A stretch of 63,551 bases of DNA, filler included, from Ministeria vibrans ATCC 50519 (taxonomy: Eukaryota; Protista; Filasterea), in the NCBI GenBank assembly GCA_943704425.1. It is 8 parts of 8 records of this genome, joined end to end, with 100 filler letters (N's around TTAATTAATTAA, not from the genome) between each part and the next. Parts side by side here need not be neighbours in the genome. Positions count along the whole stretch, not along the records: positions 1 to 15,603 come from CALSCP010001583.1; 7 more parts are not named here. One strand, written 5' to 3'. The position numbers and the translations under genes were made by a program. The notes under the pieces were generated by a model. That model saw only the letters and a program-made list of their open reading frames with translations, searched no databases and was not told the DNA's origin. Positions 1-63,551 of the stretch are shown one piece after another (position 1 is the first letter of the stretch; the number at the start of each line of letters is the position of its first letter).

Positions 1-72
1 CTAACCCTAACCCTAACCCTAACCCTAACCCTAACCCTAACCCTAACCCTAACCCTAACCCTAACCCTAACC
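1..72 (-). repeat. Telomeric repeat (CCCTAA)n/(TTAGGG)n, chromosome end 1
   Basis: Perfect CCCTAA tandem array at the start of the scaffold. Confidence 0.98.
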
Positions 73-874
73 GAGACATGAACTTTACGATTGTATTCAG
101 ACGTTTAACACATACTCAAGCAGCTTATGGGGCCCACTCGGAATACATCGCGATCCTCAACACACACATCAAACACAAAAACACACAAGAGGATACTACA
201 AGCAACACCAAAGAACAAATACCAAAACAACACACATAATATCAAAAACAAACAATCACAAACATTAACAAAACAACACAGTCACACACAAAAGTAATAA
301 AACGCGCCACACTAACAAACACAAGAGCAAACAAACAAACACAACGTGCTCAGCAGGCACTCAAAGCCACAAAGACTCATGTCAAAGCTTAAATGACTGA
401 ACCGCACCATCCAAACTCAAACTTCATCCATTGCACCCAAGAACACCCAACCAAACGCCACCACCATCGCCTTGGCCAGCCAAAACTGCCAATACCATGC
501 CAGCATCCACCGCCACAGACCCACCGTCCGACATTAGCAACAAACTCAGACTCTATCTGCCGCAACAGAAAATCTTCGTTTGGCCCACATCTCATACCAC
601 GTCACCATGTCTTTCACAACATTTGACGCCATCTTCTTCAGACGAACACGCTCACTCTCACTGAAACGCACCAGCACCGCTTGTGGCCACATTCCTGACA
701 CAAGAACCGATGGACGCATCACTTGAAACGGCACAAGCCACAGTGCAACCTGCGCGCTCGCACCATCCTGTGACGCATCCTTCAACCATTCTTGAAAGCC
801 TGCCTGTAGTACGCCCAGGGCGCGCTCTATACCACTAACCCCAGATGCAGTGCACGCAAACATGTGGTCCACAT
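73..874 (-). mobile_element. 5'-truncated non-LTR retrotransposon inserted in telomeric repeats (ORF2 C-terminus plus 3' UTR)
   Basis: Telomeric repeats on both sides. The minus-strand ORF (stop at 546) begins DVDHMFAC, the tail of a LINE CCHC knuckle. Bases 73-339 recur at 38592-38860 with an identical junction. Confidence 0.72.
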
Positions 875-923
875 CTAACCCTAACCCTGATCCAAATCCC
901 AAATCCCAACCCAAATCCTAACC
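875..923 (-). repeat. Internal degenerate telomeric repeats
   Basis: ctaaccctaaccctgatccaaatcccaaatcccaacccaaatcctaacc. Confidence 0.85.
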
Positions 924-1003
924 GTTCTCGTCTCGTTCACTCTCTTTGCACCACTAAAAGTGATAGTGATGACGATCAAACATACTACAATGAAAACTCA
1001 ACT

Positions 1004-2428
1004 CAACAGTTGTGAAATTTCACTCCCTCACTCAAAAATAAACTTTTGCCGTTTATCTCATATCTCATTTTTTTCTTTGCAAGCATATTGGAGGGAAGCG
1101 ACGACAAATCGGTCAGTCCCTTTGTCCGAAACAGTCTCTCTGCTCTCTCTTTCACTGTCCCTCCGCATTTTAGTCTCTTTTCCTACTCACAATGTTACCC
1201 ACTATCTCTATCTTATACTCACTTTTGATTATGTTCCCTTGCTTGCAACGAATAATTCGGGTCTTCCAGTGAAACACTCAATAGTGACTCGACCGACGGA
1301 AATTGTTCCAAGCCAATCGTTTTCCCTTCCACCTTTTTCACCTTTTCCTCTTCTTCCCTCTTCTCTTTCGTTCCCTCACTCTTCGTCTTAATTTGTCTCT
1401 CAGTCTTCGTCTCAATCTGTCCCTCACTCTTCGTCTCACTCTTCGTCTCAATCTGTGCCTCAGTCGTTTCCGTCTCAGTCACTCTCTTCTCTGCTTCTTT
1501 TTCTCCGTATTCCCTTTCCCGCTCATCTACTCTTCTCGCCTCTTCTTCTTCCTTTCCACACATTTCCTCATCGCTCTCACTCCCATCGTCTTCCTCTTCC
1601 TCCTCCTCCCACATTTTGCGCCGTTTCACTTTGATTGAGCCCACACCACTCGCATCCTCTCCACTCCGCTTCGTTCCTCCTCCTCCTCTTGCATCTCCCC
1701 TTGTTGTTGTTGTTGCCGCTGCTGCTTCTTCATGATTCCCTCGCGCAGAGCATCCGCATTCTTTTCCTCAATCTCTTCCAAGTCGCGCATGGCACTGCGA
1801 TGGTCAAACTGGTGTCGTGGCCCGGACAGGATCTTTTCGCGCATCTGCCGCTTCTGCAGCTCCGCCTCCTGGCGTTCCTTCTCCTTATGTCGAATAAAGT
1901 CAGCAACTCTAAGAAAAAAGAAAGAGAAAAAGAGAGAGACTGTCAACGACCTCTTGGCGCTCGAGTGGGATTTGTGATACTGTTTTTCAGCGTCTGACGA
2001 ACGCGTCGTCCCCTCAGATCCCGACACGCGTCGACGTTGTCGTCTTTGTTTCGCGAGAGCTTGGCGCCTGCAGACCGCAGCATGCTGCCAAAGCTGCCCT
2101 TGCCGCCGTAAAGACGCAGCGAGATGGTGATGGTCGAAAATGCCGACGACGTCACGTCTTGTGGGCTTCGCTGCTGTCGCTCCCGGCCTGAAGGCAGCCG
2201 TTCACGCGCACGACAGTCTTGCTTGCGTCAAGCCCGTACTCGCTGCAGACGAGCGCACACGCCTGGTGGATTGACAGAGAGAGAGACGGGGAAGGGGTTG
2301 GGGGGATGAGAAAGAGAGAACGATGTTTGGTGAATTGCTACAGTGTGCGCTGAGCATGATTCGACAACACGACAGGGTAGGCGTGCGAAGCACGAAATGG
2401 GAGGTCCACTGACGATAAACTGGGGCAT
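1004..2428 (-). pseudogene. SDE2: SDE2-like gene (ubiquitin-fold N-terminus, SAP-like C-terminus), frameshifted; 3' end approximate
   Basis: [14 protein letters not shown]...ACRDLRGRR and LQAR..LKCGGTVKERAERLF match SDE2 motifs. Apparent frameshifts at ~1997 and ~1728 indicate decay or sequencing error. Confidence 0.8.
1374..1455. repeat. Coding minisatellite (ETKSE/ETKTE units) in SDE2
   Basis: Repeated ctcactcttcgtct units. Confidence 0.7.
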
Positions 2429-2483
2429 TGTCGTTCGGTAAGAAGAGAAAAATAAACTGAAACTGAAACTGGGAGTATTCATT

Positions 2484-3460
2484 TCATCCAGCACCGGCCA
2501 CATCCTCTGCTGGACAACTCCCTGTTCGCGCATAGCGCGACATGTTGTCTTTCACAACCGCCATCATCTCCTCGCCGAACAACGACGTCGCCACATCCGT
2601 CACAAGACGGCGCACGCTATGCACAGCCGCCGCATGGCGACACGGATTCAGATGATCCGCATCTCCAATGTGGCCTGTCGCCCCATGGATGCCATCAACA
2701 AGCTCATCGTACTTCTCGACGTCCAAGACNNNNNNNNNNNNNNNNNNNNNNNNNNNNNNNNNNNNNNNNNNNNNNNNNNNNNNNNNNNNNNNNNNNNNNN
2801 NNNNNNNNNNNNNNNNNNNNNNNNNNNNNNNNNNNNNNNNNNNNNNNNNNNNNNNNNNNNNNNNNNNNNNNNNNNNNNNNNNNNNNNNNNNNNNNNNNNN
2901 NNNNNNNNNNNNNNNNNNNNNNNNNNNNNNNNNNNNNNNNNNNNNNNNNNNNNNNNNNNNNNNNNNNNNNNNNNNNNNNNNNNNNNNNNNNNNNNNNNNN
3001 NNNNNNNNNNNNNNNNNNNNNNNNNNNNNNNNNNNNNNNNNNNNNNNNNNNNNNNNNNNNNNNNNNNNNNNNNNNNNNNNNNNNNNNNNNNNNNNNNNNN
3101 NNNNNNNNNNNNNNNNNNNNNNNNNNNNNNNNNNNNNNNNNNNNNNNNNNNNNNNNNNNNNNNNNNNNNNNNNNNNNNNNNNNNNNNNNNNNNNNNNNNN
3201 NNNNNNNNNNNNNNNNNNNNNNNNNNNGAGCTTACGATGGGTTTGAATTGGCAGCGAGGGCAGATGTTCGCGTCGCTAAACTGGTCTGCGAGCTCAATGA
3301 ACTTGTGGCCTTCGAAGGGGGCGTTGCAGAAGACGAGGTTTTCGCTTTGAACCGGTTCGGAGGGACACGCCTCGGCATGCAGACACGCGAAGTACTGGTG
3401 CGCCTCGGTGGAGGCCAGGCACGCCGCGAGGAGGAGAGACAGAGCAACTGGACGATGCAT
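2484..3460 (-). CDS. Secreted Cys-containing hypothetical protein spanning an assembly gap
   Basis: Signal peptide MHRPVALSLLLAACLASTEA at 3460. A coding-like ORF at 2484-2726 after the gap is the likely C-terminus. Confidence 0.55.
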
Positions 3461-4632
3461 TTCTGAGAGAGAGAAGCGGCAAGGCAGAAAAAAAGAAGAA
3501 AAACAACAAAGCGAAAATAATTAGGCAAAAAAGTTGTTTGTGCTCATTGGATCCGTGTTCTTTTCAACTGAATCGTCACTCGTACCAATCACAAGCCAAA
3601 TTCAAGAATAAATTTGGAAAGTCCAAGTCTAATTGGCCCTCTCGGACCTTATGCAAATTTCGAATTTCAGACCGAATTCAGTCAGACAGGTGATTTCATT
3701 GAGCAAATGAGAGCCCATCTGTCAGAGTGGTCTGTGTCTCATGTGTTATGACCCCCTTGTCACAACGCGGAGCTTTTTGCGCCAGTCGTTTGTTTTCTGT
3801 GGTCTGGCACAATTATTGTTCAATTATTGATGACGTACTTCGACACTCTCAGCGTTATTTTTGTGTTTTGCTTAATTAAATATCGCACTGCATTCTGCAA
3901 TCAATCGATTGTTCGCTCTCCGTTGGAGGCAGGCGGGCACTCAGGCAGCAAACGAGCGTATCTTTTCCCAGCGCGGGCCGTCGCCCCTGGCCAGCCAAGG
4001 TCGACTACTTGTCGCGGGCATGGTCCATGGACAGACCATCGGAGTGCGCCGGACTCTGTCCCACTCCGGTTGTAACCAAAATCGGTTTGACCCTGCCTGG
4101 CCACTGCCCTTTATAATCTCGGATCTCGCCCCCTAAAAATCTCAGATTTTCTCACCGAGCTCGATCAGCCCATTAGTAAACTTATGGCGTTGATTACGCT
4201 CTGTTCCGGCCGTGCTTGACGTCCTCGCCGCGCACATGCCATACACCTCAGTAACAACAATGTTCGTCGTCGCGAATCTCGCCAGTTTATTTGCTAGTTT
4301 GGTCGTGGCGGCAGCAGGAAAAAACAAATCTCGCCAAAAACAGTGTCGTGTTTCAGTCTCTCCTCTTTGTCACCCATGTGTCTTTTTGAACTGTAAAGTG
4401 TACAATCATTGGAAGTGAGTGAAAGTTTCGAATTTTTCAAATTTCGAGTGAATCGCAATTTTTTATCACTTTTGGCGCGCTACTCTGTCCGTCGTTCCAC
4501 GCGACTAAGTCGCTTAGTCCCGATCCTTTAACGTTGCAGTAATAGTGTGGACACGTCTCATGTCAAAGAAATCGTCATTTTCATGTCCAGTACGTCGTTT
4601 GGAGGGAAACGAGGTTTGTTCTGCTTTACTCA

Positions 4633-5082
4633 TTGTACACAAAGGCGACGCCGACGATTCCGACTGCATCCGAGGTATCTCTCCCTCGTGGAATGAAGTT
4701 CATACCGACGTTTGGCTCGGGGTTCCTGCCCGTGTTCAGCCCGGTCCTGTTTTCGGGCATGGGCACGATTGCGAAACTGACCGAGTCGGCCGATGAGGTC
4801 AAAGACGCGCGCTCCCAGTTTGCTCGCGTAACCAAAGAAGGTTCTCTTACGGACGTCTGCACAGAGCTCGACAAGCCGTTGTCCGGCCGATCTGCGTCTA
4901 GAATTCTGAACAGAGGCCGCAGTGCTTGGGGTCGCGCACCTTACGAACGGTATGAGGACCGGCCGGCTATTCCGCTGGCGGAGGACCCGATGTCGCATAT
5001 GAACAGTTCCCGATACGTTTTACACACACTAAAGATATCGATGAAGCAGTTCCAAGAGCTGGTTGAGGCGGCGGCGCGGTAA
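4633..5082 (+). CDS. Hypothetical ORF inside the TIR element
   Basis: 149-aa ORF with no recognisable motif. Confidence 0.3.
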   Translation: MYTKATPTIPTASEVSLPRGMKFIPTFGSGFLPVFSPVLFSGMGTIAKLTESADEVKDARSQFARVTKEGSLTDVCTELDKPLSGRSASRILNRGRSAWGRAPYERYEDRPAIPLAEDPMSHMNSSRYVLHTLKISMKQFQELVEAAAR

Positions 5083-5201
5083 AAAAAATGCTACTTACCC
5101 TCCTCCCATCTCTCTCCCATTAACATTAATGATATTTTCGTAGATGTGACAATCGCATGCGCGGTCCTCGCGTCGGCCTGCTTCCTCCGACACGCGGTAA
5201 A

Positions 5202-5894
5202 TCAAAGTACACACTCGAAGAACGAGTGTACATTGGCCTTCACCATTTTCAGGGCCAAACTTATTCGCAGATGGTGGAGCACTTTCACACAAGTGTCTTC
5301 GCCGTTTCTAAATACGTCCACCTCACGATTCTTGCTGCCTCCTCGTTGAAATCGAAGTGTTGATTTCAATCGGAGGGCCCAAAGGTGTCGTTGGAGGCGT
5401 AATTGAGAGTGTGTTTGTTGTCGACGATTTGGCGCCCGAAGTCTTCGTCGCTGTTGACGTCGTAATGAAGGTGGTGTCAGACGCCCTGCGATGGGAACAA
5501 TGGGTGTCGTTGGGGGGGATGTGATTTGCACGGGAGAGACTGGAGGAGTCGTAGAAGTGTGGAGGAAGCCCTCCCCATCTGTTGGCGCCATAAGTTGAGA
5601 ATTCTCCTCTTCGTCCTCGTTCTCGTCCTCGTCTTCGCCCTCATCTTCGTCCTCGTCGTCCTCCGAGGCGACTACACTGCCACCATCACCATATTCGCGC
5701 TGATCCTTGTCGCAACCCTGGTCAGAGTCACCATCAAAGGAGAGCTCACGTTCGATTCCTTTGTCGAGGCGATCCTTCTTTGCCACCTCCTGAACAGCCA
5801 TCGTGAAAGCCGTTTCACCCCAAACGTCGCTCGGTAAACGCTTTAAGGTACGTGTGCGACCTCGAGCGCTGGTGTGGTGCATCAGTTTCTCCAT
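5202..5894 (-). CDS. Acidic/Pro-rich ORF inside the TIR element (possible transposase C-terminal remnant)
   Basis: 230-aa ORF with a D/E tract and a candidate splice acceptor (ctcag) just upstream. Confidence 0.35.
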   Translation of the reverse strand: MEKLMHHTSARGRTRTLKRLPSDVWGETAFTMAVQEVAKKDRLDKGIERELSFDGDSDQGCDKDQREYGDGGSVVASEDDEDEDEGEDEDENEDEEENSQLMAPTDGEGFLHTSTTPPVSPVQITSPPTTPIVPIAGRLTPPSLRRQQRRRLRAPNRRQQTHSQLRLQRHLWALRLKSTLRFQRGGSKNREVDVFRNGEDTCVKVLHHLRISLALKMVKANVHSFFECVL

Positions 5895-6700
5895 TCTGAG
5901 AGAAAACCGATATTACTCGAACATTAATCAAAACACAGATACAAATGCCACCAAACCCTGAACAGCATCTCCAATATTGAGTCTATCAAGCTACAGCCAC
6001 CTTGATATTTACCTCAGGGGTCGCAAAGGTGGTGTACTGCTCGAAAATTAATTGAGACTTCATTGAGATTATAACATCTTCACGCAACTGAATTTTCAAA
6101 AAGTGAGATACAAATTGAGATTATAAAGGGCAGCATGGGCGTTGGGAAGTGCCAGATCTCGCCCAGCGTGCCGATATTCTTGATCTGTTTCGCGCTCAGT
6201 CAAATGATCTCAGGTGCTCTCAGCTTCTGCTATAAAATCCCGTTTTCGTCAAGCAAGAAACGGAAGAACCACCGCCCGACGCAACTCTCCGCATTTTTCT
6301 CTTTCTGCGCGATCCCACTATCCGTATGGGGAGCAGTCGTTGCCTATCCCAAGGCAGACTCCCTTGCGCAAGGCCTCGGCTGTCCGACGCAGACAGGCAT
6401 AGTCGCTCTCGTGTGTGTCTCTATTGTTATTTGTCTCGTGTCTCTTATGCACTTGTTTGCCTTTTTCAAAATTGTATATCGCTGTCTGAATAAATAGAAG
6501 AAGAGAATACCATTATTAATAATACAGTCACCGCGCGAAGACACAGCCAGATCGCCTTGCAAACCCAACCAAAACTTTAGAGGTAACATGGGGGGGCTAC
6601 CCTAGTGTGCTAGCCCCCAACATCGGAGAACAGTTGCAGGTCAGAGTGCTGTATCGTCGCTATTCAGGGAGGCAATCGCGAAAATATTGTTCTGCTAGGA

Positions 6701-6845
6701 AGGAGTGCCCGGACTCCCTATAACATGTCCCACCCCACGGAAATTCGGAGTTTTCTAATACCAGGTCCCAGGGGAGTGCCTCGGACTCCCTATTAAACAT
6801 GTCCCACCCCACGGAAATTCGGACTTTTCTAATACCAGGTCCCCC
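6701..6845. repeat. Tandem ~70-bp direct repeat (2 copies)
   Basis: ggagtgcc..ggactccctat..acatgtcccaccccacggaaattcgga..ttctaataccaggtcccc appears twice. Confidence 0.9.
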
Positions 6846-7084
6846 AGGTCAAAATTTCTAATTTCCGACAAAGCAGACTTTTCTGAATACGATGATTAGA
6901 GGACAGATGACGCCTATTATGGTGATCTTCATACGTTTGCTAGGTCACTGGGGGGATAGAAGACGTTTTAACTTTTAACTATGAAAATATTATTATTATT
7001 AGAAGAAGAAGAAGAAGAATACAACCCATTTATTATAATTATTAGTATTCTCCTCATATTAGTCTTGCTAAGTTGTTGTCGTCG

Positions 7085-9369
7085 TTAACGAAAGTACACG
7101 TCAATCTGACGAGGAGAGTCTTGGAGCGATTTAAATATGGGCTTGTGGAAGGGTAGGGAGTTGAGAATCTGTGTCACCGTTTTGGCTCGGAACAGGCTCT
7201 CAAGGCGTTTTGTGAAGAGAGTGGCGAGAGTGGCGTCGGACATTTTTGGGTAGCGACACGTTCGAGACATGCAGACCGTGGTTAGGTCAAATTCAAAAGA
7301 TATGATTTGTATTTGGCCTTCGGAAGGATTAAGCTGGTTGAGGGCGGGGTGGAGAGCTGTAAGAACATTGTCATAATTCTGCATCTGGACTTTGTAGCCT
7401 TGCCCATCGTTAACCGTAATTTCGATACAGGACTTGATAATGGCTTTAACGTCTCCAATTGTATTGGTCGCCTCGATGCTAGCAAGGCGATGGAATCGCG
7501 CGACAAACGCCAGACCCCTGTTAGGAAAGCACCCGACAGGCTCGACCTTACTGGTGAGCTTCAAACAATCTTGCCATCGTGAAGACGCCCAACAACCCCA
7601 ATCCTCGCAGTCATAGAGTAATGCGCGATCCGCAAGCGTCTCAAGAACGCTTTTTACCGCACGCTCGAGATCAAAGAACGCTTTGTTTGCTTGTAATTGA
7701 CGGTCTCGTTCCATTTCGCCCTTTTCGTCTTTCCAAGTAAAATGCTCTCCCAACATACAAAGTTTCACAAAGACCGTTTGTGTTCCTTCGGAATTAAAAT
7801 GTCCTGAGTTCCACAGATCGTCCATCATAGCGGTAAGAGATTTCATGAGGTCAAGACTTGTCTCGTAATCAGCGAATTTGTCGTTAGATTTCGAAAATTG
7901 ATAAAGAAGTGGGATCTTCTGGAGGAGAGAAATTCCATCTGCTATACTGTGTGACTTGAAATTAAGGTTCCCGCGAACAACATATTTAGGGTTAAATGTG
8001 TACCCACGAATCGCGCGAGGATAGGTCGACAAGTCGGTAAGGGAAAGGTTGATCCACAGAGATGTTCCCGAGCAACTGTACATAGCATCATAAGCGTTCT
8101 GCCAGATAACAATTCCCACTTCCCGCTTCGCCAAATGCTTCAAACAGATCACCAGCGCGAGCAACGCGTTTTCCAACCATTGACGGTTAGAGATATTATC
8201 TAATGTGATTCGCGATAAGGAAAGTGTGTTTTTCGGTCCCTTTCTGAGAATAGGGTTTCTCAAAATTAGCTTATTAAATAGCTCTTCGGAATGAATAGTC
8301 AGGTCATAGTCCGAATTCTCATACGGCATAAAATGGTCTTCTTTTTGAATCCAGGAGAAACCTTGAATGGTACTTCCTTGGATAGACATCGAAATAGGGT
8401 GAAGTGTATCTGTAGTGGTGGAATCAGAAAGGAACTTCCGAACGATAGAGCAAAACTTGTTGAGTGACTTTTCACTTCTCAAAATTCCGAAGCAAGGAAG
8501 AAGCGTCTTTTGAACGTGTTGTCCCAATCCGAGAGCTTTAGTTTTCTCTTCCTCGGTAAGAAAGCTCTTGTCAAAGCTCTCGGCAACCATAGTCCCTCTA
8601 CGAGTCAGACATAAAGACGTAAAGAATAAGTATGAACCTAAAGATGCGTTCAAATTGTGATACATTACCTAATCTGTTGAAGAAGTGTAAAGACCCACCG
8701 CAAGGTATCGTTGTCCACAAGCCTCCAAATTTGAGACATTTGGTTTGGTGAACACGACTGAGTGGTCGTCAAGTCACGTGACATAGTCTCAACCCTGTTA
8801 AAGTACTGGCTGATCAAAGTAGTATCGCTCCAGTCGACAGGGGGAGTACAGGTATTATCAAGTTGCTCTTTCAGAGACAAGATGCACCACAAAAGAGACA
8901 AAAACGCGTTCGTGCTGTTTGGGCCCGATTTCTGACAACAGATTCGAAACATATCCCGCAAAATTTGGTACCCATCTTCACGGGATTCCTTCCTGATCAC
9001 ACGAACATTAGAACTGTCCCCAAGATCAAAATCAGTTATTGCCGCACTATTACAATAAGATAAGTAAACGTGTCCCTGGCCGATAAGTTCGAACAGTTGT
9101 GTGAGCGTAGTTTTGTTCAAGGTCCAGGTCGAGAAGGAGAGACCGCGTTTGGGTCCATCGGTATCAGTTCCATGGCCACAAAACCACATTGTGTAATACT
9201 GTTTGCCGAGATGTTCAATGTACCTTACCAAATATTCGTAAGTAGGATCATACAACACGACTGGGTTGTTGTCCTCGGAGCCAATTAATTCAAGTTTAAA
9301 AAGAGCCAAATCGAATTCAGCGAAAGGCGGTCCGCCGCCCCGATTAAAATTGTAGCACAGAATCGACAT
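7085..9369 (-). CDS. Caspase/CHAT-like protease fused to a Pol-beta-superfamily nucleotidyltransferase and an uncharacterised C-terminal region (~737 aa, exons 9369-8669 and 8597-7085)
   Basis: WFCGHG (H66) and YLSYCNS (C106) form a clan CD dyad. IQGSTIQGFS...SDYDLTI is a GS..DxD NTase motif. A 71-nt GTAATG...CTGACTCGTAG intron (8598-8668) joins the two ORFs in frame. Confidence 0.78.
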
Positions 9370-10133
9370 TCTTTCTCAAGAAGTATGTCACCTGTAATTA
9401 AAAATAATGCAGAATTTGGAAGAATATCAAACAATGATACAAAGATTGATAAGAAAGGAAAATTAATAGAGAACACATTTCCAATTTATTATCAATCACA
9501 AACGAAAAGCGAGAACAATAATAGAGAATAGAGGGTGGGTTAAGTTTTCGTTTTTTTTTCTTCTCTCGTCGCTACGCAAAAAAGGAAGGAAGCGTACAGC
9601 GAGTAAAGGAATCGGTGTACCTCACATTTCACAGACACATTGAAGACACATTACGGTCGTTTAGTCTCCTTCAAAAATTCGAGAAGGGAATCTCTTCATT
9701 TATTTGGAGGCTCCACAACACATCAATCGACCAACAGTAGGTGTTACCCCACTGTTTATTCACTGAGGAGACAATGCCGACGAATTATAAGCGCGGGTAC
9801 AGGGTTGAAGAAAAGTAAAGAGTCGCAAAAAAAAAATGCTTACAATGCTCTCACAGACGAGTTACACGCAACAGTAGAGAAAACTCAGTCATCTTACGTC
9901 GCTACCAAGCGCAATCGGTGACGTACTCTTCAAAACGCAGCTCTGGCAACTCTGCTGTACTGCCTATACGAACCAAGACTGTTTATTTGATTTAATACTG
10001 GGTTTATTTTGATAAAGGGACGTTAGATAATAGATATAACAATATAACTCAATGTAAGAAAATTTGTAGATATTTACACTCGATATTCGGGACAAAACGA
10101 ATCAGTTTCAGAAAAAATTGATCTGGATAAATA

Positions 10134-10500
10134 GAACGAGACGGACAGTTCGAGCCGAACTGATCGCTTTGGCCTGCTCACGAAGCACCCTCGCACGTCT
10201 CAGAACTTCGTCAAGCACCTCTGCAACGAGCACGACTTCACCAAAGAGGATGGTGCCGCCTGAGGAGGACGAGGCGCCTAGAGCGACAGAGAATCGCACT
10301 CGACCCAACTATTTCTTGTTCGTGGCGAGGCGGCGGACACTACGAAAGACCAGGAAGAGGATGAGGACGAGGACGAAGAAGAGGATGATGAACAGGACGA
10401 AGAAGAGAAGCAGGACGAGAAGCAGCAAGAAGAAAGCGACGAAGTACTCCGTAATTGCGCACTACTTCGGAGGTGTCGTCAAATACTTGCTATGTGTTGA
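10134..10500 (+). pseudogene. Possible decayed BED-finger/transposase N-terminal fragment
   Basis: One frame reads TSQNFVKHLCNEH, followed by an acidic tract. The frame is broken. Confidence 0.25.
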
Positions 10501-11069
10501 ATACATGCTATATATTTGAAAAGCGCCCTGCGACGCGCCCCTTCATGATCAGTCATTTTTCTTTCCCTGGACGTGTGTATCGTGACCATATCTAGGTGTC
10601 CATGGAGGCAGATCAGTCGGTAGGCGCGTCACTGTGGATCGTGGTTCGACGACCGTTGATTGTTTCGCGCGCAATTGTTCGCTTAATTTCTTTGGAACTA
10701 TGTATCTCGGTCAAATGTTGTCGTTTCATCTACTTAGTCTAAAGTCTGCACTTCCAGACTAACGCCTCTCCGTGACGCAACGAAGTGACCCTCAGTCTGT
10801 CCCGGTTCGATAAATTCGAATTCCGGACTTTGACCTGGTACCTCGTTAATATTTAAATCCGGATATCAAAAAAAGTCGCTCTAGGGGCTCGAAATGGCCT
10901 TGATTTAGCACCTAATACCGGAGATGACGACACAGTGGTCTCCGCGCGAAGAACAGGGGTTAAAAAGTGCTCAAAATCGAAGAAAAAAAATGAAATGAAC
11001 GAAAATTCTGAAACTCTTCACTTTCATACGATGATTTTTCATCGTATATCTCTCAAGTCTCACGTTGGA

Positions 11070-14000
11070 TCATTGGAAAAGATCGTCGTCAAGGTGCTCA
11101 ACAAACTCATTGTCCTCCTGCACTTGCGCATACAACAGGGCCGCCCGTATGCCAGCGGTTGATCGCCGGCTCCCGAGTGCCTTGGCCGCCTGGCAGGCCG
11201 GAGGCAGGCGGAGGTACTGCGCCGGAGTCGTCTGGCTGGCAGCCAGCGCCACCTTCGACTGACTCAGGTGCTGGAGACTGCGTGGGCGGTTGACGTGGAG
11301 CATTTGCCGGTACCCCGCGTCGCATGCGTCGCCGATCATCTTCGAGAATGCCACAGACAGATTGCACGGCGTCGCCCTTGACACGATCCAACTCCTCGCT
11401 CGTCAGCTGCGTGCCCCCTGAAATCCAGTTGGCAGGTACAGCCTTGCACACGGTGATAACGGCCGACAGAGTGATCTTTGGGCGCCCGACCACCGTGCGA
11501 TCCACGCGGTGCTGGCGCGCCAATTTTCACAGTGTCCTCTCCACTCGTCTCAATCGCGTGAGACCGCCACATAAGTGCCCTCTCGAGATCTGTTTTGTCC
11601 AGCGCCACACTGCCCTCGGCGAGCTCCGTGTCGAGGTATCCTGACATCTCCCTGTAGGCAATCATCACGGCCTCCCTCGTCGTCGTACCCGCGTCCAGTG
11701 ACACACGCGTCAACGCTCACCGATTTTACCGAGCGTCGGCCGGCCTCTTCCGCTCCACCTGCATTGATGCCTTTCTTTGTCATGTGCACGACTGTCCCGA
11801 AGCCAATGCGAAACGTTTTCGCGCCTGTTGCCCGCGCCGCGGCGTCGCTCTCAACGTCAAACAAAATCGCAATGACGCTTCCCAGACGCAAAACGTTGGT
11901 TTGCGAGCGCGCGAGTACACGCAGCTCCGCCCGCACCCGCGAGAGTCGGTCCGCTGATGAGTGAGTGGACACCTTCTCGCTGAGCGCACGGTGGAAATCT
12001 GCACACCATTGCATCTTCAGCGGCCCTTTCTTGTCATTCTCGAAGAGAAGATAGGCACTGTCGTCGCGTTCAGTGCAGCCTGGGTCAGCCGCATCTCCCT
12101 CCGGCGCGTCAAAGTCCACCGAGCCGCGTGCCCCAGCTCGCCCACCCACTAAACATTGAGCCGTCTCCATGCCTGTCAGCAATGACATCACGTCGATTCG
12201 ATTGTCCTGGGACGTGTGCAGGTGTGTCGCGTCGGGCACGTTGGCATCGGCCGTCGGCGTCTGGCTGTACAACGCGTCAAGGTCGTCGCCGAGCACACCA
12301 TCGTCATCGTCGTCGTCATCGTCGTCGTCATAGGCGTTGGCGGCGGTGTCGCCCGCTTCTTCGGCACCGTCGCCTTCTTCCGGCGCTTGAGCTCCGAGAG
12401 CGAGCGCAATCACAACCGGTTGGCCCAACGTCTGGTCATCACGCATTGTGCGCAGATGCACCGCCAGCTGCTGCACATCGCCGCCGAGACAACTGCGAGC
12501 AAGCAGTCGCCCATGTTGACATCCAGCAGCAAAGCCGTAGTTGAGTTCGGCGACAAGGGAGGCGACAAAGTCGTTGTTCCACTCGCGCAGTGCCGTAATG
12601 AGGCCAGGCATCGACTCACTCGACTCCCATTCTCGCGCTGGCCACCAGTCGCCACAGACTGCACTACACAGCCGATCCCACTCAAACTGCCGTCCGCTGT
12701 TGCGACCTCGCTGCACAAACAGCTCCACAGCTCCGAGATGCCCTTCAACGTCGTACTGGCGCCCAAGCGAGGACATGAGTGCCGACAACACGTTCAGCGC
12801 GTCCCTACCGGTCACATCCGACGAGTTGCGATGGCCAACGCGAATGTGGCGGAATGTGTGCTCCACTGGGTCACTGCAGAGCTGACGATCCGCGTCGATG
12901 AACAAAATGGCGTCGGCACCGCAGCAAAGAGCCAAATGTACAAGTGCTGCCGCAAAAGAGCCGACGCAACGCAGCATGTCATCGAGCGTCTGCGCAGTGT
13001 AGAAACTGGGGCCGGGTCGACGAGCTGCTCGAAGCTTCGTCAGACTACCCCACACAAGGCCGCACCGCCAAAGTCGACCACGAACGCTCAGTTTGCGACT
13101 GGCAAACGCATCAACAAAAAAGCAGTGAATGGCGACCATCGTTAGCGTGCCGCACAACGGCACACCCTGTAGGAAGGCGCCCGATGAATCCGCTGCGTCA
13201 ATCAGCGCGCCGAGCAGCGCCGGAGAGGCACGTACAAGCGCACGCGTGACTGACTGGCGATCGCCGTGCAGGGGCAGCGCCTCGCGCGTGACCACGCTCG
13301 GGAACATTGCCAAGATGGCAGGACACACGGGTTGGTCACCAAAGTAGATGAGTTTCGACGAGTCGAACATGCAGGACGCGCGCTTGATCACGTGTCGCCA
13401 GTCCTGTCGATGAACGAGGCCAAGAACAACGGCCACAGGATCGACACGCGCGCCAAAGAGGCCGTTGCAGTGCGGAACGAGACGGGCCACTTGTTCGACT
13501 TGAAGCGCAACAGTGTCGTGCGCAACGCCGACCCCGCCGTCCGACCGTCGCTCGTCATGCCACGCTCGCAAGCGCTTCTGGCAATCATCGACGGTGTGCT
13601 TGATCAAGCGGCCGCGCAGCTGAATCTGCGTCTTGGACACGGCCACGCAGCGTGCATCGCCGTCGGTGTGCACGCCCTGCACAATGATGTTCGGCACCGA
13701 CAGTTGCAGCAGGTGTCGAATGCGCTCGGCGAGGTGCCGATGCGCATCCGCATCAAAGTTGTTGGCCGAGAAGACGGCAAAGAGCGGAATGGGGCTCGTC
13801 AAGCGCTGGGTGTGCAGTTGTGGGTGAAATACAACGGGCTGCACGGTGACGAGTGTGAGGTGAGTTGAGAAACCCCACCCGGACGAAAAATCGCCCGCTG
13901 TGTCGTCGACGGCCAGCACCTCATCGCGCAGGCGTTCCGCAGCTTCCACCGTCTCCGGTATGCCAATATGCACACCAAGATCACCGTAGTTTGGAGATCC

Positions 14001-15126
14001 GGCATTCTTGCCGACGGCGTCCGCTTGCGCACTGACGAGGACGTACCGAGCACCGTTCACGCGGATTGTGTACGGCTGAACGCTCGGACGCAGGTTCGTT
14101 TGGTCGATCGCGATGCTGTAGGGCACCAGCAACTCGCTGCCGCCTAGCTTGGCGGCCACCTTGGCTGCCTGCTGGAGCACAATCGGCGCAATCATCCTCA
14201 TATGTTGCTCGCCAACGCCAGGGATGACCTAATGTAGCAGAAGATTGTTAGTCTGTTGGTATTTTGGGTGCACTTTTGTGCACTGCAAGACCATGTTTAC
14301 CTTCACGCTCGCAAATTTCTTTCGGTAACGCTCGATTGTCGGCAGACTGATGTTGGCGATAAACGTGCGCACCATGGTGAGGCCGAGGCGGGGGCCTGCG
14401 AGCTCAACAATCTGGGCCGCCGTCGCTTGAACGAGAGCAGGGTAGAGCCACCCTTGAGGGCGCTTGCCAGAGTGGTTATCGATCATCTCCAGCAGTAACG
14501 TGAGCTATTCCCGCTTCCGCTCCCGATCGCCGCGCTCACCGTCTGTGCCAGGCTCAGCGACACGGATTTGATGACGCATCATCGCCCGCGCCTTTCTCTT
14601 CCTGGAATTCGCACGCTCCTTGGGTGCCGCATCTTCCCATCGACGCTGGCCTTGAACTTCTTGAAATGCTGCAGCAGGTTTGACTTGACTTTGGCAAACA
14701 GCCCCGTGTTGTTGTTCGACTTGTTCGCAAATGTGAGGAGCCGATTGCACTCGGCGCACGTGGTGCGTGAGGAACTGGAGAGCTTCGTGCGGTCGACGTG
14801 GCCCAGACAGTGTGGATGGCGTAGGTACTCGCGAGCGTACACCTTGTCGTGCCAGTCTTGCAAGCCATCAGTGTTGACATGCAGTGTGAACAAGCTGGTT
14901 TTGTCGCGCGCTGCGAAAGCAACCGGGCTCAGAGTGTCTGTCGTGGCGAGGTGCTCAGCGAGAAACCCGTGCAGCTCAGAGTTCTTGGGCTCCTTTGCGG
15001 CCACCTGGGCCAATGAGATACCGAGGCAACGCCACTTCTCCGGTGGCCGCCGCGGTGGCGGCAGTGGCGTTGCTGTCGCTCCGCCCGCTCCGCCGCCACC
15101 TCCTGTTGCTGCTGGTGCTGTTGTTG

Positions 15127-15180
<54 letters not shown>

Positions 15181-15574
15181 TTGTTGTTGTTGTTGTTGTT
15201 ATTGTAGTCGTTGTTGCTGCTGCTGCCATCGGTGCGGCCGTCTCCTGCTTGAAGTAGCTGGCAAACTGGCGCTGACGCTCCTTGAGCTCAGGAGTCATCT
15301 GTGTTTTGTCACCAACAGTACCCATCTTCTTGTGCTGGGAGTGACAATGTGAGACAATGGAGCCGAGGACGAGAGTCTGTCGCCGAGAATCTCGTCGAGC
15401 GGAGAATGGGTGACGGCACAGTCCGCACTGAATGACGATTGTGTTGTCGGAGAAGGTCGTGATATACAGACGCTTGGGCAGCGACAACGGAGCAATCGTC
15501 TTGGCGAGGAGCTTGTCAAACTCCGCTCGCTCTGCGGCTGTCGATGGTGCAGATTCGTCGCCCGACGACTCCAC
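11070..15574 (-). mobile_element. P-element-superfamily DDE transposase, inactivated
   Basis: IAIDQT, HTDGD, DWRHVIK (DxxH), DRQSV and SDPVEHTF..IR motifs. N-terminal Zn fingers (CGLC..H..H; CAEC..H). Intron 14229-14300. Frameshift at ~14637, in-frame TAG at 14505-14507, and further frame switches below 11710. Confidence 0.8.
15107..15225. repeat. (GCT)n/(GTT)n trinucleotide repeats (poly-Ala/poly-Thr in the transposase)
   Basis: Directly visible in the sequence. Confidence 0.9.
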
Positions 15575-15647
15575 GTCGAAAATCGTCGGCTTGTCGGGGG
15601 CCGNNNNNNNNNNNNNNNNNNNNNNNNNNNNNNNNNNNNNNNNNNNN

Positions 15648-15659
15648 TTAATTAATTAA
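15648..15659. other. Artificial contig linker TTAATTAATTAA (also at ~38481, 52551, 54560, 56118, 59819, 61106)
   Basis: The same 12-mer, a stop in all six frames, sits between similar-length N runs each time. Confidence 0.97.
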
Positions 15660-15703
15660 NNNNNNNNNNNNNNNNNNNNNNNNNNNNNNNNNNNNNNNNN
15701 NNN

Positions 15704-15734
<31 letters not shown>

Positions 15735-15747
15735 CCGCGTTTGCAGG

Positions 15748-16266
15748 CAGTTAAGTTTCGCTCTTTCCTGCACTCGCGCTCTCATCATCTTGCATCGCAA
15801 ATGTCGAGCTTCCCTTCGCCTAAAGCCGAGAAGATTATCGAGAAGTACGGAGCCGAGTGGGTCAAGCACAACATCCGCCAGTTCTCGCGCATCTACCCGG
15901 GTCGCTTCTTCATTGACTCGCAAAATTATCTGCCCCACCTACAATGGGCCGCCGGAAACCAGCTCGTTGCGCTCAACTACCAGACTTCCGACTTGTACGG
16001 TGCAAACACGAAAAAATTGCTGCTCCTCCTCCTCATCACACTAATGTACTCTTGTTTGTTGCCTTTTGTAGGGGAATGCAACTCAATCGGTTCGGCCGTT
16101 TTACCTTTTTTTTGTACTCGACTCACACCTATTCATTTTTAGAGCAATGTTTGGGCAGAACGGGCGCACAGGATATGTGCTTAAGCCACGCCCAATGCGT
16201 TTTGCAACAAACTTCAATCCCAATGCAATGACACCCATTCCTGGCGGTACTACACGCACCAAACAC

Positions 16267-16314
<48 letters not shown>

Positions 16315-17018
16315 CTCATACTATTGTTTTGTTTTTGTAGTGGAAGGGTTCTCATTGCGGATTGAGGTGATTTCCGCACAGCATCTGTCGGCTGCCACAA
16401 ACATTGCTATTGAGGTATCGACGTACGGACTGCCCACCGACACGCGCACGTTTACGACGGAACGCGCGACGCCCAACAAGCTCAGACACACTGCCAACTG
16501 GACTGCATCCGACGCAAACACCTTTATTGTGGACCAGGTGAGATTTTTACTATATAACCTCCGATCAAAATTCACACAATGCTTTTTTTTCTGTATTGTA
16601 GCTGCGTCTACCGGAGCTTGTGATGGTGCGCTTTGCGGTGATGGAGAGCAGCATTGGGGCCAAGAAGGGCAAGGAAAAGGGCAAGCAGAAGAAGAAGCCG
16701 TCGCTGGGGCAGCGCACGCTTCCCTTTGCCGCCCTGCAGCCAGGCTATCGCCACATCCCACTTGTCCTCGACAGCAACGCACCCATCATCACTACCCTCT
16801 TTGTGCGTGTCGTCAAGACGTCTCTAGGAGTGTAAGACGATCTACCCTCTCAATCTCACCCAATAAATGTGTCCCCTGCCCCTTCTTAGAACTCCTGGCG
16901 GCAGTGGTCCTCGTGCCGACCGTGACAGCAACTCCATTCCCGCTAACGTGGCGCTTTCGCCCGTCGCCCCTCGTCGCTCTACTGACCCCAAACGCTCCAC
17001 TTCCTCACTCACCAGTTA
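15748..17018 (+). CDS. PLC: Phosphoinositide phospholipase C, 3' part (Y box and C2 domain), multi-exon
   Basis: FSRIYP..DSQNY.P, QLVALNYQT and the spliced DLGMQLNRAMFGQNGRTGYVLKP. C2 motifs LRIEVISAQHL and LQPGYRHIPL. Confidence 0.92.
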
Positions 17019-17078
17019 GAAGGCACAGCTGTGCGGCACACTGGGGGAATCAAAATACAACAATCCAAACTACTTTTT

Positions 17079-19207
17079 TTACAATTTATCTTTCACAATG
17101 GGAGGCAGTACAGGAGTGCTCTTGGTAGGTAGGGGAGAGAGCTTGGTCGTTGAGGGAGGAGCGGACTTGCGCTTGGAGAGAAGAGCCTTGTCCTTCTTGC
17201 GTCGGCTGCTCGTGGAAAGATCGTTGGCGGACATGCGGAAGCGGAGGGTCTCGTTGGGCATGAGCAGGCTGACTTTTCGATGGCGAACTGGAGGAAGTGC
17301 AGGGGGAGCGTATGGGGAGCGGGGGGTGGCTGGGGGAGACGGGGGGTGAATGTGGATGTGGATGGGCAAATTGGGCTCTTCAAAAAAGTCGTTGTGGGTG
17401 CGGAGAAAGCGTGAGGGGGCGTATGCATACGGAACGGAGTGCAGTTGAGAATGAAGAAAGGCAGTGATGATGTCGCTTGCAGCCTGGATGGCGCTCGCAC
17501 TAGGTCTCGTACTGTCACAGTCGGTGGAAGTTGAGCTCGATGACGTTTCAGCGACTAAAAGGGTGTGTGTGAGGCGCTGCATGGTTGATTGCCACTGACG
17601 ATTCAGGTAGTGCATGGTGAGAGTGTGTTGGCGAACAGCGTGTTGAAGAATGTGGCTTGGTGGAGACGATTCCTTGACGTGCAGTGTGGCTGCCAGGGAG
17701 CGCGCAAGGAACGGAAGTGAGACGGCAAGTTTGAAGGAGACGTAGCGTTCAAAGAGAGTAGGATGGGCGGTGGAGAGCAGACACAGCTGCGTGTCATGGA
17801 GGTATTGTCCAGTGAGTGCCGACACCAGAGAAACAAAGGCTGTGTGCTCGGGTGGCATTGCTTTCGAAAAGTTGCCTGCATTATCATTAATACTAGTACT
17901 AGCTGTAGTAGTGGGCTCAGCAACTGAAGAATTCAAAGAAGACGACGTACGGATTGGCGCGCCATTCAGAATGGCAACGGTGGCAGAGGCGGCAGCACAC
18001 ACGAGCGCGTGCTCGTGTTGTGTGCTCAGTCCGAGAAAGTCGCCGGCGTACACACTGGTGGTGCCCAGCCAGGCAGGGCCACTAAAGGCAGGTGTCCATC
18101 GGAGGATTTTGTGCTCGCCATGCCACTCGGTGCCCTCTTTGTGGCAAAACGGTGCGATTAGACGGCCCACCGTCACGTGCTCATCGACAGTCCTGCGAAA
18201 CAACTCTTCTGCCGTCGTGAACAAGAACATTGGTTTGTGCTGAACAACAATGTGCAGCGTGACCGTGTCGTCGTCAATGGGAGTGATGGTGAGCCAGCCG
18301 TGTGGAAATGCGCAGAGGTGAACTTGAAGCGCACTCCGATAATATGTATAACTCGTCGAACCTTCCAACTGACTCTGATCAGACGTACTATCATGGCGTC
18401 GCACAAACGTCGACCATGCAGTGGCCGCATTGGCAATATTGTCTGGGAGTTTCTTGGGAACTTTTCGCAGATGTCGCGCCATGGCAAGAGTTCCTCGCGA
18501 GGCGTCCACAAGAAGGCGTCCTGTCAATTTCCCGCGCCGCTTGTCATTGTCACAGAGCACCACAGCCAACTCGCAACCAGTCTCGTCATCAATGCGACTT
18601 TCGTCAAGCAGTACACGATGATGACGCACGTGGTGAAAAGCACCGGTACCCGTGGCCCGGAGCATTGTCAGCAGGTGTCGTCGAAGACGAGAGGTATCAA
18701 GCAAGCGAAACAAGTCAACAATATTGTGCAGTGTTGTGCGTGTGGAGTGCGTATCATCTTCCCTCGAGTGTTCCACGACGACTTCAGCGGGGCGACTGCA
18801 CGCATCAAGAACCTCCTTGCCAACACCAAGCACTTCGAAGAGAGACGTGCTGGCGAGTAGCTGGGGCGTTGGCGGAGTCGACGGAGTTGGCATTTCAACG
18901 ACGCACACTGAGGTGCCCGCCCGAAGCAGACGCACCGCCAGTGCAAACACAAGCGCAATATCGCTATCCCCTAGGACAACTACGTCCGCAGCGACTGCCG
19001 CCTAGTCCAGAGACAGAGACAGAGACAGAGGAGAGAGAAAATTGTGAAAAATAATAACAAAAATTTCCATGACAACCGTTCACGTACTGCCTTGTCTAAT
19101 GGCGCAGCTGGCCTTCCGTTTGCTAGCATAGACTCTGTTTGAACTAAAGCGGGTAAGGACGGAGGTGGTGCGCGTCGGGGGTTGCCCGAGCGTTTCCAGA
19201 ACGGCAT
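17079..19207 (-). CDS. Hypothetical protein (two exons; possible START-like segment)
   Basis: 623-aa ORF plus an upstream exon starting MPFWKRS. The domain call is weak. Confidence 0.6.
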
Positions 19208-19340
19208 TGCAAAAAAAAAAAAAAAGAGTATGCCAAAAATTAAAGTATTTTGTCGTCGTATTCATCCTTGACACTGACTGTTAATTCTCTTTTGATCTCT
19301 TGACTCTTCATTGTTTTTTTTTAAAAAAAAATTACTCAAG

Positions 19341-20058
19341 ATGGGAACAGTGATTGAAAACGGTACGGCAGTATGTCCGGGCACGCGACTGGCGCGTGCG
19401 TCGGAAGTCTCGAGCGGCACAGGCACGTATGTGCGCGGCCGATGGATTCACGCGATGTGTCTGGGCTCGGTGCGCATCGACACCGCCGCGGGCACCATCC
19501 AGGTGGAGCGCAGTGGTGATCGATCGCCTGTCCCCCAGATTGGGGACGTTGTGACTGCGCAGGTATCCGTGTGGGCCGTTGCGACGTGTTCTTCTCCTCT
19601 CATCATGCTCTCCGCTTCATCCCTTGCTCTGCCTCAGGTTGTCAGCGTCACAGTCAAGCTGGCGCGAGTGACCATCATTTGCGTTGGGCTCCAGCCACTG
19701 AAGAACACCACATTTCGAGGAATCATCAGGTAAAGCGAAAATCGTGTGTTTCTTTCTTCTCTTCTCGCTTTGACTTGATGTGTCCCTCTCTTTCTGTAGA
19801 TTACAAGATGTGCGCGAACACGAAAAGGACAAGGTTGAAATGAGCGGGAGCTTCCGGCCTGGGGACGTTGTGCGCGCCAAAGTGCTGTCGCTCGGTGACT
19901 CGCGCTCGTACTTTCTCACGACTGCGGAAAACACTCTCGGTGTGGTTGCGGCGACGAGTGCCTTGGGCGCTCCTATGGTTCCTGTCAGCTGGTGTGAGAT
20001 GCGATGCAAGTCGTCGGGAGTGCGTGAGCGAAGGAAGGTTGCCAAGGTCGTCGAATGA
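19341..20058 (+). CDS. EXOSC1: Exosome complex component Csl4
   Basis: VCPGTRL..SGTGTY, PQIGDVVTA, FRGIIR.QDVR, SFRPGDVVRAKVLSLGD and ERRKVAK. Three exons. Confidence 0.95.
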
Positions 20059-20222
20059 GTGTGTGTGTTTGTTTGTAAAGTTGCTGTTACGTATCGGTTT
20101 CTCCTTCTCTCTCCCAAAGTTTTTTATTTATTTATTTATGTATCTGTGATCTGTGTGTACATGTGCGTGTACATGTGTCGTCTATGCGTGTAGTGCTCAG
20201 TTTAGTGTACAAACGTTGGGCT

Positions 20223-21107
20223 TCAGGCCTTCATGGCTAGCTCAATACGCATGCAACGATGCTCCTCGTCGACCGACAAGTACCCGCCACGCTTCTTCTC
20301 CTGGCACAGCATCTCGCGATACATATCCGCCATTTGTCCCTATGCAAGAAAACGGATATCTGAGAGTAAGGGGCCCAAAGTGGGTGGGACGCGAGAGCGA
20401 ACCAGAGTGCGCAAGCGGACTGCGTGTGTCGGCTGCTCCATCTCCAGATTGTCATGGCGGTCCCAGTTTCGCAGCGTATCCTCGCGTATCAACATGATGC
20501 GAATCTACTCTCAATTGGCATGGCAGAATAGTGAGACGTGTACGCAACAGTGCCAAAAAGAGCTTTGCTGCAGCATATACACACCTTGTCAAAGTTGATG
20601 GACGGTCCGTCTTCGCGTGTGATTCCAAACACATATTTGCGCCGTATCACTTCGCTGCGTTGCGCTGCCGAGTCATGTCTACCCCCGTCAAGCATGTCTG
20701 CATACAGCATTCCCGACGAGAATTTACTCGACAGCTTGTTCTACAAGAATAATTCGTGTGCATCACAAGTCAGTTGAAGTCAGTTGCATGAAATATGTCC
20801 TTACCATGATGGTCGTAAGAACAAACCACGAGTCACCGTCGTCAAAGCGTAGAAAGGGCTCGTTGGCGTTCGTCTTCTTGGCGGCCGCCAACACAATGTT
20901 TGCCAGCTTGGCATTGTGGAAGATGTCTCCAAGATGATACTCATCAAGTGTGCGGATGATGAGACGCCCGCGCGGGAGCGAGTTGAGACTGACGTTGACG
21001 CGCGTGAGAAAGTTTCGATCACGCCACGACTTCCATGCTCGTGCGTAGGCAAACCCACCGGCAATCGAGCCACCAAGAATGCTGAGAGTGAGACGAGATG
21101 TTGTCAT
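20223..21107 (-). CDS. Conserved hypothetical membrane-anchored protein (4 exons; may extend to 21458)
   Basis: Spliced reading: WRDRNFLTRVNVSLN..IRTLDE..|NKLSSKFSSG..YVFGITRE..K|IRIMLIRE..HAVRLRTL|GQMADMY..MKA*. Confidence 0.7.
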
Positions 21108-21514
21108 GTCACACAGTCCCACTCGACCCGTTGAGATTGCACGCAAACGAGGGCACAGATTCTGCACGGCCGGCTCCCTGCATGGTGTAGGGTGCACTCG
21201 TGTAGCGAATACCTTAGCAAGCGAGGTCCCCCGAGGGCCTCCATTGTGAAATGTCGACGAGGTTGGTGGTCTGAGGGAGCACCGATCATTCCCACGACTC
21301 GAGCGCCACACGACCGGATACATGCGCTCGTCACCGGCTGTAATCGAGCTACACCACGTGTGATCATCATAGTGCTCGGCAACACAGAAGTTGATTTGCG
21401 ACTGGAGTGTGCGATCAAAAAGGGAGATGAAAAAATGTGCGACAAGTTCACTTTGCATTTTTCATGTAATTAGTCCTTTTTAATCACTCATCATTTTTGT
21501 TGATTTTGTAACGA

Positions 21515-22593
21515 ATGTCGTGCTGGGGCATCTGGCAATGCATCACGCGATGCGCAACGGGCGGGACCGACGGAGATGACACAAACTCGAAACAAAATTT
21601 GAACGAAGGCGAAGAGACTTCAAACGTGATGCTGGACATGAAACATATGGGTACGACACGCGCCTCTTGCCAGCCATCATCCCTCCTTGCTGTTTTTTTG
21701 GTACTGCTACTTTGAAAAGACCAAAAGATTGCGTTGAAAGTTTTTTTTTTCTTTCCGTTCAAATTTTGAGTGTGAGTCACTCGGTCCTGTGCGTCCCCTC
21801 CCTCTCCCCTTACACATGTGGTTGGGCGTGAACGCAACAAGACAGCAGTGTTGATTGCTGCGCTTCCGACGCCTGTGGACCTGCACAAACACTGATGGTG
21901 GTGTGTCGCTTTGCGTAGGAACGGAATGCGTCGTGGTTAAGGCCGGGAAGCGGCTGTGCGGCACCGGCTGCTGTCTAGCGAACGCACCGATTGTGCAGGA
22001 CAAGGCCTACTTTGAAATCAAGGTTCAAGCGGGCGGCATTTGGGGCTTGGGACTGGCGACGCGCGCCACTGAACTCGAAACGGTGCCGCTGGGCGCCGAC
22101 GCCACCTCGTGGGTTCTGCGCAACGACGGGGCAGTCTATCACAACGGCGAGTCGGTTGGCAACACACATACAGATTTTGAAGAAGGCGACATCATTGTAA
22201 GCGAACTGTGGTGTAAAACTACTGTGGTGTAAAACTGTGGTGACTGCGTGTGTAAAACAGTGGTGTAAAACTGCGTGTGTAAAACTGTGGTGTAAAACTG
22301 TGGTGTAAGACTGCGTGTGTGTTTGTGAAACTCCTTATTGCGTCTCAACGTCTCAACTTTCTGTCTTCTCATTGTGTCGTCGATCTATATAGGGGTGCAG
22401 CTACGACCATGTTCAGCTTCAGTTCTTCCACAACGGACGCAACCTTGACGTACCCGCGTCGGGGTGTCGCGGCAAGGTGTACCCCGTCTTCTATGTGGAC
22501 CAAGGGGCCATCTTAGATGTGCACTTCTCGGCCTTCACTGCGTCTCCTCCGTCGGGCCACAGTGCCATCATGATTGAACAGAACATCTTGTAG
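21515..22593 (+). CDS. SPRYD7: SPRY domain-containing protein 7
   Basis: RLCGTGCCLANAPIVQDKAYFEIKVQ..G.WG.G; GDII|GCSYDH; VYPVFYVDQGAILD. Confidence 0.93.
22206..22320. repeat. Intronic minisatellite (TGTGGTGTAAAAC variants)
   Basis: About 7 imperfect units in SPRYD7 intron 2. Confidence 0.85.
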
Positions 22594-22683
22594 CTGTACA
22601 CTAGTAATTATTATTTTTATATTATTGCTCTCCCTTCTTTCTCTTCTCTCTTTTGACGTGCTTTTCTTCCATCGTTTCGAATC

Positions 22684-24735
<2,052 letters not shown>

Positions 24736-25009
24736 CGGCGGAGTGTGCGAGGGGCGCGGACGGCGGGACACGCTCGGGGATGCGCGCCAGGCGAGCCTCA
24801 CAAGAACCCCAACGTCGACTAATGCACGTAGTTATGCAACTCGAAAGCGCCTCAGCGTAGTCGATCGAGAATCTGCAGAAAGTGAGTGCAACTTGAAAAA
24901 ATCTGATCTGATTCTGATGAAATTATAATTATTATTGGTTTGTTTCAATTCAATTATCCGTATTAACTATTAGGCATTAACTTTCCGTATTAAGTACAAC
25001 TGCAGCGCC

Positions 25010-26379
25010 ATGAGCACTCCTATGTCCATTGAACACAAGCTGGGCATGTCACTCGACGAACTCAAAAAGCTCCAGCCCAAAAAACCCAACAAAGCATCGT
25101 CAAAGCCTAAGGCTGGATCAAAGCCCAAGCCTCAGGCTGGATCAAAGCCCAGAGGTGGCGCCGCAAAGGTTCGCTCTTTGTCCTCTCAGTGAACTTTTTT
25201 TTTTCTTTCCTTCTGTCAACGTCAAAACTAAAATTGTAAATTTCAACTCAAAACAACTCGCATAGAAGGTTGTGTCCAAGGGCAAGGCTCCGGCCAAGCC
25301 TTCAGCAGCTCCCGTAAAGGACCGCGCTCGAAAGGTGAGAGTGTTTCTTTGGCATTTTGTGAATTCGCAAAATGCAGAAAAAAAAAAAAAAAAAAAAAAA
25401 AACGGCCGCAGGTTCAATCGCGTCTGTACTCACCACAAGCGCGCCATGTTGCGCCTTCTGTTGCGTGCAGAACGCCGTGGAAAAACAGAAAGCAGCTCGG
25501 CAGAACCTGCTCAACAAACGACGTGGCCTGGCAACGGTACGACGTCCAACGCGCCAAGTTCAAACCCCCCAAAACTGTGTTCTTCCCTTCTTTTTTTTGT
25601 CTCTTCAGCCAGCGCCTTCTGCGAATGAGAGAAAGACCGCCAAGAAGACTGCAAGCAAGCCCAAGGGCGTCAAAGCAAGCAAGTACGGGCAGTCTCCTCT
25701 CCCTCTCTGATCATTTCATCTCACACAAGCTGCGCACTGGCACACACAGAGGTCTCACTGCCAAACGACCGTCCGTTGCCGCCACCACAGCTAAGCTCGT
25801 CAAGAAACGCGCTACGGCTGCCAAGAAAAGGCCGGCCGCCAAGGTACTCACTCGCAACAGGGTCTGAGCCATTTCCGACCCCTTGTTTTCTTTTTGTGTT
25901 GGTTGGTTGGCACAGGCACCTCAGCAGACTCAACAGACTCAGTCCAAACCCAAAGCGAAAAAGTCACCAGTCAAGGCAAATCGCATGGTCGTAGCTGTAC
26001 CACAGCGTCGTGTAAGTTGAGAGAGAACATTATCAGCGGCACAGTCAACGCGTGGGAACAAATGGGACCGAAAAAGACGATGCACTAAGCGGGATGGATA
26101 TTCATGTAGGAGAAACAACGATCGCAAGTGCAGACGGCGCAACAAAAGGCACGTGCAGCCAAACTGAACAAAGGTCGTTCGATTGCGCCTGCAGCAGCGC
26201 CTGTCGCACACAAGCCAGCAAGCAAGTCGAGACGCGGCAAGCGTGGTGGTGGTGCTGGCGGTAGCAGTGGTGGAGTGGCGGCTGTTGTGGCTGCCTCCGC
26301 ACGCAAGACCCCCAACACTAAGGGCAAGGCCGCCCGCTCGGGCTCCCGTCGCCGCCGTGGCAACAGTCAATCAATTTAA
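25010..26379 (+). CDS. Basic K/R-rich multi-exon protein with an N-terminal UAP56-binding-like motif (FYTTD1/ALYREF/CHTOP-like)
   Basis: IEHKLGMSLDEL resembles the KLDMSLDDI motif. The remainder is low complexity. Confidence 0.55.
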
Positions 26380-26707
26380 TTTTATCACTTTGTTTCTATC
26401 TTTCAATCACTTTTGTCTATCTCTCTATCACTCTCTATTATCACGTTGTTTCCTTTCTCTCTCTCTCTATCACTCTGTTTTCTCTCTCTCTCTCTCTTTC
26501 TTTCTTTCTCGAAAGTTCTTTCAAATTTTTTTCAAAAAAAAAAACAAACCTCATGAACCACGATTAAAAAGTAAAAACAACACCGCTTTTACATCTTTAC
26601 ATTACATTGTTTCTTTTTCCCTCCTCTCTGTCACGTTGTTGCTTTCTTTCTCCTGTTCCTCTCTCTCTCTCTCACTTTGTTTCTTTCTCCCCCTCCTCTC
26701 CTAACGA

Positions 26708-29700
26708 TTACACACGACGATACACTCGATATCGCTCTTCGCGCTCACGAAACCCTTCGGGATCAAGGCTGTTGCGGGCACCTTCAAGCGCAGAGCCGAC
26801 TGCACCCAAGGTACTTCCAATGGGCCGCAGTACAAATGCAGCCAGGTAGCCCTGGTTGCCCTGGCGCGCCATCTCCATAGGGCCCCGGAACCCATCCATG
26901 ATGGTTCGTCCCGCCACACTCAGTCCATCCGCGAGTGTCTCGGGCATCTGCTGATGCTCTTGTACGTCGTTACGCCACATCTCTGTGCTCTCCTTGTCAG
27001 CCCTTTCAGACCCATTCCCTTCATCATTCGTACTAGCGGTTGCTGCTGTTGCTTCTGCTGCTGCTCCAGTCGTTGAGCTTGTTGTTGTTGCTGAGGGCAC
27101 TCTGGCCGCTCCGTTCCCAGTAAAGATCGACTCGGTTTTACGGAGGAAACGCTGAGCCCCCGTGAAGAGGCTGCTTGCCAAATGCGCTGCCTCCACCGTG
27201 GTGCGATGAAGGAAGCCCGACGCGCCTTGCTGCAAGCCGCGAATGACAGCACCGTCCGCCTGGTACTGACGAAGCGGCTCCGTGACGAGCATCGCCACGC
27301 CACTCACCAGATTCGACACGGATCGCACCGGTGTCAAACTGCCCAGTAGATTTGCTGCGTGACTACTCGCATTCGGCACCCACGCTGCCGTCATTGTTTC
27401 GAGCAGTCGTGCAAAGCCACGCTGGCCTGTCACCTTGAGTGGCGCCAAAACCACCACAGCACCCTCCAAATGAAACATATTCACCAAATGCCCATAACGT
27501 CCCATGTCCAGACCTGCAATCTCACTGCGTTTCGGATGGTAGTTGAGTGTCAGCGAAATACGCTCCACCGTCACCGACTGGAAGAACATTCCCCCGCCCG
27601 AACTCGACTCATTCGCCACAGTCGCTCGCTCTGCTCCACCCTCCCCTTTCCCTTGACCTCCTTCTACTTCTTCCTCTTCTTCTTCTTCTTCTTCCTCCTC
27701 CTCCTCATTGCTCGTTGCTGTCGCCGACGACGATGTCATGTCCGACTCGGCCGTGACAGACTCGGCCATCATAGACGCCTCGCCGTCCAGAGTGTCGTCT
27801 GTCGAGTCTCGCAACCCGTCTCGCGCAGCAGCCTGCTGTTGATGTCGTTGCGGTACGCTCTCTGGCTCTTTTTCATGCAGTTGCACTTGCTCGTCGACCG
27901 CGCAGAAGCGCAAAAGAAACTCCAGCGTGTCCTGATCGAGAGCAATCCCCAGCGGCAACAGTCGCACTGACAAACGATGCTCTTCATCTCCAAAGCTGCG
28001 GCTGGGGCGCACCGAGAGAAGCTCGAGCAAGAGCATGCTCGAGTCGGTCGCGCGCGGCTCGGCACGGGTGCGTTGGAAACCGAGGAGTAGGCGCACTCCG
28101 CTGGTGAGCACACGATCGAAAACGTCGAGATGGCGCAAGTCGACCACGAGACGCGACGCCTCGCTGTGGCCCGCCTCAAACTCATCAAGACCCACGTTGA
28201 GACCGAGTAGGCGCACTTCAATGGAGATGTTCTCGTTGCGCGTCCCTTTGAAGTCTGCGCCGTCGCACAGGCGGACGTTGATCGACATGTCACGCAGGTT
28301 CATACGGAATGTGCTCGGCGGGTGACGTCGTGGCACGGCAAGTGGGTCACGCTCCTTCTCGGGGACTTTGGTAAAATGGTTGGTCACCAATCGCCACGCT
28401 CCGTCGAGCACACGCACACTTCCCTCATCAGCACGGTCCAGATAGCGCCAAGGTGCATTCTCGGGGGTCGGCTCAAGATCATCCGGCCCCATCGTCGTCG
28501 CTGGTGGTGTGCGTCGATGACGCCGTGAAGATTGCTTTGTTGTTGTTGTGGCGGTCGTCGTCGTTGTCGTCGTCGCAGTGTCATCTTCGAAAATGTCCGT
28601 GTTCATCGACTCCAACAACGTGCTGCTTAGGTCCGCCTGATTCGACGCGGCAACCGGATAAATCACCTCGGCCCACAACTTCAGATCTCTCGCACGATCA
28701 CCTTCGACCATGCCGTACTCACCGTCCTCCTCGTGAACAGTGTGCTCATCGTCGTCGTTAAAGTCATCGTCATAGTCTTCCTCATCAAAGGGTTCCGCAC
28801 GACTGCCTCGGCTGCTGCAACCTCCTTTCTTCTTCCTACTCATGTGCTGCGTCACCTCGAAATCTTCATTGTCGCTCTCGTCATCCCCGTCACTGTCCGT
28901 CTCAATGAGCGTTCCACCCGTGTCAGCGCGCGCACGAGACAGCGCCTCGTTGACCGAAGGCCGACTGCTCACCATGATAGACTCGTCTCCAATAAAGGGT
29001 TCGCCACGCTGCTGTGCGGCCGCAGCAGCAGCCGACATACTCGCAGGCATCTTGTAGGCAGTGGGCGATGCATAGCCGTCGTCTCCATAACCACCAACAA
29101 ACATAGGCTTCTCCCTGTCATCCTCCTCCTCCCCCTCCGACTCGTCACTGTCCACATGAAGCACCTGGGCGTCCGTGCCTCCAAACGGTAAGTAGCCGTG
29201 TCCACGGCGACCCGCGTCCAGTTTTCCTGCACGACGCAAATCTTCGCCAATAAAGCCATCCTCGTCGGCTTCGTCCAGGTACGAGCGCGACTCCCCATAG
29301 GCGGGTGCAACAGTCTGGCGTCCGCGACGACTGCGTGGTGTCGAGCGTGGCACATGCACAGCGTCCACAAAACTCGACTCGGCCAAGGGATCCCGAGCGC
29401 CACTCATGCCCGACGTCGTTGACAAGGACATGTCGCGTGACGACATCATCGCGTCGATCAAGTCGTAACCATCGCGCTCCTTCCCCTGCCACTGCCGAGT
29501 TTCACTCTGCTTCGCCTGAAAGGCCTTCTCGGGCGACACAAACGTGCGTCCATCCAATGGCTTGTCCACATCATCGAGCAGCTCGTGAAGCTCGGCAACC
29601 ACGTCGGCCGTCCCGGTAGCAGCCGTGGTACGCGTCGATTCGGTTGGTTTGGTCGTCGTCGTCGTCGTCGTCGACGACGACGACAGTCCAATTATCGACG

Positions 29701-32700
29701 CGGCACAACTGGCCAGGTCGCTCGCTTCCAGAAGCTGCTCTGCATTCAGAGACGCATTTGCATCGCGCACCTGCGACGACGCGCCATCGAAGGCAACTTG
29801 GGTCACGGTTGCTGTCTTCTTCAAAACGGCTCCTTGTGCTGTTGTGCTCGCCGACATTGGGTCTCCCGTTGCTGCCCTTGTTGCTGTCGCCGCCGCAGTG
29901 GTCCTCGTCGACGTTGACTCCACTGGCGATTTGGCTTCAAAGTCACCGCGGTTCATGTAGTGAGCAAGAGTAGAGGCAAATGCGGAGAATGAATCACGAC
30001 ACGCACACACATAGAGATCGCCGTTGGACACCTCGACGGCCAAGTTAGGACGCGCATCGGGAATGCCCGCTCGCACAAATACGTGTGCGGTGTCATTTTT
30101 CAGTACGTGCACAAAGTGTCGTGTGGTCAACAGTGCATACGACGATTCGGCCTCCTGTTCCACATTGGCAAGCGGGAGCACACGATCCGCATCGTCACAA
30201 ATCCAGGCTGTTGTGTCCTCAAACCACACGTTGACGCGCGTGTCGGGCACACCCGGCACGACAGAGCATGAAAGGCGAAGCATGTCGCTGTGAAGCGCCG
30301 CCACCGACGTGAGCGTTCGCTTGGGCGCATACTCAATAGTGAGGTCGGGCACCGTCAGGTAGATGTTCGTAAAGGTGGGCACCGGTACGAATCCTTGTAC
30401 ACACGTGTCGGGCAACAGCAAAATGTCAATCACATGAAACACCCAATGTCGCCCAGTCTCGTCTCGCACCGCATGTTGCACATGTCCGCCACGCACGTCA
30501 ATGGACAGGACCACTTGTTTGCGATCTCGACGCACGTCCACACTCGATGACATGCCCACGGCAAGCATGTCATTGTCGGCGTGCGTCGATACCTTGTTGG
30601 GTCGAACCACAGGTACAATGACTCCTTCGCTCGTCTCGTCCAACGTAAATGTCTTTGCCGTCAGCATCAAATGAGTGCCTGCACTGCCCAAATAGCCGCT
30701 CGCCATGGTCACACCAAGATCGTTAAAGTGCACCTCGTAGCGTCGCAGTTCCTCCTCACTGGGCGTCGTGAGTGCCGCCTCGTCCTCGGTGACCACAAGC
30801 CAGGCGGAGGTAACGTGCAACATCACAGCGGACGATGTGACACCCGAGCCGCCTGGGTGGGCAAAGGGATCGGTTGAGGCATTCGACTTGCCGGCTGGAG
30901 TCTCCTTGCTCCTCCTCCTCTTCTTCTTCTTCTTCTTATTCTTCTCCTTCGCCCCCGTTTCCTTCTTCTTCTTCGTCTTTTTCTTCTTCACCTCAGTCGA
31001 TACTTGGGTCTCCTTCGCCTCTGCCGTTTTCGTCGTCTTCTTTCCCGACAACCGAGTCGGAGGCTCATCCGCCTTGGCTCGCTGCACATGGGCACCCACT
31101 TCCTCCTTGTGGACTCCGACAGCGCCCTCGTCGTCATCGGCAGCCTGCTCCTCGCCTCCATCTTCATCGTCGTCGTCTTCTTCTTCTTCTTCTTCTCCTT
31201 CTTCCTCTTCCCCATCCTCCTCCTCCTCCTCCTCCTCCTCCGCAGCAGCAGCAGCATCGGAATTCTTGGTGTCGTCAGAGGTGTCGCAAGACAGTTTTGC
31301 AAGCAGACCAAGCGGGGACCAGAGTAGGAGCGAATCGAGGCAGCTGTGGGCAGCGTCCAGCTGGCCTTTGGAACAGACAATCCACACGATGGGAGAGGAC
31401 ACTTGGAGTGCCGACTGTGCAGTCGAGCACACTTCGTTGCGAAACAGAGCAGCCCCCCGACGGTCTCCGGCAGTGCGGCCGTGTTCACCGACCGTTCCAA
31501 ACGGGCTTGGAGTCGATGAGAAGGCCCGTTGCCACGCTCGAGGCTTGCTCGCGCCGCCTGCCTCGACAAAGGTGAAGCCATCCTCCTCGACATCAGACTC
31601 TTCCACAGCCTCACAAGCTCGGAGTTCACTCGTTGTGTCCGTTTCAATGGGCGGTGTCGTTGTCGTTGTTGTCGTTTTTGTCGACTCTCGTGGTGACGTT
31701 GGTGGTGGACTGCGTGACTTGTGCGCCGTTTCAGCTGACGCGGGTACAGGCTCACCACCAGAGCCATTGATGCCACCAGAGCGCTCCAATTGCTTCATAC
31801 TAGTCCATGTAATCAGCGGTACATCAATGTCCTCGTGTGAGGGCACGTCGAGTCGAACATTCTGAAAGTCATCACGTTCGCCCAAATTGAGAAACTGCGA
31901 GCCCCCAAGACTGTCCGAGCCCGAGTAGCAACCCGATGCTGCTGTTGAAGCGGTAGCCGTCGTCGTCGTCGTTAGAGGGGCTGAGCAAGCCTTGAGGATG
32001 GGTACTGTTCGGCCACTTATTTGTGACAAGTAAACGGAGGCATGGGCAAAGGAGATGGCCAGGTCAATGTCGGACGAAGGTTCGGCAATGGCCATGGACG
32101 CTGCGGTGAGCGGACCCAGCGACTCAATGGCCGACAGCGACTCGGTGAGCGTGTTGCAGTTGGTAGGTCGACCCTGGCGCACGTCGAGGTCATGAATGTC
32201 GACGATCAACGACGAGTCGAGCGCCTCAGGTTGCGTGAACTGTCGCAGTAGGCCCGCCTCGTGCGACTTGGGTGCCGCCAAGTCAATGATGGGCACGCGT
32301 AGATGCAAGCGAATTGACTCAGCGCTTACACGCAAGAGAGTAGTGGCAACTAGCGGTGGGTGTTCGGGAAGTAGTGACGCAAGGCCTGAGCGATGGTATG
32401 CGCCGCTCGTGACCGTTCCGTGGACCCCAACAACGGTCGCCGGCAGGTTGTCGGTGTTGTTGTTGGCAAATCGAACGTGCGACTTGGCTCTGCTACTGAG
32501 GGGATGCGCTGCAGACGGGTTGCGCATTGCCGAGACGGGTGGCGAGCGCGCCGTCGCTGTTGTTGTTTCACTGCGGTGTCTGTCGCTGCCCACTGCCGCT
32601 GAGGCAGCCTCCTCCATCTCGCGGCATTGTTTTGCGGTCGGCATTTGACTCCGTGGGTGACTCACCGATCGATCAAGGATGGCCTGCAGACGATCGAGCA

Positions 32701-35666
32701 TAGTAATGTCGAGGGTGACAAGACAAGGCAAGAGCGATGCATTCACCATGGTGTCGTGTACCCCGGAAGACGTGTCGCGAAAGGAAGTGGACACGACCGC
32801 GCGCGACGATACAACAATGCGCACGTCCGACTGAATGGTCGCCATCTGAGCGGGGCGCTCTGGCACGTGCTCAAAGGGCGGAATGCCACAGTCGCTAGGG
32901 GAGGTTTCAGCAACGCAAAGTGATGGCACAAAGCGAATGACGGGAGAGCGGACCATGTCGGACGTGCTGATGAGAAGACCGTCATCGACGGAGCCACGCG
33001 GCCAAAGCAACTCGGCGACATGCAACTGGAAGGAACAGCGTGTGACCGTGGGACTGACAATGACCGCAAGAGACGAGAAGGCCGCCTGCAAACGATCGCG
33101 AGCAAACGCACCGACAACGGTTGGATCAAAGCATGCGGCCGCGTCCGTCGTCTCCTTGGTCTGCTTGGCCTCCTGAGCACTTACGACGGCACGCAGGTGT
33201 GCATCGACAGCCATGATGTCGTGAGTAGAGTCCAGGTCACGATAGAGCAGGGCAAGCGACCCTTGACCCACGGTGATTTTGATGCCGAGCGTTGCATTGG
33301 ACTTCTTGAGACGTATACTCGAAGACGATAGACTGGCAAACCCATCGACTCCTCCTCCTCCTCCACCACCACCAACACCAGTAGTAGTCGCCGCCGTCGT
33401 CGTCGTAGTATTAGTAGTAGTAGTAGTAGTAGTAGTAGAAGTAGTAGCAGAAGCACCCGGTGACACGACCGACATGTTGCTTGAGCCCATACTGGGTTCG
33501 TGCTCGCGACCACCGCTTGCCAGGTTTGACTCGCTAGTTGAACTGCCACCGCCAGTGGTAGCCGCCTCGGCAAAATCCGAGAGAAGATCCGACAAGAGAT
33601 GTAACTGACGAGGTGCGAGCATGACATGAAGCGAACTAATGTTGAACTTGACGTCGTCAAGACGCATGCCGTTGTCGCAAATTCGCAGCGTCAACTGACC
33701 CGGCACTTTCTTTTGGCCTGGCAACGAGACGCCTGAGCGTGCAATGGTGCCAAGCCATCGATACTCGGGAACCATGGTAAAATGCGAGGCATCACTGCTG
33801 GGATCGAGTGCATCCACGGTCGACCTGGTGAGCGCATCCAATTCGCTCTCGCCAAAGGCCACCGACTCGGAGCCCCGACGAAACGAACGATACAAATTGT
33901 GCTGTTGATGTTGTTGCTGGAAAGAGCCTCGTAGTGCGTCTTGATCATCATCAGTGTCCCGCTCAGACGCACGATTTGACTCATCGTTGACGCTGTCCTC
34001 GTCGTGTCGCGAAGTGAAACTTTCACGACAATCGGCAAACTCGTCGTCGCCCTCTTCGACCAGTTCGGACGCCGACAGGTGGGGCGAATTCACCTGAGAC
34101 TCAATGAGAGGCGAGTCGGTGAGAGGCGAGTCGACATGCGCGAGAATCTCTTGGCCGGTCGCCTCGTAGAGGTGCAGCGAGATGTCGGAAAAATCAATTT
34201 GTTTTGTGGCGGTGCCGGGCTGCGCGGAGTCACCTGCGTCGGAGTATTTGACGTGGGCCATTCCGAGGCGCAACTCGACATCTCGTTTGAGTGCTTCGGA
34301 GTGGTGTTGAAAAGAGACCTCGAGGTCCTTCAAGGTCACATTGATGTTGCCCAAGATCTTCTCGACGGTCGCCTGCACCACACCCTCTGCTTCTTTCGGG
34401 GTCGTTAGGTGTTTGCTCGTGCCTAGCGTCCGTTGTTGACGCGATTCCCTGCGATGCTCACTGTGCCCCTCGTCGTCTGTGTCATCATCATCATCATCGT
34501 CGTCGTCGTCATCGTCGTCGTCGTGTACGGTTCGCCTTGCCTTGGTACGACGCTTGCGGCGTCTGTTGGAATCGTCTGCGTCGTCATGAGACGGCTGATC
34601 GGCCTCGTCGCCACTCGACTCGAGGTCGTACATAGCATTGCCAAAGCGCACTGGATTGTTGCGACAGGTGCTGCGTCGCATGGACTCGACGAGTTCGTTC
34701 GCCGACAAGCCGCTTCGTCGGAGGTCTTCGTCTGGACGCATAAACTCGGCGGCGATATCGCTGGACAAGTCGAGAGATGACAGGGCCGACCCAAGACCAC
34801 TAAACATGAGTTTGCTGCGAATGAGATCTTCACGACGTCGTGTCTCGTCGGGATCTTCTTCGCTCGACAAGCGCGGTCGCACTGTGATGCGCAGACCCTC
34901 AAATTCAAAGTTCCAATTGCCCGACAAAACTTCTCCGACCGGTATGCGCCCAATAATGCGCTTCACCGAGCATTCTGTAATGACCACCGGAAGGAGGTTG
35001 CAAACGAGTGCATTCAACTCCTAATGATTGAGAAAGGGATGAGTGAAAAAATATTATTATTATTATTATTATTGGGGATTTTTCGTCGAGATAATGTCGC
35101 TCGGCCCTGGTGCAAAAACCAAAGCAGCCTTTTGCCAGAACAACAATGAAAATAGTGAGTATCGTCGTGTAGCGGGTACACGGCGGACGAGCGGCACCAA
35201 AAAACGCTTCGCTGTGCCGCCCAGGCGAAAAGTTCGCCGCTCAAGACACGAAGGATTTTTTTTCTTTTTTTTTTTTCGTCTTGCCAAGACACACAAAAGT
35301 GAAACGTCAGCCGATTCAAGGACAACAAGTGGCCCAAAGCTGAGAGGGTGTCCGTTATTCGGCTTGTGAGCAAGAGGCGAGCAGAAAAGAAGGGTGGGAG
35401 AGCCGCAGAGAGAGTGTGTGACTGTGGGTCGACGAGACGAAACAAAGCAGAAAAAAAAACGCTCTCTCTCTCTCTCTGTCTCTCTCTCTCTTTTTCTTTC
35501 TCCCTTTTCTTACATCGATGTCGAAACAGGCGTTGCGAAACTCTGCAAACCCGTCGGTGAAGCGAACATGGAGCTGATCGAGTTCAATCTCTTGGTTGAG
35601 GTAAGGACCAACAATACGCTTGAGGCCCACTTTAAATAGCCGCTTTTGCCAGTCAAATATGGACAT
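26708..35666 (-). CDS. ATG2: Autophagy-related protein 2 (exons 35666-35514 and 35020-26708)
   Basis: Chorein-N start, CACRDSF motif, LLPLGIALDQDTLEFL, LNYHPKR, and C-terminal GVAMLV..P..Y..DG.VIRGLQQG and LEGARNSLDP. Confidence 0.95.
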
Positions 35667-35839
35667 TTTACACAGGGATTAGAGTTTTATACAGGATGTG
35701 TTAAAATAGGAAAAAAAAGAATGAAAATTGAATTGTTGACAGTTGAAAAGGACAAAAAATATTGAAGATAAGAAAAGAGTTTTTAATTGTCACATTCATG
35801 AATCATTCACACATACACATAATTTTCAATAGTCCTGCA

Positions 35840-38406
35840 ATGCGGCTGCCGTTCACCGCCAAACAGAGTGGGATACTTGTGACAGCTCTTTTAGTGATGG
35901 TGGTGATGGTGAATATGAGGAGAATGACAAGTGGCGAAGAAGCACATCATTTAGACGGACGATTTAACGTGGTACACGACAGCTTGTCGTCGACTCACCA
36001 GTCCTCTGAGTACCACCTCAATGGCCGGCTAGCAAAGTTGTTTGAAGCGTCGCCTCCTCGACGCAGCGCGAGCGAACGCTCTGCAACTGCAAACGACTCG
36101 CCCGATGAGGACACGTCTTCTGCAAACGACTCGTCGGACAGCGACGTCTCATCACCACAAGAGGGCCACACACAAGACGATAGACAGTACATCAGTGAAG
36201 GGCCAAAGCGCAAGGACACGCCAGAGACGCGCGAGCAAAACAAGGCACAATGTGCAAGTGTCTTTGAAATGCTCAACATCCAGCCGCTGAGCGACGCCGC
36301 CGCAGGCATGGTCGCGTACAAAGCGGGCCAAATTGCCACCTCTGCCACCCCCGTTGACATTGATTGGACGACACCCTTTCCGTGGGACACCTATCGAGAC
36401 ACCCTTTCCAGTCTGGTTTTGTTCGAACTGCTCTCCTTTCGCGTTCAACTCCTGCCGCTGCTCTCCGTCTACTGCGTCAGCGGCGACCCAATTCTGCTGC
36501 GCCAAGCAGTCGCTTACATATTTGACTGGGCACACCATTTCCCCGCCGTTGAATGGTCCGAAAATTATGCCACAGTAGCATCAGGCTGGCAAGTACGGGT
36601 TGCAACAGCAGAGCCAATAAAATATTTTATTACATACTAATTTCTGACTTTTTATTGCAGGACATGGAGGTGGGCCTTCGAGCGCGTATGTTGGCGTTGG
36701 TGTACGGATTGTGTGTGCAACGATCGGACAATGTGCTGTGGAACACGGAGCGTCGTGAGTTTGATCGACTGCTCGGCGACCATGCCATGTTTATCCGGAG
36801 CATTCCTCTCGATGCAGCCCTCGAGCAACACCGCGAGTTGCACCAGCTACACATGAGCCTGGGGCTTGTTTCTATCTGCCTTGTTGGAGGACGCTCCGCA
36901 GCGGCTGCCATCAACCCAAGAGAGCGTACCGCACGCATGGTAGAATGGAAAACATTTGGCGAGGCGCTTTTTGCGCAGGCGCTCACGCCCCTGTTCAGTC
37001 TCAACGACGCGCTCTCCAAGAGCCACTCGTCCGACTATCATGCAGCCTTTGTCGAGCTGATTTCCACCGCGGCCAGGCTCGGCATGAACTCAGCCAGTCG
37101 TCACTATCATGAGTACGAGAGCGCGTCGACGCGTCTCGACAACAATCGTCGCTGGTTCACCATGCCGGATGGCTTGCCCGTCCTCTTTGGCGACACATCC
37201 ATTCCTACTCGCTACCTGCGCCGCGACATTCCGGCCATCAAGCAAAAGGCGATTGAGTCGATGCGCTCCAACTTCACCTGTCCACCGGCAAAGGGGGGCA
37301 AGGCGGTCTTCCACGAGGCTGGCTATGCCTTTGCATGTCATCAGCACACGCATGAGACCCTTCTCACACCCAAAAGCAACGGCAACAGTGTCTCGTACCT
37401 TGCGGTGACGGCGGCGACACACTCTCATGTGCACAAGCATGCCGATGACATGAGCTTCTCGCTGTTCGAGGGCTACCGACGCGTCTTTGTCGACACCGGC
37501 AAGCACTCGTACAAGTATGGGGATGGCGAGCGTCTTCGCTCCATTGGCATGGGCGCCCACAACACCATCATGCCTTTGCACTATCGCTGGGTGCCCTGTT
37601 TCCGACCCACTGGTTGCATGCAAGGCAAGGATCAGCTTGATCGTAGCGGCCAGGAGCCGGCGTACGGCAGCGGCATTGTCGCCGAGGCGCGCACACGCGC
37701 CTGGGGTTTCGCCGTCCTCACCGAGAACTTTGGCTACGAGCGTCTCAAGACGCGTGTGATGCGCGCCTACCTCTATCGACCCGGCGAGCTTCTCATTATT
37801 GTCGACCGCGTAACGCGTTTGTCGGGCGGACCCCACCTTGCCTGGCAACGTCACTTTCACATGGCACCCGGCCTCGAACTGCACTACATTTCGGACGACC
37901 AGGGCAACTTTACCCAGGCGGTGCGTGCGCGCGACCGACAAAGGCATGTGCCGCGTCCCTGGCGCTGGATCCTTCGCGATCACTCACCTTTGTCGCCCAA
38001 AGGTTACGATCCACGAACCAAAGAGGGAGCGTGGAAGTGGGGCGCAACTGTGCCCACGCTCGACGAGACCAAGGTGTACTTTGCACCGGAGCAACCCGTC
38101 ACGGTGAACCTCTTGCGCTTCTCCAATGACCCCATTCGCATGGACACCAAAGTGCCCCACGTGCTCAACCAGAAGATCTCGTCGGGTCCGCGCCATCGAC
38201 TGTTTGTCTCGTCGGTTGAGACGGTGCAACGTCAGACGGGTGAGCCGCCTGGTCACAGTGTCGTCGACACCGTCACGGTCACCTGGGACGAGAATGAGCG
38301 CACTGAAGGAGGCGACAAGGCTGTCCACAAGCTTTCTGTTTCAGTTCGATACCTCAATGGCACAGTTCTCGCTGGAGACGTCGTCTTTGGCGACGCGGCT
38401 TTGTAA
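35840..38406 (+). CDS. Heparinase II/III-family polysaccharide lyase with an N-terminal membrane anchor (intron 36593-36660)
   Basis: Spliced WQDMEVGLRA; MPDGLPVLFGDT; AGYA; HKHADDMSF; VFVDTGKHSY; AHNTI. Confidence 0.85.
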
Positions 38407-38536
38407 AAATGAAACAAAAATATTTTATTATTATAANNNNNNNNNNNNNNNNNNNNNNNNNNNNNNNNNNNNNNNNNNNNTTAATTAATTAANNNNNNNN
38501 NNNNNNNNNNNNNNNNNNNNNNNNNNNNNNNNNNNN

Positions 38537-38591
38537 CCTAACCCTAACCCTAACCCTAACCCTAACCCTAACCCTAACCCTAACCCTAACC
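38537..38591 (-). repeat. Telomeric repeat, chromosome end 2
   Basis: Perfect CCCTAA array at the start of a scaffold. Confidence 0.97.
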
Positions 38592-38860
38592 GAGACATGA
38601 ACTTTACGATTGTATTCAGACGTTTAACACATACTCAAGCAGCTTATGGGGCCCACTCGGAATACATCGCGATCCTCAACACACACATCAAACACAAACA
38701 CACACAAGAGGATACTACAAGCAACACCAAAGAACAAATTCCAAAACAACACACACATAATATCAAAAACAAACAATCACGTACAATAACAAAACAAAAC
38801 ATTCACACACAAAAGTAACACAAAACGCTACAATAACAAACACAAGACCAAACAAACAAA
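38592..38860 (-). mobile_element. Shorter 5'-truncated copy of the telomeric retroelement (3' UTR only)
   Basis: Matches 73-339 and is followed by ccctaactctaaccc. Confidence 0.75.
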
Positions 38861-38885
38861 CCCTAACTCTAACCCGTAATACACA

Positions 38886-39131
38886 TTAGTCCCAACGCGT
38901 GGTCAGGTTTGGCAAATTATCATTGTTCTTTCCCATATTGCCACGCAAGCGCTCAAGACAATCGCGAGCAATCCCATCATCACGCTCATTCCACTTCACC
39001 TCACGCGTTTGAACGCGATCTGTTACATGTGCCTTCTTGTGCTTAACCTCTGTTTTGGCGTGAATCTCCTCACGCACCAATAAAAGCTCGCACAGCAGAC
39101 CCAGAGCCATCGGAGAGCACGAACGGGGCAA
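38886..39131 (-). pseudogene. Retroelement-type RNase H C-terminal fragment
   Basis: VKHKKAH...WNERDDGIAR resembles the RNase HI V.AH...NE.AD.LA motif. Confidence 0.5.
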
Positions 39132-39376
39132 CAGCCGCCGGACACATCGAGACGACCAAAGTGCTAAACCTGACCGGACCCTAATCTTCTTACATCATAC
39201 TTATAATTATTACTATACACCTTCTAATTTTAAATAAACGTCGTTAGTCAGTGTAATTATTACTCCACTTTACAACCAAAGCTATCTAATCAAAAACCCG
39301 ATATTCATTTTTATTGAGAAAGAAAAACTGTTGAAAGTGCTGTTGGTCGGTAGACCGAACAAAGAATCGGTCACGG

Positions 39377-42300
39377 CTAGCTAGCATCGTCCTCGTCACC
39401 TGCAGATGTTGCACTCTCAGACTCTTCGGACGCCACCGAGTATGCAGGGCTGGGACTGGGCGACGGCCCAAAAATGGCACTGGCTTCTTCGTGAGTGTTC
39501 AGAGTCTTCAACTTCTCACGTGCTTCGTCGCGCTCCTCAACCTGCTTGGCGTACTTGCTCTCAAGTAGCCCGTGCTGATCGTGCGTCTTTTGCACGCGTA
39601 CATATGCCTTTGCGCCGTGGCCTGCAGCCTCAAACGTGGCAGAGTAACCGGACAGGTCACGTGAAGACGGCATGCTACCGGTCTTGGCATACTCTTTCGC
39701 TAGCTTCCGCGCATTGCTGATGCTGCCAAGTCCTTCCATGACAAATGCATTGTCAGGACCGCGCAGAAACTCTTGCAGAGCTGGGTGGTTCAAGGTGCGA
39801 GCGCTGGTCATACACCACGAGAACACGGGAGGCGCACTGGGGACGGCTCGCTCCAAGAGGTGTACGAGTCGTTCGTGCAGCAGACAGAGCACACGGCGTT
39901 GAAGAGGGTAGAAGTTTGATTTACCTTCTGCCATGACCGCGGAAATGGTGCGTCGTACGTCAGCTAGGCTCTTTTGGGCAGCGGTTTCAGCAACACTGAT
40001 AGCTACGTCGTCTGCTCCGAGGCGCACCGCCAACGGAAGACGCGCTCGCACGTCTTCGACGACATCGGGACGCGAGAGAAGAAGCTTCCCGCAGTCGCGT
40101 GCAATGGCGACGGCATGGTCTCCTTCACGGTCAAGCAGCTGGAACACGAAGTCCGTAGCATGGCGTGCGCTGGAGCCTTCGCTTTGTACGGCGCGTCGGA
40201 CACGGTCAGCAATAGGGCCAATGGGCCACTCGCTGGCAACGGCAACCTCGGTACATATCCGGCAAGCATCGTATGATACGAGCACCCTGCCGTCGTCCTC
40301 GGTCATGCTGTCCCACACACGCACAATGATGGCACGGATGCGCGCCACAGCTTCTGCATCGTCGCTTAGCGACAACACGTCTTCCGCAAGTGCTTCCAAG
40401 AGAACAAGAGGCAGCTGCTCATCGCGGTAGCTATACCGTGTGTTTTGTTGCTGCAACACAACGAGCTCAAGCATCGCATCCACAAGAGACGGCGGGTTCC
40501 AGTGCAGCTGAGAAAGCTGCTTGACAAAAGTCTCAAGATCGCTCGCGCAGGCAAACGCATCACCGCTGTCGTTCGACGCCTGTGTACCCACAATTAGGTA
40601 CTCCCGAACAAACCGCTCGCAAAACGCCGCGTCTGTGGGACCGTCGGAGAAAAAGAGCGTGATCAAGTTGTCGATGCTATCGGACGACTTGACCAGAGCC
40701 TCAGGAGAGCTAGTGACGGCGTCGAACAGCACGAGGGCATCACGTCGCTTTTCAGCATCGTCTTTCCCAGCAGCAACCAGAGCCATGGCAGCATCCATGC
40801 TGGCTGCCATGAAAAATGGCAATACCTGTGTGCTCCTCAGCAGCACTAGCATGGCACGGTGATAGACGGTTTCCTTGGTGGGGCCTGAATTGCCCATGTA
40901 CTCCTCCTCGTTCTCGTCCTCGCCCTCACCCCAAAAGTCCGCGTTGGCATCTCCTGACGTTTTGATCAGCTCCGAGTCTATGCCGGTCCCAAGACACACC
41001 CCACTTTCCGTGTACCACGTACTGCTTTCATCCGTAGTCTCAACGAATTCCCACGACGAACTCACTTCATCGCCACCGTAGCGTTTCCCACCACGCCAGT
41101 AGCCGCCACCATCGCCTGCCATTAGGTCAGTGCGCTTCAGGTTCACCAAAAACACCTGAACGTCATCGTCATCGTCCAAGCGCTTGCTGACGGCCTGCAC
41201 AAACTTCAGCATCGCCCTCTCGCGTCCTTTGAGGCAAGACAATCCCTTCACTGCCGATAGTTCTGTGTACTGCAAATCAAAAAAAAAAGACAAATGAAAA
41301 GAGGAACAACAAAGGGACAACACAACATTGAGTCGCAGCAAATTAGCACGAGGTGAGCAATTCTTTCATGATGGTGCGCTTACCTTGTGCTCCAAAGGCA
41401 TGGCCAAGACTGGGTGCTGGATGGAGTCCCACTCTTGCAGCACAAGCACTGCCCGCTTGACCGCTTCGCCGTGCGACAGCGACGGAGCCGCCACACGGTC
41501 GCCAGTCCACACAATGTTGTACACAACGGCAAGGCGCTGTCCACTAGTCAGTGGCTCGACTTCGTGCTCGACGTCCGCGTAGTGAGCACAGTAGTTGCAC
41601 CCAAAGGCGGCGGTGTCACCTGCGCCAAACGTGTGCTTGTACGTCTTGCGTTGGTGGTAGGCAATGAGGGCGCCTCCGGTGCAGTTCGATGCAAGCTGGA
41701 TTACCAGCGTTGCAAACATGCCGTCCTCCTTCTCGGTGTCTCGGTGGCGCAGGAAGAAGTCCCCTTCACGATAGAGTAGCAGTTTGTAGGGGCGTGCCTC
41801 GACGGACGTGCCAGCGCCAAGCTCAGCGGCGACAGTGCGAGCAAACGCAGCGACGGCACTCTCCCACGCAGGGTTCTCAAAGCGGAAGTGGGCAGGATCG
41901 ATGTCGCGCGACTTGCGGACTGTCTCGTCGTGGACAGTGGCAAGGCCGCGGCCGTGCGGAGACGCCACGCTGTGCGACACAAGAAACGCCAAAGTCTCGT
42001 CGTCCGTCAGCGGGAGCGGAATGCGACGTTCGTGCACGACAAGTCCGGGATGCCCCGGGAGCTGTGGTGCATGTCCGCCGACACAGACCTGCAGAGAGGT
42101 GTTTTTTTTTTGTATTTTTTGTAGAAAAAAAAACGGAGTTGAGGGGATGATTTCACAATTTTGTAAAACGAATGCTTACCCTCCCAGCAGCCAGCAAGCC
42201 CGACCGCTCGAGGCACACATTCAGTGTGCGGATGGTCTCGTCGACGCCGGCGGAGCGCACAATGATTGCCTTGCTCTTCTTTGTCCTGGACCGTTTTGCA

Positions 42301-42443
42301 GCAGAGGCGTTCGTCTCGTCGCTGCTCGCCGCGCGCTTTAGCGGGGCCACAGGCGCCTGGGGAGCAGCAGCAGCAGCAGACTTAGACTTAGACTTAGACT
42401 TAGACGGCGCCGAAACCTTCTTCGCTGCACATGCACGGTCCAT
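39377..42443 (-). CDS. 2OG-Fe(II) oxygenase-domain protein with a long helical C-terminus (3 exons)
   Basis: YKLLLYREGDFFLRHRDTEK..MFATL..GGAL; HEVEPLTSGQRLAVVYN (HxD...H...R). Confidence 0.88.
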
Positions 42444-42563
42444 TCTCAAAAAATAATTGAAAAATATAATTATTATTGATTTTTATCAATTATTTCGATT
42501 GTTTTTTTTGGAAATCATCGACTCAATATTCAAATCATTTAATCATTTCTCTTCTCTCTCAAA

Positions 42564-44299
42564 ATGTCGGACATCAGCGGTGCGGTTAAGGCCGGCGATC
42601 TTTCTGCAGTTCGAAAATTCCTGAAAAAGGGGGCGAGCGCAACGCAAGCAACCAGCAACGGCTCAACGTACGATGGCTTATGGCCTGTCTCCGTTTTATT
42701 TTTACCGTCGCCTTACCCCGTCAGATTACTACACATTGCCGCTTCGCTGGGCCACGCGGATGTCGCCAAAGCACTTTGCGATGCTGGTGCACCCGTCGAT
42801 GCTCAGAATGCCGCTGGCCTGACCCCGCTACATGCTGCTACGGCCGGTACGAACGTTGGTTGTCGAGTGAGATGACGCATTGTGGAAGTCTCTTTCCCAT
42901 CGAATCGTCGACGAACTTCTCGTCGTCGACTCTTGCACGTGTGTCCTTCGCACATCCCCTGATGATTTTGTCTGTCGTCCAGGCCAAAACCACGCTGCGG
43001 TTGGCGTCCTTGTGTCGGCGGGCGCCAACATCGAAGCCATCGGTGCGGACGGACTCCCTCCCGTCTTTCGTGCCGCCGCCAATGGTGGTGCAGTGGCCAT
43101 TAAGGCTCTTGCCAAGGCCGGTGCCAATGTCAATGCGATATCTCCTGACGGAAGGTAATTGTGAATACGTCTTTTGTGCTTGTGAACTTGGATGCGACAT
43201 TTCAAACATTCCGTTTTCAATCAGCACTTCATTGCATGCGGCCGCGTCGGGCGGACACGTTGAAGCTGTCAAAGCGCTTTTGGCCGCGGGTGCCGATGCG
43301 AACAAGCTGATTGAGAGCACGGGACAGTCGGCGGCGCACGTTGCAGCGAGCAAGGGTTCCACTGAAGTGCTTGAGGCGCTCATCGCCGGTGGCGCCGACC
43401 GAGCGGCTGCAACCAAGGACGGTCTTACCCTGGTGCACCTTGCTGCAATTGGTGATCATTCCAAGACGCTAAAAATGCTGCTCAAGAAGGGTGCAAAGAT
43501 CAACGCGGTGACGACGGATGGGACGACGGCGCTGCACTTTGCGGCTCACAACGGCGCGAACGAAGTGGTCGGACTGCTGCTCAAGAGCGGTGCTATGGTC
43601 AACAAGGATACTGAACAGGGCCGCACACCGCTGCACATGGCTGCCGAAGCGGGTCATATCATTGCTGCCAAATTTCTCGTCGAGGGCGGTGCCGAAATGG
43701 ACATCCAAGCGAAAGATGGTACAGTACCCCTGCACCAAGCTGCCGGTAAGGACGACAATGCTTCTTTATGTCCTCATAATAAGACAATTAATTTTAATAC
43801 TAGTAGTATTATTACAACGACCATTACATCATTATTATTTTATTTTACCTGCTTCCCTCTTTCCCCTCCTTTTTCTCCTCTCCCTATCTCTTGTTCTCTA
43901 TCACTATTATACTCTGATATTATTTTCGTTTTTGTCAGTCAATGGCCATGAAGAAATGCTCCAGTTTCTGCTGGTCAACGGCGCCAAGCCTGACGCGACG
44001 ACGCTCGACGGAACGACCGCCATGCACATTTCAGGTAGGCGTCTGGAAAAGCCTAGTGTTTGTTTTTTTTTAAAAAAAAAAATAATAATAATAATAACAT
44101 TTATGTTGTGTATGAATTTGCAGCGGAGCAGGGTGACACAGCCTGCGCCAAGGTACTGCTGCGCATGGGAGCCAATGTGAACAGCGAGGATGCGCGTGGG
44201 GAAACACCGTTGGGGCTGGCGCGCTTGGCTATCATTCGTCAGGGCAAGACTGACTGTGCCCAGCTCATCGAAGGCTCTGGTGGCACCCTTCGCCGCTAA
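42564..44299 (+). CDS. Ankyrin-repeat protein (multi-exon)
   Basis: More than ten G.TPLH.AA..G repeats. Confidence 0.93.
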
Positions 44300-44453
44300 C
44301 TCTCGCTGCTTTTTCGTTCTAGCGTCCTGTAAAGTAACAAAACACAATAACAATAATAATTAATAATTATTATAATTTCTTTCCATTGCAAGAGTGTTGA
44401 ATAGTTGGTAGTTGTGATTGTAATAAAATATGGGGAAACGGGTGGCTAACGCG

Positions 44454-44724
44454 TCAGGTAGTGGTGGAACCAACGTGGAGAAAGTAGAGGTCGACACCGG
44501 CAATCATAACGACGTTGGCTCGCTTGTCGTCAAACAAGATACGAATATCCTTGGTCGAGTTGAGTTTGTGTGTGACCAAGCCTGTCGTGAGGTGGCGTGC
44601 CTCCATCGATGCAGCAGTAGCCGTCACCACCGCACGTCGCCCCAAAATCGCTGCACAAAGCAGAATAATAAATTAATAAAAATAAAAAATATAATAAAAA
44701 TACAATAAATATAATAAGAATAAA

Positions 44725-44795
<71 letters not shown>

Positions 44796-45579
44796 TAATA
44801 ATAAAAATTTAATAATTATAATAATTATAATTATTATTATAAATTAGTAATGGCATACCGGCATGTTGCGGAGGAGAATGAAACTTCATCTGACTGACGA
44901 GGTCGGAACGACGCTCAATCGTGCAGCCAGCGGCATCAATGACGCGCGCCTCGTTAGCGGCGACAATGAGATAAATACCCTGACCCAGCTCACGCAGCGC
45001 CACAATCTTCATCGCACGCTGCTTGGCTCCAGGCTTCCACTCCCACCCTTTGTGTTGCGAAATCACCGCCGCAATCTACATGCACAACCAATATAATAGC
45101 ATTTGTCTACATTTGTGTCCTATGCAGAGCACGTTCGTCTACCTCCTTAGCGGGCCTGTTGAGGTCCAGCAGATTGAGATTGACACGGTCCGTTTGAGTG
45201 TCGCAGCGGGCACCGAAGCACAGGAAGGGGTAGGCGTCGTTGTGCAGCACAAACAAGTCCATCACGGTCGGCGGCACCGAAGTGTGCAGCGTCACCTCCT
45301 ACATAAGATCATGCATGAGAGAGCATAAAATGAATCATCACGGCGATTGTAATCCATTGGAATGGATTCATACCTTGACAATCATGAACTGATGGAAAGG
45401 ATGGGGGGTCCATTGACGCAACTGCAATTCTTTTCCACACAAACACACCATAAAGTGCGTTCCACTTCTCGGATGTAACCCTACCGAGACAAAAACAATT
45501 AATAATTCAATCATAATAATAATAAGAAAATAATTAATAGAGAATCGAGAGGTGTACCCAATGTCAAAACAATTAATAC

Positions 45580-45632
<53 letters not shown>

Positions 45633-48600
45633 TAATTATAATAATAAGAACATAATTAATAGAGAATCGAGAGGTGTACCCAATGTCAAAACAATTAATT
45701 ATAATAATAAAAATAATAATAATTATTATTATGATCATTGCTTACCCAGTCGACAAATGCTGACACCCTTGGTCTGGGGAATCTTGCGCTCGACAGCGGG
45801 CACCTTAGTCTCCTTGACAGCAACGAGTTGGGCCAGACTGTACATGACCAGCTGGCGACTACCCGCCGTGATGGCCACAAGAATGCCCAGCTCGGGAATG
45901 GGCTCCATCCAGACGAGTTTGCGCTTGCTTGCCTGCTGCATGGACGGTGCTCGTCGCTGCCCGTCTACATCGTCGCCGCCGACACGCAACAGATACACGC
46001 CACGTCCGGTGCCCACCATGACGTAGCCACGGCTGTTGAGCACAAAGAAGGCGGCACAGTCGACCGAGTAAGGCACACCGGCAAAGAGACGTGCCGATTT
46101 GAACGACAGCACCGGTGGCTTGCGCACCTGCGCCTGAGTCTCATCAATGGTCTTGATCAACATGGTGCTGAGACACTCGTCAATGTGGTGATTGAGCGCC
46201 GCCTGGTCCATGTCGTGGAACTGTTGGCCGCACACAGGACATGTGACGGGTCCGTCCTCGTCTTCCTCCTCATCGTCGTCTTCCTCCTCCGCCTCTGCAT
46301 TGCCAACGACAGTCGAATCGCCAGCGTACGACCCGTTCGATGCCTGCGATTGCGCCCGCTGGTGTGCACCCATTTCGTCGGCAAGCAAGCGCCGTGTCAG
46401 GCACTCTTGCACATGCGCGTCCGGGTGTGCGCCTGCTGGAATGGCTTTGCTGCACACAGGACACAGGTTGGCAGGAGGGCCTCGCGTAAGCGACGCGTCA
46501 AACGGTTGAAACTGCGGTGGCAATTGCTTTTGAATGCGCGGCGGAGGAGTCGGTGACATGGCCGAAGAGGATCCTTGACGTGCTGGAGGCGCAGCGGCGT
46601 GTGTGGGCGACGGTGGTGTTGCCACTATCGCTGCACCACTGCCGGCACGCACCATGCCTCGCGGTGCTGCGTGGGGCGCTGCGTGCGCTGCAATGCCAGC
46701 TTGAGCCGCCGCAGCCGCCTGCGCGCGGTGTTTTGAGGCACGGTTCGCGCCCTGCTTGCGTCGTTCGGTGGGAATCCGTTTGAAGGTGGCGTACGCGACG
46801 CTGCTAGACTCTTCATTTGATGCAAGCTCGACGGCAGCCACCGATGTGGTGTTGTCGTCGGTGAGCTCTTCCTCGTCGTCGTCCTCGTCAAAGTTAAACA
46901 TTTCCATGCGCAGTCCTTGCTCGGAGGGCACAAAGGGCACTTCGGTGGCGCGTTTCTTGACGCCACCCTTTGCCTGCAGTCGCTGCACCGCCTCCTCCAG
47001 CACCCCCGTCGTAGCTTTGCACTCCTTGACAAACGGGTGCGACAGCAGTTGGCGCGCACTCAGACGCTTTTTGGGATCTTTCACGAGGCACTTGGCAAGG
47101 AAATCGTGAAACTGGCGCGACCACTTTTTCTTGTCGGTCAACTTAGGAGACGGCTCGGAGGGGATGAGAAAGAGCGCACGCATAGGGTGAAGGTGCACGA
47201 GAGGCGGTTTCATCTCGGCCATCTCAATGAGCACAATTCCCATCGACCAGACGTCGCACTTGGCGGTGTATGGTGCTCCGTTGCTGCGCTCTGCACCAAT
47301 CACTTCAGGCGCCATCCAATAGGGTGTCCCAATGAACGACTTGCGCTTCTGCATAGAACTCGTCAGCTGTGCTGCTACGCCAAAGTCCGCCAGCTTCACT
47401 TTTCCTCGATGTGTCAACAAAATGTTGCCCCCCTGCATCGCCAACCGTGTGTGAGAAAGAAAGAAAAAGAAATAAGGGCACGTAAGTCAGTCACAGAGCC
47501 GAGTGCGATCCATCAAAACACCACAATCGACAGAGCATAGTAAGAAACATACAACAAAGACAAGCAATAGAGAAGGCACAATCAACAGAGCACAGTAAGA
47601 AATGTGCAGGAAGACAAGCAATACAGAAACCACAATTGAAAGAGCACAGTCAGAAACCAAAGACAAACAAACAATAGGGAAGGCACAATCGACAGAGCAT
47701 AGTAAGAAACATGCACAAAGAATAACAATAAACAACACACACACGCATAGTACGCGAAACATAGTCCAAAGACAAACGATACAATAAGAAACAACCACAA
47801 TCATACCTTGATGTCACGATGCATCTTGTTCTGCTCCATGAGGTAGGCAAGACCCTGCATCGCCTCGCGATTCACCACTTGAATCTCCGTCTCGGTCAAG
47901 TGTGTTCGCAGACCGCGGTACAAGTCCTCGACGGAACCACCTGAAGCGAAAGAAACCAGAATCAGCGTGTCGTCTCGCCCCTTCTCGCTCCCTCCTCGTA
48001 TCTCGTACCGGCGCAAAACTCCATTGCAATCCACAACTTCTCTTCTTGTTTCATAAAGCAGCCGAGATACTTGACAATATTTTCGTGGTTGCAATCCTCA
48101 AGAATGGATATCTCATGTTGAACATCGTCAAGCGACTCGTCTATAGGAATGAAGGGAAGACCGCAGAGAAAATAGTCCGTTAAGCGCGGTTGGTTCTTCC
48201 GAGCACAACGCGAAAGACAACATGGAACATGGAGCACTAGTGGGAGAAAGAGGGGGAGGGGCGGGGAGTGTGCAAGGGCGGCAAGCACAGCCGCTCCGAA
48301 GCAAGAACATAAATCGTATTCAAGCCCCCATCTCATCAGATCCAATCGCTTTGCTGATGCCCGGTCGTTTTAGCTCTCATGTATACTATTCTTACCTGCT
48401 TCCAGGGAGATGATCTTGACAGCAGAGAGTTCCGACGTTTTTCTCACGACCGCCTTTTTCGACACAAAGGAAAAAAAAATGCTTCTCGTTAAAAATAACC
48501 CACTCTTGGAGTACATCTTGAGTTCGGACGCATGGCCAATGTAAAGTTCAAGGGTGATGATGTATGCGAGCACGAGGATGTGGCAAGTGCGCAAAGAACA

Positions 48601-48727
48601 AACATTGTCTCACCTTGAATACGTCACCGTATGTTCCACTGCCGATTTTCTGAATCAACTGAAAGACCTCATCAGGATCCTTCTTTGATATGCGAACGCC
48701 CGGTACAGCTGCGCTAGCAGTTGACAT
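44454..48727 (-). CDS. MAP4K: Ste20/GCK-I-like MAP4K with a C-terminal CNH domain and two UBZ-like Zn fingers
   Basis: IGSGTYGDVFK, KLWIAMEFC, KMHRDIK|GGNILLT, KLADFGVAAQL..KRKSFIGTPYWMAPEV and LHPMRALFLI, with a CNH-like C-terminus. Confidence 0.93.
44727..44806. repeat. (TAA)n microsatellite in a MAP4K intron (another at ~45580-45645)
   Basis: Directly visible in the sequence. Confidence 0.9.
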
Positions 48728-48908
48728 GGTAACAAAGCGTGACAAAAGAATAGCTTTTTACTTTTTTCAAATTTCAGGCGATCAGATCACAAAGAGAGAA
48801 GTCCAAGGAGAGAAATAATAAATATTTTATCATTTTTTCTAGACCGCCACCTTAAGACGCCCAAACGTTGCCTTTGACTTAGTCGGATAGAGATCAAAGT
48901 AGTTTGCC

Positions 48909-51144
48909 ATGAGCAGATGCCTCGTCTTTTTTATTGCCATCCTGGCGTTGGCCCAATCCACCATTGGAGTTCGCATGTCCTTTTCCAATGTATGTCTCTC
49001 TGTCTCTCTCTCTCTACCTATGCGTGCCCTATATATCCATATTCAGTTTTCTGCCTTTCGCTCCTGCCCAAGTGTTGTAGAGTTTCGTCGTGAACACATC
49101 TGACACGCGATTTCTTCCATTGGTTTTTTTTTTTGTTCAATGTGCAATCAACGCAATCCTTGTGCACAAACCCTGTCTGTGTCCCTTTACGACCACCGCG
49201 TATGCGCCGCGTCGATGCGTTTTCCTTTAATGTGTACTCGTCCGTTCAACCGTGCACCGTGTACGCTTGTTTCGGCCGAGCGAGCGCGAGAAAGTCGATA
49301 CAGTGTCTCGCGACTTACTTTGTCTCGTTTGTGTAGGAGCCAGGCTTTCGTCTTTCGGACGCCATGTTTGCACGGAAGGCTGCGCAACCGACGACCCCTG
49401 ACTCCACGACTGATGTGGGCTCGCACATTCGCATTCGTGCGCGCTGCTCCATCGACAAGAACTCCACTCTGCTTGCTTACATGGTGTCCACCGTGGGTGT
49501 TCTGAAGCTCGACGAAATCATTTGTTGCTCTCCCAACATGAACATGGGGTCCTCTTGGATTTGTCGGAATGGCATTGCCGTGCCCAAGTCACGCTCGGGC
49601 GACGTACGTTGAAAACACTCATCATACGCTTTTTATTATAATAATATTATTATTATGAATATAAATTGTTAAAATTCTATAATAATAATAATATTTAATA
49701 ATAACAATAATAATTTTAATTCTTCTTTGTTCTGCTCTAGGTCTTCGCGACGGGTACCGTGCCTGGCGGTACATGTGCAATTGACGGCGTGAACGAACTC
49801 GTGACGGACCTTCCTCGCACCATTTTTTACGAGACATCAGTCACCACATGCACCGCACCGCTCGCCTCCGTCCACAACTTTTCTCAATGGCAAAAAGCAC
49901 CTCGCCAAACCGAGCGCATTAGCGGTGAGATTCGCTACCGTTCGTGGTACGGCTTTTTGCCGGCCTACGACTACCCTCTGCTTGTGTTCTTTGGTATCAT
50001 GTGCCTCGTGTACACTGGTCTGGCGGTCGCTTGGTTTGCCGTGTGTGCTTTTCACTGGCGCGAGCTTATGCGTCTGCAATTCCTTATTAGTGGTGTTGTT
50101 ATCATGGGTCTCTTCACCATGGTCATTTTTTACAGCGACTACGCCTCGTACAATAAGTCGGGTGTGCGTCGCTCGGCCCTTATGGTGTTTGCCAACTTTG
50201 TGTTCGCCCTCAAAAAGACGTTTGCTCGTCTGCTGTGCATTGTCGTCGCCATGGGCTTTGGCATTGTGCGTTCGACCATTGGCGACATGGCCGACAAGCT
50301 TGGCGTGCTGGGTGTTGTTTATTTGCTTGTGAGCTTTGGCTACGACGTTTGCTTCAGCGTCTACCGCCAGTACGGCAATGAGGACTATCGCAAATACGTC
50401 ACCTTCTTCATTGTGTTTGTGCTCGCCTTCGACGGCATCATCACCTACCTCGTCTTTGTGAACATTCATCGTACCATGAAGCAGCTCATCAGTCGACGCA
50501 ATGATCTCAAACTGCGCATCTACTGGCGCTTCAGTTACATCCTCGTGGGTTGCGTCATCTCCGCCATTGTCTTCTTCTTTCCTTACTACTCCTATGCATT
50601 CACTCACCGCGACGACCCTTCCTTCCGCATCGACATGGTCTGGCTCGAGTCCGCCTTTTGGCATGTACTCTTCTTTGTCGTGCTTCTCTCCATGTGCGTT
50701 CTCTTTCGTCCCGTCGCCAACAACATCCGCTATAGCTATGCAGCTGTCGCCGACGACGACGAAGAACTCGAAATGGACCACCTCGACGACAGACAGCCGG
50801 TCAGCTCGAACCTATCGGGCGGCGGGCGTGTCAAGAGCCGTTCACGCTCAAGGTCAAACAGCACGAGTGCGCCCCACGACAACAATGACGACGACGATGA
50901 TGATGATCTCCGATGGGTCGAAGAAAACGTTCCGTAAGAGTGTCACAACCTACAACCTGTTGATTATTCTGTCTTTGGCAGTTTAAATTCTTTTTATTTT
51001 CTTCAATGGATTGTATTATTCTTCTTCTTCTAATTATTTTTATTTTTTTGTGTGGTTAGGTCGGGTTCGCTGCCTACCGATTTTTTGGATGACAGCGACA
51101 ACGAAGTGTTTGATGCCAAGCTGGAATCATCAAAGAGAGATTGA
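48909..51144 (+). CDS. TMEM87: TMEM87/GPR107 (LUSTR/GOST) seven-TM protein
   Basis: Signal peptide; YGFLPAYDYPLLVFFGIMC; VAMGFGIVR; LFRP..N..RYSY; DDLRWVEENVP. Confidence 0.9.
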
Positions 51145-52605
51145 GTTGGGTTCAAAATGAAACAACAGGACGTATTAATATTAGAATAGATTGACTTCTT
51201 TATTGTCTTTTTTCCCTCTCATAAGTATTAGTGCTGAATAAGCCCTCCTGTAGCAGCTTAGAGTGTGCTGGACTGTTTGAGTTGTTGCTGTTTGATGATA
51301 ATATAATTTTATGGATTGATTAATACAATTAATAGTGTGATACAAATAGACTCAGTGGAAGCCGTGCGTCCAAATGTGGTGAACAATCAGGCCAACGACA
51401 ATGAGAAAGGTGGCAAATGCCCTGAAAACACAGAAGAAGAGAGAGTTGTGTCAGTACAACCTTAAAACAGTGAAACGCCTCTGTTTCGCCGTGGAAGCGT
51501 CCCGGCCAAAGAGTGTAGACTCTGCAGTGGCCCCCGAAACACATACATGCGTTGAAAACGCAGCCATTCAAGGCCAAGCACTCGGGTGCTTGCGTCGTTT
51601 CGTTGTGTGGCAAAAACATTCGTTTTTTGCTCATCATCCTCCTTACCAAGCTCTTTTCATCCCATAGTCAGGATCCACAACCGTGTGCTGAGCCATTGTC
51701 TTTGAAGTTCTCGTGACGAAACAAACCGAGGCAAATCACAAGAGAAATGTTGTTGGCGAATAGTTAAATCTCGCGAATATGTTTTCGATCACTTTTGAGT
51801 TCCCAATTTACAGTTCACTTTTTTTCGTCTCTCTCTCTAACATTATCTGTTTCTCTCTCTGTCTCTCTAACGTGACTCTGTAAGAAAAATCATTTATTAA
51901 GCAAATATCGTCATAGCATGAAACATTCTATGTCATAGTATAAAAATTACTATTATTCATCTTTGTGGTTTGCCTCAGTGCTATCGCCAGGAATAACCCT
52001 GCGTCCACTGCCTGTTAGCAATTAGATAGCATGTATTGTTAGAATGGCGTTTGTGTGCAATAATGAGCAAAGTAGTTTGTCCTCGACGCGTCTTAACGGT
52101 TGTCTCAAAGCGTTTCTTCGTCTCAACCAAAATTCGTCATTGTCGCGGCTTCTTTTGCGATTCGCTTTTACGGAATTGGCTATCAATGATACATTTACAC
52201 GCACACGAAGCAATTTCAAGCGTTGTAATTGCTTGCACTCGCATCAGACGAAACAAAAAGAAAAAAGAAAAAAAAACTGTGTTGTGCACCATTTCGGCAA
52301 AAATATTAAAAGCCAGCACTCTGTGTGCCGTTGACGCTTTCAAACGGCATGCCACGTTCAATACATGTGTCATGTACACATAGGCGTTCAGCACAAGCCG
52401 TAATTTTGTTTTTTTCCGCTTTGACGGACGGTGTTTCGTTCGACGCGCCAAAAACGTCACATTTCGTGCGTTTCGCTTCGAACACGAACGAAACGATTAA
52501 AAAAAANNNNNNNNNNNNNNNNNNNNNNNNNNNNNNNNNNNNNNNNNNNNTTAATTAATTAANNNNNNNNNNNNNNNNNNNNNNNNNNNNNNNNNNNNNN
52601 NNNNN

Positions 52606-52717
<112 letters not shown>

Positions 52718-52736
52718 CTTTCTTTCTCGGTTGTAG

Positions 52737-54455
52737 TTCCGGTACACAAATACCATCTGCGTCCCCCCTGGACAAGAGCTGTATGACATTAGCAACGGCT
52801 CGTGTCTCCCTTCCCAGTTCACCCTTCAGAACAACACTTACTATCTTGACAATGGTACACAGCAGTTGATCGTCACTCTCCTTACTATACACTCACTCAT
52901 CGCAACAGACAACCCGCAAATCAATTTTTGTGGCGTCAAGTCCTGGAAAGAGTGGCGAGACAAGGGCCAAGAGAAGGGAAGTTCCATTCTCCGTACACCA
53001 CCCACCACACAGCAGATGATCAAGTGGGGCCGCGATCTTCTCCACTTTTAATTTGTGCAATAAAGAAACATTTCACTGTTTGTTTGTTTTTTTCTTTTTT
53101 CTTTCTGCATTCTGCATCTCTTTGCGGCAGTGACCCGTATGGACATTGACGAGCTCTTGGCGTCATTTCCGCTTCCTCCGTCGTCCGATGGGACGACCGC
53201 CGAGACTTGTACACAGTCCAACTTGCTTTTCTCGCGCCCACGCACACCCCACCCCACCCGATTGCCCCTCACTGCTTCCACCTGTTTATTATGATCTCAC
53301 TCCACCCTTGCCTCTGTGTCTCTGTGTCTCTCTCTGCCTCTCTTCTCCTCTCTAGGCGCAACTATAAGTCGCAAAGGATCTCTGCCTGGCGCAAAGGCCT
53401 CCACCGCTCTGCCGAGCAACACCCGGCCCCGCAGCGGTAGCGGTACCAATGTAGCTTCCCTGGGTATGCCGTGACAGCTGCAAGAAGCAGTGCTGCGAGC
53501 GGCACTTCCAAGTTCGATCCTTTTTGACACGTCGCCTTTTCCAGCCACCAGCACAATCAAAGCGGCTCCCGTCGCCAAGCAAACAGACGATGTTGACTAT
53601 GTGGATCTTCTCTCGCGGTACGCATCCCCCATTGCAACGATATGAAAGCGCCTGCACCCCAAACACTTCGTTGCTCAATCTCTCTCTCGATCTCTCTCGC
53701 TCTCTCTCACACACACACACACACTCTCTCTCTCTCTCTTTCTCTTTCTCCGTTTGCAGTGCTTGTCGTGGCGTCTTTCCCGAAGACCAACGCAAGAAAC
53801 TCAACGCGTACCTTCTCAGTCTGTCGCCAACAGACATACACTCGCTTCAAGAGCACGTCCACAGATCGCTGGCGGAAGGTAGGCAACGCAGTGCATTGTT
53901 TTGAGGAAGAAAGCGGTCAATGGGCTTTTATGGCGCTTCGCTCACCAACGAGCGACCTCACTTTCCACTCTCACTTAGACAACATCGCAGCGCCCGCCAA
54001 GTTTCGCGCAACTCCCACTCTCAAACCATCGAAAAATGCGAAATCGGCTGTTGTCGAGGTACTGTATGTGCCACCGTATCTCCTGCACCCTCACTTTCTG
54101 AATCTATAGGTCTCGAAACACGGCGTGGTCTTTCACGGAGGCACCAACGGCATTCCCATTGAGACGACGGTGAGTGACACAATGACGCTCTCACGCGTCT
54201 CCGGCAAAGACAAGATTTCGTTCTCGATTACTCCGCCTCCGCCCGACCGCCGCTACACCCTTGTGGTGTCGCCTCTCTCTGGCTTTATTAAGAAAAAGGT
54301 ACTTGCAGCGCGAGTGCGGCGTTAATTGGTGCGCTGAGAGTTGATCTATTCGCATTCATCCAAAATGATGTATAGCAACCGGAAGTGGTCAAGTTCAGTC
54401 TGACGTGCAAGACTGCGGCGGTTGTGCAAGTGGTCCTGCGCCTGTCCATCGAAGG
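52737..54455 (+). CDS. Partial multi-exon hypothetical protein ending in an Ig/MSP-like beta domain
   Basis: Chain of short GT-AG exons. KISFSITPP..RYTLVVSPLSGFIKK|..VKFSL is a beta-rich segment. Confidence 0.5.
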
Positions 54456-54614
54456 TGCGCGCTTTCTTTCTTCACTTTATTTTGCCCTGGCGTATGTAGT
54501 GACTCTCCCCGCCCCNNNNNNNNNNNNNNNNNNNNNNNNNNNNNNNNNNNNNNNNNNNNTTAATTAATTAANNNNNNNNNNNNNNNNNNNNNNNNNNNNN
54601 NNNNNNNNNNNNNN

Positions 54615-56072
<1,458 letters not shown>

Positions 56073-56173
56073 ANNNNNNNNNNNNNNNNNNNNNNNNNNN
56101 NNNNNNNNNNNNNNNNNTTAATTAATTAANNNNNNNNNNNNNNNNNNNNNNNNNNNNNNNNNNNNNNNNNNNN

Positions 56174-57141
56174 CTGGCACTGTACTACTTCCTTCTCGCG
56201 ACCTTTTCGTGGATGACTGCCATTGTACAAGGGCCGACACGGCAAAGTGAAGGAGTGCCACAACAAAGGGGTATTGACGTCGCTCGGTAGCCTCGTAGTA
56301 GATGACAAACCAGGCGATGTTCATGAGAAGAAAACACAGAGCGAAGAGAGACGAGATGATAAAGAAACTCGAGCTGGGACAGCCTGGTTGGTTAAGAGAT
56401 CGAATGCGAAGAATCAGAGGAAAGGTGGTGACTGTGTTTGGTATTGCTCACCTGGGGAACGGAGGGACCCGGGCCCGGTGGCCGCCGAGAGAACAGGGCT
56501 GAACGTAATGAAGACGGACATGACACCAAACCCAAAGCCGGATGCTACAGAGAGTGTGAGTGCGTGCCTTAAGAGTGGTGCGCGACAACAACACCAACAG
56601 GTGGAACAATACCAACGGCAAACATGAGCTCTGAGGCACGCTTGGAACGGTCGGGACTGCTCATTTTCAAGAGGAACGCCTCTGCACGTCTGAAAGAGTG
56701 ACAGTTTTAAAATGATGACAATCACACACTCACACACATTCACATACTCACACGCACTAATACACATGTATAGATGCACGTCCATGCGCATATGGATGAT
56801 TTCGACCGCGTGGTACCTGAGGATGTGAGCAAAGAGGGCACGGGCACCTTCAGCGGCGGCAACCGCAAAAAGAAGTCCAAACCAAACGTCGTCTCTAAGC
56901 GGCACGACCGCAAACCACCATAACGACGATAGTAGCATGGCCACCAGCCAGAAGAAGGCTCTGTGCAAAAGGAGGGCAAGAGCGCGGCGCGCCGGTGAGA
57001 CATGGGACAATGACGAGAAAACACATACGCGGAAATGGAAATGACGACAAGTTGGGCGTCTCTCATCATGCACAGAATGAAGATGGCGAAGGCCGGTCCG
57101 TAGACCATAAAGATGCACCCAAACAGGGTGAGGGTTGTCAT
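56174..57141 (-). CDS. APH1: Gamma-secretase subunit APH-1 (3' truncated by the contig end)
   Basis: MTTLTLFGCIFMVYGPAFAIF; AFFWLVAMLLSSLWW; ASGFGFGVMS; GPGS; LLHFAVS. Confidence 0.92.
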
Positions 57142-57602
57142 GGCCGCAGAAACGAACGAAAGAATGAAGACAATAATGAACTATTGATTATTGAAAACGT
57201 TGGTTTGTTTAGCTTTAGTTACAATTATCGTGGGCTTCTTTCGGGACATTCTCGTCCTTGAAGTCTACGTATTGATTTATTTGATTATTGACTATTGTGC
57301 TGCTCTTTGACCTTTGTTTTGTATATAGTTTTGTTTTGACATTGAGTACCATTCACTCTCGATTCTCTATTTATTTTCGTCGACACGGCACTATGACCCG
57401 CCACTGTTCTCCCATGTTACCTCTAGGGTTTCCTTTGAGTTTTGCAAGGCGGTCTGGCTGAGTCTTCGCGTGGTGACTGACTGTATCATTAACAAATGGG
57501 TTGTATTCTTCTATTTTCTTATCATTATTTCATTCCAAGATTGCCAGCTCATCAAAATCATCTTACTCGTCTTACTCGTCTGGTTGTCTACTTGTCTTGT
57601 GT

Positions 57603-58358
57603 CTACTTTGACGGGTCGCAGGCAAGTTTCGTGAAGAACTGATTAAAACAACAAACAAACAAAAGATTAGCAACAGTTGTTGCACACAGCCATATGCTCA
57701 CACTGACCTTGAAATGATACTGATAGGTGCCGGCCTTCTCGTGCTCAAGGAAGGGGGGCGTGCCAAACTGTGTTGGGTCACAGATGAGATATACGCGGCT
57801 CTCGTAGCGCTGGATGTTGGAGACCATCGAGCCCATAAAGTACGACAGGTAAAAGCCATCGTTGTACGGGGCACGGCCGAAGCCGCCGACGTGGGCGTCG
57901 CCAAGCGAAGTGCAGTTGCCTGTGTGACAGTGTGTGTGAGCGTCGTCATCGTGCCCTACACTCTCGTTTCAAACGCGCACCTTGAGCGTCAATTTGATTG
58001 ATGGCGGATGTCACTGACTCAACGCACTTTGAGTGCGTCACGGGCGCGCAGATCTGCAGCTCAAAGCCGAGCGTGGTCGCGTCGCTGAGGTCATCTTGGC
58101 TGAGCAGGTTGCCGCCGATGCCCTGCGTGACGCGCCGGTGAGTCTGTCGCTTGTTCACTCCGTTCTCTCTCACAACACACACACCTGCGCGTAGAGCGTC
58201 TCACTCCAAGTGTACGCGCCTGTTGCGTTCCGCAGAGACGAGAAGTCGTACGTGTGTCCGCCAAAGTCAACCGTACACGCTTTGAGGTCGCTGACAGGCT
58301 GGACGGGCGCGCTAGATACAACTGCGGCGAGAGTGAGAGAGACCAAAATCAGCAACAT
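57603..58358 (-). CDS. Small secreted MRH (mannose-6-phosphate receptor homology) domain protein
   Basis: Signal peptide; C...GHTYDFSSL; LQICAPV; RVYLICDP; YQYHF..FTKLAC. Confidence 0.75.
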
Positions 58359-58404
58359 GAATAAAATTAGTGAAGAAAAATCCAAAATTATTCCAAGAAA
58401 TGAC

Positions 58405-59310
58405 TATTGGCGAGATGATCGCCTCGAGTAGACTGATGATGTACACTTGTGTCAGTTGTGTGGCACGCGATGACGGCAGGATGACACTCTGCGCGATTGA
58501 TGAGCCCATTTCGGACAAGCTGACGGCGGATCTTGAGCGGCGTCTGTGGAGGGAGTGGGGCCAACACAGAACACAAGGCTCGGTGGTCAGACTATGTGAC
58601 CGCGAGTGGTGTGCAGCGGTGGGTCGCGGGCTCTCCCCGACAAAGCGGAGGTTCCTAGTCAGGCTGTTGTGTGATATTCTACCGGCGGCAAGCGTACAGC
58701 ACAGGAGGGGCCTTGCACAGTCGACAGTATGTAAGTACTGTGCGACAGTGGAGACCACCGCGCACATCTTTGAGTGCTGTGCCCAACCCTTCCTGCCCAA
58801 CAACAACTCGTGTGCGGAAGATATTCGGGCGTCTCTGAGGCGTTCTCTCCCCCAGTGGCGCCACATGGGCCGATCGTTAGGGTCGGTCAGGAATGAGTGT
58901 GATGATCAACCCGCCCTGCACTTGGTGTCTGGTTGCTGGTCGTTGGCCATGACGCGTCGCATCCCAGCCTACGCTCGAAAAGATGCAGTAGCGGCTGCGA
59001 GACAGTGCCTGGAGGCGGCGTATGAGCATTATAGGGAGTGGCAGCGGCTTCAGTAGGTTGCTGCCTGATCCTGGTGTTTGTTTTTGTTTCTTCCCATTTT
59101 ACCTTTTTCTTTCTTTTTTTTCTTTATCTCCCTTTCCCCTTTTTGCATTTTCCTTCTCCCCTTTTTCTTCTTCCTTTTTCATGCGAGATACTTGGTTTAA
59201 AAATTAAGAGGCGTTTTCAGCTGCTGAGCGGTTTACTTGCTTAGGTGAATGGCTCCGCATAAGGTACAATGAAGCTTTCGCCCTAGGACTTCCAAAAAAA
59301 AACAAAAAAC
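58405..59310 (+). mobile_element. 5'-truncated non-LTR retrotransposon (ORF2 CCHC end, 3' UTR, A-tail); 5' boundary approximate
   Basis: RFLVRLLCDILP..CKYCATVETTAHIFEC; pyrimidine-rich UTR; A-rich tail at 59294-59309. Confidence 0.82.
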
Positions 59311-59400
59311 AGCAGTCTCGTTCGGGTTACCGTTCGGCCCATGCATGCCCGCTTCTCCATCCCCGCATGGGCCGAACGGTAATCAGACTTCGGATGGCCA

Positions 59401-59774
59401 AAAGATGCAGTGGCGGCTGCGAGACAGTGCCTGGAGGCGGCGTATGAGCATTACAGGAAGTGGCAGCGGCGTCAGTAGGCTGCTGCCCGATCCTGGTGTT
59501 TGTTTTTATTTTATTTTTCCCATGTTACCTTTTTCTTTCTTTTCTTTCTTTCTCCTTTTTGCATTTTCCTTCTTCCCTTTTTCTTCTCCCCTTTTCATGC
59601 GAGATGCTTAGTTTAAAATCAGGAGGCGTTTTCAGCTGCTGAGCGGTTTACTTGCTTGGGTGAATGCTTTGCATGCAAGTCTCTCGGAATGTCCGCTTCG
59701 GCCCATGCGGGGGTGAAGCAGCCGCTTCGGATGGCTAGATTGTCTTGTACAATGAAGCTTTTGCCCTAGGACTT
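59401..59774 (+). mobile_element. Second, diverged and shorter copy of the same LINE 3' end
   Basis: Aligns by eye to 58978-59291. Confidence 0.85.
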
Positions 59775-59873
59775 NNNNNNNNNNNNNNNNNNNNNNNNNN
59801 NNNNNNNNNNNNNNNNNNTTAATTAATTAANNNNNNNNNNNNNNNNNNNNNNNNNNNNNNNNNNNNNNNNNNN

Positions 59874-61041
59874 NCAGTGCGGTCGTATCGATACGACTTG
59901 GCGCGCAGTGTCACCACCGCATCCTCGTCCTCCTCCATCGTCTTCACTTCGACCTCGGGCAGCGACACCAGCGCCTGATACTCACCACCCGTGTCCTCGT
60001 CTTCTCCACCCTCCCCATCATCCTCGTCGTCCTCATCCTCGTCGTCCCCATTGTGCTTCTTCTCGTTGTTGGGCTGCTCAGACGCGGTCGTGGTTTGCTT
60101 GCCAAAGATCAAAGGATCAGGTTTTGTTTCGGGCTTGACCCACGACGACGGCGAGCTGGTAGAGCTATCTGACGTCGCTGTGACAAGCGAAAACGAGGTC
60201 GCAGGAGCGGTACCATTGGACGCTGTTGAAGTGGACGTGGGCATCTTGAATGAAAAGGTCGAAGTGGGTGTCGGCTTTGCCGTAGCTGGCGCAAGCTGCT
60301 TGGGTGGCGACGATGGAGCGGAAGAAGGAGCACTTGGCGTTGTGCGTTCTGTTTCCTCCTCGTCTTCTGTCTCGTAGCTACCCTCGTCGTCTTCTTCCTC
60401 ATCAACATCTTCGTAGTCGTCCTCATCCTCATCCGATGCAGATTCATACTCCTCGTCGTCGTCATCTTCCACATCCCCATCAACAGTCGGAGTTTTCTCA
60501 ATGTTCACCGCAGCAGGAAAAGATGACTTGAACGAAAATGTCGGCTTCACCGCGGTGACAACCTTGCCGTCGGAGTCAGTCGACGACGACGAAACGAACA
60601 AAGGCTTCGACCCGAAAGAAAAAGAGAGCTTTGCGGGTGGGTCTTCAGCGCTAACCTTGGACGGCCCACTGGCAGCGAAGAAGGAAAGCGCGGGCTTTAC
60701 TCCGGGCGTAACGCCATTCGACGCACTTGAAGAATCTGCGGGTTTCGACGAAACAAACGTTGTGCCAGAGTCTGCCGGTGACTTCGCATCATTCAGCAAA
60801 TCGGCTTCAACACCATCCTTCTTCAACACTTGAGGGATGCCAGAGACCAACGTCGGGTTCACCGCAGCCGTTGAGTCACTCTTCACCTCCTCCTTCTTCG
60901 CTGTTGCTGTGCTTCCAAACGTGAACGCCGGCTTCACCTCACTCTTCACCTCCTCCTTCTTCGCTGTTGCTGTGCCGCCAAACGTAAACGCCGGCTTCAC
61001 AGTCGCATCACTCGACGCAGTCGCGGGACCAGCGCCAAACC
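59874..61041 (-). CDS. Partial FxFG-repeat, Ran-binding-domain nucleoporin (Nup358/Nup50/Nup2-like)
   Basis: KPAFTFG repeats; LVSLPEVEVKTMEEDEDAVVTLRAKSYRYD is the start of a RanBD. Confidence 0.85.
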
Positions 61042-61259
61042 CAACCGTCGGCTTCACCTCANNNNNNNNNNNNNNNNNNNNNNNNNNNNNNNNNNNNNNN
61101 NNNNNTTAATTAATTAANNNNNNNNNNNNNNNNNNNNNNNNNNNNNNNNNNNNNNNNNNNNCTCTCCCTTGCCCCCATCCTTTGACGGCCGCTCCTTTGC
61201 GTCCGCCCTTCATCCTGCTATGTCTCTCCCTCTGATCTCTCCTTCTCCTTCAGCACACA

Positions 61260-61445
61260 ATGGCCGCCCCCAACCTTTTCGGTGTAATGCACAGGGCGCT
61301 CTATCGCCAGATCGCGATCGGAACGGGCCTCGGAGCGATCGGTGGCGCCGTCTGGATGGCGTACACGTACATCCCGAAGAAGCGCGCTTGGGCCAAGTGG
61401 TATGCTGAGTACGATCAGAAGAAGCTCGCCGAGTCGTCCAAGTGA
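61260..61445 (+). CDS. COX6C: Cytochrome c oxidase subunit 6C/Cox9-like
   Basis: 61 aa with P.L.G...R, a single TM helix and PKKRAWAKWYAEYD. Confidence 0.75.
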   Translation: MAAPNLFGVMHRALYRQIAIGTGLGAIGGAVWMAYTYIPKKRAWAKWYAEYDQKKLAESSK

Positions 61446-61969
61446 GCACTGAGCCATCTGCCGACAACTTCAACACCACCAACAACAACAACAACCCTAT
61501 AATGAACCAAGAGACAAATGTTAACTGTGCACCGACCCTGCAGTCGTCCGAGGGAACCCACTCACTCACTCACTCTCACATTCAGCACCGCTCACGGTGA
61601 CTTACAGAACATACCTGTTTAGTTGAATTCCCGCCACCCCTCCTGCTGGTATAGCCTTATGGCCTTCCGTAGGATATGGTGTATTTACTGCCTATCGCGT
61701 CACTTGTCTGATCTCTCTCGACGCTCCCGTAGCTTAGCAAGTGGTTCTGAGCTGGTGTTGTCACCTTTCCTTTGTGATTAATATTAAATAGTATAACAAT
61801 AATGATTATTGTTATGTTCTTCCTCTAGTTAATTTTTTGCTCTCAAGGAAAATTCCAAATACGATAGGGTCCAATTCTCTCATTCCTTACTCACAGATCA
61901 ACCGACAAAATCGCCTTTGCTCGTTTATAATTATTGTTAGTCTTGTTCTCAAGTTAACCCATCATATGA

Positions 61970-63261
61970 TCACGCGACCTCACCCGAGTTGACGATGACG
62001 ACCTTCCGCGAGACAGTGCCGCCCTTGCTGCCGCACGCCTCCATCTGCCGCACCACATCCATGCCACTCACAACCCGCCCAAACACGACGTGCTTGCCGT
62101 CGAGAAAGTCTGTCTTGGCTGTGCAGATGAAAAACTGCGAACCATTGCTGTTCGGTCCACTGTTGGCCATCGACAAAATGCCTATTCATACAAAAAAAAC
62201 CCCACATTATTCTCGCTCACACACGCACTAGAAACATTATTTGAGCTCTAACCTGGTCCATCGTGGCGCAACAGAAAATTCTCATCCTCAAACTTGCCAC
62301 CATAGACACTCTTCCCACCGGTGCCATTGCCACGCTCAAAGTCGCCTCCCTGGCACATAAACTGCGGGATGATGCGGTGGAACGTGCTCTTGCGGTACCC
62401 AAACCCTTTCTTGTGGATGCACAGCTGTCGGAAGTTCTCCGCCGTGCGGGGGACCACATCCGCTCGCAACTACACGACTTGATGCATTAGTACTTGCTAC
62501 CAAAAGTGATAATCACTCGTTACCTCAATAATCACATCGCCGACACTGCGACCGCCAATGCTAATGGACAGGAACACCTGTGGATTGCCCGTCTTCTTCG
62601 CCGTCGTTCCTGCTGCTTCTGTTGCCTCATCGTCGCTTCCTTCTGCTGTTGCTGCTGCTTCGTTGCCATCCGCTGTTGTGTCCATTGGCGCCGAGCCAGG
62701 CGGTGGTTTCCCCCCTAAACAACTCAGCTCAGTTCCTCTGACACACACACATTTTCTTTTGATGTCTCACCTCGAATATGACTCTCCAACGCCTCATTGC
62801 CTTTACCAGAATGTTCTTTTAACCACTTCTCCGAACTCCACACTACATGAACAAAAACAAGAGTATGAACACAAAACGCCTCCGAGTGTGCGTCGCTGAT
62901 GCGTTTTCGCTTCTTTCTGCTGCACCTGCTTTGCCCGCTTCGCCTTGCTTTGCCGGCTTGGCCCTGTTGACATGTACAGTTCTCCCGTAGATCTCGGCGC
63001 CGTCCATGTTGTCGATGGCGGCCGTGGCGTCCTCAGCCGACTCAAACTCGACAAAGGCAAAGCCACGATGTTTCTCCGTTTGAAAGTCCATTGGCAACTG
63101 CACGTCAACGATGTCGCCAAACGGGATGAACGCCGCCCGGACAGTCGCATCGGTCACTTCGTCGGCCAGTCCGCCTGCAACGCAACGAAGGGGGTGTCTT
63201 GGAGAGGAGAGAGAGCGCAAGGCAAACCGTTACCAACGTAAAGACTTCTTTTGTGCGCCAT
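61970..63261 (-). CDS. PPIE: Cyclophilin E (RRM plus cyclophilin)
   Basis: LYV|[35 protein letters not shown]; [15 protein letters not shown]; [16 protein letters not shown]. Confidence 0.96.
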
Positions 63262-63551
63262 TCTGTGCTGTCTGCGTGTGTGGGGGAGGAGGAGGCGTCT
63301 GTGTGGATGTGTGTCTGTGTGTACGCGTGTGTATCTGCGCTGGTTGGTGTTTGACTGCGTGGGATGAGAGCAGGACTGTGGGCCGAAAAGAGTGACTCAC
63401 TGATCATCAATGAGACACTCAGTGAGTTGGACAGTCAATTAATCTTCATCGTTTCTTCAATTGAACCCGTCTGTCTGGTATTGTTGCGACTCGTGCAGGT
63501 ATGTGTCGACGATGGGGAGCTGTGCAGTCGAGAGTGACAATTGTGCTTTCC

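Follow-up and report, generated by a model that had tools for sequence, protein, structure and literature searches.

Telomere-specific retrotransposons bear on the relation between telomerase and retroelements, and on how chromosome ends are built and destabilised. The first 923 nucleotides of the window, a term used here for the whole 63,551-nt stretch of Ministeria vibrans DNA that was analysed, raise the question of whether such an element inhabits this genome, as a piece of retroelement sequence lies there between two blocks of telomeric repeats. Our answer, to which we give a probability of roughly 85%, is that positions 73-874 (minus strand) are a 5'-truncated copy of a recently active, TTAGGG-specific non-LTR (LINE) family, inserted by target-primed reverse transcription. 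The window begins where contig C1583 begins (position 1 is C1583 position 1), in an assembly of 29.7 Mb and 2,860 contigs.

Read from the chromosome end inward, the locus opens with a terminal telomere tract at positions 1-72, (CTAACC)12 on the plus strand and (GGTTAG)n on the G-strand, which is a 100% match in TRF and forms the physical start of the contig. The length of this tract is probably limited by the assembly; contig-end telomere tracts measure about 110 bp or less genome-wide. The element follows on the minus strand, beginning with its 3' UTR (73-545; 473 nt), which is 75% G+T on the sense strand, contains no poly(A) or A-run and ends in ...AAAGTTCATGTCTC at position 73, where it abuts GGTTAGGG. 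Next to it lies the C-terminal coding fragment of a single long ORF (546-874, minus strand; coding part 549-874, stop 546-548). This fragment holds the second half of a CCHC knuckle (DVDHMFAC) and a tail of about 100 residues, and the ORF called over 546-914 reads ...DVDHMFAC... accordingly. A stop at 546, a GT-rich 3' UTR and the lack of poly(A) had been described in an earlier note on this DNA, and all three are as described. Proximal to the element, positions 877-923 (minus strand) hold degenerate telomere-like repeats (GGTTAGGATTTGGGTTGGGATTTGGGATTTGGATCAGGGTTAGGGTT) that served as the insertion target; these are older than the perfect distal tract. The order on the G-strand is therefore degenerate repeats ending in ...GGGTTAGGGTTAG, the element from ATGTGGACCACATG to CATGTCTC, and then GGTTAGGG(TTAGGG)n.

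Care must be taken with the 5' junction. Two bases, AG on the G-strand (875-876, minus strand), fit the telomere repeat (TTAG) as well as the element, which reads GA-AG-ATGTGG in longer copies, and they represent microhomology at this junction. The comparison was made between the window at 875-876 and the upstream sequence of two longer copies (L006 and L029), and the BLAST alignment reaches 876. Because of this 2-nt ambiguity, the earlier claim that the hexamer is split in register at TTAG^GG holds exactly for the 3' junction only; the 5' side can equally be read as TTAG/ATG or GGGTT/AGATG, where the slash marks the junction. The earlier description of the locus as spanning 1-923 was accurate, and the boundaries of the element itself can now be tightened to 73-874. 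A 3'-terminal RNA structure found no support, as the last 80 nt fold no better than shuffled sequences (z = -1.14) and the copies are too similar for covariation.

Further inward, a run of N (an assembly gap) occupies window positions 2700-3250, about 1.8 kb from the element, and a 74-bp tandem duplication (2 copies, 94% match) lies at 6702-6843. Overlapping shadow frames aside, all ORFs of at least 230 aa between 5.2 and 15.6 kb of the window are on the minus strand, pointing toward the telomere.

The reconstructed element and its relatives

Longer copies in the same genome can be used to extend the element beyond the window fragment. One of these, on C2693, is 97% identical to the fragment over 439 nt and continues upstream into an RNase H-like domain. 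A chain of contigs (C2679, C1813/C1429, C1787, C1131, C277, C100, C2693 and the window), with overlaps of 108 to 601 bp at 96 to 100% identity, joins the window copy to a 534-aa piece with RT motifs. The earlier note had named longer, RT-bearing copies as a check on its reading, and such copies do exist. The reconstructable element is about 5.25 kb in length and has one ORF of about 1,590 aa, the frame of which is open piece by piece, with the pieces connecting; the C1429 copy carries a private frameshift. In order, the ORF comprises an N-terminal linker, a LINE RT, a thumb, a spacer of about 300 aa, an RNase H-like domain, a CCHC knuckle and the tail of about 100 aa.

The domains differ in how readily they can be recognised. 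In the case of the RT, the motifs SPGDDG, FDIAKCFD, RQGSVLGP (within TRQGSVLGP) and FVDD can be read directly, and the Pfam RVT_1 match on the C2679 piece is weak (E 8.6e-4, below the curated cut-off). The RT of human L1 ORF2p is the best solved-structure match in a PDB sequence search, whether with the family or with its 41%-identical paralogue. A search for homologous proteins gave no match for the RT piece, nor for a flanking ORF that we take to encode a protein kinase. Pfam does not detect RNase H in the family's own sequence; the region is 30% identical (E 1.6e-11) to a stretch of the metagenome protein P0151 that Pfam calls RNase_H, and D, E, D and H...D positions can apparently be made out by eye. 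As for the zinc knuckle, longer copies read CPECGDE(N/D)EDVDHMFAC, a complete CCHC motif, which means that the window copy starts inside the knuckle, just as had been supposed from DVDHMFAC. The zf-RVT profile is weak in the telomeric family (E 0.23) and clear in its relatives.

Tiling is complete from the linker to the 3' end, and protein and DNA walks through the genome yielded no sequence upstream of the pre-RT linker. Residues 1-295 of the N-terminal piece are found only on C2679, the longest copy, whose abrupt start, at ...CATAATG/GAAATTGAG, directly follows part of another copy. All assembled copies are 5'-truncated; an ORF1 is not seen in the element, and an endonuclease is present in no assembled copy. 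Genome-wide, PF14529 gave no hit over the cut-off, and PF03372 gave 18 hits, none of them tied to the family. On the other side of the RT, the REL motifs RHD and KPD are absent, by eye, from the 100-aa tail after the CCHC knuckle, and no Pfam nuclease hit was obtained at E<=1.

Relatives from other sources can be informative here. A profile of the RT, run against 1.8 billion proteins, gave 38,477 hits at E<=0.001; all top hits scanned carry RVT_1, and five (E 1e-63 to 1e-40) are clearly closer relatives. Both P0151 (1,931 aa) and P0003 (1,502 aa) have the order RVT_1, RNase_H, zf-RVT. APE motifs (TWNVCNL, VCVQDT, GDLND, SDHLP) can be picked out by eye at the N-terminus of P0151. For P0004, the best BLAST match to the N-terminal RT piece, the ORF upstream of the RT matches PF03372 over its full length (E 4.4e-7). 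The presence of APE in P0151 and P0004 makes the lineage APE-type, and the APE-bearing relatives are 24-36% identical to the family. Residue 185 of the element aligns with residue 599 of P0151, and the start of C2679 falls just past the end of the relatives' APE domain. We infer that the C-strand nick discussed below is made by an APE-type endonuclease encoded by the element and seen only in these relatives. PDB sequence searches with the relatives' APE gave no match, and P0151 returned only generic R2 and L1 RTs.

LINE-type APE fragments are found in the genome on C2588 (an orphan of 651 bp) and on C2136. As candidates for the missing endonuclease part they could not be tied to the family; neither overlaps it, and the C2136 APE has the wrong orientation, facing away from the telomere at the contig's other end.

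The closest named relatives, P0001 (MEM7206084.1) and P0003 (MEM6994311.1), two of the five closer ones, were deposited as proteins of bacterial MAGs (Planctomycetota and Myxococcota), on contigs of 4-7 kb. The contig of one of them, locus L091 (GCA_039028275.1), has a GC content of 70%, as does the Logan contig L090, which carries P0151, a cluster-mate of the other MAG protein. We take the bacterial-MAG relatives for mis-binned eukaryotic contigs.

The genome also contains other retroelements; RVT_1 hits number only about 10 genome-wide. Other LINE families are represented on C2581 (L060, 2-1534, minus), C1664 (L095, 423-1133, minus), C2136 (L094, 3-875, minus), C2588 (L082), C2515 (L069) and C1645. 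The C2581 RT is 41% identical to that of the telomeric family over the aligned stretch, the C1664 fragment is 70% identical to the metagenome relative L092, and C2136 carries an ORF1-like region together with an APE of the same lineage. No telomere repeats were seen at these other families in the parts that were read. A second retroelement, with a 684-aa open frame, is found at L006 (C2693, 1206-1833, minus) and L097 (C37, 169-2220, plus) and shows the motifs IIPKVHK...RPIAA, ADVEALYPS, GIPMGT and RYVDDLF. Its nearest clusters in the protein atlas (score 0.93, a lead only) carry DUF8422, HTH_animal and RVT_1, a combination that we presume to be associated with Penelope-like elements. One of its copies abuts a 3'-truncated copy of the telomeric LINE in the opposite orientation, and telomere repeats were not seen on its short contigs (C2693 and C37).

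Target site and mode of insertion

The 3' ends of the copies can be used to define the target. This end is reached by 29 copies, with an identical last base in 26, and poly(A) is absent from all 26. The bases that follow are GGTTAGGG in 19 of the 26 (junction TCTC/GGTTAGGG) and start with GGT in 24 of them; with one exception, the junctions other than GGTTAGGG start with GGT or GAT. This constant junction, TTAG^GG on the G-strand or 5'-CTAACC^CTAA-3' on the C-strand, means that priming starts from a 3'-OH in the C-rich strand at the latter position. However, the target and a possible read-through RNA both consist of GGTTAG repeats, and the constant register could therefore be inherited from the parent transcript instead of being set by the nick.

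Only four insertions bear on this distinction, namely those at or outside the edge of repeat tracts, which are the only informative off-target ones. Each has a target-site duplication that starts exactly at the 3' junction: GGTACTT (7 bp) on C12, GGTTTTAATTTGATG (15 bp) on C1788, GGTTAGACAATAAATTA (17 bp) on C713 and G(G/A)TTAGCTCCAGGT (14 bp) on C1856. Because the duplications begin at the 3' junction, GG(T) is part of the target, with the second strand cut 7-17 bp downstream. The C-strand nick at CTAACC^CTAA, which the earlier note had proposed, agrees with these sites. Together, the duplications and the constant junction indicate classical target-primed reverse transcription from a C-strand 3'-OH. 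Within telomere tracts, the commonest 5' register is a flank ending in ...GGGTT, found in 18 of 36 cleanly readable cases, where BLAST extension into microhomology can move the 5' boundary by a base or two. Combined with the 3' register, this flank gives hidden duplications of 4+6n bp, so that those inside the repeats are likely to be 10 or 16 bp long.

These features can be assembled into a mechanism. A 3'-OH on the C-rich strand at CTAACC^CTAA would serve as primer for cDNA synthesis, which begins on the terminal base of the RNA (...CAUGUCUC). A read-through GGUUAG tail on the RNA may pair with the C-strand end and help synthesis to start precisely; the GGT or GAT at the start of all off-target sites is consistent with such a contribution, and pairing of a GGUU-like sequence with the target has been proposed for SART1 (PMC7265360). 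Priming from the C-strand makes the sense strand of the element part of the G-strand, with its 3' end toward the chromosome end. Synthesis would often stop short of the 5' end, leaving nearly every copy with its own truncation point, and second-strand cleavage 7-17 bp downstream would produce the target-site duplications, which are invisible within repeats.

Alternatively, the element may encode no nuclease at all, in which case pre-existing telomeric C-strand 3'-OH ends (replication intermediates, nicks or gaps) would anneal to the read-through GGUUAG. We regard this as improbable. The lack of an endonuclease in the assembled copies is what it predicts, but the longest copy looks 5'-truncated and not complete, and relatives at 24-36% identity do carry APE. 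Similarly, the GGT or GAT that begins all off-target sites can also be explained by microhomology to the GGUUAG tail, and a constant junction can be copied from a parent; however, a staggered second cut, as is usual when target-primed reverse transcription is driven by a nuclease, is implied by duplications of 7-17 bp, and the GGGTT flank in half of the readable cases suggests sequence-specific cleavage of the top strand. Target-primed insertion at an endonuclease-made nick is therefore the reading that we prefer.

Copies, arrays and chromosome ends

A DNA search of the window's own genome gave 49 matches to the element, and an outward walk, in which loci were mapped to a common coordinate, gave at least 74 non-redundant copies on 50 contigs; this count is a lower bound, and its coordinates come from contig tiling only, with no merged or consensus sequence. 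The 5' ends are spread over coordinates 938-5245 of the reconstructed element, with about 70 distinct positions, and almost every copy has its own truncation point. A family with one shared 3' end, variable 5' truncation and copies that tile up to a LINE RT and an RNase H-like domain bears out the earlier proposal of a telomere-repeat-specific non-LTR retrotransposon. As the last 120 nt are the same in 12 of 20 copies, the amplification is recent. The copies are flanked by telomere repeats and not by LTRs, and telomere-like repeats lie immediately upstream in 61 of the 73 copies for which this flank is available. Telomere repeats are by far the most frequent site of insertion, which answers the first of two further points that the earlier note had singled out for checking; the second was whether a single shared inner boundary would reveal subtelomeric duplication, and many different inner boundaries were found.

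Orientation is equally consistent. With few exceptions, copies at contig starts are on the minus strand and those at contig ends on the plus strand, so that the 3' end points outward, and the great majority of copies conform to the earlier statement that the 3' end faces the chromosome end. The exceptions (C12, C563, C904, C1494, C1735 and C2825) are all internal or gap-adjacent, with C1735 and C2825 beside scaffold gaps. A recurrent contig pattern consists of unique subtelomeric sequence, TTAGGG repeats and then the element at a new start, with the contig ending about 109 bp later. As contigs break about 109 bp into the repeat and the assembly is fragmented, copy counts, array structures and distances to the true chromosome ends are approximate. 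As a rough indication, 8 of the first 21 listed contigs with at least 5 perfect repeats carry the element. The element also accounts for the assembly breaks at many chromosome ends.

Two telomere/element arrays lie inside scaffolds, at C1735:79058-80528 and C2825:9327-10139, and adjoin N runs. Either chromosome ends were joined during scaffolding or these are interstitial telomere fusions. Large DUF285 (BspA-like, PF03382) repeat genes are also subtelomeric (L071 on C1813, 4258-6342; L072 on C277, 5894-7000), and they lie just inside the telomere and element at no fewer than two chromosome ends.

Could such a family have spread as ordinary subtelomeric segmental duplications of a dead retroelement fragment, with no site-specific transposition? 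C2371:119856 and C2825:10060 do agree in their 5' flank and in the point of truncation (virtual coordinate 5238), and long identical stretches are common to C31, C100 and C2223. Nevertheless, this explanation is very unlikely, as it must contend with some 70 distinct 5' truncation points against one common 3' end, with unique flanking sequences that differ between copies, with target-site duplications at off-target sites and with tandem fragments between which new TTAGGG runs lie. In another reading, the element does not insert inside the repeat tract and attaches at the terminus to the G-rich overhang, in the manner of HeT-A/TART or of Penelope-like elements that lack an endonuclease. This would suit head-to-tail arrays at chromosome ends and a genome that holds a Penelope-like RT, but it can practically be dismissed, as the orientation is opposite to that of G-overhang priming (the element has its sense strand on the G-strand and its 3' end distal), telomere repeats lie on both sides of copies, the RT is LINE-type and not Penelope-like, and the 3' end ...CATGTCTC has no reverse-complement telomere repeats in the form of CCCTAA runs (cf. 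PMC8557442).

Target-primed insertion into telomere repeats, the preferred reading, can also be followed through the later history of chromosome ends. At several ends (C1735, C1887, C1813, C2679 and C1168), fragments form arrays with a few TTAGGG units between them. Head-to-tail arrays of this kind, with short TTAGGG spacers, would arise when new telomere receives one insertion after another. Other copies are 3'-truncated and capped by telomere repeats, as on C1429 (break within the RT), C1813, C2326, C1735 and C1168. Because the 3' end is distal, these are the expected product of terminal loss and telomerase, and terminal erosion followed by telomerase healing would generate them. In the case of C1168, GGTTCGTCCGTCGTGTTCTT was considered as a target-site duplication and rejected; it is a 16-nt internal element fragment, followed by healing.

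New telomere tracts very often open with GTTCTT before the first AGGGTTAGGG, whether after unique sequence or after broken element copies. Examples include C2121:178303, C2223:580, C100:1454, C1813:21465, C1168:155073-155300 and C2427:92-149. Exact GTTCTTAGGGTTAGGG occurs 22 times genome-wide and its reversed control not once; nearly all of the 22 are near contig ends and outward-facing. Some tracts hold TTAGGG-TTC-TTAGGG repeatedly. The GTTCTT start may mark places where telomere was added de novo, for instance through telomerase copying bases beside its template. A telomerase RNA with ...GAAC 3' of a CUAACCCUAA template would account for the GTTCTT-AGGG start of healed ends.

The number of ends involved, the arrays and the scars of erosion and healing suggest a role for the element in chromosome-end maintenance. 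A broader and quite tentative view can be built on this. The family may be an independently evolved telomere specialist of an unnamed APE-RT-RNase H-zinc finger LINE lineage, known only from eukaryotic-looking metagenome contigs, and it may be a regular component of most chromosome ends, where it would alternate with telomerase through insertion into fresh repeats, erosion and healing, with GTTCTT-AGGG marking the healing. Such ends would be intermediate between pure telomerase telomeres and the retrotransposon telomeres of the Drosophila type.

Comparison with known telomeric retroelements

Few telomere-specific cases have been documented, and these include SART/TRAS in insects, MoTeR/FoTeR/Cnl1 in fungi, GilM/GilT in Giardia, Zepp in Chlorella, a lizard Tx1 element and terminal Penelope-like elements (PMC10088271, PMC12857005). 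The telomere-specific LINE lifestyle was previously known mainly from insects, fungi and a lizard. The present locus adds a clean and apparently young case from a different LINE lineage, in a eukaryotic genome of about 30 Mb with TTAGGG telomeres. Its dozens of independent insertions define the target nick to the base, show duplications and record both erosion and healing. Should a full-length copy come to light, it would provide, in its endonuclease, a natural TTAGGG-strand-specific nickase for comparison with the TRAS1 and SART1 endonucleases and possibly for use as a tool.

The element belongs among the non-LTR (LINE) retrotransposons, as it combines a LINE-type RT with a common 3' end, variable 5' truncation, duplications and no LTRs. 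Athena and Coprina, which are endonuclease-deficient Penelope-like elements, resemble it in being confined to chromosome ends. They differ in having another class of RT and in attaching to G-overhangs via reverse-complement telomere repeats and hammerhead motifs, in the opposite orientation (PMC8557442). The LINE-like RT, the distal 3' end and a 3' end free of CCCTAA runs set the element outside the Penelope-like group. MoTeR1, FoTeR and Cnl1 of the fungal CRE clade are, like the element, TTAGGG-specific non-LTR retrotransposons with arrays at chromosome ends, and they have been linked to end instability (PMC12857005). However, their RT is followed by an REL nuclease (CCHC...RHD...E...R/KPD), whereas the tail of the element has no such motifs and its relatives have an N-terminal APE. 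In addition, it is their 5' end that faces the chromosome terminus (PMC12857005), whereas here it is the 3' end. With no REL motifs and the opposite orientation, the element falls outside the CRE clade (MoTeR, FoTeR, Cnl1 and SLACS).

More similar are the LINEs that are specific for telomeric repeats (SART/TRAS and Tx1-1_ACar), with which the element has in common a fixed position and a single orientation. Tx1-1_ACar (Tx1 clade, Anolis) is an APE-type LINE reported in vertebrate-type TTAGGG repeats (PMC10088271), a likeness drawn by description only. As a vertebrate element, it differs in host. An RNase H-like domain is also not typical of the Tx1 clade. SART1 (R1 clade), an APE LINE of Bombyx mori, occupies a fixed position inside telomerase-type repeats, has its sense strand on the G-rich strand with a bottom-strand nick on the C-rich strand, undergoes 5' truncation and coexists with telomeric repeats, and in all of these respects it is like the element (PMC7265360). 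The differences lie in the details: SART1 cuts TT^AGG of a 5-mer repeat, whereas the junction here is TTAG^GG of a 6-mer; SART1 has ORF1 and ORF2 and needs poly(A), whereas the element is without poly(A) and shows no ORF1; and an RNase H-like domain, which follows the RT and precedes the CCHC knuckle, distinguishes the element from SART1. The nearest database relatives of its RT are unnamed elements on eukaryotic-looking metagenome contigs, and the missing poly(A) alone sets it apart from the R1 clade. Its telomere specificity probably arose independently. We file the element as a further member of the known class of telomeric-repeat-specific LINEs, working like SART1.

What the first reader, a model, noticed from the sequence alone, without database searches (positions are those of the whole stretch)
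7085..9369. Single-chain caspase-like protease and nucleotidyltransferase fusion: candidate undescribed immune/cell-death or toxin module
Seen: the two ORFs that touch at 8665 are joined in frame by a 71-nt intron (AG|GTAATG...CTGAC.TCGTAG|A), giving ~737 aa. The N-terminal part has FAEFD..L, LYDPT, WFCGHG and YLSYCNS. The middle has QGSTIQGFS..F...SDYDLTIHSEELF..LRKG..T..L...REVGIVIW. About 330 aa of largely helical-looking sequence follows. Known: His-Gly plus a Cys ~40 aa later is the clan CD (caspase/metacaspase/CHAT) dyad, and GS-x(n)-DxD plus a third acidic strand is the Pol-beta NTase fold shared by cGAS/CD-NTase, OAS and MNT toxins. From memory, and unverified, this NTase motif spacing resembles C-terminal toxin domains of bacterial Rhs proteins. 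Inference: the protein either makes a nucleotide signal that switches on its own protease, or the protease releases a nucleotidylating toxin. I know of no described eukaryotic protein with this architecture. The gene is intron-poor, visibly AT-richer than neighbouring host genes, subtelomeric and surrounded by transposon debris.
Basis: partly seen in the sequence, partly recalled or inferred. Interest (0 to 1): 0.9.

Follow-up and report, generated by a model that had tools for sequence, protein, structure and literature searches.

The report
Expressed orphan gene, enzyme domains unproven
This is a real, transcribed and correctly spliced gene near a chromosome end that encodes a 737-residue protein with no detectable relatives anywhere; its caspase-like and nucleotidyltransferase-like motifs are present, but no statistical or structural test could confirm either fold.

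Summary
Two minus-strand ORFs (9369..8669 and 8597..7088) are joined in frame by a 71-nt GT..AG intron. Transcript-like contigs from two studies carry exactly that joint, while a DNA run carries the unspliced form. Two more introns lie in the 5' UTR. The gene is single-copy, 7-9 kb from a (CCCTAA)n telomere, and AT-richer than sampled host ORFs (GC 0.45 against 0.58).

The interpretation could not be verified. Pfam, NCBIfam, PADLOC, PHROGs and PDB sequences gave nothing. An exhaustive HMMER search of 1.84 billion representatives (exon 1), three word-index searches, and viral, metagenome, bacterial, phage and plasmid scans also gave nothing real. Single-sequence AlphaFold models were unusable (pLDDT 36-38).

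However, they score no better than shuffles once the motifs are held fixed. The only independent lead is that protein-language-model neighbours of exon 1 are Peptidase_C14 clusters.

Verdict: a genuine expressed orphan. The caspase-like N-terminal domain is plausible (about 0.4) and the NTase weaker (about 0.3). The signalling or toxin mechanism is speculation.

The parts
8669..9369 (-). Coding exon 1. The ATG is at 9369-9367. It holds 233 codons plus the first 2 bases of a split Arg codon. An in-frame TGA at 9378-9376 in the same exon fixes the start.
8598..8668 (-). Coding intron, 71 nt, GTAATG...CTGAC...TCGTAG. It is removed in the transcript contigs.
   Evidence: (X1 record 3 and X3 record 10 skip 8598-8668; X5 record 16 has a loose end matching 8672-8679; the X6 DNA contig is unspliced)
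7085..8597 (-). Coding exon 2: last base of the split codon, 503 codons and the TAA stop at 7087-7085.
7029..7084 (-). Minimum 3' UTR covered by transcript contigs. The true end is hidden by a GAA-repeat that the read tool skipped.
9370..9391 (-). 5' UTR part of the start-codon exon.
9392..9620 (-). 5' UTR intron, 229 nt, GT..AG. It contains the 48-nt dispersed repeat.
   Evidence: (X3 record 10)
9621..9762 (-). 5' UTR exon, non-coding, with short upstream ORFs.
9763..9843 (-). 5' UTR intron, 81 nt, GTAAGC..CAG.
9844..9925 (-). First 5' UTR exon seen. The transcript contig runs about 25 nt past 9900, and the true start was not determined.
9046..9198 (-). Candidate clan-CD core, residues 58-108. 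It holds a hydrophobic strand plus CGHG (H66, codon 9174-9172), then GLSFS and a helix-like LTQLFELI, then a hydrophobic strand plus YCNS (C106, codon 9054-9052).
   Evidence: Motif level only; not significant.
8294..8395 (-). Candidate NTase core, exon-2 residues 68-101 (full-length 302-335). It holds ISMSIQGS, a 20-residue gap, then SDYDLTIH.
   Evidence: Motif level only.
8102..8128 (-). Candidate third acidic strand KREVGIVIW (E159, full-length E393). A greedy hhalign alignment places it on the 'vDl' strand of bacterial minimal NTases.
   Evidence: P about 0.1, not significant
1..72 (.). Telomere repeat (CCCTAA)n at the contig start, which places the gene 7-9.4 kb from a chromosome end.

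Best explanation
Shown (confidence about 0.9): this is a genuine, single-copy, nuclear protein-coding gene of an unidentified heterotrophic eukaryote.
- It is transcribed and has three spliceosomal introns, two in the 5' UTR and one in the coding region.
- It encodes one soluble 737-aa chain with no signal peptide, membrane segment, P-loop or internal repeat.
- It lies in an AT-richer island 7-9 kb from a telomere.
- It has no detectable relative in its own genome or in any public collection searched.

Inferred (the confidence figure refers to this part): it is a fast-evolving, conflict-type protein.
- Its first ~125-230 residues would form a very divergent clan-CD (caspase-like) His66/Cys106 peptidase domain.
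- The following ~170 residues may be a minimal Pol-beta-type nucleotidyltransferase, but this is weaker.
- The closest architectural precedent is the bacterial caspase-like 'releasing' peptidase that sits directly upstream of a toxin or effector domain. By that analogy the protease would act in cis or on a partner, gated by or releasing the C-terminal 500 residues.
- Both the folds and the mechanism are inferred from short motifs and one language-model lead. They are not demonstrated.
For: Gene model and expression.

Uniqueness:
- No paralogue in the genome.
- No real hit among 1.84 billion representatives for exon 1. The one hit is a repeat artefact.
- No word-index hits.
- No loci in metagenome, viral or bacterial contigs, in phages or plasmids, or in 401 bacterial genomes.

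Location and composition.

Caspase-like reading:
- The H-G and C residues each follow a hydrophobic strand and lie 40 residues apart, a pattern seen in 0.3% of exon-1 shuffles.
- The nearest ESM-feature clusters for exon 1 are Peptidase_C14-bearing clusters of 234-241 aa (score 0.91, recognition 2420, 17 of 30 hits).
- A greedy hhalign alignment to the genome's own C14-like family is colinear on GHG, GL.S, CNS and IW. The local best hit is the Cys strand.

NTase reading:
- The best local match to a bacterial MNT profile is exactly the SDYDL strand, and 28/1000 shuffles do as well.
- The greedy alignment is colinear on helix, GS, DxD and third acidic strand.
- One NTP_transf_2 cluster appears among the ESM neighbours at 0.87.

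Precedent for a caspase-like peptidase upstream of an effector domain: PMC3482391. Caspase and Pol-beta NTase as interchangeable effector domains: PMC8195603.
Against: - No curated profile matches either part, even at E<=10: Pfam, NCBIfam, PADLOC, PHROGs. The Peptidase_C14 model finds nine other loci in this genome but not this one.
- Against a 29-sequence profile of the in-genome family, exon 1 scores -1.3 bits (19/300 shuffles do as well) and hhalign gives P about 0.1 (31/200 shuffles). With the two motifs held fixed, 78/500 and 54/150 shuffles do as well, so there is no signal beyond the motifs.
- The NTase test gives the same outcome: 232/1000 anchored shuffles do as well.
- The GS-to-DxD gap is 20 residues, not 9-13, and the residue before G is Gln.
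- Only about 65 residues precede His66, which is short for the usual beta1-alpha1-beta2-alpha2-beta3 of caspases.
- The ESM hits share only 118-119 of 256 features, a range typical of chance or distant relatives.
- The AlphaFold models are unusable (pLDDT 36 and 38) and their fold searches return noise.
- No sensor, secretion, immunity or target component was found nearby.
Confidence: 0.33

Rival explanations
1. It is an orphan protein with other, possibly new, folds. The GHG...C and GS...DxD strings are chance matches and the protein is neither a clan-CD peptidase nor an NTase. Its function is then unrelated to proteolysis or nucleotidyl transfer, for example a structural, regulatory or recognition protein of a subtelomeric, fast-evolving class.
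For: Every significance test failed. With motifs anchored, the real sequence sits in the middle of the shuffle distribution. The motif definitions are post hoc and the scan is very large. The NTase spacing is atypical. The low-confidence model of exon 1 is all-helical after residue 130.
Against: Its agreement with the ESM-feature neighbours (Peptidase_C14 in 17 of 30 hits, all ten best named hits in one clan) is unlikely if both were random, although both may be keying on the same short motif. Two separate family profiles each align three or four motifs in the right order.
Confidence: 0.37
2. One reading: both domains are active in one chain. Either the NTase makes a nucleotide second messenger that switches on the protease in the same chain, or the protease releases a nucleotidylating toxin.
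For: Both motif sets are present and colinear with family profiles. The single chain is confirmed. Bacterial precedents exist for caspase-like releasing peptidases upstream of toxin domains (PMC3482391) and for caspase and NTase effector domains in conflict systems (PMC8195603).
Against: It needs both unproven folds to be right. No ligand-sensor domain of the kind that couples nucleotide signals to effectors was detected (PADLOC). There is no secretion signal and no hydrophobic segment. There is no neighbouring immunity-like gene with a recognisable domain. There is no similarity to Rhs or other toxin families.
Confidence: 0.12
3. It is a foreign or mobile-element origin gene, acquired from an unsampled virus or organism or carried as cargo of a subtelomeric mobile element, and since domesticated. 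This concerns origin and is compatible with any of the functional readings.
For: GC is 0.45 and GC3 0.50, against 0.58 and 0.63 for host ORFs. The gene sits in an AT-richer island of about 5-7 kb. It is flanked by, and its 5' UTR intron contains, short high-copy dispersed repeats. It has no paralogues.
Against: No viral, plasmid, phage, bacterial or metagenomic relative was found. It has three canonical spliceosomal introns and is transcribed. No terminal inverted repeats, target-site duplications, transposase or integrase were found.
Confidence: 0.15

Closest known systems
Clan CD cysteine peptidases (caspase, metacaspase, orthocaspase; Pfam PF00656 Peptidase_C14)
   Same: His-Gly and Cys each follow a hydrophobic strand and lie 40 residues apart. 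There is a Gly-rich acidic loop after the His and a helix-like segment before the Cys strand. The ESM-feature neighbours are C14 clusters of the same length.
   Different: No profile match at any threshold. No similarity beyond the two motifs. The N-terminal part before the His is about 25 residues shorter than usual. The fold is unverified.
This genome's own >=60-copy family of ~290-aa caspase-like ORFs (alignment A1; best PDB relative metacaspase-4, 6w8s, E 0.0066)
   Same: Very similar catalytic strings: LIGHG..GGLLLSD and CDFCNSGAL in the family, against FCGHG..RGLSFS and LSYCNSAAI in exon 1. The greedy alignment is colinear, including a C-terminal (R)IW.
   Different: The window's gene is not retrieved by a family member at E<=0.1. 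hmmsearch gives -1.3 bits and hhalign P is 0.1-0.15, no better than shuffles. The family ORFs are GC-rich and appear to start with a hydrophobic segment. This gene is AT-richer, has no such segment and carries 500 extra residues.
Minimal Pol-beta nucleotidyltransferases (MNT, Pfam PF01909), and by extension OAS, cGAS and CD-NTase cores
   Same: Helix, then a strand ending in G-S, then S-D-x-D-hydrophobic strand, then a later acidic strand, all in the family order. The best local profile match is the DxD strand.
   Different: The GS-to-DxD gap is 20 residues against 9-13, and Gln precedes the Gly. No profile match. Nothing beyond the motifs. No HEPN partner motif. The fold is unverified.
Bacterial polymorphic and host-directed toxins with an internal caspase-like releasing peptidase upstream of a C-terminal toxin domain (PMC3482391)
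   Same: The domain order, if the assignments are right: peptidase first, effector after it, in one chain.
   Different: No secretion or trafficking domain, no RHS or filament repeats, no adjacent immunity gene, eukaryotic with introns, and no sequence similarity.

Membership tests
Clan CD / Peptidase_C14 (caspase-like) | Significant match to a family profile (PF00656 or related clan CD models) | tested here: not met
   hmmscan found no hit at E<=10 for exon 1 or for its first 134 aa. The PF00656 scan of the whole genome finds 9 loci but not this one.
Clan CD / Peptidase_C14 (caspase-like) | Catalytic His-Gly and Cys, each at the end of a hydrophobic strand, 30-60 residues apart | tested here: met
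   TMWFCGHG (H66) and HVYLSYCNS (C106), 40 residues apart. The pattern occurs in 0.3% of exon-1 shuffles. It was defined post hoc.
Clan CD / Peptidase_C14 (caspase-like) | Sequence similarity beyond the two catalytic motifs | tested here: not met
   With the motifs held fixed, 78/500 (hmmsearch) and 54/150 (hhalign) shuffles score at least as well.
Clan CD / Peptidase_C14 (caspase-like) | Caspase-hemoglobinase alpha/beta fold | tested here: inconclusive
   The single-sequence AlphaFold2 model has pLDDT 36. Foldseek against the PDB gives TM<=0.23, which is noise. ESM-feature neighbours are C14 clusters, a lead only.
Clan CD / Peptidase_C14 (caspase-like) | Peptidase activity dependent on the dyad | not testable with these tools
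   Needs recombinant protein and H66A/C106A mutants.
In-genome ~290-aa caspase-like family (A1) | Retrieved by a family member or family profile | tested here: not met
   Not among 66 matches at E<=0.1. hmmsearch gives -1.3 bits. hhalign P is 0.098 and 0.15. Shuffles: 19/300 and 31/200.
Pol-beta nucleotidyltransferase superfamily (MNT PF01909; CD-NTase, OAS, cGAS) | Significant match to a family profile | tested here: not met
   Pfam, NCBIfam and PADLOC gave no hit, including for the 123-aa and 211-aa sub-regions. A purpose-built MNT profile gives 0.9 bits.
Pol-beta nucleotidyltransferase superfamily (MNT PF01909; CD-NTase, OAS, cGAS) | Signature hG[GS]x9-13Dh[DE]h | tested here: not met
   G74-S75 and D96-Y-D98-L are present, but the gap is 20 residues and Gln precedes the Gly. 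The strict pattern does not match.
Pol-beta nucleotidyltransferase superfamily (MNT PF01909; CD-NTase, OAS, cGAS) | Third catalytic carboxylate on a following beta-strand | tested here: inconclusive
   A greedy hhalign alignment places E159 (REVGIVIW) on the MNT 'vDl' strand, at P about 0.1. D133 is an alternative candidate.
Pol-beta nucleotidyltransferase superfamily (MNT PF01909; CD-NTase, OAS, cGAS) | Similarity beyond the motifs, and the NTase fold | tested here: inconclusive
   232/1000 anchored shuffles score at least as well. The model has pLDDT 38. Foldseek returns noise.
Rhs / polymorphic toxin | RHS or other trafficking repeats, a secretion domain, a C-terminal toxin family and an adjacent immunity gene | tested here: not met
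   No Pfam or NCBIfam domain in the protein or its neighbours. No tblastn match in plasmids or phages. No signal or hydrophobic segment.
Nucleotide-signal-activated protease systems (CBASS or type III CRISPR style) | A recognisable cyclase together with a ligand-sensor domain fused to, or next to, the protease | tested here: not met
   PADLOC gave no hit for any part. Neighbouring ORFs have no domain.

The most novel reading that the evidence does not exclude
A eukaryotic single-chain protein that joins a highly divergent caspase-like protease to a Pol-beta-type nucleotidyltransferase and a further ~330-residue domain. It would found a family with no detectable relative among about 15 billion predicted proteins, and would work as a self-contained cell-death, defence or toxin module at a chromosome end.
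Probability: 0.12. Interest if true: 0.8.

Novelty: new variant of a known kind. Interest (0 to 1): 0.4.

Why it matters
If the two folds are real, this would be a eukaryotic example of an architecture otherwise known only from bacterial conflict systems: a protease directly upstream of an effector enzyme. It would sit in a fast-evolving subtelomeric setting and be divergent enough to escape every profile library. That would bear on how far immune and cell-death modules are shared between bacteria and eukaryotes, and on how much of that repertoire current annotation misses.

If the folds are not real, it remains a well-documented case of a long, expressed, spliced orphan gene. That is useful for studying how such genes arise, but it is not in itself surprising. 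As things stand, it is a candidate worth one good structure prediction, not a finding.

Tried and rejected
- Profile libraries: Pfam, NCBIfam, PADLOC and PHROGs on both exons and on sub-regions gave nothing meaningful.
- PDB sequence search: only chance-level hits. These were GFP-like proteins, Vps75, and APOBEC3F at E 1.1 whose zinc ligands are absent here.
- Exhaustive HMMER search of exon 1: the single hit, P0001 (7,048 aa), is an artefact. A 30-bit, 43-residue match is repeated over 58 near-identical repeats.
- Word-index searches of exon 2, of exon 2 residues 30-240 and of exon 1: none found.
- The search for related loci in metagenome, viral and bacterial contigs: none.
- tblastn against phages and plasmids: none.
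- Exact-product look-ups: not on record.
- In-genome paralogue: the only weak hit, L002, is low-complexity noise.
- Six-frame HMMER over 401 bacterial genomes. Exon 1 gave 13 hits at E<=0.05, where about 20 are expected by chance. Three of them are orthologous RsmD-type methyltransferases. Exon 2 gave none.
- Single-sequence AlphaFold2 for each exon (pLDDT 36 and 38) and Foldseek on those models: noise. This is uninformative, not negative.
- Flanking acidic-tract ORFs as inverted duplicates: rejected, low-complexity only.
- Dispersed repeats as RNA genes: no Rfam match and no stable fold.
- The joined 737-aa sequence was never assembled or submitted.
Full report
**1. What is in the sequence**

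Two minus-strand ORFs touch at 8665: 8665..9369 (234 aa) and 7085..8665 (526 aa). Read on the minus strand, the sequence around the junction is ...ATT AG|GTAATG...CTGAC TCGTAG|A GGG ACT ATG.... That gives an intron at 8668..8598 (71 nt) with a canonical donor, a branch-like CTGAC and a YAG acceptor. Removing it joins the frames: 233 codons, one split Arg codon and 503 codons, 737 aa in all.

In exon 1 they include H66 in WFCGHG and C106 in YLSYCNS. In exon 2 they are G74/S75, D96/D98 and E159 (add 234 for full-length numbering).

Everything below was done per exon, by reference: window:8668-9369:- and window:7088-8596:-.

**2. Expression and splicing**

Seven public runs from three studies hold the stretch. 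I laid contigs of four runs on 6600-9900.
- X1 (record 3) and X3 (record 10) skip exactly 8598-8668, with CT..AC on the plus strand, which is GT..AG on the gene's strand.
- An X5 contig stops at the joint, and its 8 loose letters equal 8672-8679.
- X6, a DNA run, has a colinear 2,490-nt contig that contains the intron.
- The 2,539-nt X3 contig also skips 9392-9620 (229 nt) and 9763-9843 (81 nt), both GT..AG. The 5' UTR therefore has two introns.
- An in-frame TGA at 9378-9376 lies in the same exon as the ATG at 9369, so the start codon is fixed.

All contigs match the window without mismatches. The single-chain prediction is therefore supported. The runs are labelled only as 'RNA?'. The evidence that they are RNA is the intron-less joints themselves, together with their absence from the DNA run.

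**3. Setting**

- The contig begins with (CCCTAA)n at 1-72, so the gene lies 7-9.4 kb from a chromosome end.
- Its GC is 0.45 and its GC3 0.50. For 82 long open frames on other contigs the values are 0.579+-0.027 and 0.634+-0.049. The profile shows an AT-richer island from about 6,000 to 11,000.
- The host is a ~29.7-Mb heterotrophic eukaryote that I cannot name. It has no light-harvesting proteins and only two Zn2Cys6 hits, so it is not a typical higher fungus.
- None of the neighbouring ORFs has a Pfam domain.
- 'Transposon debris' is an overstatement. What exists is a 48-nt element inside the 5' UTR intron with at least 40 near-identical copies, a 61-nt element downstream of the gene with at least 25 copies, and a GC-rich 883-aa neighbouring ORF that belongs to a small multi-copy family.

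**4. Relatives**

None were found.
- No paralogue of either exon in the genome. The one weak hit is low-complexity noise.
- An exhaustive phmmer search of exon 1 against 1.84 billion representatives returned one protein, which is an artefact. A 30-bit, 43-residue match is multiplied over 58 identical repeats of a 7,048-aa protein.
- Three word-index searches gave nothing: exon 2, exon 2 residues 30-240, and exon 1 at E<=10.
- Scans of metagenome, viral and bacterial contigs, tblastn against phages and plasmids, and six-frame HMMER over 401 bacterial genomes gave nothing real. In the last search, the only recurring hit was an RsmD-type methyltransferase seen in three related genomes.

**5. Testing the caspase reading**

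No curated profile matches. The Peptidase_C14 model finds nine other loci in this genome but not this gene.

One of those loci led to an unexpected resource: a family of at least 60 copies of ~290-aa caspase-like ORFs. Its catalytic strings, LIGHG..GGLLLSD and CDFCNSGAL, look much like exon 1's FCGHG..RGLSFS and LSYCNSAAI. The family itself is only distantly caspase-like (best PDB hit metacaspase-4, E 0.0066).

I built a 29-sequence profile of this family and tested exon 1 against it.
- hmmsearch --max gives -1.3 bits.
- hhalign gives a colinear 196-column alignment that places GHG, GL.S, CNS and a C-terminal IW correctly, but with P = 0.098.
- The tool's own hhalign finds only the Cys strand, P = 0.15.
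- 19/300 and 31/200 plain shuffles score at least as well.
- With CGHG and YCNS held in place and everything else shuffled, 78/500 and 54/150 shuffles do as well.

So there is no measurable similarity beyond the two short motifs.

The one independent lead comes from protein-language-model features. They place exon 1 next to Peptidase_C14-bearing bacterial and viral clusters of 234-241 aa (score 0.91, recognition 2420, 17 of 30 hits, all ten best named hits in one clan). The tool's own caveats apply: only 118-119 shared features, and similar scores arise for 4-10% of shuffled proteins.

**6. Testing the NTase reading**

Again no curated profile matches, even for 123-aa and 211-aa sub-regions. 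I fetched 24 bacterial minimal NTases (PF01909) and built a profile.
- Its best local match in exon 2 residues 30-240 is exactly the SDYDL strand (0.9 bits). 28/1000 plain shuffles reach that score.
- With QGS and SDYDL held fixed, 232/1000 shuffles do as well.
- The greedy hhalign alignment is colinear: N-terminal helix, GS, a 10-residue insertion, DxD, and E159 on the third acidic strand. P is about 0.1.
- The classical signature is not met. The GS-to-DxD gap is 20 residues rather than 9-13, and Gln precedes the Gly.
- The ESM neighbours of exon 2 are unnamed ~165-aa bacterial proteins, with one NTP_transf_2 cluster at 0.87 and low recognition.

**7. Structure**

Single-sequence AlphaFold2 failed for both exons (mean pLDDT 36.4 and 37.8). 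Foldseek on those models returns noise (TM<=0.25). This says nothing about the folds. The test simply could not be run properly.

**8. Chance**

Loosely defined versions of the two motif pairs occur in 0.3% (exon 1) to 1.1% (whole-length composition) and in 1.8% of shuffles. The definitions are post hoc and the scan covers a very large number of ORFs. Co-occurrence alone is therefore expected now and then.

**9. Conclusion**

Firmly shown: a real, expressed, spliced, single-copy, subtelomeric, compositionally atypical gene that encodes one 737-aa soluble protein without detectable relatives.

Not shown: either fold.

My estimates are about 0.4 for a caspase-like N-terminal domain (motifs plus the language-model lead), about 0.3 for an NTase core, and about 0.12-0.15 for both together.

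If the assignments hold, the nearest architectural precedent is the bacterial caspase-like releasing peptidase placed directly upstream of a toxin or effector domain (PMC3482391). Caspase and Pol-beta NTase domains also occur as interchangeable effector modules in bacterial conflict systems (PMC8195603). None of the accessory features of those systems is present here: no trafficking repeats, secretion signal, sensor domain or immunity gene.

The decisive step is cheap: an alignment-free structure prediction of the three segments followed by a fold search.

Noticed in passing
G000, many contigs (e.g. L017-L046; L005:1306-2259:-): A family of at least 60 copies (66 matches) of ~280-310-aa Peptidase_C14-like ORFs at 35-52% identity. 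GHG and DFCNSG are invariant. Many copies lie at contig ends and several carry stop codons. The frames seen appear to begin with a hydrophobic segment. The best PDB relative is metacaspase-4, at only E 0.0066. This is a large lineage-specific expansion of divergent caspase-like proteins.
   Followed up: partly
window 9470-9517: A 48-nt element inside the gene's 229-nt 5' UTR intron has at least 40 copies at 92-98% identity on other contigs. All four sequencing runs show loose ends at both of its borders. There is no Rfam match and no stable fold on either strand. Its nature is unknown: a very short dispersed repeat or a conserved intronic or regulatory element.
   Followed up: partly
window 6619-6679 and 6722-6843: A ~61-nt element downstream of the gene has at least 25 copies at 84-95% identity. 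Next to it is a 48-nt direct repeat (6722-6769 and 6796-6843, 98% identical) whose ~94-nt unit has two other copies. One RNA-like contig over 6772-6829 has very high depth (1334). No Rfam match.
   Followed up: partly
window 11550-14201 (-): A GC-rich 883-aa ORF without any Pfam domain belongs to a small multi-copy family: 9 matches, with paralogues at 41-53% identity in open frames of 1082 and 1131 aa, some near contig ends. It could be a subtelomeric gene family or an unrecognised mobile-element protein.
   Followed up: partly
window 8992-9227: One low-depth X1 contig joins 8991 to 9228, skipping 236 nt (GT..AG on the gene strand, only 28 letters on one side). If real, this minor isoform removes residues ~48-126, including H66 and C106, and shifts the frame. 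It may be an assembly artefact.
   Followed up: no
window ~870-925: Degenerate interstitial telomere-like repeats (ctaaccctaaccctga..., then cccaaatccc-type units) lie about 0.9 kb inside the true telomere. This suggests past telomere healing or subtelomeric rearrangement.
   Followed up: no
window 1-15603: No ORF of 100 aa or more tested on this 15.6-kb chromosome-end contig has a Pfam domain. An assembly gap of N lies at 2730-3226. A long CAG/CAA-type triplet tract lies at 15060-15244.
   Followed up: no
P0001 (public protein, 7,048 aa): This giant protein is made of near-identical ~107-aa repeats. It produced a spurious E = 3e-59 against exon 1 by summing 58 copies of a 30-bit match. It is a reminder that whole-sequence E-values against repeat proteins can mislead.
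   Followed up: yes
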